The position numbers were made by a program, and so were the translations under genes. This document shows, one piece after another, positions 1 through 64,000 of a stretch of DNA of 64,000 bases. Each line of letters begins with the position of its first letter. Position 1 is the first letter of the stretch. The stretch spans positions 9,176,001-9,240,000 of the forward strand of contig OX597830.1 of assembly GCA_951406725.2 (NCBI GenBank), read 5' to 3'. The notes beneath the pieces were generated by a model. It was not told where the DNA came from and ran no database searches. It was given only the letters and a program-made list of their open reading frames with translations. Source of the stretch: Octopus vulgaris (lineage: Eukaryota).

Positions 1-99
1 TATGCACATGTAGAGATGTGTAGAAGCACCTGAACAATTATATAGACACACATTCATATATAGATCCATCCGTACATAGGCACGCGCACGCACACACAC

Positions 100-124
100 C
101 TCTCTCTATATATACATATATACG

Positions 125-166
<42 letters not shown>

Positions 167-366
167 CATACAAGTATATATATATATATATATATATATA
201 CAGGTATATATATATGTATATATATACGAGTATATATACACAGGTATATGTACATATACAAGTATATATACACAGGTAAATATATATATATGCATATACC
301 TGTGTATATATACTTGTATATATATATACATATATATATATACCTGTATATATATATACTTGTATG

Positions 367-398
<32 letters not shown>

Positions 399-540
399 CA
401 AGCATATATACATAGATAGATATATATATGTATATATACAAGTATATACACAGGTATATATGTATGTATATATACAGGTACATACACACACAAGTATATA
501 CACACGCATACGTACATTTACAAACGAACATGTAGATACA
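100..540. repeat. (TA)n/(TATG)n low-complexity microsatellite tract
   Basis: Directly visible di-/tetranucleotide repeats; source of YIYI-type pseudo-ORFs. Confidence 0.95.
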
Positions 541-1239
541 AGTTTTTAAAGTTGCTTGCGAATCTTCTCCATCGTCATCGCCATCACTGCCGCCGCCATC
601 ATCCGTTCCAGCACGACCAACCACCATTGTTCTTCTCATCAGCCCTGACCACCGCCACCACCGCCACCACCACCACAACCAGTACAACTACCGCCACAGC
701 TACCACCAGTACCATCGCAACAACAACTCCCCCACCACCATCTCAACCACAACCATCGTCATTATTATTGGCATCATCATCATCACCACTACCATCATCA
801 TCATCATCATCACCACTACCATCATCACCATCATCGTAATCATCGTTCTCCTCCTCCTCCTCATCCTCCTTTTCCTCCACCTCCTCAATCACCTATCATG
901 ACCACTCATTTAATGATTATTGACACCTGTATTTTTTATGTTGTATTTGCATGAAAAGGCATACCTGTGCGCGTGCACGAATACATCAAACCCCCGCCGC
1001 CTACAACCCACCCCCACACAAACACGGATACACACTCACACGCACACACACACACACACACACACGCGCGCGCGCGGCTGTATCTGAAGGTTGCTGTCCG
1101 AACAGGGATGAAACGATTAGACAGTGTCTCAGGTGTTGGACTTTTCATTAGAAGCACTCGTTTTCCCCTCTTCGACCGCATTACGCCCTCTCGCTTTTCT
1201 TTTCAGAGCAGAAAACTACAATGTAGATTATCTTAATGT

Positions 1240-1460
1240 CACACACACGCAGAGAAAACACACACACACACGCAGAAAAACACACACACACGCAGAAAAA
1301 CACACACACACACGCAGAAAAACACACACACACGCAGAAAAACACACACACACGCAGAAAAACACACACACACACGCAGAAAAACACACACACACGCAGA
1401 AAAACACACACACACACGCAGAAAAACACAGACACACACACACGCAGAAAAACACACACA
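1240..1460. repeat. Minisatellite, unit ~CACACACACGCAGAAAAA, about 10 copies
   Basis: GCAGAAAAA recurs every ~20-22 bp, separated by (CA)n. Confidence 0.9.
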
Positions 1461-1931
1461 CACACACACACACAAACACACGCATACACTCACACACGCG
1501 TACACTCACACACGCATACACTCACACACGCATGCATTCACACACTCGCACGCGCACACACACACACACACATACACGCAAACGCACACACTCACATACA
1601 CACAGACTCGCACAAATACATACACACTTACGCACGCATATACAGAACTGCACGCACACATACTCGCTCACATACACACAGACACACACTCACATGCTTC
1701 TATGTATGCATGTAAAAAATAATAAAAATGGTTCAGAGTGAAATAGATTTACGAGATTAAAATATCCGAGAAGAAAACATAAGAGAACACAAACTCTTTC
1801 AACCCCACATCAGTTGTCGGCCAGATATCAGCACAATTTCGACATCTGTATATACATGCTACACACACACACCTCCTTTTCCTCTCCTTTTTTTTCTCTC
1901 CTTTTCTCTCTCCTTGTTTTTTTTTGTGTCC

Positions 1932-1967
1932 CTTTCTGTAGAAGAGCGTAGGCTCGAGACGTAAAAG
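1932..1967 (+). ncRNA. Minimal hammerhead-like motif (CUGUNGAA core) in a Penelope-like terminal fragment
   Basis: cttt-CTGTAGAA-gagc(gtag)gctc-GAGA-cgt-a-aaag; related copies at 50196-50230 and 41177-41195 have GAAA. Confidence 0.5.
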
Positions 1968-2120
1968 ACTTTTTCTATTCCTGAGCGTTAAACTAATACA
2001 TCTGTTTGTTTTCTACACCACCTGTCTTCGTCTTTTTTTTCGTAAACTCTCCCTATATATACATACATACATACATACATACATACATACATACATACAT
2101 ACATACATACGTAGTGCGAA

Positions 2121-2336
2121 CGAGTGAGTGCTAAAAACTTCCTGACTTTGAGCAAAAGAAAATACAGAAGGATCAGTTAATTATAATTTTATTCAACATA
2201 TTCCCCCCAGATTCACACACTTATTTGCAGCGGTCCTTCAGTTTTTCTAAGTTCTCTAAAAGAACTCGGAAGGCTGGGCCTCCAGCCTGGCCTTTCACGA
2301 TACTCTTAAAGCCAGGAACCTTTCAGCACACCCTTG
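2121..2336 (+). mobile_element. Mariner-derived MITE (~216 bp), diverged
   Basis: Imperfect TIRs cgag(t)g(a)gtgct(a)aaaa..cctg / gccaggaacctttcagcacacccttg; homologous to 55002-55217 in opposite orientation. Confidence 0.75.
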
Positions 2337-2437
2337 TGCATACGTTCATACAAACTTACGTAAATGCATATGTGTGTTATGCATAAATAAATGTATATCT
2401 ATCTAACTATCTGCCAACCTATCTGTCTGTCTGTCTC

Positions 2438-2494
<57 letters not shown>

Positions 2495-2496
<2 letters not shown>

Positions 2497-2675
2497 ATAT
2501 CATGACCTTTCTGTGATACACGATCCCTATTGATCGTCTTTTCTTTCTTTTTTTACGATCCCTTTTGATCGAAAACCTACACCCCTTTTTTTCTTTTTTT
2601 TTCTTCCCAAAGAGAAAAGCTCTACTTTGTAACTTGTCCCCTCTGTGTTCAGCCTTGTGTGGCTAATAAAGAAAC
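2495..2675 (+). mobile_element. Probable LINE 3' UTR remnant
   Basis: Ends ttgtcccctctgtgttcagccttgtgtggctAATAAAgaaa, nearly identical to the tail of the 184-bp SINE unit (e.g. 21074-21117). Confidence 0.5.
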
Positions 2676-2704
2676 ATATCTATCTATCTATCTATGCATC
2701 CATT

Positions 2705-2884
<180 letters not shown>

Positions 2885-3574
2885 TCGGTGTCCCTTTGCA
2901 GAAGGTGGCTGGCCTTATATCATTGATTCACTCATTGAACCCGTTTTATGACCCCGATGTTTACTGTTAAACCACTAGATTGGGAGCCTATGGACGTCAC
3001 TGTATCTTCAGACATTTTATCTACAGACGTTGCAAAATGCAATTTCATTCCTTTACGATGGATAGTTGGTTAACAGAACCGTGAAACTAACAGTCGCTAT
3101 GTGTTACAGACACCCCCCCACACACACACATGAATATATGCACAGTCGGCTCAGGTATGTGTGTGAGTGTGCATGTGTGTGTTTTAATAATAACAGTGGC
3201 GAACAAATTTCAAATTTTTGTCTATTGAATTAGATTTGACATTTAGTCACAGGTAATTTTTGTTGCACTGAGCACGAATTTTGAACTCGGTTTTGCCCTA
3301 TCAAGTTCTGATTTTGTCTGTGAACTGTGTCAGGCGCCTGTTTGTCGGCGTTTGGAAAAGCATTAATACGAACGACTTACGTTTATGAATATTATTAAAA
3401 ATAATATTCATGTACAAGTTTATTTTTACCTGTAAAATAGAATGTGCTTGAAGAAAGCAGGTTTTTCTACGTTTTGAAGCTAAAATTTCCGCAACTTTTT
3501 TTCTTTTTGGCAAGCTTAGATTCCTTACAAGATCATTCAAGTCGGCCTGGTTAAACTTTTGTGTATTATTAGAT

Positions 3575-4099
3575 CAACACCAGTACGTAACTGGTACTTA
3601 ATTTATCGACTCCTCAAAGATGAAAGGCAAAGTTGACCTCGGCGGAATTTGAACTCGGAACATAAAGACTGACGAAATACCTATTTCTTTACTACCCACA
3701 AGGGGCTAAACACAGAGAGGACAAACAAGGACAGACAAAGGGATTAAGTTGATTACATCGACCCCAGTGCCTAACTGGTACTTATTTAATCGACCCCAAA
3801 AGGATGAAAGGCAAAGTGGACCTCGGCGGAATTTGAACTCAGAACGTAGCGGCAGACGAGATACCCATTTCTTTACTACCCATAAAGGGCTACACACAGA
3901 GGGGACAAACAAGGACAGACAAACAGATTAAGTCGATTATATCGATCGCAGTGCATAACTGGTACTTAAATAATCGACCCCGAAAGGATGAAAGGCAAAG
4001 TCGACATCGGCGGAATTTGAACTCGCAACGTAACGGCAGACGAAATAGCGCTACGCATTTCGCCCGGCGTGCTTAACGATTCTGCCAGCTCGCCGCCTT
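3575..4099 (-). mobile_element. tRNA-derived Nin/Deu-domain SINE with tandem internal units
   Basis: Minus-strand head ggcggcgagctggcagaatcgttaagcacg, B-box gagttcaaat, repeated gcctttcatcctttcggggtcgat..aagtacc core; ~3 units. Confidence 0.85.
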
Positions 4100-4383
4100 A
4101 TAATGACCATGATACTGTCAACAACTACAAGAACAAGTGTCACAACAAGGACCCCAGCAAGAACTACCGCCACAACTACAATGACAACTGCAACATTAGC
4201 CACAACATCAAGATACTTCGAGATATATTTTTAATGAGGTTACGGTGTCTAAATGATAGCGAAATTAAGTCAGTGTGTGTATTTGTGTGTGTGTGTGTGT
4301 GTTTGAGCATGTGTATCCATGAGAGATAGTGTGTGTGCTTGAGTGAGCGTGTGTGTATGTGTGTGTGTGTGTGTGTGTGTGTT

Positions 4384-4428
<45 letters not shown>

Positions 4429-5225
4429 GTGTATGAGTGAGAGCCGTGTTGCAATTGGTTTTCTTGTTTCTGTCAGTGAAACTCTCTCCAAGACAATTTA
4501 GCTGTCATTCAAACATGACAGCTTTTAATCGTTGAGAAATTAGATTCGCTGCCGTCCCAAAACGGTTTAATTGTTCTCTCACCATCCCCCTTACCTTTCA
4601 TCTTTCTATGTCTGTCTCGCTGTCTGTCTGTCTGTCTCTCTGTCCCCCCCGCCTCTCTCTCACTCATCAACCCTATCTTTCGCCACCTTCCATCCTCTCT
4701 CTCTCTCTTTTTCTCTCTCTCCCACTCATCATCTCTACCTTTCGCCACCTTTCTCTGTTAGCGTCTGTCTGTCCCTATCTCTCTCTTTCTCTCCCCTCTC
4801 TCTCTCTCAATCATCAACCCTACCTTTAGCCACTTTTCTCTCTCTCTCTTGTCTATCTCTCTGTCCCCCTCTCTCTCTAATCCTTCCATTATCTGTACCC
4901 CTCACCTTTCTTCCCCTTGTCTCTTACCATCACCCTCTCACTCCTTCCGCCCCTGCATTCTCTCTCTCTCTCTCACCTACTTTTCACACACCCTCACCCA
5001 TTCTCCTTTACTCCTCTCTAAATAACTCCATCATCTCCCACTTCCCTCTTCCTCTCCCTCACAAACTTCCTCCTCCTTCCCCTCTCTTCTACCGCCTCTC
5101 TCCTCTCTCACAGTCTCTCCCCTTTCTCTCACCGCTTCTCCTCTCTTCAACCCCTCTCTCTACTTCCTTCTATCTACTCCCACTTCTCTCTTTCACACAT
5201 TAACATCTCTCTATCTCTCCTCTCC

Positions 5226-5623
5226 CTCTTTTACTTATTTCAGTCAGTTGACTGCGACCATGCTGGAGCACTGCCTTTAGTCGAGCAAATCGACCCCAGG
5301 ACTTATTCTTTTTAAGCCTAGTACTTATTCTATCGGCCTCTTTTTGCCGAACTGGTAAGTTACGGGGACGTAAACACACCAGCATCGGTTGTCAAATGAT
5401 GCTGGGGGATGGGGGCAATCACAAATACACAAACATATACAAACACATATATACATATATACGACGGGCTTCTTTCAGTTTCCGTCTACCAAATCCACTC
5501 ACAAGGCTTTGGTTAGCCCGAGTCTACAGAGAAGACACTTGCCTAAGGTGCCACGCAGTGGGAATGAACCTGGAACCATGTGGCTGGTAAGCAAGCTACT
5601 TACCACACAGCCACTCCTGCGCC
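5226..5623 (-). mobile_element. SINE family A (tRNA head, ccttgggcaagtgtcttct body, internal microsatellite, tail gactgaaacaagtaaaaga)
   Basis: Full-length similarity to the other copies in the window (8187, 39826, 60047). Confidence 0.9.
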
Positions 5624-5732
5624 ACTCCACTCCCCTTCACTCTCTCTGTCACCTTATTATCCTACATATTTTTCTCTTCCTCTTTCTCCCCCCTCTCATA
5701 CTTTTTCTCGTCTTTCCTATTATATTTCATCT

Positions 5733-6323
5733 TCTACTTGTTTCACTCACTGGACTGCGGCCAAGCTGGGGCAACACCTTCACTAACTTAGTCGAACAAG
5801 TTAACCCAAGTACTCACGTTTTAAGACTGGTACTTATTTTATCGGTCTCTTCTGCCGAACCGCTAACTTATGGGATGTGAATAAACCAACACCGACTATT
5901 AGTGTGTGTGTGTTTGTCTGACTGTCTGTCTGTCGACAGACAGACAGACAGTCAGACACAAACACACACACACACACGCATACTCACACCCAGACACACA
6001 CACGCACTCACAAACACACACACACACTCACACCCAGACACACACACGCACTCACAAACACACACACACACGTACGTATACACACGCACACACTCATACA
6101 CACACACACACACACACACACGCAAAGGCATACACAAACACACTCATACACACGCACTCACACACAAACATACATGTACACACACACAAATTCTCCCACA
6201 ATGCATTGGTCAGCTCGGTGGTAAAATAAAAATAAAAACTTTTGATGTCCGCTCGGTGAGACTGAACCTAAAACCTCAAGGTTGCAAAGCGACTTCCTTA
6301 ACCACACCACCAATGCCTGTCCC
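5733..6323 (-). mobile_element. SINE family A, diverged, with expanded internal (CA)n
   Basis: 3' part at 5733-5900 and degenerate head at 6190-6323. Confidence 0.6.
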
Positions 6324-6589
6324 TAGAAGACTGAAGAGAACATTTAACCCTTCACCTTCTCCTCTCTCTACCACTCTTTCCCCCTCTCTCTCTCTTACAT
6401 TTTCCTCTTCCTCATTCCTGTCTCTGATCTTTCCTCCCCTGCTTCCCCCCATCACCCTCCTCTTCCTACCACTCTTATCTCTACCATTCCCGCCCACCCT
6501 CACTTCTTTCCGCCATTCAGCCTTCCTCTCCCTATCTCACCACCCTCACTCTTTCCTCACTCTCATTATACCACCACCTCTTAGTCTTT

Positions 6590-6925
6590 CTTTTCCTTCC
6601 TTCCTTCCTTCCTTCCTTCCTTCCTGCCTTCCTTCCTTCCTTCCTTCCTTCCTTCCTTCCTTCCTTCCTCCCTTCCTCCCTTCTTTCCTTCATTCCTTTC
6701 TTCCTCTCTTTCCTTCCTTCCTTTCTTCCTCTCTTTCCTTCCTTCCTCTCTTTCCTTCCATCCTTCCTTCCTTCCTTCCTTCCTCTCTCTCATCCCTTCC
6801 TTCCTCTCTCTCTTCCCTTCCTCCCTTCCTTCCTTCCTTCCTTCCTTCCTTCCTTCCTTCCTTCCTTCCTTCCTTCCTTCCTTCCTTCCTTCCTTCCTTC
6901 CTTCCTTCCTTCCTTCCTTCCTTCT
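6590..6925. repeat. (CTTC)n microsatellite
   Basis: Direct observation. Confidence 0.95.
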
Positions 6926-7160
6926 CCCCCCTCTCCCACCATCGCATCTCGATCATTCTCTCCTTACCCTTATTGCTGTTTGTTGTTGTTGTTGTTGTTG
7001 TTGCTGGCGCTGAAGATCGATTGCAAAATACTTGACTTAATTTCACTTAAACCAGATTTAAGGCACAACCATAACAGCTATATCAACAACAACAACAACA
7101 ACAACAACCCAAGTAGTCCCCCCCCACCACCACAACAGCAGCAGCAGCAGCAGTAGCGGC

Positions 7161-7201
<41 letters not shown>

Positions 7202-7299
7202 TTGGGTTTGGATCGGGATTAGCATCTCGTCCCAGGCACACACTCTCGCACAGACATATACGAACGTGTATATAGTTACGTATAGAATATACGTACATA

Positions 7300-7474
7300 G
7301 GTGCAGGAGTGGCTGTGTGGTAAGTAGCTTGGTTACGAACCTCATGGTTCCGGGTTCAGTTCCACTGCGTGGCACCTTGGGCAAGTGTCTTCTACTATAG
7401 CCTCGGGCCGACAAAAGCCTTGTGAATAGTTGTGGTGGACGGAAACTGAAAGAAGCCCGTCGTATATATGTATA

Positions 7475-7510
<36 letters not shown>

Positions 7511-7972
7511 TGTATGTATGTATGTATGTATATGTCTGTGTTTGTCCTCCCGACATCACTTGACAACCGATGCTGGTGTATTTACGTCCTCGTAACTTAG
7601 CGGTTCGGCAAAAGAAACCGATAGAATAAGTACTAGGCTTACAACGAATAAGTCCTAAAGGCGGTGCTGCAGCATGGCCAAATTCTGGGTTCAGTCCCAG
7701 TGCATGGCACCTTGGACAAGTGTCTTCTACTATAGCCTCGAGCTGACCTAAGCCTTGTGAGTGGATTTGGTGGGCGGAAACTGGAAGAAGCCTGTCGAAT
7801 ACACACACATACACGTATATGTGTGTCTGTATTTGTCCGCACCCACCATCGCTTGACAATCGATGTCGGTATGTTTACCTCCCCGAAAGTTAGCAGTTCG
7901 GCAAAAGAGACTGATAGAATAAGTACTAGGCTTACAAAGAATAAGTCCTGGGATCACTTTGCTCGACTAAAG
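7300..7972 (+). mobile_element. Two adjacent SINE family A copies (7300-7680 and truncated 7681-7972)
   Basis: Head ggtgcaggagtggctgtgtggtaag; body repeated twice. Confidence 0.85.
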
Positions 7973-7974
7973 CA

Positions 7975-9336
7975 ATGACTAAAACAAATAAAAGCGAATA
8001 AAAAGAAAATTATATCCAAAGTTTTCCAACATTTAGAGGATAATACAGCAATCCGAAAGCTGATGTCTGTTAGGAAAGGAACTAAATGATACCATTTTAA
8101 ACAATGTTGAGACTTAATATTCAAACACAAATGGAAAGAATATATGCTTGCGGAACTGGAATGGGGAAAAAAAAAAAAAAAATTCTGAGTGGCTGTGTGG
8201 TAAGTAGCTTGCTTACGTACCACATGCTTCCGGGTTCAGTCTCACTGCGTGGCACCTTGGGCAAGTGTCTTCTACTATAGCCTCGGGTCGACCAAAGCCT
8301 TGTGAGTGGGTTTGGTAGACGGAAATTGAAAGAAGCCCGTCGTATATATGTATATATATATTTATGTATGTGTGTATAAGTTTGTGTGTATGTGTTTGTC
8401 CCCCAGCATCGCTTGACAACCGATGCTGGTGTGTTTACGTCCCCATAACTTAGCGGTTCGGCAAAAAAGAGACCGATAGAATAAGTACTAGGCTTACAAA
8501 GAATAAGTCCTGGAGTCGATTTGATCGACTAAAGGCTGTGCTCCAGCATGGCCACAGTCACATGACTGAAACAAGTAAAAGAGTAAAGAGTATAAAGACA
8601 ACAACAGATACTAAATTACGATGGTACCAATTTAGAATTATACACAATATTTTAACAACTATTTCTCTGTTGTTCAAGATTAAACTGGCCGAAAGCAACC
8701 CGTGCGTTTTTTGTCAACGGGAGGTGGAAACGGTGTCACACCTTTTCTGGTATTGTGAATGTGTACAGGCCTTCTCTCTACGCTTCTTAGATTTGCTGTA
8801 TGAAAAGTGCACACACGCTCGCAACATGAAACTCGACCGACAGCTCATTTTATTCGAACTGAGAAAAAAACACAAATGCTGATAACATCTTTGATTGGCT
8901 AATATTAACGGGCAATTTTTCTTTTATATATAAAAGCAAAGTGGCAAAAAAAACAGTCAGCTTCTAAACGTTTTAGGTACTTTGTGCACGACAGGTATCT
9001 AATAAAAAAAAACAACAAAAAAACAAACAAACAGATTTTACAATGAAAACAAGTAAGATGAATGTCATAAAAAATGGGGTCTCTACCTTGAGTCTGTAAA
9101 CACGTCGTAGTTCTCTAGTGTTATTTCCTGTAGAACTGTATTAAAATTTTATTAGTGATTTGGTGCATAGTCTATTTTATTGTATTCTATTTCTATTGTA
9201 GTCTATTTTTATTTACTTTTTGTTTATGCTTTTCTCTCTCTTCTCTTTCTCTTTTTTTATGTATTTATTAAGATTTGTTATTTCTATTTTTGTTGCTTTC
9301 TCTTTCTTTCTCTTCAAAAAAAAAAAAAAAAAAAAG
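7975..9336 (+). pseudogene. L1/Tx1-like LINE ORF2 C-terminus (zf-RVT) plus 3' UTR and poly(A), interrupted by a SINE
   Basis: TKLRWYQFRIIHNILTT...CVFCQREVETVSHLFWYC (CxxC..H..C knuckle) at ~8600-8770; T-rich UTR and A-tract ending at 9336. Confidence 0.75.
8187..8591 (+). mobile_element. SINE family A inserted in the LINE
   Basis: Near full length; tail gactgaaacaagtaaaagagtaaagag. Confidence 0.9.
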
Positions 9337-9464
9337 AAACTCCCGTTATCCAATTGTTTTATACGAGACTTCACGGTCCCCTGGCCGTGCCGTTTCAAAT
9401 TATAACGGAAAACCGGAAATAAAAAGTTAATTATATAAAAAAATATATCCAACTTCATTTGTTA

Positions 9465-9499
<35 letters not shown>

Positions 9500-9596
9500 C
9501 TAGGGGAAAAAAAATGATCTAATGTAGGGGAAGTAACTCTACGTTCAACCGCGAGGAATTGTTTTAAGTACGTCATATATAACCACTCATAGCTTA

Positions 9597-9985
9597 CTAG
9601 CAGTATCGCTCGGGTTTGTTTCGACCCTTTAGAATTGGAATTTTTGAAAAGTAAAAATTTTGCATTATGTAGCTTGTTATTCTCTTTAAGTGAACATTTT
9701 TCTGGTTGAAATACACTGAAAAATGGCGACACAGCAGTGAAAAAATCGTAAAAAATAGGGATTTTCATAGAAAAAAAAGCACCTTTTTGATGTAAATAAT
9801 TTTTGGTGTTAACATGGTCCGATTTGAATTTTTTCTTCTACGGAATGAAGAGCAAGCCTTCATCTATCATACTCTCAATTTTGGTCAACTTGCATCACAG
9901 TGTCTCGGAGGAGATAGTGTTAGTTGAAGGCTACCAAACCTGCCACACACACACAGACAACTTCAGCTTTATATATAGAGAGAGA
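9597..9985 (-). mobile_element. Non-autonomous Helitron-like element
   Basis: Minus strand begins TCtc..tatatataaa..gtctgtgtg and ends cccgagcgatactgCTAG|T; 3' end shared with 26405-26778. Confidence 0.65.
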
Positions 9986-10101
9986 TTTATTTTGGCGAAT
10001 TTTGAGAACATTTTCCCCAATTTGTGTTCTACACATGAGAATATACAAGACTATGCAAAACCTGAATAGAAAAAAAATTTGTGTGATTTAAGGGGTATTT
10101 A

Positions 10102-11394
10102 CGAGGGGCGTTCAATAAGTAATGCCCCTGACCCACTTCCCATAGCAGTAGAGTAACGAAACTTGGCACAGTTATTAGTCTTTTTCTACATAGGAACCAC
10201 CCAGAGTTACGCATTTCTCCCATTGTTTGATGCAGCTCTGGAGACCGTTTTTGTAGAAGACCCCAGCTTGGTCCTCCAACCTGAACGCGACTTCAGAAAT
10301 CAAGGCTGCATCATCTGGGAAACGCTTTCCTTTCAAAAACAACTTCATGGCTGGGAAGAGGTGAAAATCAGAGGGTGCAAGGTCAGGAAAGTAGGGGGGA
10401 TGGGGGAGGAGTTCATAGCCATACGCCTGTGCTTCTGATCTGGCGACAAGCGAGTTGTGGACCGGAGCGTTGTCCTGCAGGAGGAGGATGCCTTTGCTGA
10501 TCTTGCCCATCCTCTTGATTTTGATAACTTCTCTTAATTTCCTCAAAAGTGAAGCATAATAGGCTCCTGTAATTGTGGTGCCCTTTGCCAGGAAATCTGT
10601 CTTCACTACTCCGTCCTGGTCCCAGAAGACTGTGAGCATGACCTTGCCAGCGGAGGGCTGCACCCTTGCCTTTTTTGGAGGAGGTGAGTCACGGTGCTTC
10701 CACTGCATTGACTGGGCTTTGGTCTCTGGATCATCGTGATGGACCCAGGTTTCATCCTGTGTAATCAGTCTTTTGAAAAATTTTGACTCATCTTCTTGGC
10801 ACATCTCCAAATTCACCCTCGAGCAGTCGACGCGTTCTTGCTTCTGGAAAGGCGTGAGCAACCTGGGAATCCATCTGGCAGACACCTTTTGCATATGCAA
10901 ATGGTCATGAATGATAGTTTCCACAGACCCGGTACTAATCTTGACCTCATGGGCTATTTGGCGAATAGTTATGCGTCGATCTTCCAAAATGGCAGCCTCA
11001 ACTTGACGGACAGATGCCTCATCAATGGCAGAAGGGGGACGACCAGATCTGGGAGCTGTTTCCACAGAGTTCCGACCATGTTTGAATTTACGATGCCAGG
11101 GTTTTACAAGGTCATATGATGGGGCATCATCACCATAAGTTACTTTCATTTCATCAAAAGTCTCCCGTGGTGTGCGTCCTTTCAAATACAAAAACCGGAT
11201 CACTGCTCGACACTCAACAGGCTCCATTTCACACTTGACTCGGTTCAAACACCTGTAAATCAGAAACCACAATTAATTCAGAGCTGTAATTTGCTACTTA
11301 CCCTATAGTGATATAAATAATTGCACATGCAAAATTTCAGCTAGATCAAACAACTGCAAGTGGGTCAGAGGCATTACTTATTGAACGTCCCTCG
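10102..11394 (-). mobile_element. Complete mariner (DD34D) transposon, 1293 bp
   Basis: 37-bp TIRs cgaggggcgttcaataagtaatgcccctgacccactt / aagtgggtcagaggcattacttattgaacgtccctcg (2 mismatches); TA on both sides. Confidence 0.97.
10175..11227 (-). CDS. Mariner transposase, uninterrupted ~350 aa (irritans-like)
   Basis: HTH N-terminus, WIPRLL, ITQDETW, LLQDNAPVH and YFPDLAPSDF with exactly 34 residues between D2 and D3. ATG at 11227 (MEPVECRAV) preferred over the upstream alternative start. Confidence 0.95.
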   Translation of the reverse strand: MEPVECRAVIRFLYLKGRTPRETFDEMKVTYGDDAPSYDLVKPWHRKFKHGRNSVETAPRSGRPPSAIDEASVRQVEAAILEDRRITIRQIAHEVKISTGSVETIIHDHLHMQKVSARWIPRLLTPFQKQERVDCSRVNLEMCQEDESKFFKRLITQDETWVHHDDPETKAQSMQWKHRDSPPPKKARVQPSAGKVMLTVFWDQDGVVKTDFLAKGTTITGAYYASLLRKLREVIKIKRMGKISKGILLLQDNAPVHNSLVARSEAQAYGYELLPHPPYFPDLAPSDFHLFPAMKLFLKGKRFPDDAALISEVAFRLEDQAGVFYKNGLQSCIKQWEKCVTLGGSYVEKD

Positions 11395-11535
11395 TAGGTA
11401 TTATTTTTAGCACATCTCACGACCACCTAAAACCGTCCTTGTTTGTCACTGAAGTATTGAAGCTTTTCTAAATCTTTCTCCGCATAAACACATTTACTGG
11501 TCTATTGATGGAATTTAAGCCCAACAATCGGACTA

Positions 11536-11705
11536 GGCGCAGGCGTGGCTGTGCGGTAAGAAGCTTGCTCCCGAACCACATGGTTCCGTTTTCAGTCTTA
11601 CTGTATGACACCTTGGAGAAGTGTCTTCTACTATAGCCTCGGGCCGACCAAAGACTTGTGAGTGGATTTGGTAGACCGAAACTGGAAGAAGTCCATCGTA
11701 TATAT
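11536..11705 (+). mobile_element. SINE family A 5' half (3' half at ~12200-12335)
   Basis: Head aggcgcaggcgtggctgtgcggtaag. Confidence 0.75.
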
Positions 11706-12095
11706 AAATTTAGAGGACTGACCACTCAAGATGGACAGCCTGTATGCTAGATATAGACGTCAAATTCGCCATTTTCCACGAAGAATGTGTTCTCAAGAAA
11801 AAACTCAGCAAAAAACCAAAGTGTAAAAATATGCAAAACAAATGAAAATATACGAAATAAAAAACAATTACCTATGTACTAATTAGCTTCACTTGTTAAT
11901 ATTTACGTATATGGATACATAAACATCTGCAAGATCGTCAGCATAGTCTGTCGTTTACGAAACACAATTTCCAGAACTAGATACAGAACGCTCAACAATT
12001 TTTAATCTTCGGATTTTTTAAAATATGCTAGGCCACTGGTTTTAATTGATTAATATCAATTTCTACCCTTATTCAATTATACATATACATATATA

Positions 12096-12156
<61 letters not shown>

Positions 12157-12779
12157 GTATATATATGTTTAAGTATATATTTGTGTGTGACTGCTTGCGT
12201 TTGTACCCCACCATCGCTTGACAACCGATGCAGGCTTACCAAGAATATCCTGGGGTCGATTTTTTCAACTAACTCCGTTTAAGGTGGTGCTCCAGCATGG
12301 CCGCAGTCAAATGGCTGAAATGAGTAAAAAAAAAAAGAAAAGTTGTATGAATTATCGTGTGTAGAACACAAATTTACAAAAACGTTCTGACAATTCCATA
12401 AAAAAATATGGGGTGGTTATATGGCATGCTTAAGGTAGAATTACACCCAACTGTGAATGAAGCATATTCGAGGGCTTAAAAAATTGTCTGAAAAAACTTA
12501 CCACGGGTTCTACATGTGGGGTTAGACTATTTATAAATTTTAGAGTATTAAAAAACTTTTTTTTCCTCCATGTGTATGCACTGCTGAAATTGTATCAGGT
12601 CTAATATATTCGTGGAGGGCCGTAGGTTAGTGCTTAGTGCAGTGTTTTTCAGCCATTTTATCCTTGCGTGACTCTTAAAATAAATTACATGTCTGAAGGA
12701 ACACCCGCATAAAAAAAACTTACATACCATATTTTTCTCATATACATTTTCTTCATCGTAGTTCACGTGGTAAATATCA

Positions 12780-13390
<611 letters not shown>

Positions 13391-13444
13391 ATATTTTGTT
13401 TGATAACATAATAGGTTAGCTAGGATAATGTCTATATTACAATA

Positions 13445-13617
13445 ACATTTAGCGGTTTTTTGTCTGTCTTTATATTCTGAGTTCAAATTCCGCCGAGGTC
13501 GACTTTGCCTTTCATCCTTTCGGGGTCGATAAATTAAGTACCAGTTGCGTACTAGAATCGATCTATTCAATTGGCCACCCCACCCCAAATTTCGGACCTT
13601 GCGCAAAGAGTAGAAAA
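13445..13617 (+). mobile_element. Nin/Deu-domain SINE, 5'-truncated
   Basis: gagttcaaattccgccgaggtcgactttgcctttcatcctttcggggtcgat. Confidence 0.8.
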
Positions 13618-13756
13618 TATATTACAATATGTTGTGCATGTGTAGTAATATTATGATCATGAAATTAGCATTAACCTATCTCACTCTTTCTTACGGAACC
13701 CCTAAGAACCTTTTGCGGAACCCTAGGGTTCCGGGGAATCCTGGCTGAGAAATGCT

Positions 13757-13985
13757 GGGTTAGCGTGTTAGACTCATGATCGTAAGATTGCAGTTTGGAT
13801 TCCTGGATCAGGCGACGCGTTGTGTTCTTGAGCAAAACGCTTCGTTTTACGTTGCTCCTGTCCCTTCTATTACCAAAAGAAGTAATTCTGCAACGGACCG
13901 GCGTCCTGTCTACTGGGGAATATACAGGCCACGGAAACCAGGAAACCAGCCCTTATCAGTCTACATGACTTGGGAAAAAACTTAA
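13757..13985 (+). mobile_element. tRNA-derived SINE family D, diverged
   Basis: ggttagcgtgttagactcatgatcgtaag..gcgacgcgttgtgttcttgagcaa, similar to the head at 56300-56446. Confidence 0.6.
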
Positions 13986-14231
13986 GTTGACTAATATATC
14001 CGCGCGTGCTTTATGCCTTCAAATACGGTTGTTTGGACAAGATAAAGAGGTATCTAGTAAAGTTTATCTGCCAGAATAATGTGGCAGTCCTATACAGGTT
14101 ACTGCTATTTAACCCCAGGCAAACATCTCTTCCAGTTGGCTACTGCTACACAGTTTGTGTCCGTATAGTATACATACATACATACATACATACATACATA
14201 CATGCATACATGCATACATACATACATACAT

Positions 14232-14283
<52 letters not shown>

Positions 14284-14306
14284 GTATATATATGTGTGTG
14301 TGTGTA

Positions 14307-14601
14307 GGCACAATGGCCAAGTGGTTAGGGCAGCGGACTCGCGGTTGTAGGATCGCAGTTTCGATTCCCAGACCGGGCGTTGTGAGTGTTTATTGAGTGA
14401 AAACACCTAAAAGCTCCACGAGGCTCCGGCAGGGGCTGGTAGCGATCTCCGCTGTACTCTTTCGCCACAACTTTCTCTCACTCTTTCTTCTGTTGGCTTT
14501 CTCGCGTAGCCAGCGGGATGGCGTCATTTGAAGGCTAAAACATTGCGAAGCGCATTGTGACCAGCGATGTGTAGCAACATCTGATAGCCTGGTCGGTCAC
14601 G

Positions 14602-14605
<4 letters not shown>
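14307..14605 (+). mobile_element. tRNA-derived SINE family C
   Basis: A-box tggccaagtgg, B-box gtttcgattcc; head shared with 37334 and 47031. Confidence 0.8.
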
Positions 14606-14663
<58 letters not shown>

Positions 14664-16475
14664 TACATTTTACGCCACCCCTTTTCTTTGCTGAATTCAT
14701 AATGGGGGCAAATAAATGATAAAATGAGAAGGAATGAGCATTAAAACAAAAACGGCGACTCTAGAAAACAGCGGCACGCCAACACGGTCAATTTGAAAAT
14801 GCGCTCCGAAATCCATGCCGGAACGGATTTTCGCTGGTCGGATTTTCGAATATCAACTGTACTTAATTCATCAATGCCGAAAGGATGATAGACAAAGTCG
14901 ACCCTCGGCGGAATTTGAACTCTGAACGTATCGTCGTCAATAGCGTTAAGGATTTTGTCCGACATGACATAGAACCAGAGCTTGTGTCTATTATTAGCAT
15001 ACTAACCCACCCGAGTTACAAGATCTGTTTCAACACACCATTTCTCATCAAAATTGTTGCGAACCAAATGCAAAGATGAAATAAGAGTGTTCGCATAAAA
15101 AGGGAGGTAAATCTCTTATCTGGAAAGCGACGACGTTTTGCAACTCATTGCTGAGCTCCAGTTTTGCCACATCAGCTGCAAACCCGGGATTCGCCGCTCT
15201 TAATGCAAACCAGAGGAAGATAAGTAAACAGCGGGGTTTGACCAGCCTCCATCTGTCCGCACCGGTCGCCATCGAGACCTCACGTATTCTCAGAACCCAC
15301 ACTGTTGATTTCATTCGTAAAATCGGGAGAAATGAGCTCCGCGAGTTAGGGCTGTCTGTTGCAGCGATGGTCGCAGGCCATTGTCCGTGGCCACATCTTT
15401 GCTATTATGTCCACGGGGCGCGGCTGAATACACCGTTTGGTTCCGCGTGTACAACCTGTTACTCCCTTCCCATGTATCGTTGCTTATTCCCCCCTTTTTC
15501 TTTGTTTCCTTGTCGAAGTAATTCCTGGGCTGCTGTTTCCGTGGTTGATTTCTGATTTTAATTTTTTTCTACAGTGAAAGAAATTTCCGATAATTTAATC
15601 TTTTATGTTGTTATGTTTTGGGAAGGTCATTACACCAATAAAGATAATAGCACACGCACCGGTTCAATATCACTTCTTTATTGTCAGTCAATCGGTTAAA
15701 TATCTAACCAACAAACTAATCGATAGTTTAACGTGTTTGTTAAACAATCTACCAGTTTTTAGTCAAAGTACTTTCGTCGCTGTTAGCGACCTTCTCAGTG
15801 TGGCCCCTCTCTCTCCAATTCTTTTCTTTTCTTCTTTTCTTTTGCTTTTAATAAATCTATTTTTTGTACATCGTTGTTTTCAATTTTTCTTTTCAATTTG
15901 CTTCAAATCTTCGATTCTTTTTCAATTTGTTTCAAATATCTTCCATTATTTTCAGTGTTAAGCCACAGATTTTTGTTTCACAAGAGTTATCCCCCTTGCA
16001 TAAAATTAAAAAGAATGATAAAAGAAAGAAAAATAAAACAAAAAATCGCTCCAGCGGAGAGCGACTGATTTTCTTCTCGCCTAATATATTTTTGTAAGCT
16101 TCCGGTCATCTCTGGTCATTCCTTAATTTCTAACGGTCACATGAAGTCATTCAGTTGGTCAATGTAGCTGCGTGGAGAAGACTTTTACTACTGAGTTGTA
16201 CGACTGAAATAGAGAGGGGGCGGAAAAGTTAATTGGTTCAGGATGCAATTAATAATTAATGAGTGTTATTCTTTAATTAATTAGTGGTGGTGATTTGAAG
16301 TGGTTTTAATGTGTGTTGGTTGGAGATGGATGAACATCACCAAACTGTATTGCTTTAAGAGTGTGGAGGGGGAGTTTAACTGTGTGGTGTGCAGTTTACA
16401 TACATGTATGTATGTATGTATGTATGTATGTATGTATGTATGTATGTATGTATGTATGTGTGTATGTATGTATGT

Positions 16476-17026
16476 CAGGTTACTTTAGAGTGCTACTGGT
16501 AACATGTAACCCAGTACAACCTGTTACATGGTCGGGTCGTCGGCGACTAAACCGGCAACCCCACCAAGCTTGCTTGGTGAGGAGGGTGTTTATTGGACAC
16601 CCTGCTGGATGAAAAACAAAACCCGTCAAAGGGCGGAGGGACTCTTGAGAGTCAACGGCCATCCAATAAATGTCTTAAGGCTGTATCATGCGCGGGGACA
16701 TAGAAATAATCGGACTGAATACCCGATCGCGCAGTTAAACCATTGGGAGTGAAGGACCTCTAGCCTTTGTTAGGGTATCCTTCTAGGAGAAGGTAACTCA
16801 GGTAACTGGGATAACTCCGATATAAAACCTGCGGCTCAGTGGTTACCGATGATGTTGACTTGTTTTTCTTTTCGGATTATGGCTGCTGTTGCTTAGTGAG
16901 TGGGATTGACTCAGTGCACAGCCTTTCCTCACTTTAAAAAAGATCTTCTTGAACAGGCATTGCACGATAACAACATTGATTAAGCTTCGTGCAATGGCCA
17001 TACTCGATAACGAGGGGGCAGCCACC
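16476..17026 (+). mobile_element. RTE-derived non-autonomous element flanked by (ATGT)n
   Basis: RTE-5'UTR-like tctaggagaaggtaactc..aaacc; 3' end ggcc..taacgag..cagcca+(atgt)n resembles the LINE end at 42935-42965; many hairpins. Confidence 0.55.
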
Positions 17027-17174
17027 ATGTATGTATGTATGTATGTATGTATGTATGTATGTATGTATGTATGTATGTATGTATGTATGTATGTATGTAT
17101 GTATGTATGCATGCATGCACACACGCACACATATACATGTTTTCTTTTTAAGTATGTATATATGTATGTGCATA

Positions 17175-17663
17175 TCATATAAAATCCGTTCTGTCTGTCT
17201 GTGTGTGTGTGTGTGTTCTCGGATCTCGGGCATCCTCCATCCAATTGCGCTCAAATTTGATGTGTAGATACCGACGGTATCAGGGCGTGTATAAGTCTTG
17301 AAAAAAATCATAAAAATCGATTCCAGGTGAGAATGCGATCGATAAAGCCGTGGGAACGTGCACGTTTCTTTCCTGCCAAGCTTACTGTTTAAACCGTGTT
17401 TCTGTTCTCTCAGTCAACAGCCTTATCATTACTGGTACATTAAACTCTTCGGTTGCATATTTGTGTGAATAAAATCGTTTATTCTTTGGAATAGAAAAAA
17501 AAGTATATCCTTATTTCTTCTTTTGCTGGTGTCTCAAATTTAGGTTATAACAGTGTTTCTCAAAGGGGAGGCCCATGGGACGGTCGGACAAGTTGTTTTG
17601 AGAAAATTTGGTTTAAATGTTTGACAACTCCGTTGGACGGGGGATGGGGTGGCGTTTTGCTCG
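17175..17663 (+). mobile_element. Non-autonomous Helitron-like element, second subfamily
   Basis: 5' TCatataaaatccgttctgtctgtctg; 3' gctcg|t followed by (TA)n. Confidence 0.5.
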
Positions 17664-17713
<50 letters not shown>

Positions 17714-17918
17714 CTTATTTACTTATTGTGCTATATATTCGGTTGTCAAGAAAGTTCTTGCGGTTTTTAACCTTTAAATTCAGATGCACATATCTCGGCT
17801 CAAACACAACTTTATTAATTGAAATAAGCACCATCAGAATCAAAACTACTTTAATAAATATACAGTGTACCGACAGCGAAGGAATGCACCTTGGAAGGCG
17901 TCTCTTCAAAACAGAGAC

Positions 17919-17977
<59 letters not shown>

Positions 17978-18011
17978 ATTTAACGTACACAGTATAAAGT
18001 TACGAACTACT

Positions 18012-18152
18012 AACAGTTTTTGGCTGAGAAGACATGTGTCTAGGCAGATTCTCATAGCACACTTTGTGTCTCGAAACCAGAAGATTGCTTGTGTACAAAA
18101 GATGTGTTATAAAAACCTGCCTAGACACGTGTCTTCACAGCAAGAAACTATC
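18012..18152. mobile_element. Foldback/MITE-like imperfect palindrome
   Basis: ~50-bp arms, about 80% complementary (gaagacatgtgtctaggcag / ctgcctagacacgtgtcttc). Confidence 0.65.
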
Positions 18153-18457
18153 AGTGGCTGATATCTTTGTAATGTGTACATTAAATGTTTTTTTTTTCTG
18201 TCAGTGAATGAAGTCCTTTTTGGTTGATCTTAATCGAATGGAACAGTAAACTATGTGTGTGTGTGTGTGTCTGTGTGTGTATGTGTATCTGTGTATCTAT
18301 GTACTTAAGTACATGTGTGTGTTTGTGTTTCAATGTATCTAAGTATTTAAGTGTATGCGCATGTGTCTGTGTGAATATATATATGTATAATGTGTATATA
18401 TATGTATATGCTATATATGTATGTGTGGCATATATACATAATGTATATCTATGTGTG

Positions 18458-18496
<39 letters not shown>

Positions 18497-18671
18497 AAAT
18501 AAGAAAATGGAGAAATACACCTTAATCAATAATCGACTACCAGATAGTACCCAATCACATAATTTATTAAACCACTACATATGAACATCAAGGTCAAACA
18601 TAATAGTATAGAACAAAACAATGCACATCAATGAGTATTATGATACAATATGTACAATCCCTATCTCAATT

Positions 18672-18702
<31 letters not shown>

Positions 18703-18733
18703 GTATATGTATCTATGTATCTATGTATCTATG

Positions 18734-18847
<114 letters not shown>

Positions 18848-19008
18848 CAATTATAATAAAAACAATTTCTATACTTTTGTAGAATACAAATTTATTATAC
18901 TTAAACAAGAACATTGTTGACAGTGACTTCGAAGCTTCGCCCAGCTAAATCACAGACGGACACAGAGAGAAATAAAGAGGGAGGGAGGGTCAGAGAGACA
19001 GACAGAGA

Positions 19009-19056
<48 letters not shown>

Positions 19057-19759
19057 CATCAAAAAAATATACATAACACATTAATTTTAATACATTTAAA
19101 TAACCACAAAACGTCAACAAGAACATCAAAAGATAAGAATATTAAACCAAAAATTTCGGTTCTATTTTAACAGAAAGTTTTACTCTGAAAAAAAAACCCA
19201 AAAAAAACAGAAAACAAAACAACCAATAAATAAATATAAATACAAATTTTTCTTTTAAATTCGTCTCAAAGAATCATCTTTTATTTCGTATAAAAATTAC
19301 CATTTTATTTCACAAGTTGTTTTTATTTTAATTCACATCCAATTATCATATTATTTCACGTTAAATTGTATTTGATATATTTTATTTTTAACTTCAAATC
19401 ATATCGTATTTATCTTCAAATTATATTTTTTATTTGCTATAAAATATATATTTCTTTAAAATTTAATTATATTTTATTTTATTATACACCAATTTTTATC
19501 TGTAAACTATCAAACTATATCATTCTGTTTTTCTTAAATAATTAATTATTATTAATTATTCGTAATTATTATTGTTGCTTATTGTTTTCATTTTTGTTTT
19601 TCTGGAAGAATTTCGAGAAAGATCGGAAGAAATTAGTGAAAATTAAAGAGATTTAAAGATAAATAAAAGTAAATTATTACAACAAAAATGTAATATTTTG
19701 TTTGTTTCTGTAAATTTATAATTGATTGGATTTTAATTTTTACAAAGAAACGATGAATA

Positions 19760-20850
19760 TACCTGTGTATGTGCGTGTGTGCGCGTGTATGTGTGCGTGT
19801 GTGTGTGCTGTCTATGCGAGTGCATGTGCGTGTATGCGTGTGTATGTGAGTGTATGTGTGTGTGTGCGCGCATGTAAGAGGGCGTATGTGCGTGTATGCA
19901 TGTGTGTGTGTGTGCATGTGTGTGTATGCGTTTGTTTGCTGGTGTATGTGCGTGTGTGCGTGTGTATGTGTGTGTGTGTGCTGTCTATGCGAGTGCATGT
20001 GCGTGTATGTATGTGTGCGCGCGTGTAAGAGAGTGTATGTGCGTGCATGCATGAGTGTGTGTGTGCACGTATGTGTGCGTGTGTATGCGTTTGTTTGCTG
20101 GTGTACGTGCGTGTATGTGCGTGTATGCGTGTGTATGTGAGTGTATGTGTGTGTGTGCGCGCATGTAAGAGGGCGTATGTGCGTGTATGCATGTGTGTGT
20201 GTGTATGCGTGTATTTGCTGGTGTACGTGCGATTATGTGTACGTGTGTGTCTGTGTGTGTGTATATGTGTGTATATGCGTGTGTGTGCGCTCGCACGTAT
20301 ATGATAGTGTGTGGGTGTATGCATGTGTGCGCGTGTGTATGCGAGTGTATATGTGTGTATGCGTATGTGTATGTGCACGCGCGCGTGTATGAGAATGTAT
20401 GTGCGTGTATGCGTGTGCGTGTATGTGCCTGTGTATGTGTATGCAGTTGTATATGAATGTATGTCTCTGTGTGTGTGTGCACGTGCGAGTGTATGTGTGT
20501 ATGCGTTCGCGTGTGTACGCGAGTGTATGTGCGTTTAAGCGTACTTATGTGTACGTAACAAAGTGTATGTGTATGCGTGTAAAAGTATGTGTATGCGTAT
20601 GACTCTGTGTGTGTGTGGTGTGTGTGTGTATAAATGTGCAAACGAATGTATGTGTGTGTGTGCCTGTGCGTGTGTGCGTATGTGCATATACACGCATGTG
20701 CATACATGCGCGTATGTGTGCGTGTCTGCATTTTCATATATACATGTATGAGTGTGTATGCATCTGTATGTGCATATAAGCATGTGTATGTGTGTGTATG
20801 CGAGTGAATGTGCGGATGCATATGTAAGTGTGCTTGCGAATGTATGTCAC
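19760..20850. repeat. Cryptic (TG)n-derived satellite with internal duplications
   Basis: The block gcgcgcatgtaagagggcgtatgtgcg occurs at ~19865 and ~20157. Confidence 0.85.
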
Positions 20851-20884
20851 GTATCTGTGTGTGCGCTAATATTATATCTCCCGT

Positions 20885-21468
20885 AAGGTGGCGAGCTGGC
20901 AGAATCGTTAGCACGCCGGGCGAAATGCGTAGCCGTATTTCGTCTGCCGTTACGTTCTGAGTTCAAATTACGCCGAGGTCGACTTTGCCTTTCATCATTT
21001 CGGGGTCGATTAAATAAGTACCAGTTACGCACTGGGGTCGATATAATCGACTTAATCCGTTTCTCTGTCCTTGTTTGTCCCCTCGGTGTTTAGCCCCTTG
21101 TGGGTAGTAAAGAAATAGGTATTTCGTCTGCCGTTACGTTCTGAGTTCAAATTCCACCGAGGTCGACTTTGCCTTTCATCCTTTCGGGGTCGATAAAATA
21201 AGTACCAGTTACGCACTGGGGTCGATATAATCGACTTAATCCGTTTGTCTGTCCTTATTTGTCCCCTCGGTGTTTAGCCCCTTGTGGGTAGTAAAGAAAT
21301 AGGTATTTCGTCTGCCGTTACGTCCTTAGTTCAAATTCTGCCGAGGATGACATTGCTTTTAATCCTTTCGGGGTCGCTAAATTAAGTACCAGTTGCGTAT
21401 TTGGGTCGATCTGATCGACTGGCTGTCTCCCCGTAAATTTCGGGCCTTGTGCCTAGAATAGAAAAGAA
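20885..21468 (+). mobile_element. Nin/Deu-domain SINE with 184-bp tandem units
   Basis: gtatttcgtctgccgttacg starts at 20935, 21119 and 21303. Confidence 0.9.
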
Positions 21469-21477
21469 TATTATATT

Positions 21478-21511
<34 letters not shown>

Positions 21512-21842
21512 ACATGTGCGCTTCTTTTTTATGTGTGTGCGTGTGTCCGCCTTTTTGTATGTCTTAATGTATGAGCATTTAGCTCAAAGTGTGTACGTGC
21601 ATACGTTATAAATGTGTGGAACGCATGAAAGTGAGTACGCGTCTCTCTCCCCGTTTTTCTCTCTCTCTTTCTCTCTCTTTTGTTCTTTAGACACACACAC
21701 ATACACACACAAACACACACATACACGCATACACACACACACAGAGGTGAGCACATAAGTGCAAACCAAGGGTCGACTTGTTCGACTAAAATCCAGCATG
21801 GTCATATTCAGATGACTTAAGTAAAAAAATAGAAGAATATAT

Positions 21843-21903
<61 letters not shown>

Positions 21904-21932
21904 CACACACACACACATATATATATATGCTC

Positions 21933-22052
21933 AGGTGTGGGTGTGTGGTAAGAAGCTTGCTTCCTGACCACCAAGACCAGTTCAGTTCCGCTGGTGGCAG
22001 TCTTTGGGCCGACCAAAGCCTTGTGAGTGGATTAGACAAAAACTGAAAGAAG

Positions 22053-22102
<50 letters not shown>

Positions 22103-22192
22103 CCCTACCATCGCTTGATAGTCGATGTGGGTGTGCGACTAAGGGCGATACTCCAACAAGGCCGCAATTAAATGACTGAAACAAGAAAAAGA
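21933..22192 (+). mobile_element. SINE family A, diverged/deleted
   Basis: Head and tail motifs recognisable. Confidence 0.7.
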
Positions 22193-22207
22193 ATATATAT
22201 GTATATA

Positions 22208-23436
22208 TTAGGTTGTTTCACATGAGATGTCGTATTTGAAAGGTAACAAGGAAATGTTTCACAAGTGTTAGAGAACTGATTTATTTAATCAAAGTATCAT
22301 CCATGTTGATTTATGATGTTTATCCAACGTTCCTCTATGTCATATATTCCACCTTAAAAAAAAAAATTCATCTTTTGCTGTGATAAACTGTCCGAATGCT
22401 TCAATTATCTCTTCTCTATTTAAGAATGTTTTATTGCTTATGAAAAGCTCAAAATGCTTAAATAAGTGATGATCAGATGGAGAGATGTCAGGGGAATAAG
22501 GAGGATGTTGCAAAATCTCATAATTTAGGCTTTGCAACTTTTGGACCATAGCTTGAGAAGTGTGAGGACGTGCATTTTCGTGGAGCAAAATTGGGCCATC
22601 TCTATTCACTAGTCTGGGTTGCTTCTTTTTCAAATTCTCATGCATACAATCAATTTCCTGGCAATACGATGTTGCTGTTACCGTTTTTCCTTGTTGTAAA
22701 GATGAATAATGAATAACTCCCTTCGCAGACCATCATACAATGACCTCTAACATTTTAGGGTGCAATGGGTAGTGTTTAGGTGACTCTCCTGCATCTATTC
22801 ACTGTCCTATTCTCCGGTTGTTGTCAAAGAGTATCCATTTCTCATCACAAGTAATGATTTGATGTAAAAAAATGTCTTTTTTCCAGTCGAGAAAGCAACA
22901 AGGATCACACTTCGAGGAGTCTGTTTCTTTGAAACTCGTTCAGTTGATGTGGAACAAAAATATCCATTTCCTTGACTTTTCTAATATTTCACAGGTGTCC
23001 AAAAACAGTTGTGCGAGATGTTTGCAGTTCTGATGAAAGTTTTCGAACCTTTGTTCTCGGATTTTTTTTAACCAAAGCATTTAATCCATCATACCGAATA
23101 ACTGATTTTGGCCTACCCTTGGGTTTATTTTGAAGGCTATCATCTCTCGAACGAGAGCTTTGGAACCATCTCTGAATAGTTCTGATGTCAGCAAAACCAT
23201 TGCCAAAGGCCCGTTTGATATTCCGTAGAGCTTCTGCGGCAGAGTGACCCAGTTTGTACTCATACAAGAAAATCACTCAACATAGTTTGGTTGTTATCAT
23301 TTTCATAAGGATACGAATTTTGTATACCAATATTGTCGGGGAAGGAAAAGAATGAAGATTAAATGCAAGGTATACCTAATTGATTAACTGAAATAACAAG
23401 TAATTAAAATGTGACATTTCATGTGAAACAATCTAA
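22208..23436 (-). pseudogene. Decayed mariner (cecropia/Hsmar1-like) with frameshifted transposase
   Basis: TIRs ttaggttgtttcacatgagatgtc / gacatttcatgtgaaacaatctaa; fragments IFLYEYKLGHSAAEALRNI, LLHENARPH, YSPDISPSD. Confidence 0.9.
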
Positions 23437-23519
23437 AATATACGTTATGTGTGCAAAAAGACATCCTGTATTAATAATAGTAAGGTAGCAGTGTGAGGAG
23501 ACGCTAGAAGGAAGGGAGA

Positions 23520-23582
<63 letters not shown>

Positions 23583-23769
23583 GGGGAAAAAGAAGGAAGA
23601 AATGTAGAGGTAAGAAGTGTGATGGAGATGGAAACAGAGATGGAGAGAGTAATGAGTAAAATAGATGAGGGAGAGCAACAAGAACAACAATGAGTACCAG
23701 AACATCACTGATGCGGCTGCAACTACTACCACGACCAGCGCTACCACAAATAGCAATGCCATTGACCAC

Positions 23770-24165
23770 CATGACGACGACGACGACCACCACCATCATC
23801 ATCATCATCAGCAACGCCACCACAACCATCACCACCTGTCACCACCACCTTCCTGCCATCACTCCCACTCCCACCATTGCCGTCACCACCACCACCACCA
23901 ACACCAACACCAACACCACCACCGTTACCACCGCCGCCACCACCACCACAACCACCGCCGCCGCCGCCGCCACCACCACCACCATCGCCATCACCACGCC
24001 CAACACCGCCAACACCCCGCCACTGCCGCCGCTGCAGTCGCCGCCGACGCCGCCACCAAAACCACCACCACCACCACCACCACCGCTACCGCCACTACTG
24101 CCACAACCATTGCTGTCATCACCACTGACACCATCGCCTCCATCACCGTCACCACCGCCATTCTC
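23770..24165. repeat. (CAC/CGC/CAT)n trinucleotide low-complexity tract
   Basis: Direct observation; gives poly-H/P/T ORFs in all frames. Confidence 0.9.
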
Positions 24166-24810
24166 CCCCTCCGACACCCTATGGGGTTCAGATCACTATC
24201 ACGTGGTGTATTGAGGATTTTGTGTTCTTGTTCCACCCTGGAGATTTGAAGAATAGATTCGGAAAGAATTGATTTTAAAATAGCTTTAAGAACAACAACA
24301 ACAACAGCAGCGATAAAAACAACATCAACAACAACAACAACAACAATAACAGCGGTGGTAACTATAGTAACACATGCTGACGAAGCTGCAGTTGAGTTAC
24401 TCGGCCTGCTAGAAATAGTAACCAAATCTTCCCCAAATACTTAACGTCCTACAAAGTAGAAATAGTCAGAAGGAACTTATATTGAACATAAGGCACCAAA
24501 AAAATAAGACTGGGTGGCCACGGCTAGAACATGAGTAAGGGATATTTCTCATAATACGTGCGAAGTCTGACAGAGAACGGCAGTAGCCGTGAGGGCTGTT
24601 AAATACCTATAAAGGTGTTTTAGAGCAGGCCTGGGGAAGATTTTTTTCTTAAAAGATTGGCAGTTGTTCATCATACAATGTTCCTTTTCTCATAGCACAG
24701 ATATTTATCCAAGGTGCTAAGGTGTGTTGGCCGGTTTGGGCCGATTCTGTTCGTGATCACTATTGTTGCACACTTTTCATCAGAACCCAAAGAATCGGGA
24801 ACAGATCCTA

Positions 24811-25061
24811 TTAGGTTGGTGCATAATTATTGCAGCTTTTTTTCCAAAAAATTTATTCAACAAAAACAATAACAATATTTAACAAAAGCATCTTTAAATG
24901 ACGGCCTGACCGTCTGCCAAGCAAATGGGAAGTAGTAATTGAAGTAGATGGTGAATATGCTCCGGAATAATCATTTAAATATGTTTTTGTTACATGTTGT
25001 TATTGCTTTTGTTGAATAAAATCTGTTGAAAAAAACCCGCTATAAATATGCATAAACCCAA
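24811..25061 (+). mobile_element. Mariner-derived MITE (~250 bp)
   Basis: TA-ttaggttggtgcataattattgc ... gctataaatatgcataaacccaa-TA; carries a remnant of the transposase C-terminus (KWEVVIEVDGEY). Confidence 0.7.
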
Positions 25062-25219
25062 TAAAAGCTATTATTCTCAACCCTTTTGAGGTTTTGCTAA
25101 TCTACCGCCCTTGGATTCGCAAGTTTTTTTTTTCATCGGCCCCGGAAAAATAGAAGACAAAGTTGAATTTGATGAGATTTGAACTCGAGTGCAAAAAATT
25201 GGAACAAAGAATTTTTTAT

Positions 25220-25789
25220 TTTCTTTTCTACTCTAGGCACAAGAACAGAAATTTTTGGGGAGGGGGGCAGTCGATTAGATTGACCCCAGTACGCAACCAG
25301 TACTTAATTTATCGACCCCGAAAGGATGAAGGCAAAGTCGGGCTCGACGGAATTTGAACTCAGAACGTAAAGACAGACGGAATACCCATTTCTTTACTAC
25401 CCACAAGGGGCTAAACACAGTGGGGACAAACAAGGACAGACAAACGGATTAAGTCGATCAGATCGACCCCAGGGCATAACTGGTACTTAATTTATCGACC
25501 CCGAAAGGATGAGAGGTAAAGTCGACCTCGGCGGAATTTGAACTCAGAACGTAAAGACAGACAAAATACCTATTTCTTTACTACCCACAGTGGGGACAAA
25601 CAAGGACATATAAACGGATTAAGTCGATCAGAGCGACCCCAGTGCGTAAATGGTACTTAATTTATCGACCCCGAAAGGATGAGAGGCAAAGTCGACCTCG
25701 GCGGAATTTGAACTCAGAACGTATCGGCAGACGAAGTACGGCTACGCATTTCGCCCGGCGTGCTAACGATTCTGCCAGCTCGCCGCCTT
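25220..25789 (-). mobile_element. Nin/Deu-domain SINE with tandem units
   Basis: Same architecture as 20885-21468. Confidence 0.9.
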
Positions 25790-26404
25790 TTACAGGAAAA
25801 ATAATAATAGTAACATGGACACTGACGATAAAACTAGAAAACTGTAATTATCTCCCTTCTCTAAGCCCCAGCAACAGTACATCACCGCAGTTACAAACTC
25901 CGTCATTGGAGGAGACATGAGTAGATTTGATACATCCTGGTTTTCAAATAAAACAGTTAACAAACGAAGCAACCAAATAACATCACAAACTTCTTTCATA
26001 TTCTAAACAAACAACACTTTCTGTTTTACACACCTAATTATTACAATCACTTGGTGAACGACTCCCCGTCTTTTTCGTTTTCCGCGGTGTATCAATGAAG
26101 AACGCAAAAATACTCCTACAAATTTCAAGAAAGAGCAATCTAACGAGATCCATCAAGAAAGGGAATCAAGATTCTTCAGGATTGATCAATATTACGATCA
26201 CCAGCTGTACAGTACAGACAATAAAATATTTAGAGATGCACCCAACATATGTACCCCTTAAACCAACATAATAAATGAAAGCTCGGTTACACGACTTCAT
26301 AAAAGTCAGTAACAACCTCGAACACAATATATTACTTAGAATCTTCGTGAGATGTAACAATCCATTTTCAATGACAGACCTCGAAATAGATAAGGCTGTA
26401 TATA

Positions 26405-26777
26405 TCTCTCTCTATATAAACGGCAGTTTGTCTGTGCGTGTTTCTGTGTGTCTGTTTTCTTGTAGCCTCACCCTGACCACAGCTTTCAACCGATTCTGAT
26501 GAGACTTGACACACACATAGCCCAATGTCATAATTCAAAACTAACGCAGCGAAAATTTTGAAAAGTTCCCCCAGTTCTGAAAAAAATCGATAAATTTGAC
26601 ATGGGGTCGAGAATCAGAAACACAAACCGCAAACTGTCTAGGGGACGCAACTCCACCTTTTTTTACTCTCAAAAAAAATTTACCATCATTTTTTTGCTAT
26701 TTTTTGGCTATAACTCTCTAAAAATGCTTTATAGTTATTTCCCTTACAAACCTGAGCAACGCCGGGCGATACTGCTA

Positions 26778-26778
<1 letters not shown>
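26405..26778 (+). mobile_element. Non-autonomous Helitron-like element
   Basis: A|TC start; 3' cctgagcaacgccggg hairpin and CTAG|T; 5' part homologous to the 12851 element. Confidence 0.75.
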
Positions 26779-26820
<42 letters not shown>

Positions 26821-26823
<3 letters not shown>

Positions 26824-27239
26824 CTACAGTAACACCCACCCCTGGTGGTTAGCCATATTGAGATGGCTATTATACTTTACGTTGTCGAGCGCTTACTCTT
26901 TACATCTCGCTCAGAGATTTATTATTGCTTTCAGACCGTTTTTCGAAATCAGTGACAGAAGCTACTGGGAAAAACATTAAATAGATATTCGCAAACAGGT
27001 CTCTCCTCATCGCAAACCGGTGATTAGCGTGTGTTGACAAGAGACAATAATCTCGAAACTGCAGTCCATGCGTATCACTTAGGTTTTCGAGAGGGGATGA
27101 CCTCCCTTTGAAAATATCATAAGGGCACAGAAATTGTGTCTAAAGCCAGCTGGAGACGATGATCTCCTGAGGCTAAAAAGCTACAGTAACACCCACCCCT
27201 AGTGGTTAGCCATATTGAGATGGCTAGTATACTTTACGT
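26821..27239 (+). mobile_element. Retrozyme-like element: 357-bp unit plus 62-bp direct repeat, flanked by (TA)n
   Basis: 26821-26882 recurs at 27178-27239 (2 mismatches); central HHR; no ORF; many hairpins. Confidence 0.7.
27027..27073 (+). ncRNA. Type I hammerhead ribozyme, U3:A8 variant
   Basis: gcgtgtg-TTGACAA-gaga(caataa)tctc-GAAA-ctgcag-TC-catgcgt; predicted GUC cleavage after 27066. Confidence 0.75.
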
Positions 27240-27452
27240 ATATATATATAATTACGTGTAAATATTGTGTATAGAAATATTTACACGCTGCTAAAAAATG
27301 TAATAAACAATATCATCAACAACAACAACAGTGATAGCATATCACATGTTATGATAACTAAAAATAACATACCTGCAGTACAAAAGCCAGCAAGTTAATT
27401 CAATATTTCTGGGAGTCTTGTCAAAAAATCCATACGAAGAAACACGAGTAAA

Positions 27453-27635
27453 AGATTCCCTTCCGTTATAGACACACGGCCTGAAATATGTGGGGAGGGG
27501 ACTAGTCGATTACATCGACCCCAGTGTTTCACTGGTATTTAATTTATCGACCCCCGAAAGGATGAAAAGCAAAGTCGACCTCGGCTGGATTTGAACCCAG
27601 AATGTAGTGACGGACGAAATACCGCTAAGCATACC
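27453..27635 (-). mobile_element. Nin/Deu-domain SINE fragment with 15-bp target-site duplication
   Basis: agaaacacgagtaaa at 27438-27452 and 27636-27650. Confidence 0.8.
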
Positions 27636-28089
27636 AGAAACACGAGTAAAGTAATACGGGCATTTTATGCTGAGCAAAGATGAGCGCATCGAGTGGAATG
27701 TAATTGGGGTTGCATAGTTCATTAATGTTTCCAAGATGGCGGTTTCTTGACCCATTTTTGGTGGGTGCCATTGTTCATATTTCTATGTTATATCTAATGC
27801 TCAATCTGCTTTTCATGTTGCATTGTATTTTTCTCCTTCCCCCGTTTATCCTATTCGCACCTATAAACATTTTAACCATTCCTTGTAATTCTGGCAGAAT
27901 CGGTAGAGTGTAGGCAAAATGTCTTATCTTATTTCTTTTTTTCTGCTTTCAAATTCTGTCGAGGTCAACTTTGTACTCCTTTTTCGCGTGCGATGAAATA
28001 AAGTACCGGACAAGTAATGAGGTTGATGGCATCGACTAATCTGCTACTGCCAAAATTGCTGCCCCTGAGTCAATAGTAATACAGTAAAA

Positions 28090-28183
28090 ATAAGAGCATC
28101 ACAACAAACCACAGCACATACCCAAGGCACACAGAGCTGCGCTCGGTTGTGCAGTGAAAGCACGTGAATACGACTACTGAATG

Positions 28184-28235
<52 letters not shown>
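28090..28235 (+). mobile_element. R4/Dong-like LINE 3' end with (TAA)n tail
   Basis: gcacacagagctgcgctc also occurs inverted at ~28590; followed by (TAA)n. Confidence 0.55.
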
Positions 28236-28376
28236 TGATGATGATGATGATGATGATCATGATGATGATGATCATGATGATGATGATAAGATTATATAGG
28301 ACTGAGGAAACCCCTCCAGAAGTTATACAGAAATAAAAATAGAAGTGTGCCATAGTTATGTGAAATTGGTTGAACG

Positions 28377-28440
<64 letters not shown>

Positions 28441-28589
28441 TAATAGTTTCAAGTTTTGTCTAAGGTCAGTAGTTTTGGAGGAGGGACTAAGTTGATTACA
28501 TCGACTCTAATGCTCAACTGGTACTTATTTTATCGACCTCAGCGTAATTTGAACTCAGAACGTAAAGGCAGACGAAACGCCGCTAAGCT

Positions 28590-29400
28590 GAGCGCAGCTT
28601 TGTGCATTTAAAATATTTGTAGTGTTTTGTTTTATTTGTGTCATTTTGCAATGCGTTGACAGTCCCTTGAGTAATATGTCATGTGCAATGCCTAGTAGTG
28701 TTACTTCCTCTATGTCGTGCATATTTATAATCCTTGGGGGTTTTTCATTATATTGTTGTCCTCATGTTTTGTAATCATTTCCCAAACACCTATCAGTGCC
28801 AGGATTACTTTCCAATCCCCTCCACCCTTACCATATATCCCCGTTATCTATATTTCCTGATTATTTCGATAATTTCTTCATTTCTCTGAGAGATATATTA
28901 TCGTCTGTTGGGACTGATATTTCGATTCCTAGGCACTTCCTTTCCTGGTGGTCCTTGGCAATAATATCCAACCGATTAGCCTTCGTTTCCGTTCGTGTGT
29001 ATTGCTATATCCCTAAGTATTGTTTCGTTGTCATTCTTAGAATTTTTTTCTCTGGTGTATGTTTACGCCAAATCTTTTTTCAGAGTATTTTTCATAAGGC
29101 TGACAACTTCCAGTCTCATGTTCCAGGACGAATCCTGTTTGGGGAAAAGATTGCACAGCCAGAGATAAAGTGATTGTTTCTTACCATTCTCTCCATTTTC
29201 AGTAGTTAAAGTATTGTTTCACTCCATCCTTTGGTGCTTTAAGATGAGAAAGTCTTGATGCTGCGCTGTAATTTTCACCTTTCAGCCATGGACACTTATC
29301 TGTCAGTTTTGAGAGTTTCTTCGTCTATTTTCTATTTCTACCATGTCGAAAATTTTCTTGAGATGATGGCCATGTTGAGAGTTTTCTTGTCATCTCAATG
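28590..29400 (-). pseudogene. R4/Dong-like LINE remnant (restriction-like endonuclease domain)
   Basis: Frameshifted KANRLDIIAKDHQERKCLGIEISVPTDDNISLREMKKLSK (RPD..D..K.KY-like) and C-terminal TLLGIAH. Confidence 0.7.
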
Positions 29401-29834
29401 ACATTCTGTAGACCCAGTTTTCATGCTGTTTAGACTTATCAGAATGTCGGTTGCTCCTTTCAACGATTACCCACGATCTCAGCCTCTGTTTCGTATCTGC
29501 TGTCATTTTTAAAGATAGAAGACATTGTGCTCATGTGACACGTTAATGTGTGTTTTGTAACTATTTGTATTAATATATTCAACCTATTGGTTACTAGATA
29601 CTGTTTATTGTTCTACCGGGGGTATTTCTGCAATAACCGATATAAAAGTTGGTTGGTTGACTGGTTTGTTGGCTGGTTCGCTGGTTCATATTCGTAAAGG
29701 GAAAAGAGAAGGGACGAGAGGGAGAGAGAGAGAGAGAGAGAGAGAGGCGGGGAGAGAGGAGAGAGCCGGAGCGAGAGAGGTGGAGAGAGAGAGAGGGGCG
29801 GGGAGAGAGAGAGAGAGAATAAAAGGGAAATCTT

Positions 29835-30025
29835 TTACTATTTTTACTTGCTTCAGTCATAAAACTGCGGCCATGCTTGGGCAGAGTTTTCAAGAATTTT
29901 AGTCGAATGAATCGACCCAGGACTTCTTTCTAAAACCCGGAACTTACTCTTTACAGGGATGTGACCACACCAACAGCAGCTGTGAACTGGTGGTGGGGGA
30001 CAAACACAGACACAAGACTCCCTAC

Positions 30026-30088
<63 letters not shown>

Positions 30089-30209
30089 GGCACAGGCGTG
30101 GCTGTGTAGTAAGAAACTTGCTTCCTAACCACATGGTTTTGGGTTCAGCGTCCACCTGCGTGCACCTTGGGCAAGTGGATTTGGTTGACGGAAACTGAAA
30201 GAAGCCGTC

Positions 30210-30256
<47 letters not shown>

Positions 30257-30660
30257 CATACATATTTATATATTTATATTGTGTGTATGTCTGTGTTTGG
30301 CCCACCACCTTCACCATACAACCGATACTGGCTTATTTATGTCCACGTACCTTAGCGGTTCGGCAAAAGAAACCGATAGAATAAGTCTTAAGGCTACAAA
30401 GAATAAGCCCGGGGGTGGGGGGCACTTCTTCGACTAACAAACCTTTTAGGCAGAGTTCCAGTCAAATGTCTCAAACAAGTAAAAAAATAAAAGTATCTAT
30501 ACATATATATACGACGGGCTTCTTTCAGTTTCCGTCTGCCAAATCCACTCACAAAGCTTCAGTTAGCCCGAGGCTATAGCACAAGACACTTGCCTATCGT
30601 TCTACGCAGGGGACGGAACCCAGAACCCAGAACTATGTGGTTGGAGCAGAAGTGAGTGCA
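29835..30660. mobile_element. Nested SINE family A copies (minus 29835-30010 and 30510-30660 around plus 30088-30492)
   Basis: Tail and head of the minus copy flank a plus-strand copy. Confidence 0.75.
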
Positions 30661-30920
30661 CATACTAGGCTTGGTGGCAGTAGGTGGAGCAGAAGGAGAG
30701 ATAATAAATGACAAAGTTCTGCTAATGAGGAATTTGCTTCGACTAATTTTATTTACCATTTTACTTCTGCCACAGACTTTGGTGAAGTGATGAAACGGAA
30801 TATTATTAAGACTGATAGATTCTTAGACTTAAAAAGTGAGTATATATGTGTGTATGTGTGTGTATGTGTGTATGTGTGTGTATGTGTATGCGTGCATCTA
30901 TGTGCATGTGTGTATTTGTA

Positions 30921-30973
<53 letters not shown>

Positions 30974-31479
30974 ATGTGTATTTTCCTACCATCATTTTCT
31001 TAAGATGGGTGTAAAAGAGGAGAGAGAAAGAGAGAGAGATGAAAAAAAGTCAAGAGAAAGAGAAAGAGAGGCAGACAGAGATAAAGAAAGAGACAGAAGA
31101 ATGGGACAAGAAAATATATTTGTATATTAACGATTCCCTAACCCCTAAATTTGTCCCCTACCTCACGTGACACGCTAATATCTTACATGGTCGGTGCGGT
31201 TAATACAAAGGATGTGCTCGATGAGGGATTTGAAACAAGGATCCAAACCACCAAATAGATCCACCCTGACACCTACCCTTTTTTTATTCACTTATTTATA
31301 TATTCTATTTATTTGTTTTGAATTTATTTATTTATTTATTTATGATTTATTTCTATATTTTGGGTTCACCGATCTATTTTCTTACCCATCATTTTCTTAA
31401 GATGGCGTTATATTCTTTTCTTCTTACTTTTTGTCTTTCTTTTCCCCTTCTTTCTTCTTTCGCATCGTTTCTTTCTTTC

Positions 31480-31494
31480 TTCCTTCGCTTCGTT

Positions 31495-31546
<52 letters not shown>

Positions 31547-31555
31547 GCTTGCTTG

Positions 31556-31622
<67 letters not shown>

Positions 31623-31659
31623 GCTTTCTTTCTTGCTTTCTTTCTTTCTTTCTTCTTTT

Positions 31660-31707
<48 letters not shown>

Positions 31708-31708
31708 G

Positions 31709-31751
<43 letters not shown>

Positions 31752-31847
31752 GCTTGCTTTCTTTCTTGCTTGCTTTCTTTCTTGCTTTCTTTCTTTCTTG
31801 CTTTCTTTCTTTCTTTCTTTCTTTCCTTCTTTCTTTCCTTCTTACGT

Positions 31848-31883
<36 letters not shown>

Positions 31884-31900
31884 GCTTTCTTTCTTTCTTG

Positions 31901-31931
<31 letters not shown>

Positions 31932-31944
31932 GCTTTCTTTCTTC

Positions 31945-31979
<35 letters not shown>

Positions 31980-32008
31980 GCTTTCTTTCTTGTTTTCTTT
32001 CTTTCTTG

Positions 32009-32067
<59 letters not shown>

Positions 32068-32071
32068 TTTT

Positions 32072-32103
<32 letters not shown>

Positions 32104-32120
32104 GCTTTCTTTCTTTCTTG

Positions 32121-32191
<71 letters not shown>

Positions 32192-32280
32192 GCTTTCTTT
32201 CTTTCTTGCTTTCTTTCTTCCTTTCTTTCTTTCTTTCTTGCTTTCTTCCTTCCTTCCTTCCTTCCTTCCTTCCTTCTTTT
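31480..32280. repeat. (CTTT)n microsatellite with interspersed CTTG
   Basis: Direct observation. Confidence 0.97.
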
Positions 32281-32405
32281 TCCCGTTCTCCTTTCCTTTC
32301 TTCCTCCTTTCCTTCTTTTCCTTAATCTTCATTTCTTACTTTACTTTCACTTTTTTTCTCAAATTTCTCCCTTTCTGTTTTATCTCTCTTTGTACACACA
32401 CAACA

Positions 32406-32468
<63 letters not shown>

Positions 32469-32594
32469 CACACACATACACACACACACACACAAGTACA
32501 TCTATACACATGTGTATGTGTGTATGCATGCATTGTATGTATTTATGTATATATATGTATGCGTGTATGTATGCATGTACATATATAATATATG

Positions 32595-32657
<63 letters not shown>

Positions 32658-32867
32658 CTATATATATACGCGTGTATCTATGTATGTCTGTATATGTGTA
32701 TACATCTCCCTGTATATATGGTATGAGTCTATATATGTCTGTATGTATGTATATATATATATATACATATACACACAGTTTATATAAATATATACATATA
32801 TATATATATTTTGTATATATATATATGTTTATATATATATGTATATATATATATATATATATGTATT

Positions 32868-32900
<33 letters not shown>

Positions 32901-33092
32901 ATACACACACACATATATACATTTTATATATATATAAGTGTGTATTGAATGAATCTGGCCTTAAACATCATTCAACAGATGTTTGGCTGTGTCAAGTAAC
33001 ATATTTAGAGTCAATGACAGTCTGTTAGTCTAATGTGCTGTTCACTTCCTGCTAACCCTATACATACATACATACATACATACATACATACA

Positions 33093-33140
<48 letters not shown>

Positions 33141-33517
33141 CATATATACATATATATATATATATATGTGTTTGTAAGTATGTATGTATACGCCCACCCC
33201 TTTGTGTAGTAGGCCACACACGGATTTATAATGTATTGTCCATGTCTCTACTTAAACACGCGCGCACACTTTCACATACACACACGCACTTGCACACGCG
33301 CATGCACACACACACACACACGCACAGACATTCATACCCATATTCTTAAAGAGAGCATTCATGCATGCACAACTTAAGAAACGACACTCGTTCATAGAAC
33401 CAGACGCACATAGACAACATGCCCTACAGCTTTCAAACGCACATAATTATCTCCCTCTCATCTTCTTTATTCTCCTTATTCTGTATATACATACATATGT
33501 ATATATGTGTGTATATA

Positions 33518-34717
33518 CAGGGGTTGGACAAAATAATGGAAACACCTAGCATCATAGCATCATAATTTTGGAGTATCTATAAAACCGTCAAAAGCTTGTT
33601 TATTTTTATGATTTTGATTTATTATTACTGTTGCTTAATATGCTTTACTAAAATTGCTGTATCTTTTCAGATATCAGAAAAAGCTAATTAAAATTCATTT
33701 AAATGATAGATCTATCACACTTTCAAAGAAATCAAATTGTTGGTGCTCATATGGCAGGCGCAACCAAACAAAAACAGCCGAAACGTTTGGTGTATCAAGA
33801 AGCATTGTCTCAGTAGTGACAGCTTTTGAGAAAGAGGTAAAAACCTCCTCGTCGAAACAAAACCCCGGAAGAAAACCAAAACTTTCAGATAGTCTCTTTC
33901 AGTTGGTCTCTTACGCCAATTGTTAGAAAGGATAAAAAAAGTAGAGCTCCCAATATTACTGGCAGAGCTTAATGACCACCTCGAGAACCCAGTTTCCACA
34001 AAAACTGTTCGCCGGTAGTTGCACGAAGCCGGATTTCACGGGAGGGCTGCAATCAGAAACTACTACTTTCAAAAACAAACATTGCAAAGCGTTTAGAGTG
34101 GAGTAAAAACTGACAGAATTGGTCCGAGAAAATAACATTCTTCCACCAGGTGGTGGAAAAATGTTATTTTCTCGAACGAGTCATGCTTTACCTTATTTCC
34201 GAACTCCGGCCGAATATACATGCATTTGACTCAGACTACTTTCTACCAACTGTTAACCATAGAGGTGGATCTGTGATGATCGGGGGGAGGGGCTGTATCT
34301 TGGAAATGCGCCGGCCCAATGGTTTCCTGTTTTTGGAGGGAAACGCAATCTTTTTGGATGATAATGCATCAATTCACACAACTAAAGTTGTTACTGAATG
34401 GCACGAGGAACATTCTAGTGAAGTCGAACATCTTATCTGGCCACCACAGTCCCCAGATCTCAATAGTATTGAACATTTATGGTGCATTATAGGAAAACAA
34501 GTAAGGAGTCGATATCCTCCACCATTATCACTACAAGAACTGGAGACTGTTTTAGCTGAAGAATGGAGAAAAATTCCTTTGGAAACAATTCAAACTTTGT
34601 ATGAGTCCATACCTCATAAAATTCAAGCTGTAATTAATGCCAAAGGCGGTACTACCTCATATTAAAATAAATTTGTTTGAAATTTTAAGGTGTTTCCATT
34701 ATTTTGTTCAACTCCTG
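33518..34717 (+). pseudogene. Tc1-like (DD34E) transposon, decayed with internal deletion
   Basis: TA-caggggttggacaaaataatggaaacacct ... aggtgtttccattattttgttcaactcctg-TA; FLDDNASIH...WPPQSPDLNSIEHLW. Confidence 0.92.
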
Positions 34718-34922
34718 TATACACACCACTACATATATATATATATATATATATGTATGTATATATGCCAATTTATATGTATATAAATAATCATATTAAA
34801 TGGTACGGATTGACCACACCAACATGCTAGAAACAGACGCCAAATGGCTCTAAAACCACTCCAATGCTCCCTCAGTACGGGTTTAGGTGGGCAGATGAAA
34901 AAATAAATAAGATTTTCTGATC

Positions 34923-34981
34923 AATTGTAAATCGATTTCAAATTTAGTGTTATAAAATACCCTGTTATCTTCAGTACAATT
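34923..34981 (-). ncRNA. Degenerate type I hammerhead motif
   Basis: aattgta-CTGAAGA-...-GAAA-tcga-TT-tacaatt; stem II weak. Confidence 0.45.
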
Positions 34982-35164
34982 TTTCATGCCCAAATATTTA
35001 TACATGCCCAAACGAACACGAGTGTATACATGCATCTACATGTATACACTAGTAAAAAAATCCAATTTTTCTTCTCATCTCAACCATGTGCATTTTTTTA
35101 TTTCACGCTGGCCATTTGATAAAATCATTAAAGTAATTTTATCCATAATTCTATATTAAGAACG

Positions 35165-35301
<137 letters not shown>

Positions 35302-35349
35302 GCACACACACACATATATATACTGCAGATATACATGTATATATGTATG

Positions 35350-35403
<54 letters not shown>

Positions 35404-35643
35404 TATATATATATAAATATATGTATGTATATATAACATGCATATATATATATCTATATATACATATATGTATATGTATTACATATGCATGTATAATACA
35501 CACATACATACATATATATTACATCATACACACACACGCACACACATGCATATATATATAAAATAATTGAGATTCAGATTAGTGGATTTAAGTAAAATTA
35601 TACAAATGTGTCCGACAGATTAAAAAATTCTATTTATTTATTC

Positions 35644-35732
35644 ATGCAGCTGAAGATAGCCCTTGCATTTTAATTGATGTAAGGATTGCATTGTTGAATT
35701 AAATGGAGCCACTTGAAACAGTCGTACTGCAT
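35644..35732 (+). ncRNA. Type I hammerhead motif with enlarged stem II
   Basis: atgcag-CTGAAGA-[58 nt incl. ccttgcat/atgtaagg hairpin]-GAAA-cagtcg-TA-ctgcat. Confidence 0.6.
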
Positions 35733-36061
35733 CACCTCTGGATATCCTGATGCTTATTTTGATTATATATATATATATAAATACATCCATGCACACTAAC
35801 ACACACACGTATAATGGCGACCAGTGTGACATGTATAAGGGACAACAGATCCAATATCTGATTGGTGGATGTTTTATAGCACAATCAACTGTAAGCAAAC
35901 AACAGCTACAAAAAGTTTCGTATTTAATGTTACACTAACAGAAAACACACCCTGGGCCACCTTTGGTTTCGTGAAAGAATCTTCACCCATCGTTGTAAAG
36001 GAGATGAGCTTTTTAAAATGTGGTATGTATTCTGGGTTCTTTTTTAGAGAATTGAAGCGGG

Positions 36062-36104
<43 letters not shown>

Positions 36105-36329
36105 ATGGTATAGATAGAAAATTACTCGATACAAAATATATGACGAGATAGAGGCATGGAATGATGTGATTGGATTGTTCCTTGTCTGGAAGTTAATGGG
36201 TGAAAAGTAAAGAACGCTAAGTGCGAAAGCGGAAAAGCTAATTGAGTAGTGCAGAAGTGATACGATTGCATCTATGTTGCGCAGATTGCATAGTGTGACA
36301 GTCTATGCTGTGCCTTGAAGGAGTCTCCA

Positions 36330-36940
36330 ACAAAGATCTCAGGATATATTTTCCTTCCAAATTAGCATTTTCTAAGTCTTTCTAATTTTTAATTAAGATA
36401 GACATCTGGCTTCTTCAGTATTAGACTTTTTTTCAGCAGTACATAAGTTGCAGTTTGTGAACCATTCTAGGTTGTCTAGTATTTAGCATTTAACACTGTA
36501 TTTAGAGGCTGATTATTTCAAAGACCGGATGCTTTTTTGTGTTTAGTCAAGGGCCGTTCTTTGGTGTTGCCGAAATTAGACTGGTTTAAAATCTCAGATT
36601 CTGCTTGAATGGTAATATTTTTGGTAAGACAGAATCCATTCAGAATGCATGCATTGTTGTTTATGCAATTACATCTTTTTTTAAATATAGCAATGAGTCT
36701 AAGCGATATGAAGTCTTTCATGTTTTTCATCTAACTCAAATAAAGGTGTACCTTTTAAATTAACTCCACTATTAGGGGACAAGGGACAAATATTTATATA
36801 CCAAACTGAGAAAGATTTTGGCTACGTTGGGTGACATTCATTGAGGTACACAGAGGAGAAATATGTCATGTTACGCCTTCTTTTCTTTATAGAGGATCTT
36901 AAAGATTTTGATACATTGCTGACGGTATAAATTCTCTTGT
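36330..36940 (-). pseudogene. Penelope-like element ORF remnant (linker plus GIY-YIG), Naiad-like
   Basis: Frameshifted KRRRNMTYF..NVAKIFLSLVYKY..NMK..KRCNCINNNACILNGFCLTKNI..FGNT..CNLCTAEK..ILKKPDVYLN. Confidence 0.7.
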
Positions 36941-37220
36941 CCTTAATACCACAAATCATTTCACTGGCGTGTCAATCTAATTTATGACTCTCGCTCAATT
37001 CAGCGAAAGCAGACTCTTTAACAAGTCTCGGGTTGGCCTGACGAGTACTTTTAGGCAATTGTGTTATAATACATGAAAATATTTGCAACCGGCTCCACCC
37101 TGAAAGCGGATATATTACACAGAGAGATATGAACATGTAAACACGCACACACACACAAACATTATATATATATAACGCGAGCAAAAGTCTTTCCAACTGT
37201 GCTGAAAAGAGATATTCCAC

Positions 37221-37322
<102 letters not shown>

Positions 37323-37333
37323 CAAGATTAAAG

Positions 37334-37664
37334 AATGGCCCAATGGTTAGGGTAGCGGATCGCGGTTTAGATTCCCAGACCGGGTGTTGTGAGTGTTCAT
37401 TGAGTGAAAACACCTAAATCTCCACGTGGCTCCGGCAGGGGTGGTAGCGGACCCTGCTGTATTCTTTCCCCACAACTTTCTCTCACTCTTTCTTCCTGTT
37501 TCTGTAGTACCCGTATTTCAAAGGGGCCAGCTTTGTCACACTCTGTGTCACGCTGAATCTCCCCGAAAAATACGTTGAGGGTACACATGTCTGCGGAGTA
37601 CTCAGCCACTTGCACGTTAATTTCACGAGCAAGCTGTTCCGATGATGGATCAACTGGAACCCTC
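37334..37664 (+). mobile_element. SINE family C head with a tail shared with 56189-56310
   Basis: Head as at 14307; tail cacactctgtgtcacgctg..ctcagccacttgca. Confidence 0.8.
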
Positions 37665-38005
37665 GTGCAGGAATGGCTGTCTGGTAAGAAGTTTGCTTCC
37701 CGACAGCATGGCTTCGGGTTCAGTCCTACTGCCTGGCACCTTGGATAAGTGTTTTTATTCCTATGTCTCCGAGCCACCCAAAGCCTTGTGAGTGGATTTG
37801 TTAGGCAGACACTGAAAAGAAGCCTGTCACACACATACACACAAATGTATGTATGTACGTATGTATGTATGTATGTATGTATGAATGTACGTTTGTGTAT
37901 GTTTCTGTGTCTGTTCCACTCCCAGCTTGACAATCGGTGTTGCTTTGTTTACGCACCCGTAACATAGATGTCCGGCATAGACCGATAGATTAAGTACCAG
38001 GCTTC
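37665..38005 (+). mobile_element. SINE family A, diverged
   Basis: Head, body and partial tail. Confidence 0.7.
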
Positions 38006-38734
38006 TATAAGTAAGGGATGGAGTGGATTTATGCGCATGCGTGTGTATGCACAGTGGCACACACACCCACACGCACGCACACACACACGCACACACACAC
38101 ATACGCACACACACGCACATGCACACACACATACGCACACACACACGCGCACGCACACACACACACACACACATAAACACACGCGAGTATTACGTTTCTT
38201 TAATCTTGACAATGTCTGGAATAGAATGATCAGCTTTCCTTTAAGCCCTTAAATAGAAAACGTCCTAACTATAATCCTATCACATGATGGATGTCATGTG
38301 ATGATTGTCACATGATGACTAGCTACAAAACCAGCAGCTCTACAACAAGGGACATTATAGATACTTTCTAGAATTCGACCTTCAAATTACCGTAAATTTC
38401 AGCTTAAGTTGACTGAAAGACTTTTGCTTTTAGGTATCGAGTTAGCTTTAATTAGAGATAAGTTCTTTGGTTACGGAATCTTAAACAAAGACCGCCTTTA
38501 TATTTGGCAGACATTTAAGCCATCCCCTTCCTCGAGGGTCATAAATATTCTAGGAGGAAACAATATCGGGAGAATATCCAGAATATGTCTTTTGATAAAA
38601 AAGACATTCCATCGAAAGAGATTTCGACGATTCTCCGAAGGGGAAAAGTTGTCTAAAAATAACAAAGACAAAACCGTCCCTTCCCATAAACACACACACA
38701 CACACACACACACGCACACTCATACACACGCACA

Positions 38735-38806
<72 letters not shown>

Positions 38807-39825
38807 TGGTAAGTGGATTAAAACCAATTCTACAGAATACCTCTATCTCATATGCACACACGAGACGTATTTTTCTACGCCATCTCTCTCTCTCCCTCCC
38901 TCCGTCCCTCTCTCTCTCTCTTTTCTCGTTCTCTCTGTCAGTTTCTCTCTGTCCGTCCGTCCCTCTCTCTATATCTCTTTCTCTCTCTCTCCCTCTTCCC
39001 CTCCCTCTCTCCTTCTCTCTCTCCCCTCTCTCCTCTCTCTCCCTCTCTCCCTCTCTCCCTCTCTCCTTCTCTCTCTCCCTCTCTCCTTCCTTCTCTCTCC
39101 TTCTCTCTTTCTTTCCCCCTCTCTCTCTCGCTCCTCTCTCTCCTTCCTTCTCTCCCTCTCTCTCCTCTTTTTCTCTCCCTCCTTATTTCTCCCCCACTCT
39201 CCTCACACTCTCTCTCCATCTCTCTCTCCCTTTCTGTCGCTGCCGTTTCCATCGATAATATCTTCCCATATCTTGAATGTTATCAAGATGATAATATATA
39301 AAAAAAAGTTGGATGGTTTAGTCAAAGATTTCTTCCATCGTTCGCCCACCATCGCCATCACCATCACCATCGCCATCATCATCACCATCGCCATCATCAT
39401 CACCATCGCCATCACCAACTTCTGCTAACCTATTATTGATATAAATAGATACATATACACCTCCGATCATGAAGTGCTCCTCAGATGACCTGCGGCCCAC
39501 GAGAGGATATATATATTAAACAACTGCACGTGCCGTTACGTTTCCTGTTTACAATGTCTTGTAAAAGATTATCCGCCAGTCTGTTTGTCTGTCCGCCTGT
39601 CTGTCACTCTGTCTATCTGTGTATCTGGGGATATGCCCATCAGCCTGTCTATCTGTCAGTCTGTCTGCGTGTCCGTCTATCGGTCTTCCTGTCTGTTGCT
39701 TGTCTGTCTATTTGTCTGCCTATCATTCTGCCTGTCACTCTGTCTGCCAGTTACTCTGTCTGCCTGTCACTTTGTGTCTCTGTACATGTATGTGGTTATA
39801 TTGTCATCAGGTAATACTCTTTACT

Positions 39826-40034
39826 CTCTTTTACTCTTTTACTTGTTTCAGTCATTTGACTGCAGCCATGCTGGAGCACCGCCTTTAGTCGAGCAAATCG
39901 ACCACGGGACTTATTCTTTGTAAGCCCAGTACTTATTCTATCGGTCTCTTTTGCCGAACCGCTAAGTTACGGGGACGTAAACACACCAGCATCGGTTGTC
40001 AAGCAATGCCAGGGGGACAAACACAGACACACAA

Positions 40035-40083
<49 letters not shown>

Positions 40084-40248
40084 TACGTTAGGCTTCTTTC
40101 AGTTTCCGTCTACCAAATCCACTCACAAGGCATTGGTCGGCCCGGGGCTATAGCAGAAGACACTTGCCCAAGATGCCACGCAGTGGGACTGAACCCGGAA
40201 CCACGTGGTTGGTTAGCAAGCTACTTACCACACAGCCACTCCTGCGCC
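39826..40248 (-). mobile_element. SINE family A, full length
   Basis: Complete head to tail. Confidence 0.92.
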
Positions 40249-40346
40249 TATAATGTTCATGTAACATTTAAAAAATGAGAACTCAATACGTGAAAAGAGT
40301 TAAATAATTCTATATTGCTTTTGATATAACATAAAGAGAAAGGGTA

Positions 40347-40396
40347 ACATTACCCAGTGTTTCATGCAGCTCTCTGAAACTGCACTCATCAGATGT
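40347..40396 (-). ncRNA. Type I hammerhead ribozyme, canonical core
   Basis: acat-CTGATGA-gtgcagttt(caga)gagctgcat-GAAA-cactggg-TA-atgt. Confidence 0.7.
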
Positions 40397-40561
40397 GACT
40401 GTTCGAATCTACTTTGTCGAACGAAAAATGAAAAGCTTCCCTTTTTTCTCGTTAATAGCGAACTACAAAAAACTACATGAAATGTGGAACGGTTAAATGA
40501 CGTGCGTGAAGCTGTGTAAATGTATGTAAATAAATATATATTATTAGAATTCAATACCTGC

Positions 40562-40594
<33 letters not shown>

Positions 40595-40664
40595 TGCGCG
40601 CGCGCGTATGTGTGTATCTGCCTCCCCCTCTCTCTCCCTCTCCCTCTATGTATATCTATATCTA

Positions 40665-40766
<102 letters not shown>

Positions 40767-41032
40767 CATTATTTTCAATGGAAAACAGTCACAAAAGTGA
40801 CTCAATGGCCGAGAGTTTCGTGTACGGCCTCTATCACACTGCTATGCACGAAACTCTATTTCTCGCGAGCCAATTTCGTAATCGTCTACCGATTAATAAT
40901 AATAAAACAAATTAATGTATTTGTATGTATACAAGTATCTACACCCTCTTAAGCACATACGCATGTTTTCTAAACTGTAACAAGGGTAAGGTTTGTTTGA
41001 CTTCAGAGTTTTAGCTTTGCTTGCCAGCATCA

Positions 41033-41079
41033 GACAGTCTGACGACAAGAGGAAGCTCAAAAACTTCGAAGTTACTGTC
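41033..41079 (+). ncRNA. Degenerate hammerhead motif with palindromic stem III
   Basis: gacagt-CTGACGA-caa-gag(gaag)ctc-AAAAA-cttcgaag-TT-actgtc, then AATAAA; partial sister copy on minus at 18917-18939. Confidence 0.5.
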
Positions 41080-41337
41080 AACCTTTTCCATGTAGATGTG
41101 TAATAAACACGTAGTTTAGTAAAAGTGAAATGATATAAAAATTATTTATATATCTGTGTATATATGTAAGTATATACGTAGGCTCGAAACGCCAAATACT
41201 TTTTTCATTTTTCCCAAGAGTTAAACTAAAACTTGGTTGTTGTTCACTTACGTTCGTCTTTTGATTTCTGTAAATTTGAACTATATGTATGTTTGTATGT
41301 ATGTATGTGTATATGTATATTTATATACATACATACA

Positions 41338-41372
<35 letters not shown>

Positions 41373-41523
41373 GTATATATATATATATGTAGATATATAT
41401 ATATATATATATATTTATATATTTAATCAATATAGGGTGGCAAAAAAATTTTGTAGAATTCTTTTGCCACCAGCGGCCTAGTGGGAAAAAATTAAATAGT
41501 CATAAACCATTTTTAAGTTCAAC

Positions 41524-42064
41524 ATCACAATCAAGGAACGGCCATAATAGGCCATTCACCCACTAGAAATAACAGCCAAAAGCTTCAACCGCAAAATAAC
41601 ATCAATTCCGTAAACCAGGAGAAAATTAAAAAAACATTTACCCTGTAATTTCTTGATTTAATTTAATCAGGTTAGTTTACCATTAAACAGTAGACGAAAC
41701 GGTGCATCGGCGGCTTATATTTATTTGCTGCCGATAAATTGGGCGCGAGTGCGATGATTTGAAAATTTTAGGTCAGATATTGCCGAGGCAGGGACGGGAA
41801 TGCCTCGTGAAAAATATCTGTTCCGACTTGGCTATTTCTTACTGATGAATCTAAGGGCCTATGGTAGATTGGCTTGATTTAATTTAATCAGGTTAGTTTA
41901 CCATTAAACAGTAGACGAAACGGTGCATCGTATAAGAAATTACAGGGTAAATGTTTTTTTAATTTTCTCCTGGTTTACGGAATTGATGTTATTTTGCGGT
42001 TGAAGCTTTTGGCTGTTATTTCTAGTGGGTGAATGGCCTATTATGGCCGTTCCTTGATTGTGAT
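41524..42064. mobile_element. Penelope-like terminal structure: 131-bp inverted repeat plus 58-bp direct repeat around a hammerhead
   Basis: 41524-41654 is the reverse complement of 41934-42064; 41652-41709 equals 41873-41930. Confidence 0.8.
41834..41940 (+). ncRNA. Type I hammerhead ribozyme with long stem II insertion
   Basis: atttctta-CTGATGA-atcta..[19-bp G-U-rich hairpin]..tagac-GAAA-cggtgcatcg-TA-taagaaat. Confidence 0.7.
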
Positions 42065-42071
42065 ATATATT

Positions 42072-42155
<84 letters not shown>

Positions 42156-42219
42156 TATATAAATATATATGTATATATACATATGTATATATATATATAT
42201 ATGTATATATGTATATATG

Positions 42220-42282
<63 letters not shown>

Positions 42283-42289
42283 GCATATA

Positions 42290-42447
42290 TGGGTACGGGA
42301 CATTACCAGCAGAAAACAACATGAAATACGAAAACAATTGAGTTCAATACGCAACAGCGAGAGAAACAAATGGAAAAGAGGACGAGTAACATAAAGAGCG
42401 ACCCTTCATCAGTTGTCGGCTGTCTACCTACTCCTCATTTCGAGCTC
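42290..42447 (-). mobile_element. Penelope-like terminal fragment
   Basis: gctcgaaa..cagccgacaaCTGATGAaggg; related fragment at ~1800-1835. Confidence 0.4.
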
Positions 42448-42469
42448 AACTTTCACTGTTTGGATGTAT

Positions 42470-42965
42470 AGGCTGGCAACAGAGACAAGTGGAGAAAACA
42501 AACATACGAAGGATGTCACTCATTCCGTCTAAAGCCAATAAGCTGAGCAACAACCAAAAGAGCTGACCGCAAGGGAGATAAAGTAGAATTAGCGGTTTCT
42601 CATTTAGTTTGCCATGAATGAGACTGAAGATGCTTGTGAAATGTAGGATACCAAAGATAGTTCAGGAGTCATACAGACAACCATCCAGCAGATTATATTT
42701 AATTCGTTATTGCAGACCCGCTTACCTGTAATGTATGTGGCAAAGTTTGCCAGATCCGGACTCATGTGAGATTTGAAAACTCAGTAATCTTCCACCTGAG
42801 AGATCTGACTGTCAAGCCGAAAACATGGATTGGGCTGGCAGCAAACATTGTGAGTCTCTCGCCGGCTTCATGTGTCATTATCGATATCACGTTCGTAAGA
42901 AGGATCCGTCATAAGCCAACCATCAGCGATAATCATGGCCGGCTAACGAGTCGACAGCCATGGTG
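42470..42965 (+). pseudogene. RTE-like LINE 3' remnant with C-terminal C2H2 fingers and (ATGT)n tail
   Basis: RDKWRKQTYEGC; [10 protein letters not shown]; [15 protein letters not shown]; tail runs into (ATGT)n. Confidence 0.6.
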
Positions 42966-43440
<475 letters not shown>

Positions 43441-43827
43441 ATACGTATAATGAGCACGAGCATATGAAAAGCAGGTATAAGGTTTACAAACATTACGACT
43501 TTAAACAAAGCTGAACCTCTCTAATTGGACTCACAATTTTACTGAAAAGAGAGACCTTTAAAAATGCCCGGGGTCCGTAGTAAAAATCATTTAAAGAAGG
43601 CAAAGTCTTTGATAGGGCTAAGGTTAGGGAGCACAGTCATAAGCCTCAATATAAAGGTTTGTATTGGCTGATTCTTCCGAGTCGTCAGAAAGCGGTATGA
43701 CACTTGATCGTAATGTATAGATTACTTCCGCCTTTGTTTTAGGAGTCATGAGTTGATATAGGCACCGGCTCCGCTGTGGCACCATCGACTCAGCAGGACA
43801 TCAATTAATGTAATAGCTGGAAGGAAG

Positions 43828-43893
<66 letters not shown>

Positions 43894-44049
43894 AAGTAGG
43901 CAAAGTGCCAGACATCAGTAACCCAACGGGTGTTTTATTTTATCGATCTCGGCAGGTCGAAAGGAAAGCTTGCCTACGGCGGCGGCATTCGAACTTACAA
44001 TGTAAACGTTACCAGATGATATGTGTCTCTTTGTGTATGTGAGTTTGTA

Positions 44050-44112
<63 letters not shown>

Positions 44113-44166
44113 AAGATAGAGATAGAGAGAAAAGAGACTAAGAAATGATTTGCGTCTATTTCTGTT

Positions 44167-44221
<55 letters not shown>

Positions 44222-44269
44222 GTACTTCTATACATGCACACATATATTCCGTTCCTACTTACTCTTTAC

Positions 44270-44317
<48 letters not shown>

Positions 44318-44370
44318 CACACATATATATGTATATACAAACATACGCACACATATATATGTGTGTGTAC

Positions 44371-44408
<38 letters not shown>

Positions 44409-45048
44409 TTATATATACACACAAGCACAAATTTTTAATGTGTGAATATGCGTATGTGTTTATATAATTTCGTGTGCATATATATGTTTGTGTGTGTTTG
44501 TGGGGTGTGAGTGTGTTTGCGTATGTTTGTGGGGTGTGTGTGTGTGTGTGTGTGTGTACGTACAATACAGACGAAAATCACGAACCGGAAATTGCAACAA
44601 TGTTTACCATCGTTTCACTTGTAAAGTTGAAATGTTAACTTCCGGTGTCTGGCTGAAGGCACCCCACTATCTTTTGTCGGGGAGATAACATCATGACAGC
44701 TCGGCCATGGGGACCAAATGAAGTCAGCTACGGCGGTCATTTCTGGATCTATTTCAACATATTTCCTACTATATGAAGGACATGCGTACATCGGTGTGGG
44801 TGTTTAATTATAAAATTGTGTGACGTTGGTGTGCAATGTCTATTTACACATATATGCACATATATATACACATAACACGCACTCATGCAAACGAAGTTCT
44901 TTGCATATATACACACACACACACACACACATATATATGTATATATATATATACATATCATATATATATGTATATATATATATCATATATGTATGTATAT
45001 ATATATCATATATGTATGTATATATATATCATATCTATGTATATATAT

Positions 45049-45103
<55 letters not shown>

Positions 45104-45105
<2 letters not shown>

Positions 45106-45304
45106 TCTTTTACTTGTTTCAGTCATTTGACTGCGGCCATGCTGGAACACCGCCTTTAATCGAGCAACTCGACCCCGGGACTTGTTCTTTTGTAAGCCCA
45201 GTACTTATTCTTTGCCGAACCTCTAAGCAACGGTGACATAAACACACCAGCATCGGTTGTCAAGCAATGCTAGGGAGACAAACACAGAAACACAAACACA
45301 CACA

Positions 45305-45372
<68 letters not shown>

Positions 45373-45538
45373 TACGACGGACTTCTTTCAGTTTCCGTCT
45401 ACCAAACCCACTCACAAGGCTTTGGTCAGCCCGAGGCTATAATAGAAGACACTTGCCCAAGGTGCCACGCAGTGGGACTGAACCCGGAACCATGTGGTTG
45501 GTAGACAAGCTACTTACTACACAGCCACTCCTGCGCCT
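45104..45538 (-). mobile_element. SINE family A
   Basis: Near full length. Confidence 0.9.
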
Positions 45539-45794
45539 ATATATATATATATATAGTACAAAGTAGGATAGGGGTTATGGGTGTAACCCACTATGGGATA
45601 GCATTTGATTTCAATAATTTATATTATGACTTTTATAATTTGTATTCTTATCTTATATGTATTGAATTATAAGATATATATGTATGCTATTAAGGTTCTC
45701 ATTTTGTTAAATGAATAAATAATTCAACATTCTAATATCCGAAAGTTGATGAACAAACTAAATTTGTTTCTCCATTTTCTTAGTTGTATTATAT

Positions 45795-45859
<65 letters not shown>

Positions 45860-46056
45860 TCGTTGATGGTGTTGGTGATGGTGTTGATGTTATTGTAGTT
45901 GTTGTTTATGTTGTCATTGTTTAGCCACAGGTTGACATTGGGCCAGGAAATTCTTGACCAAAAATGTTCTTGTTTATGACAATGCAATTTAAAAACAAAA
46001 AAAATATTTGATATCTTCCAGTGTGATACACCCCGCTCCCCACACGCATATGTATT

Positions 46057-46442
46057 TTTTCGCTTGTTTCAGTCTTTTGACTGCAGCCATGCTGGAGCAC
46101 CGCCTTTAGGTGAACAAATCGTCCCCAGGACTTATTCTTTGCAAGCCTAGTACTTATTCTATCGGTCTCTTTTGCCGAACCGCTAAGTTACGGGAACGTA
46201 AACCTAGCGGTATCGGTTGTCAAGCGATGGTGTGGGGACAAACACAGACACTACACACAAAGACACACACACGACGGGCTTCTTTCAGTTTCCGTCTACC
46301 AAATCCACTCACAAGGCTTTGGTCGGCCCGAGGCTACAATAGAAGACACCTGCCCAAGATGCCACGCAGCAGGACTGAACCCTGAACCCTGAACCATGTA
46401 CTTGGAAAACCATCTTCTTACCACACAAGCACGCATGCGCCT
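46057..46442 (-). mobile_element. SINE family A
   Basis: Near full length. Confidence 0.88.
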
Positions 46443-46964
46443 ATGACTGGTACTTACATTTTTCGAACCAGTAAAGTTGAGAAAAATATATGATCAAACA
46501 TTTCATGATTCGTTGAACGTCTTGGGATTTGCTCCCCATCTTTCACTATTGGCAAGAAATCTTGAATTAAACTAAACAATGACATACATACATACATACA
46601 TACATACATACATACATACATACATACATACATACATACATACATACACACACATTTATTTAACAGTCTGGATGAGCGTGAATTTTCAGAATAAGAAATC
46701 AACCAACACACATATTGCAAAAAACAATTTATAAGGGTTACAGTAAAAATGTGCAAGACTTTTCTCAAGTTTAGAACGTGACATTGTTTTCGTTATCTAC
46801 ATTCGAACGATGGAGCTTTGTATCTTTGTTAGGAAGCAGCTCCTTCCTCAGAGGAGAATTTAATTAATTGAAAATAGAAGAGGACACATGTGTGTATGTC
46901 TGTCTGTCTGTATGTATGCATGTGTATATGTATGTATGAATGTAAGAGAGTATATATTAATATA

Positions 46965-47030
<66 letters not shown>

Positions 47031-47031
<1 letters not shown>

Positions 47032-47141
47032 GTTGTTGTTTGTTCCTTCTCGAGCCACGCCTGGCTTATCGTCCGGTCTGAGATTCAAACTCGCGATATC
47101 TCAATCGCGAGTCCGTTGTTCTAACCACTAGACCATGTGCC
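47031..47141 (-). mobile_element. Short SINE: family C tRNA head joined to a (CAA)n-tailed 3' end
   Basis: ggcacatggtctagtgg..gagtttgaatc..gataagccaggcgtggctcgagaaggaacaaacaacaac. Confidence 0.65.
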
Positions 47142-48899
47142 TCTATATATACATATATATATATATACGTATATGTATACACATACGTGCACTCAGAGGA
47201 GGAGCTTCTACAGAGATTTTGTCTTTGTATAATTCTCTCATAAGATATTGACCGGCTCTGAGATTTAGTAGAAGATGCCCATGCTGTCAGGCAGTCGGAC
47301 TGAACCCAAGGCCACGTGGAAGCGAAGCGAACTTCTTAACCACAGATCCATGCCTTACAAAAATTTTGGGTATTAATTTCCATCTAATTATCACACTATA
47401 ACTGCTTTCATAAATAAAACTAGTCTCTTATTTCTAGCTTTCTCCATCGTCTAATGCCTTCACGCTATTGAAAGTTAGCAGGCAGAACCTAAATGCTCAC
47501 GTGATGTGATCACAGATCTCCGCCATCTTGTTTTCTCATTTTCTGTATCAAAAATAGTTATTTTTTTCTGTGGATGTTGATTTTGATGGCTTCAAACCGT
47601 TGTTTATAGTTTCTCTGTTCTCCTGACGATTGACTGAAGTTTCTAGAATCAACAATCGATTATCCAAAATGCAGAAATACTGATGATTTAAATGGATTAT
47701 CGATTAGTTATATATAGTTATTTGTTTTTCTAAAAAAATATGCTAAAGCGATAAAATGTATTTTTCAACATAAACTATCGCTTTTTGAAAAACAAATTAC
47801 ATTTTTTTTAAATGACAGAAGATCTTTAAGCCGAAGCTGTGGTATTCATGAGGTCTCATGAGCTGGCAGAATCGTAAATTATTATTATAATTATAAGAGC
47901 TAGCAGATTCATTAGGGCGTTGGAAAAAAAATCTCAACAGTATATGTTTCGGCTTTCTTCTTTCTGAGTTCAAATCTTGCCGATGTCAAATTTTTCTTTT
48001 ACTCTCTCCGCTCCCGCACATACTGGGGTCGATAAGATATAACATCAGTTAACTACTGGGATAGATGAAATCGTCTAACTGGTGGTATTCTTACTTCTCA
48101 AACGCATCTGGTATTGGACAAGCAGTTCTGTGTTGTTGGATCAATACTGTTGCAGATACTTTCTGAAACTCCGGCTGTTGACCCTTTATTCTTTATGATT
48201 TAATTCTTCAAGTGTATTGAACTCACTTCCACATCCCTTGTACTGCCATCACCTTCTGTAGCTCAAAAGAAAGATAATACAAGAATATTCTCTAATTTGA
48301 TATTCTCTAATTTGAAGAACGTCTGTCGCTCGAAGCGTCGATAATTTTGTTTTTCTTTACGTGAAACACATTCGCTTTACATTTAATTATATTCAATTTT
48401 CTTGTTGGATTAAATATGTCCGACTCAGAAACAATGTCTTACATGAATTCTGGATCATTTCAATTCAGAAATATTGATTTTGTTTCCCATATATCTCCTC
48501 TTTGATTTATTACTTCTTTCGAATATTTCACTGCACTGGAATCTCATATAATCTATAGTTTATTTAAAAACAGATCAAAGATGTTCATGTCGTTTTCATC
48601 ACTGTATGGTGATAGAGAGGCTGCTTGATATTAACGTGTTCGCGACTTTGTGTTTCTGCTTTCAAATCTCACTGAAATCATTTTACTTTAGTTCTTCTAG
48701 TACCGGGGAAAAGCCGAAACAGAAAAAAATAAAAAAGGAAAAGGTAAAAGCTAATTGCGTATCTGAATGACAAAGATCAGTAGGGAGTGTTAAGTAGGAT
48801 GAGAAGAGTATGTTACCCTGGATAGGACGCTGGTCTCTTGCAGAGTTTGCCTACGAGAGGAATTGAACTTGGTCCCACATATATTCGAAAAATGCAGTA

Positions 48900-49265
48900 G
48901 ATTCATAATATTGCCACTGGCTACTACATTGAGCTGAATCGCATGATGTTTCCACAGTGAACTGTACCACATTGACGCCACTGACTACAACAGAGAACAG
49001 TACCATATTGATGTGACTGGCTACAAGAGTGAACTGTACCATATTGATGTCACTGGCTACAAAAGTGAACTGTACCACATTGATGCCACAGGCTAAAAGA
49101 GTGAACTGTACCACACTACACTGCCATTGGTTATAAGAGTGGCCTACACAGTATTATATCACCGATGAGTACAATAGTAAACGATATGATATTATGCTGC
49201 TTCTGGTTACAACTGTGAACATTATCCTACATTAGATTACCACCGGTTACAACAGTGAACTACGC
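48900..49265. repeat. Degenerate 36-bp tandem repeat
   Basis: Consensus gtgaactgtaccatattgatgtcactggctacaaga; ~5 good copies plus decayed flanks. Confidence 0.8.
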
Positions 49266-49903
49266 TTCTCTGTGGTATCACTAGCAGTGAGGACTAAGCG
49301 GACTCAAAGTGACGCGTCTTGGCCACAAGAACCAAGTCTGCGCTGGTTCAGGATACAAAGTGCTCCGATGGTTCCAGGGCTATTCTCTAATCTATCCGTC
49401 CAAATTATCTACCCTACCGTTTCCCTCCCACCGGCCATCCACCCATCAACTCTCCGCCCGTCCGTCCGTCCGTCATCCGTCAATCTATCCATCCATCCAT
49501 CTATTCATCCGTCCGTCCGTCCGCCTGTCCGTCCGTCCATCCATCCATCCGTCCGTCCGTCCGTCCATCAATTTCCTTTTATCCACCTGTCTACGCGTCT
49601 ATCCATCCATCATCCATCCATCCATCCATTTCCTTTTATCCAGATCGACCTGTCTACTCGTCCGTCCGTCCGTCCGTCCGTCCATCCATCCATCCATCCA
49701 TCCATCCATCCATCCATCTTCTTTATCCAGATCTACCCGTTTACTCGTCCACCCAGTAAGCCACAATTCATCCGGTACCTGAGACAGTGAAAGGTGGGCA
49801 GAGACTCTGTTAAGGCATTGTTGCTAAGACTGATATCCGTACGTGGATAATTTAGACACACGGACAGATACACAAGAGGGCCACAGATACGTGAGCACGC
49901 ACG

Positions 49904-49958
<55 letters not shown>

Positions 49959-50340
49959 ACAAACACTCACGCTCGTGCATCCACAATTATGGGGTAAACT
50001 ACAAATATACAGGAAATGCGTACATATAAATGAACTTGTATGGTATCGTATAGTGTAATCACTATTTAAAGATGTGATTTTTCTCTACTCTTATTCTTGT
50101 ATTACACACACACACACACACACATGCATTTTCATTATGTTGAACCATTAATTCCTACACCTATTTTTCTTTATCCATTGTTTTCTTCTCAGTCCATTCT
50201 GTCGAAGTGCATAAGATCGAAACGTCAAAGGTTTTTGCTATCCTAACTATTACACATGCTTATCGTCCATTCAGCTGTCTTAGTCTCTTGTTTTCTGTAA
50301 ATTTGAACTGAAACGAGTAAAAGAATAAATGAACAAAAGA

Positions 50341-50378
<38 letters not shown>

Positions 50379-50536
50379 AATATTTGTAAACAATCAGATA
50401 TGCAAGAAGCCATGTTAGCGTTGATTTGTGGGTTCGATTTTGGCTGGAGTTTGTTAATCATTTTTCAGCCATTTGTTTGTATTCATAAATTGTCGCTTTA
50501 AATCGGAGAATAAAATATTATTATGGTATGACACAG

Positions 50537-50575
<39 letters not shown>

Positions 50576-50899
50576 TGCACACACATGTACATATACATAT
50601 GTATGTTTACAAACACATATACACTACTTGCTTCAATCACAAAGTACCTGTCTCTGTGAAATTTACTCATAAGGCAATAGTAGAAGACACGCCAGTTACT
50701 ATACAGTGGAACTGAACCTGAAATCAGGTGGTTGCGGTGCAAACTTCTTAACCACTGACCCATGCCTGCGTCTAATTCATTTCACCATCCATGAAATTTG
50801 AAAAAAAAAAAAAATAAAAAGAGTAAAATTATAATTATTTTGCTTCGCCATTACTCGTTATTAACCAGAGAAGCAAAATATATTCTCAATATATTTGGG

Positions 50900-51233
50900 G
50901 TTAATGACCCCCTTCGGTCATGAATGACCATAGAACTGTACCTAGAAAGTTCCCCTCCAAGGCACAAGTCTGGGCAAGGTTGTTTCAGGGAAGAGCATAG
51001 CCCATGCATATCATCCTCCCCTCTCCATGCCACCGATGTTATCCAATGGAAAGGCAAAGGGGCCGATACAGCTTGGTACCAGTGACGTCGCAACTCATTT
51101 CTACAGCTGAGTGAACTGGAGCAACGTGAAATAAAGTATCTTACTCAAGAACACAACACACAGCCTGGTACGCGAATCGAACTCACTACTTCGTGATTGT
51201 GAGCTCATCGCTGTAACCACTGAGCCATGAGCC
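50900..51233 (-). mobile_element. SINE family D with RTE-like 3' tail
   Basis: Head ggctcatggctcagtgg..gagttcgattc; body tgtgttcttgagtaagatactttatttcacgttgctccagttcactcagctg. Confidence 0.75.
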
Positions 51234-51508
51234 TTTCTATGTTGGTGGTTATACCCTAGTTTTAAAGATATTTTAACTGCGGTAATATCTCTTCGTCGCC
51301 ATCTATATGGAAGTGTGGATGGGTAGATGGTTGTCTGGTTCGTCGGGTGGTGGTTGGCTTGCTGTCCCGTTGGTTGGTTGGCAGGTTGGCTGGCCGGCTG
51401 GCGTTGAGGCTTTAATCTGTTGCGATCAGCACTTGTTGCAAGAGGTGTGTTCATATACCCTGGGGTGACGATTACCTCGGTAACGACGACGGCAACGACT
51501 GCAACAGT

Positions 51509-51551
<43 letters not shown>

Positions 51552-52136
51552 GAGCAGCAGCAGCAATAATGAGAGCAACAACAGTAATAAAAATAATAGA
51601 AAGAACCGCAAGAACAAGAAGTAGAACAATAACAGCAACAACAACAACAATAAAAAATAGAATTGCACCAAAAGAGCAGCGGTAGAAGCAGCAGCAGCAT
51701 CAACGAAAAAAACTAAAACAAAAACAGCAGAAAACAACAGCAACAACAACAAGAACATCGACAAAACCAATAATACGTACAGCAACAACAATTTCAATAG
51801 CAAAACAACAACACCTACAACAGCAACAACAATAACTGCATCCAGAAATCTATAACAGCAGCAGCAAGAACAGCAGCTGCAATAGCAACAGCAGCATTTG
51901 CAGCAGTAACAACGGCAGATTACCGAGGCTAAAAAAAAAAATGAAAATACAAACCAAAAATGAAAATAAAATATAAAAAATCCCTTGACGTGTGAGGTTG
52001 TTGATAACATCGCATTTTAAATGACTTGAAGGAAAGGAAGATAGGGTACAAGAGTAGATAAGAGCGGGTGGCTTACGGGTGCAGAGAGTGTAATAGTAAA
52101 AGGAGATGGAAATGGAGAGGTAGGGTGGATGAGAGG

Positions 52137-52168
<32 letters not shown>

Positions 52169-52759
52169 GTAGTGAGTGAAAGAGAGAGCGGGGAGATAGG
52201 GAGAGTGAGAGAAAGGAGTGTGTGAAATAGTTCGATATACAAAGGTAGAATGGGAGAGAAATATAGGAAAGGAGAGAGAGAGAGAGAGAGAATAAGGGAA
52301 AGGAGGAGGGAAGGAGAGAAGGAGAGAGGGATAAAAAGGGAGTGAGAGAGGGGGAGGGGGATATGAAAGGGAGAGAAATGGAGAGAAGGGGAGAGGAATG
52401 TATGAAACACTTCGATATACAGAGATAGAATGGGAGAGAAATACAAGAAGATAGTGAGGGAGACGGAGGGAGAGGGAGGGAGAAAAGGAGAGAGTGATAA
52501 GAGAGGGAGAGAGAGAAGGAGAGAGGGATAAGTGAGGGAGAGAGAGAAGGTGAGAGGGATAAGTGAGGGGAAGAGAGGGAGAGGTGTGAGTGAAATTGTT
52601 CAATATGTAGAGAAAATGGGAAGAGAGGGACAAGAAGAGAGAGAGACAGAGAAAGAAAGTGAGAGAGAGAGAGAGAGAGAGAGAGACTGACAGACAGAGA
52701 TTGATAGACAGAGAGACCGACAGCTACATACGTAAATACATGCATACATGCATAAGCAT

Positions 52760-52797
<38 letters not shown>

Positions 52798-52899
52798 AAA
52801 AATATATTACCATCATTATTATCAACATCGCCATCGTCATCGTCATCGTCATAAGCATTATCTTCTTCCTTCTTCCCCTCCTCCTCCTAATCGTCACCC

Positions 52900-52965
52900 C
52901 ACCCCACCACTATCATCATCATCACCATCATCATCATCTTCATCATCATAATCATCATCATCATC

Positions 52966-52999
<34 letters not shown>

Positions 53000-53007
53000 C
53001 CACCACT

Positions 53008-53062
<55 letters not shown>

Positions 53063-53070
53063 CCACCACT

Positions 53071-53113
<43 letters not shown>

Positions 53114-53121
53114 CCACCACT

Positions 53122-53170
<49 letters not shown>

Positions 53171-53196
53171 CCACTATCATCATCATCATCATCATC

Positions 53197-53233
<37 letters not shown>

Positions 53234-53393
53234 CCACCACTATCATCATCATCATCATCATCATCATCCCCACCACTATCATCATCATCATCATCATCTT
53301 CATCATCATCATCATCTTCATCATCATCATCATCCCACCACTATCATCATCATCATCATCATCATCATCCTCACCACTATCATCATCATCATC

Positions 53394-53427
<34 letters not shown>

Positions 53428-53435
53428 CCACCACT

Positions 53436-53469
<34 letters not shown>

Positions 53470-53477
53470 CCACCACT

Positions 53478-53525
<48 letters not shown>

Positions 53526-53570
53526 TCCACCACTATCATCATCATCATCATCATCATCATCCCCACCACT

Positions 53571-53622
<52 letters not shown>

Positions 53623-53630
53623 CCACCACT

Positions 53631-53688
<58 letters not shown>

Positions 53689-53714
53689 CCACCACTATCA
53701 TCATCATCATCATC

Positions 53715-53751
<37 letters not shown>

Positions 53752-53765
53752 CCACCACTATCATC

Positions 53766-53808
<43 letters not shown>

Positions 53809-53816
53809 CCACCACT

Positions 53817-53862
<46 letters not shown>

Positions 53863-53870
53863 CCACCACT

Positions 53871-53943
<73 letters not shown>

Positions 53944-53987
53944 CCACCACTATCATCATCATCATCATCATCATCATCCCCACCACT

Positions 53988-54069
<82 letters not shown>

Positions 54070-54077
54070 CCACCACT

Positions 54078-54135
<58 letters not shown>

Positions 54136-54143
54136 CCACCACT

Positions 54144-54177
<34 letters not shown>

Positions 54178-54230
54178 CCACCACTATCATCATCATCATC
54201 ATCATCATCGTCGTCGTCATCATCATCCTT
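52900..54230. repeat. Compound satellite: (CAT)n runs punctuated by CCCCACCACTAT
   Basis: About 23 punctuating motifs with variable CAT run length. Confidence 0.95.
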
Positions 54231-54642
54231 CCCGTAACTGACGCAGCAAATCGCTGGGTGTGTCTCTTGGCAATCAGCAATCACCAACCATCATATCTCA
54301 TTCTGCATTCAGTGTCACCATCATTTCTACGTCCAAATGAATCACCACAAAAATGTTCAATACAAATTCACAATACACTAAACAATAAAACTATCCAAAT
54401 AAATGTGCTGTTACACATTTAAATATACTGGGGAACGACACAATATATTTGAGATTCCCTTAGAAGTTGAGCACTTGAAAAAGTGAATAATTTACAGTTA
54501 TTCCTGCGAGAGTATTTCTAAGTAAAACATTTTCCTTTTGATATTATCCAATTACTCAGGCTTACCCGGATTTATGCGTGTCGACAATGACTTTGACACA
54601 CCAATAACTATCTCTCTCCCCTCTTTCTCCCCACATTCTCTG

Positions 54643-54740
<98 letters not shown>

Positions 54741-55001
54741 ACACGGTTTTGCTTCATATCTACGAACGTCAGTAATCATGGGTCTCTATGCGAAAATCTT
54801 AAGATTCCTGATTTTCCCTGAGAGAGTTCCAGAAATGGAGTACTTTTGCCTTCTGTTGGTTTATTTTGAGTTTCCTCCGCTGGTCTCCTGTTCTCTTGAG
54901 TATACCTTTGAGTCTCAGGGTTTATTCAAATCTTAGGGTGAAAAACTGGTTCACGCGATAAGAGAACATGTCTACTCATCATGGGGTTTTTGCGACACAT
55001 A

Positions 55002-55217
55002 CAAGGGGTACTGAAAAGCTCCTGGCTTTAAGGGTATCTTGAAAGGCCTAGCTGGAGGTCCAACTTTCCGGGCTCTTTTACAGGATTTAGAAAAGCTGAA
55101 GGACCGCTGCAATAAGTGTGTGAATCTGAGAGAGGAATATGTTGATTAAAATCACAATTAACTAATCTGCCTGTATTTTCTTTTACCCAAAACCAGGAAC
55201 TTTTCAGCACCCCCTCG
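55002..55217 (-). mobile_element. Mariner-derived MITE (~216 bp)
   Basis: TA-caaggggtactgaaaagctcctgg ... ccaggaacttttcagcaccccctcg-TA. Confidence 0.85.
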
Positions 55218-55641
55218 TATCTAGGAGCCAGTCTCACACCGAGTCCTTTTTGCTTTAAGCCACAGCTCCATATTTTGCTATTTGACCTACACCTAGAGCC
55301 AACAGGAACTACCATCATATGTCAGCGGAATTGTGAGTTGTAGTAACCGAGGAGTGACTTCGTATTTTCCCAAACATGTGAACTTCCGACATAGAGCCTT
55401 ACTATCGGATTAAGATTAATGTCTTAGCCAAGACAACAATAAACTACTCAATGACAACTAAGGTCGTACGTGTTAAGCAAAAAATAATAAAAAAGCCAAA
55501 ATAAAACTGGTTCATGTTATCACAGGGTAATACATTTGATAATAAGAACCACAAAATGGCGCCCGTTTAACGCTTGGTGCGAAATTATCTTTTTACAACG
55601 TTGATGATTTTTGACCGTTTTAATTCATCAAAATAGCAAGA

Positions 55642-55767
55642 ATTAACTTGAATACATTCAACCCTTACATTGTGAGATTAACTTGAATACATTCAACCCT
55701 TACATTGTGAGATTAACTTGAATACATTCAACCCTTACATTGTGAGATTAACTTGAATACATTCAAC
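55642..55767. repeat. Perfect 35-bp tandem repeat, 3.6 copies
   Basis: attaacttgaatacattcaacccttacattgtgag at 55642, 55677, 55712 and partial 55747. Confidence 0.97.
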
Positions 55768-56145
55768 TCTTCTAATATAAGTTGTTTGCAAACATTAAAT
55801 ATTAACGCCTGTCTTTTTAAACACTTGATTAAAATGGCTGTTTTTCAGATTCACTTTATTCATACGAAATAAAACAATTGTTTAATTTTTCTTTGTGGCA
55901 CACTTTGGCGATTTTGTTTTATTAAAAAAACAAAACAAAACAAAAAGCATAAAAAGCAAACAGGAAAGTTCTTTCATGCAAAATCGTTTTTGGATTTGAT
56001 GTTGAATAGTTTTGCATTTGACCAGATTACGTAATTACCCACAATGCATTTACGCAGTATCAAAATGCATACCGTGTATGTGCTTACATACATACATACA
56101 CACGCATGTGCCTACATACTTACATATATACATAGATACATATAT

Positions 56146-56188
<43 letters not shown>

Positions 56189-56189
<1 letters not shown>

Positions 56190-56446
56190 TTGTGAAATTA
56201 ACATGCAAGTGGCTGAGTATCCACAGACACGTGTACCCTTAACGTAGTTCTCGGGGAGATCCAGCGTGACACAGAGTGTGTCAAGGCTGGCCCTTCGAAA
56301 TACTGGTACAATTCATTTTTGCCAGCTGAGTGGACTGGAGTAATGAGAAATAAAGTGTCTTGCTCAAGGACACAACGCGTCGCCAGGAATTGAACTCATG
56401 ACCTTACAATCTGGAGCCGAATACCCTAACCACTAAGCCACGCGCC
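56189..56446 (-). mobile_element. SINE family D
   Basis: Head ggcgcgtggcttagtggttagggtattcggctc..gagttcaattcc. Confidence 0.8.
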
Positions 56447-56491
56447 CAAACCTCTAAGCCACCCACCTTCACGATATATATATATGCACAC

Positions 56492-56522
<31 letters not shown>

Positions 56523-56649
56523 TGTATGTATGTATGTATGTATGTATGTATGTATGTATGTATGTATGTATGTATGTATGTGTATATTATATATATCTAT
56601 ATATATATATATATACCTTTATATGTGTGTGTGTGTGTTTAGTCTTTAA

Positions 56650-57012
56650 TCTTTTATCTTTGAGTTGTGTCAGTCATTAGATAACGACCATGCTGCAGCA
56701 CCGCCTTGAAGAAAATTTTATCGAATGAAGCGACTTCAGTTCTTTTATTTTAAAGACATGTACTTATTCCATCGAGAACTTTTGTCGAACTGTTAAGTTC
56801 CGGGGACGCAAACACACGCGCGCACACACACATATATACAGATACACACACACAGCGCGCTCTCACACAAACCCATATACACACACATACACACGCATGC
56901 GATGGACTTCTTTTTGATTTCTTCAACCAAATCCACATACAAGGCCTTCGTCGGTGCGGGGCTATAGTAGAAGACACTTGCTCAAGGTGCCACGCAGTGG
57001 GACTGAACCCGG
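56650..57012 (-). mobile_element. SINE family A, diverged
   Basis: Body and tail motifs. Confidence 0.7.
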
Positions 57013-57059
57013 GTTCATATGATTGGATTTAATCATACTATGTATCACCTTGGGCAAGT

Positions 57060-57129
<70 letters not shown>

Positions 57130-57392
57130 CAACAACAAATAATAATAATAATTATTATTATTAAAAACTCAGATTCCTCACCGTGCAACGTAAACTTTTG
57201 CAAGCTCATTACAGGAACCTAGTTTGTTGGGCCCAGGTGGACATACGACAGGGTTCTCCCAGTTTCAGACTACCTTTGGTCACCCTAGGTCAATAGCAGA
57301 AGACGGTTGCCTCAGATGCCAAGCATTGGGACTGAACCCGGAAGCATGTAGCTGACAAGCAAGAATATTACCACACAGCCAAGTTTGCCCCC

Positions 57393-57474
<82 letters not shown>

Positions 57475-57538
57475 ACACACACACACTCACACACGCACGG
57501 ATATATATATATATGCATATAAAATACATATACATACA

Positions 57539-57590
<52 letters not shown>

Positions 57591-58009
57591 GAGATACTGA
57601 GAGACGGAGAGAGGGGGAAGAGTGAGAGAAAAAGAGAGGGAGAAAAGGGGAGAGAGTGAGAGAGGAAGGGAGAGAGGCAGGGAGAAGATGAGAAGGAATA
57701 AGAATGTGACAGTGACCGTATTATGGCGTGTTATTTGAAATAATTACATCAGAACGTAGAGGCATGTTGTTGATAGTGACCTAGTTTGTCTGGTTTGGAT
57801 CTACCCTTAGCCCCCATCCTCCTTTGACACACTTTCATCTGTCTTCTGCCTTCTCTACCTACCCCAACTTAATGTATACTGGGGTGTAAGGGGTAAGGAA
57901 GCGGGCGCATCAGCCTCCCCATCGCTCTAATAAAACGCTATTAATTGTTCCACTTTAGGGCCGTTTTCAAGTGTCGTACGTGACAGTCAGACACACAAGT
58001 TAATAAAAA

Positions 58010-58350
58010 GGCCTGATACTTTCGGGGAGGCGGCCAGGCGATTAAATCGAACCCAGTACACAACTCGTATTTAATTTATCGACCCCGAAAGGATGAAAAG
58101 CGAAGTCGATAAATTAAGTACCAGTTACGCACTGGGGTCGATGTAATCGACTTAATCCGTTTGTCTATCCTTGTTTGTCCCCTCGTTGTGTAACCCCTTG
58201 TGGGCAGTAAAGAAATAGGTATTTCATCTGTCTTTTCGTTCTGAGTTCAAATTCTGCTGCGGTCGACTTTACCTTTCATCCTGTCGGGATCGATAAATTA
58301 AATACCAGTTGCGTACTGGGGTCGATCTAATCCACTGGCCTCCTTCCCCA
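58010..58350. mobile_element. Nin/Deu-domain SINE with inversion junction
   Basis: Minus fragment to ~58110 fused at gtcga to a plus-strand continuation. Confidence 0.75.
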
Positions 58351-59119
58351 GAATATAAAAGAACGATAATAAACATGGGACGAACGCCATAGATGTAGAT
58401 GTAAGTCATACGGTTTCAATACTCGGTTGAATCTGTTATTCTTTAGCATTAACTTCACAGCATCACATTTTTAATATCTCATAAAATATATCTTTTGTTT
58501 TACCGTTAATGTCGTTGAGAAAAAAAAATCTATTTTTTTACTTCTCATAAAACAGAAGATCTAGACAGCAATGACACTGAAGGCTAAGAGAACAGAAAAG
58601 TAGAATCGGAAGAGTGAAATGGCAGTAAAAACAAACACACACACATAACAGCAAAAAAACAAAACAAAAAGTCTCACAATAGTAGTAACAGCAGTAACAA
58701 CAACAGCAACAACAACAACAGCAACAACAATAGCAGCGACAGGAAAAAAGCGCTGTTTTTTCCATCAGAGACAGAAACTGGCCAAGTTGAAGATGTTCAA
58801 AAGATAAAACTAAATGTTGCTCTTGTATTGGTATTCTCTTCTTGTTTTCTTCTTCCCGATAATTCCCAGAACAACCGAAGAGAAAATACTGCATTTGCTA
58901 AATTCTATATAAAAGACAAGATTCCTGTTGCTGTTTGGTGGCGTCAAGTCTTGAATTTCGGTGGAAGTTTTGCATATTTGCATTGCTGCTTACTTTGAAG
59001 TATTGCCATTCAATTGTTTGTCTTTCTGCTTATTCTTTGCCTCTTTGACAACAAGATGTCGCCGCTTAAAGGTTACAGAGAAGACATCGCAATAAAAGAA
59101 TCAAATGAAATTAAAATAA

Positions 59120-59580
59120 TTCTTCCGTATTTTGGCACAAGGCCAGAAATTTTGATGGGAGGGCGAGGTCGATTACATCGACCGCAGTACTTGACTGGTA
59201 CTTATTTTATCGGCCCCAAAAGAATAAAAAATGAAGTTAACGCTTGCGGGATTTGAACTCAGAACTTACATCCGGATGAAATACCGCTAAGCATTTTGTG
59301 ATAATCCTTTCTATTTTAGGCCTAAGGTCTGAACATTTTTTTGTGGGTGGAGAATCGATGTCATCGATCCCATATTAAACAGGTACGTGATTTATCAAAC
59401 TCGAAATGATAAAAGGTAAAGTTGACCACGGCGGGGATTCCTTTCTAATTTTCGCACAAGGCCAGCAGTTTTTGACAAGTGGTAAGTCGATTATATCGAC
59501 CGCAGGGCCCAATTGCTACTTATTTTACCTGCCCCGAAAGAATAAAAAGTAAAAGTCGACCTTGGTGGAATTTGAACCTA
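59120..59580 (-). mobile_element. Cluster of decayed Nin/Deu SINE fragments
   Basis: Three repeats of gtcgattacatcgacc..ggtacttattttatcg..aaagtcgacc-like blocks. Confidence 0.7.
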
Positions 59581-59590
59581 GAAGATAAAT

Positions 59591-59767
59591 AGGCGCAGGA
59601 GTGGCTGTGTGGTAAGTAGCTTGCTTACCAACAACATGGCTCTGGGTTCAGACTCACTGTGTGGCACCTTGGGCAAGTGACTTCTGCTATAGCCTCGGGC
59701 CAACACAAAGCCTATGAATGGATTTGGTAGATAGAAACTGAAAGAAGCCCGTCGTATATATGTATAA

Positions 59768-59808
<41 letters not shown>

Positions 59809-60214
59809 CGTGTATGTGCGTGTGTGCGTATGTGTTTGTGTGTCTGTATTTGTTTCCCCATCATCGCTTGACAAGCGATGTTGGTGTGTTTAGGTCCCCG
59901 TAAAGTAGCAGTTCGGCAAAAGTGACCGATGGAATAAGTACTAGGATTACAAAGAATAGTCATGGGGTCGATTTGTTCGACTAAAGGCGGTGCCCCAGCA
60001 TGGCCGGAGTCAAATTACTAAAAGAAATATAAAAAAATATGGAAGAGCGCAGGAGTGGCTGTGTGGTAAGTAGCTTGTTTACCAACCACATGGTTCCGGG
60101 TTCAGTCTCACTGCGTGGCATCTTGGGCAAGTGTCTTCTGCTATAACCCCGGGCCGACCAATGCCTTGTGAGTGGATTTGGTAGACGGAAACTGAAAGAA
60201 GCCCGTCGTATATA

Positions 60215-60274
<60 letters not shown>

Positions 60275-60494
60275 TGTGTGTGTTTGTATGTCTGTGTTTG
60301 TCCCCCTAGTATTGCTTCACAACCGATGCTGGTGTGTTTATGTCCCCGTTACTTAACGGTTCGGCAAAAGAGACCGATAGAATAAGTACTGGGCTTGCAA
60401 AAGTATAAGTTCCGGGGTCGATTTGCTCGACTAAAGGCGGTGCTCCAGCATGGCCACAGTCAAATGACTGAACCAAGTAAAAGAGTAAAAGAGT
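59591..60494 (+). mobile_element. Two tandem SINE family A copies (59591-60025; 60047-60494)
   Basis: Each has head gcgcaggagtggctgtgtggtaag and a tail. Confidence 0.92.
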
Positions 60495-60729
60495 ACGAAA
60501 TACCAATAAGCCTTTCATCCGATTCGCTGAAGTTTCTATCAACTTTCCACCTTAATTCATATTAATCCTCTGTCCTCGTTTGGGGACACTTGTATTTGGT
60601 TTATTTTCTGCAATCAAGGTTAACTGGTCGCTTCCGTATGCTTGTTATCCCTATTTATATAACTATCTTCAAAATTGCGACAGGGTTAACCTGGGTTAAA
60701 ATGGGTTAAATGAAATTAAAATAACCGCT

Positions 60730-60945
60730 TCAAATTTTGACATAAGGCCAGCAACTTCAGGGGCAGGGTTAAGACGATTATATCGACCCCCAGTGCTCAA
60801 CTGGAACTTATTTTATCGACCCCGAAAGAATGAAAGGCAAAGTCAACCTCGACAGGATTTGAACTCAGTTCACAAAGAACCGGAGGAAATGCCGCTATGC
60901 TTTTTAATCTGGCGTGTTAATAATTCTGCTAAGTCACCATCTTCT
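60730..60945 (-). mobile_element. Nin/Deu-domain SINE, diverged
   Basis: ttttatcgaccccgaaagaatgaaaggcaaagtcaacctcg..atttgaactc. Confidence 0.75.
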
Positions 60946-61269
60946 AATGAAATTAAAATAACAGGAAGTCATTACTGGAAGATGACCGGGTGGGTGATGT
61001 GGGTAATAATGTTTTGGCTGTGGTACTACTAGTTCGGTGCAAGTCCACTGATTTTATTACAGAGCGTAATACACTGTCAGTGTTACTGGTGCTTTATTTA
61101 TCGACCTTTGAATGATATAAAAGGTAATCCCAGCCGACCGGTTTTGACGAATGGAAAATGTAAGTAAAGTACTTAGTTTGGTGCACTGCCGTTTCCTCCC
61201 ATTTTCTAAACTGAATCTCCACTAGTTTCGCCAATGAGGGTTCAACTGTTTGATCAACTGAATTACCTG

Positions 61270-61750
61270 CGAACATCTAGCAGTAGTCAAGATTTAACGA
61301 CAGTGAACATCTGACATCAATGAACAAATATTAGTAAACATCTGGCATCAGTCAACATTCAGCAACAATGAACATCTGGAGTCGATCGACCGTTAGCAAA
61401 AGTGAACGTCAGGCATCTATCATAACATTTGTCATCGGTAAACAGTTGACAACAGTAAACATCTGAATTCCAACCAACAATTAACAAGAGTGAACTTCTG
61501 TTGTCAATTAGCAAATACCAGTGAACATCTGGCATAGATCAGTAGTTAACAACAGTGAATACCTGACATCACTTAACAACGGTGAACATTTAGCGTCAAT
61601 CAAGAAATAGCCATGAACGTCTGGCGCCAACTAACAGTTAACAACACTGGACATCTAGCATTAACTATAGCGGATACCTGGCACAACAATTAACAACAGT
61701 GATTAACTGGTGTTAATGAATAGTTAACAACGGTGAACTCCCGGCATCGG
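61270..61750. repeat. Degenerate array of ~16 GTGAACATCTGGCATC-like motifs
   Basis: Motif recurs every ~22-35 bp with AC-rich linkers. Confidence 0.75.
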
Positions 61751-62024
61751 CACACAACACAGTGTTTTTTACTCAACACTTCAATACTTTCATTTTTAGA
61801 TATATTTCGATTCGTGACCAAGATATGACCTTTTACCTCAACAGACGAATTTTTATCTCTTCCCGTTTGATTAAATCTGTCATAATTACATTCTCTTCTA
61901 ATTACATTCTGTTTTAATTACATTGTGTTATAATTACTTTGTGTTAAATTACATTTTGATATAATAATTAGATCCGGTTTAAGTTAGACACAGCAATAGT
62001 TACGCATACGTAATAACACATACA

Positions 62025-62066
<42 letters not shown>

Positions 62067-62624
62067 TACACACACATATGTGTGTGTGCCTGCGTGTGTG
62101 ATTGTATTCGTGTATTTGTATGTGTGTGTATATGTATGTATATACGTGTATGTGTGTATATGTTTTTGGGGAGAATATAAGTATGTATGCATGTATATAT
62201 ATATATATATATATACACATATATATACATATATACATGTGTATATATATTTATATATATACATTCATTCATAGAAACCTCTGTGTGTGCGTGCGTAGGT
62301 GTACTTAACCGTGTTGTAAAACAACCCTTAATGCTTGTTTGTAGAATTACTTCATTGAATCTATGATTCAATAATGAGTTCTCTGATTTCATTTCGTTGA
62401 GCTAATGATGATGGTATGAGTCGAAACATAACCAGGAACGATTGATTTCTCTCGTGCGTTTCTTTTTCGACGAATATGCATACTTACGTACATTTTATGT
62501 ATGTATATATGTATACATGTATACATGTATACATATGTATACATGAATATACATAAACACATATGTATAAGTATGTATATGTGTGTGTGTATTTATATTT
62601 ATAACTTAACCTTATGTACTTTCT

Positions 62625-62756
62625 AAAATCTCTGACAAAGCCTAGAGAAACACCCAAGTACCTCAATTTCATCTACTAATTACTTCAGTCTACTGGAGGG
62701 ATAAAGGTAGAATGAGGTATTTTTGCCTCTTGGCCGAAACAGCTGTAAGATATTTT
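62625..62756 (+). ncRNA. Degenerate type I hammerhead with very long stem II
   Basis: aaaatct-CTGACAA-agcctagag..nested helices..ctcttggcc-GAAA-cagctg-TA-agatatttt. Confidence 0.6.
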
Positions 62757-62997
62757 CCCAATTTCTATTCCTTTATGTTATATATTTTGATAATTACTAG
62801 TATCTTTATATATTATATATGTAAAGCATTATATGTTATACATGTATGTATATTCTTGTAATTGTCATTTTAGTACATATATAAATATATTGACATAATA
62901 TAATGTCTAAAAGCTGATGAATACCGCCTATTGATCCCATTCACTTTCTTATTGCTATATATATATATTCATACCTGTATATGTATATATATGTATG

Positions 62998-63050
<53 letters not shown>

Positions 63051-63113
63051 TATACATATGCAGGTATGTATATATATATATATTTATATCTGCATATGTA
63101 TATATATGTATGA

Positions 63114-63189
<76 letters not shown>

Positions 63190-63248
63190 GCAGGTATGTA
63201 TTGGCCGCGGCCTTCGGGCTAAAACGTTTTTAAGGATATATATATCTA

Positions 63249-63283
<35 letters not shown>

Positions 63284-63594
63284 TTGTGTTTGTGTGTGTG
63301 TATATGTATATACATATATACACTCACACACCATTATATAAACTACGGTATGAACCTTCTCACTAAAGTTCCGCCAGTTCTCAAGGGGATAAAAATGCAT
63401 TTAACTTTATTCTCCTCCATTAATGACATTTTCAACGACGTCGCTCAGTCACGTGACATTAAGATAGCGTCCACAATATGCCACGTGACTCTTAAATAAC
63501 CTATGCAACCTACACGCGCCCTTGTTTGCGTCTACCTGCTGCCTGGCTCTCTTTTGTTCCTTACATCCCATTTCTTTACACACGCGACCTACCC

Positions 63595-63657
<63 letters not shown>

Positions 63658-63926
63658 TATGTATATATATAGACATATATACCTATATATATATATGTAT
63701 ATTATATGTATTTGTGTGTGTATATATATATATATATGTGTATATGCACACGTCTTATATACACATGTTACGCGTGCAATATTTAACAATACAACCAAAA
63801 CATCTTTATACATACGTACGTATACACACTCGTGAATTCCCATGTGTACAGACCGGTCTGCTGTATATAATCTCCTGGGTTTTCTATCAGAATGTATAAT
63901 TTGTATACAGAGGCCACATGATGATA

Positions 63927-63977
<51 letters not shown>

Positions 63978-64000
63978 ATGATGATGATATGGATATTGTG

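Follow-up and report, generated by a model that had tools for sequence, protein, structure and literature searches.

The window, i.e., the whole 64,000-nucleotide stretch of Octopus vulgaris DNA analysed here, harbors at 41419-42064 an insertion bounded by a 10-bp target duplication in a (TA)n tract. Its parts follow in the order: target duplication, an inverted segment from +237 to +2, a sense segment 432-489, a sense segment leading from 265 through the predicted cut of a hammerhead motif to +132, and the second target duplication. The positions refer to a ruler, one natural monomer taken from locus L017, where +1 is the first base after the predicted cut. The features of the locus (41409-42074) are listed below.

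41409..41418, + strand: left copy of the 10-bp target-site duplication, ATATATTTAT, in the (TA)n tract (from the sequence; the same locus is L002)
41419..41654, - strand: inverted arm, monomer +237 (outer end) to +2 (inner end), the latter 1 nt from the predicted cut (L002, 1210-1445)
41419..41523, - strand: one-sided "tail" of 105 nt, +133..+237, beyond the first-pass coordinates
41524..41654, - strand: perfect 131-bp inverted repeat, left arm, +132..+2 (sequence comparison)
41652..41654, + strand: CTT microhomology at which the +2 end of the inverted arm is joined to monomer position 432; the junction occurs also at one other locus
41652..41709, + strand: 58-bp piece, monomer 432-489, the 3' half of the hammerhead; likely the leftover of one further lap
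41706..41709, + strand: ATCG microhomology at which monomer 486-489 is joined to 265-268, with 266 nt skipped
41706..42064, + strand: sense arm, from monomer 265 via 491 and across the cut to +132 (outer end)
41834..41940, + strand: type I hammerhead motif, stem I ATTTCTTA/TAAGAAAT, predicted cut after 41932
Hammerhead parts, + strand: CTGATGA (41842-41848), long stem II with a 19-bp hairpin (41861-41904), GAAA (41917-41920)
Hammerhead parts, + strand: A10.1-C11.1 mismatch (41849/41916), self-complementary stem III
41934..42064, + strand: perfect inverted repeat, right arm, +2..+132 (sequence comparison)
42065..42074, + strand: right copy of the 10-bp target-site duplication

The first-pass annotation described here an inverted repeat with mismatch-free 131-bp arms beginning at a predicted ribozyme cut. 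The arms (41524-41654 and 41934-42064, 131 nt each, 279 nt apart) are indeed 100% complementary and pair with each other by BLAST inside the window at E 1e-64; a transcript through both, as proposed in the first pass, might fold into long dsRNA. The left limit had to be moved: the inverted copy runs 105 bp beyond 41524, to 41419, and the repeat is the overlap of two arms, limited on the outside by the +132 end and on the inside by the +2 end of the left arm. The repeat begins at the predicted cut (GTA at 41930-41932) only in the left inverted copy, which breaks at +2, an assignment ambiguous over +2..+5 because of the CTT overlap; the plus-strand copy is continuous over 41706-42064 and crosses the ribozyme without a break. 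The direct duplicate of the hammerhead 3' half joined to the left arm was confirmed (41652-41709 equals 41873-41930 over 58 nt, with the 3-nt CTT overlap). The three stems noted in the spacer are present in the sequence (41708-41714/41727-41733, 41774-41781/41813-41820, and 41784-41790/41801-41807), but they constitute the normal body of the family monomer rather than a peculiarity of the locus, which contains one complete hammerhead motif and one half.

The two internal junctions differ in their distribution. The +2/432 junction with its CTT overlap recurs once, at locus L149, in the same polarity; since the two copies differ by 10 mismatches over 286 aligned bases, the L149 junction is likely independent, and it lacks the extra 58-bp piece. 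The 489/265 junction occurs a single time in the genome, and since ATCG is found at exactly those two monomer positions (486-489 and 265-268), microhomology suffices to account for it. The proposal that the 58-bp piece records a switch set by cleavage was thus not upheld; the piece is better explained as the remnant of an ATCG microhomology deletion, the simplest history being that the right arm was formerly one lap longer and then lost 266 nt. The +2 end of the left arm likely marks the 5' end of a cleaved RNA, since first-lap inner ends pile up beyond the cut throughout the family (see below). The locus is one ordinary family copy; its value is that of an entry point to a family-wide test.

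The surroundings comprise repeats of other kinds. An interspersed repeat pair (40018-40252 and 45307-45541, 88% identical) recurs beside many of the fetched family loci. Copies of a 170-184-bp tandem repeat family are situated at 3568-4047, 20935-21420, and 25416-25723; such repeats also adjoin retrozyme arms at L011 and L029. Chimeras of the retrozyme with the 184-bp tandem family were considered at L011 and L029; at L011, a +237 stub lies beyond the tandem family, so a later insertion is more likely there. The window also contains a 364-aa open frame with mariner-type transposase domains (10178-11272, - strand; PF01359, E 1.5e-23; PF17906), a DDE_3 transposase fragment (34114-34662, + strand; E 1e-11), and a short open stretch containing Cys and without a Pfam match (42703-42960, + strand).

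In the 2.8-Gb genome of O. vulgaris, the sequence is present in many 99-100% identical copies spaced by about 491 bp. A family 22-mer has 3,016 exact matches, and since the first 100 of them sit in 37 loci, about 1,100 loci can be inferred, i.e., a family of roughly 1,000 loci; exact matches to the end junctions number 434 for the +132 end and 903 for the +237 end. In 77 insertions, 152 full laps of about 491 nt each (485-495) were delimited. The doubled monomer has stops in all six frames, hence it is non-coding; no open frame with reverse transcriptase (RT) and GIY-YIG domains was found in the locus or the monomer, which is not an autonomous Penelope-like element. Judging by sequence, the element is a tandem, non-coding, 491-bp non-LTR retrozyme with a hammerhead motif, which inserts like a Penelope element.

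The arms of one insertion show zero differences at positions 35-120 in 81 of 113 cases (this identity could reflect gene conversion), at a median divergence of 3.6% between insertions. Two laps of the same arm differ by 1.5 substitutions; the difference is 2.2 between the arms of an insertion, 3.3 from the nearest other insertion, and 20.6 from a random one. In a comparison bearing on circular vs. linear multimeric templates, private alleles were shared by all laps 11 times and by some laps 8 times, and were confined to one lap 66 times. Diverged, older-looking relatives of the monomer reside beside young arms at L215, L244, and L245. In sequencing runs guessed to be RNA, possibly DNA, 41-49% of the sampled words were present.

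The elements of a type I hammerhead core (CUGANGA, GAAA, and UH) occur in order at the locus. Over the 77 insertions, 10 of 11 core columns are invariant, N7 takes four states and H17 is A or C only; the GAAA and UH columns fall within the fuzzy motif used for cutting out the monomers, and core invariance alone is a weak sign, because 66% of all monomer columns are likewise invariant. Pair 1.1-2.1 of stem I is A-U in 75 insertions and G-C in 2, and pair 412-471 of stem II is A-U in 66, G-C in 8, and A-A in 3. The compensatory pairs (2 in stem I, 8 in stem II) represent few independent covariation events, the copies being related. The G10.1-C11.1 pair is highly conserved in type I hammerheads, yet it is not strictly defining. 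It is absent here: the locus has A-C, and the family shows A-U (38), A-C (25), G-U (12), and U-U (2 of 77). In the predicted single-copy fold, stem I and the 19-bp stem II hairpin form and the core is buried (z -4.75). The 12-mer of stem III is predicted to be fully self-pairing (-17.5 kcal/mol), and self-complementary stems III are described for dimer-type hammerhead motifs in the excerpts of PMC4209133. The Rfam hammerhead models gave no match to the motif at E 10, and the long stem II insertion may defeat these models; over the whole window and the locus, Rfam returned no hammerhead, only microsatellite-driven miRNA matches. Overall, the motif shows signs of selection as a ribozyme with a predicted cleavage.

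For the family-wide analysis, 249 loci were fetched; 32 represented an insertion already sampled and were dropped, so that 217 loci with 221 clusters remained; one cluster was excluded because it ran past its stretch. The 75 clusters retrieved with ribozyme-spanning queries and the 6 retrieved with the cut-site pattern were kept apart. The remaining, unbiased set comprises 139 insertions from loci found via the +132 end (56), the +237 end (44), and the 22-mer (37), all from the first three contigs; after leaving out 8 arms with other outer ends, 234 arms were available.

Head-to-head arms were found in 103 of the 139 unbiased insertions, and their outer ends are combined as follows: 95 pair +132 with +237, one has +132 twice (L205, G000:C3:182.40 Mb, the sole such insertion in the set), none has +237 twice, and seven have one odd end. 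The partner of a +132 end was +237 in 46 of 49 cases, and that of a +237 end was +132 in 25 of 28. Each end also occurs alone, since single-arm insertions number 14 and 21 for the two ends; a stub of the opposite end accompanies 5 of 36 single-arm insertions. Informative target duplications (8-20 bp) were seen at 9 of 161 inverted insertions, most flanks being pure (TA)n and uninformative. Likely, +132 and +237 are two fixed priming sites used from both ends of one break and not set by the ribozyme, and we infer paired priming from both DNA ends. LINE-1 twin priming likewise yields two cDNAs from two target strands and a head-to-head junction with microhomology; there, the first primer sits on the poly(A) end and the second site is variable, whereas both octopus sites are internal and fixed.

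The inner ends behave differently. The interval +1..+30 contains 52 of them vs. 13.1 expected (unbiased set), which makes it the best 30-nt window among 491 sliding windows, one starting at the cut. The excess is confined to the first lap (46 per 4476 nt, 0.0103 per nt); later laps have 6 per 2472 nt (0.0024) against a background of about 0.002, and the laps differ at p 9e-5. Counting one arm per insertion, 26 vs. 4.6 expected (132 arms) and 20 vs. 3.8 (237 arms) were obtained in the first lap, and 2 vs. 2.5 and 4 vs. 2.1, respectively, in later laps. Since the excess holds in both arm classes, the peak follows template position and not arm length. Across the cut, positions 482-491 have 1 end vs. 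4.7 expected and the wider interval 462-491 has 14 vs. 13.6. Stronger hairpins elsewhere lack a first-lap peak (0.0009-0.0028 per nt vs. 0.0103), and printing the junctions indicated that the +1..+30 ends are real rather than alignment breaks within the T run.

At the same time, the cut is frequently read through: of the 172 arms reaching +30, 46 stop within +1..+30 and 126 cross it, and the longest arm measures 6,975 nt. Stops exactly at +1..+3 number 4 vs. 1.4 expected in the sample (p 0.053). Genome-wide, the cut-site stop pattern has 9 matches at 7 loci, one of them internal, vs. 3 at a control position (one inside an array, two not fetched). Among the 116 arms from ribozyme-spanning queries, a set biased to read-through, 14 ends vs. 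7.25 expected fall in the interval. The first-pass idea that cleavage sets the template switches is thereby not upheld as a general rule, since the outer limits are fixed at +132 and +237, most arms cross the cut, and exact stops are few. What is upheld is that family breakpoints are non-random relative to the ribozyme: the inner ends are enriched about four-fold in the 30 nt downstream of the cut, in the first lap only. About a quarter of the copied strands that get as far as the predicted cut stop just short of it; these data suggest that ribozyme-cut RNA sometimes serves as the template.

Both arms end within +1..+30 in 15 of 95 paired inversions, and one arm only in 10. At L142 (G000:C3:83.97 Mb) and L145 (G000:C9:48.20 Mb), the arms meet exactly at the predicted cut as perfect palindromes. 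Arms also co-terminate away from the cut, in 22 of 66 insertions vs. 4.0 in shuffled data and often at short palindromes (e.g., L161, L175, L180, L187, and L196), which a shared eroded RNA end or a symmetric palindrome deletion would explain. Same-end junctions are slightly older (0.0071 vs. 0.0032, p 0.046), a weak difference. Two candidate signals were discarded: a hot spot that the first 30 loci seemed to show at 415-447 was no longer present in the unbiased set (11 vs. 13.9), and equal-length arms, considered as a mark of simultaneous synthesis, were as frequent as in shuffled data (6 of 95 vs. 6.1).

Taken as a whole, a mechanism in which a hammerhead retrozyme is inserted by a Penelope-type enzyme through paired priming, with cleaved as well as uncleaved RNA as templates, seems fairly probable to us. 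The reverse transcriptase/endonuclease would cut both strands of a (TA)n tract, and both DNA ends would be primed, probably on one RNA, at the fixed sites +132 and +237. Each DNA 3' end would then prime a cDNA that extends in the direction of the RNA 5' end; microhomologies of 2-6 nt would serve to join the two cDNAs. A ribozyme-cleaved linear RNA would give arms stopping at +1..+30, and an uncleaved or circular one would give read-through arms of up to 14 laps. At the 41419-42064 locus, the +237 arm likely ran off the cleaved 5' end at +2, and the +132 arm would have crossed the cut twice and ended at 432, where it would have been joined by CTT; either a jump guided by ATCG or a deletion at a later time would have removed positions 490 to +264, and the 58-bp piece would be what remained. 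With one arm stopping at the cut and its partner reading across, the locus needs two RNA molecules or a cut in mid-synthesis, and end trimming must be assumed, because the excess is spread across 30 nt. Several observations stand against the mechanism: a single-RNA pool predicts both arms stopping together, while this locus has one stop, and the co-termination away from the cut is unexplained by cleavage. The same holds for the frequent read-through with few exact stops, for the A-C mismatch, the buried core, and the missing Rfam match of the hammerhead in this copy, for the lack of a coding element with shared sequence among 50 GIY-YIG loci, and for the dispensability of cleavage in the anole element in vitro (PMC11167929).

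Several other explanations were weighed against paired priming on cleaved and uncleaved RNA. Both internal junctions of the locus could be switches fixed by cleavage, one cDNA ending at +2 and the other jumping onto the cleaved 3' end (489-491), thereby making the 58-bp duplicate. Both lie within 2 nt of the cut, ATCG at 486-489 would lie 2 nt from the cleaved 3' end, and the first-lap peak makes the presence of cleaved RNA likely. However, the uniqueness of the 489/265 junction, the restriction of ATCG to its two positions, and the absence of the extra piece from L149 render this account quite unlikely; besides, the skipped stretch would have paired with the left arm over only about 60 bp, and no further internal jump landing at the cut was seen by eye in the segment maps. 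Alternatively, the stop zone could stem from RNA structure, which would act only as long as the template is not yet covered by cDNA, i.e., on the first lap, or from microhomology in A/T runs, and not from a cleaved end. The ends are spread and peak near +10-12 and +22-25, where A and T runs lie; this, the start of stem I at +1, and the passage of most arms would suit such an explanation. Pure microhomology is excluded, however, because the identical sequence has no such excess once later laps are counted; besides, neither the 19-bp hairpin nor three further stems have a first-lap peak, and two palindromes are centred exactly on the cut. We consider it unlikely.

A fold-back origin, in which snap-back at a palindrome of the junction, perhaps with an antisense template, makes the second arm a copy of the first (a hypothesis put forward in PMC3846280), would fit the usual identity of the arms and the 41 of 95 paired inversions ending within 25 nt of the same position (14.3 in shuffled data), often at short palindromes. 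Still, the +132 arm extends more than 25 nt further 5' in 43 of the 95 and the +237 arm in 18, so neither can be the copy of the other; moreover, each end occurs alone, and the right arm at the 41419-42064 locus contains sequence missing from the left. This origin is accordingly very improbable. As to an assembly artefact, long microsatellites flank the locus and, among the contigs listed from 4 public runs, none spans the stretch, whose 28 bins around the junctions are all covered by public DNA contigs in each of the 4 runs. An artefact is scarcely credible in view of the informative 10-bp target duplication with both ends canonical, the inverted arrangement of 103 of 139 sampled insertions, and the recurrence of the +2/432 junction at a diverged locus (10 mismatches over 286 bases). 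The exception to this support is the 489/265 junction, which is seen at this locus alone.

Known metazoan non-LTR retrozymes (Cervera and de la Pena 2020, PMC7229834; Li, Clavereau and Pollet 2026, bioRxiv 10.64898/2026.07.22.740005) are likewise described as tandem arrays of non-coding monomers that all contain a type I hammerhead, and as flanked by target duplications of >4 bp, as in the octopus family; their mobilisation by Penelope-like elements via circular RNA has been proposed in both. The octopus monomer (491 nt) exceeds the 170-400 nt given in PMC7229834, falls within the 51-972 bp of the bioRxiv report, and has a long stem II extension unlike the retrozymes in the excerpts of both papers. 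These excerpts describe no head-to-head arms, paired fixed ends, or cut-proximal breakpoints, and the word "inverted" occurs 0 times in PMC7229834. Judging from these comparisons, the octopus family, with its putative ribozyme, is a further member of the metazoan non-LTR retrozymes.

Penelope-like insertions (Craig 2021, PMC8557442; Arkhipova 2013, PMC3846280) share with it partial tandems, an inverted 5'-truncated copy, a one-sided tail, junction palindromes, (TA)n targets, and duplications of 8-10 bp, in line with the first-pass reading of the locus as a young Penelope-type reverse-transcription footprint. The octopus tail is longer (105 nt vs. 30-40 nt), is nearly a rule (95 of 103), and belongs to a family without an open frame; in the excerpts of the same papers, tail and palindromes are ascribed to endonuclease resolution or self-priming. 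The in vitro work on the Anolis Poseidon element PAc (Frangieh 2024, PMC11167929) documents cutting and extension of both strands, matching the octopus footprint, together with two internal sites, both downstream of the ribozyme, at which copying starts and which define the tail, an AT-rich target, and a predicted protein dimer. According to its excerpts, no strand difference in the PAc start site was seen, with within-insertion pairing unreported, whereas the octopus sites are paired; cleavage was unnecessary in vitro, and the cut was not a starting point of any RNA-seq reads, while the octopus stop zone abuts it. A literature search for paired priming or breakpoints at the cut, covering sources outside subscription journals and partly in excerpt, gave, besides reviews and unrelated papers, only those cited, and a lap-resolved stop zone at the cut was not found in print within it.

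The Penelope-type nature of the mobilising enzyme is deduced from the insertion footprint. Among 50 GIY-YIG loci (from 150 scored of 6,136 candidates, mostly one family), no coding element sharing sequence with the retrozyme was found; a single 53-bp match, 98% identical, in L252 looks like a separate retrozyme fragment. A young family at L280-L297 (e.g., L282:2342-4687) has intact 781-aa RT + GIY-YIG open frames, (TA)n flanks, tandem repeats in the 3' region, and a Cys motif before the nuclease, the last being Neptune-like by the description excerpted from PMC8557442. Its elements are a candidate driver; they have no sequence in common with the retrozyme and no hammerhead by motif scan.

Read jointly, the octopus genome may hold an in vivo record both of hammerhead cleavage and of the Penelope insertion reaction. 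A dimeric enzyme would prime both ends of a single break, using two sites on one RNA that cannot stand in for each other; short palindromes closing at the cut would arise from cleaved linear RNA, and rolling multi-lap arms from circular RNA. This reading is advanced tentatively, and we would stop a little short of calling it probable. If true, the product of the ribozyme would be a real template, and one mechanism would account for three features of Penelope-like elements, namely the inverted pLTR, the tail on one side, and the palindromes at the junctions. The family bears on the role of the hammerhead in these elements and on the origin of inverted, tailed insertions: being young and comprising about 1,000 insertions, it yields countable predictions, i.e., paired start sites and a first-lap stop zone that would depend on the ribozyme.
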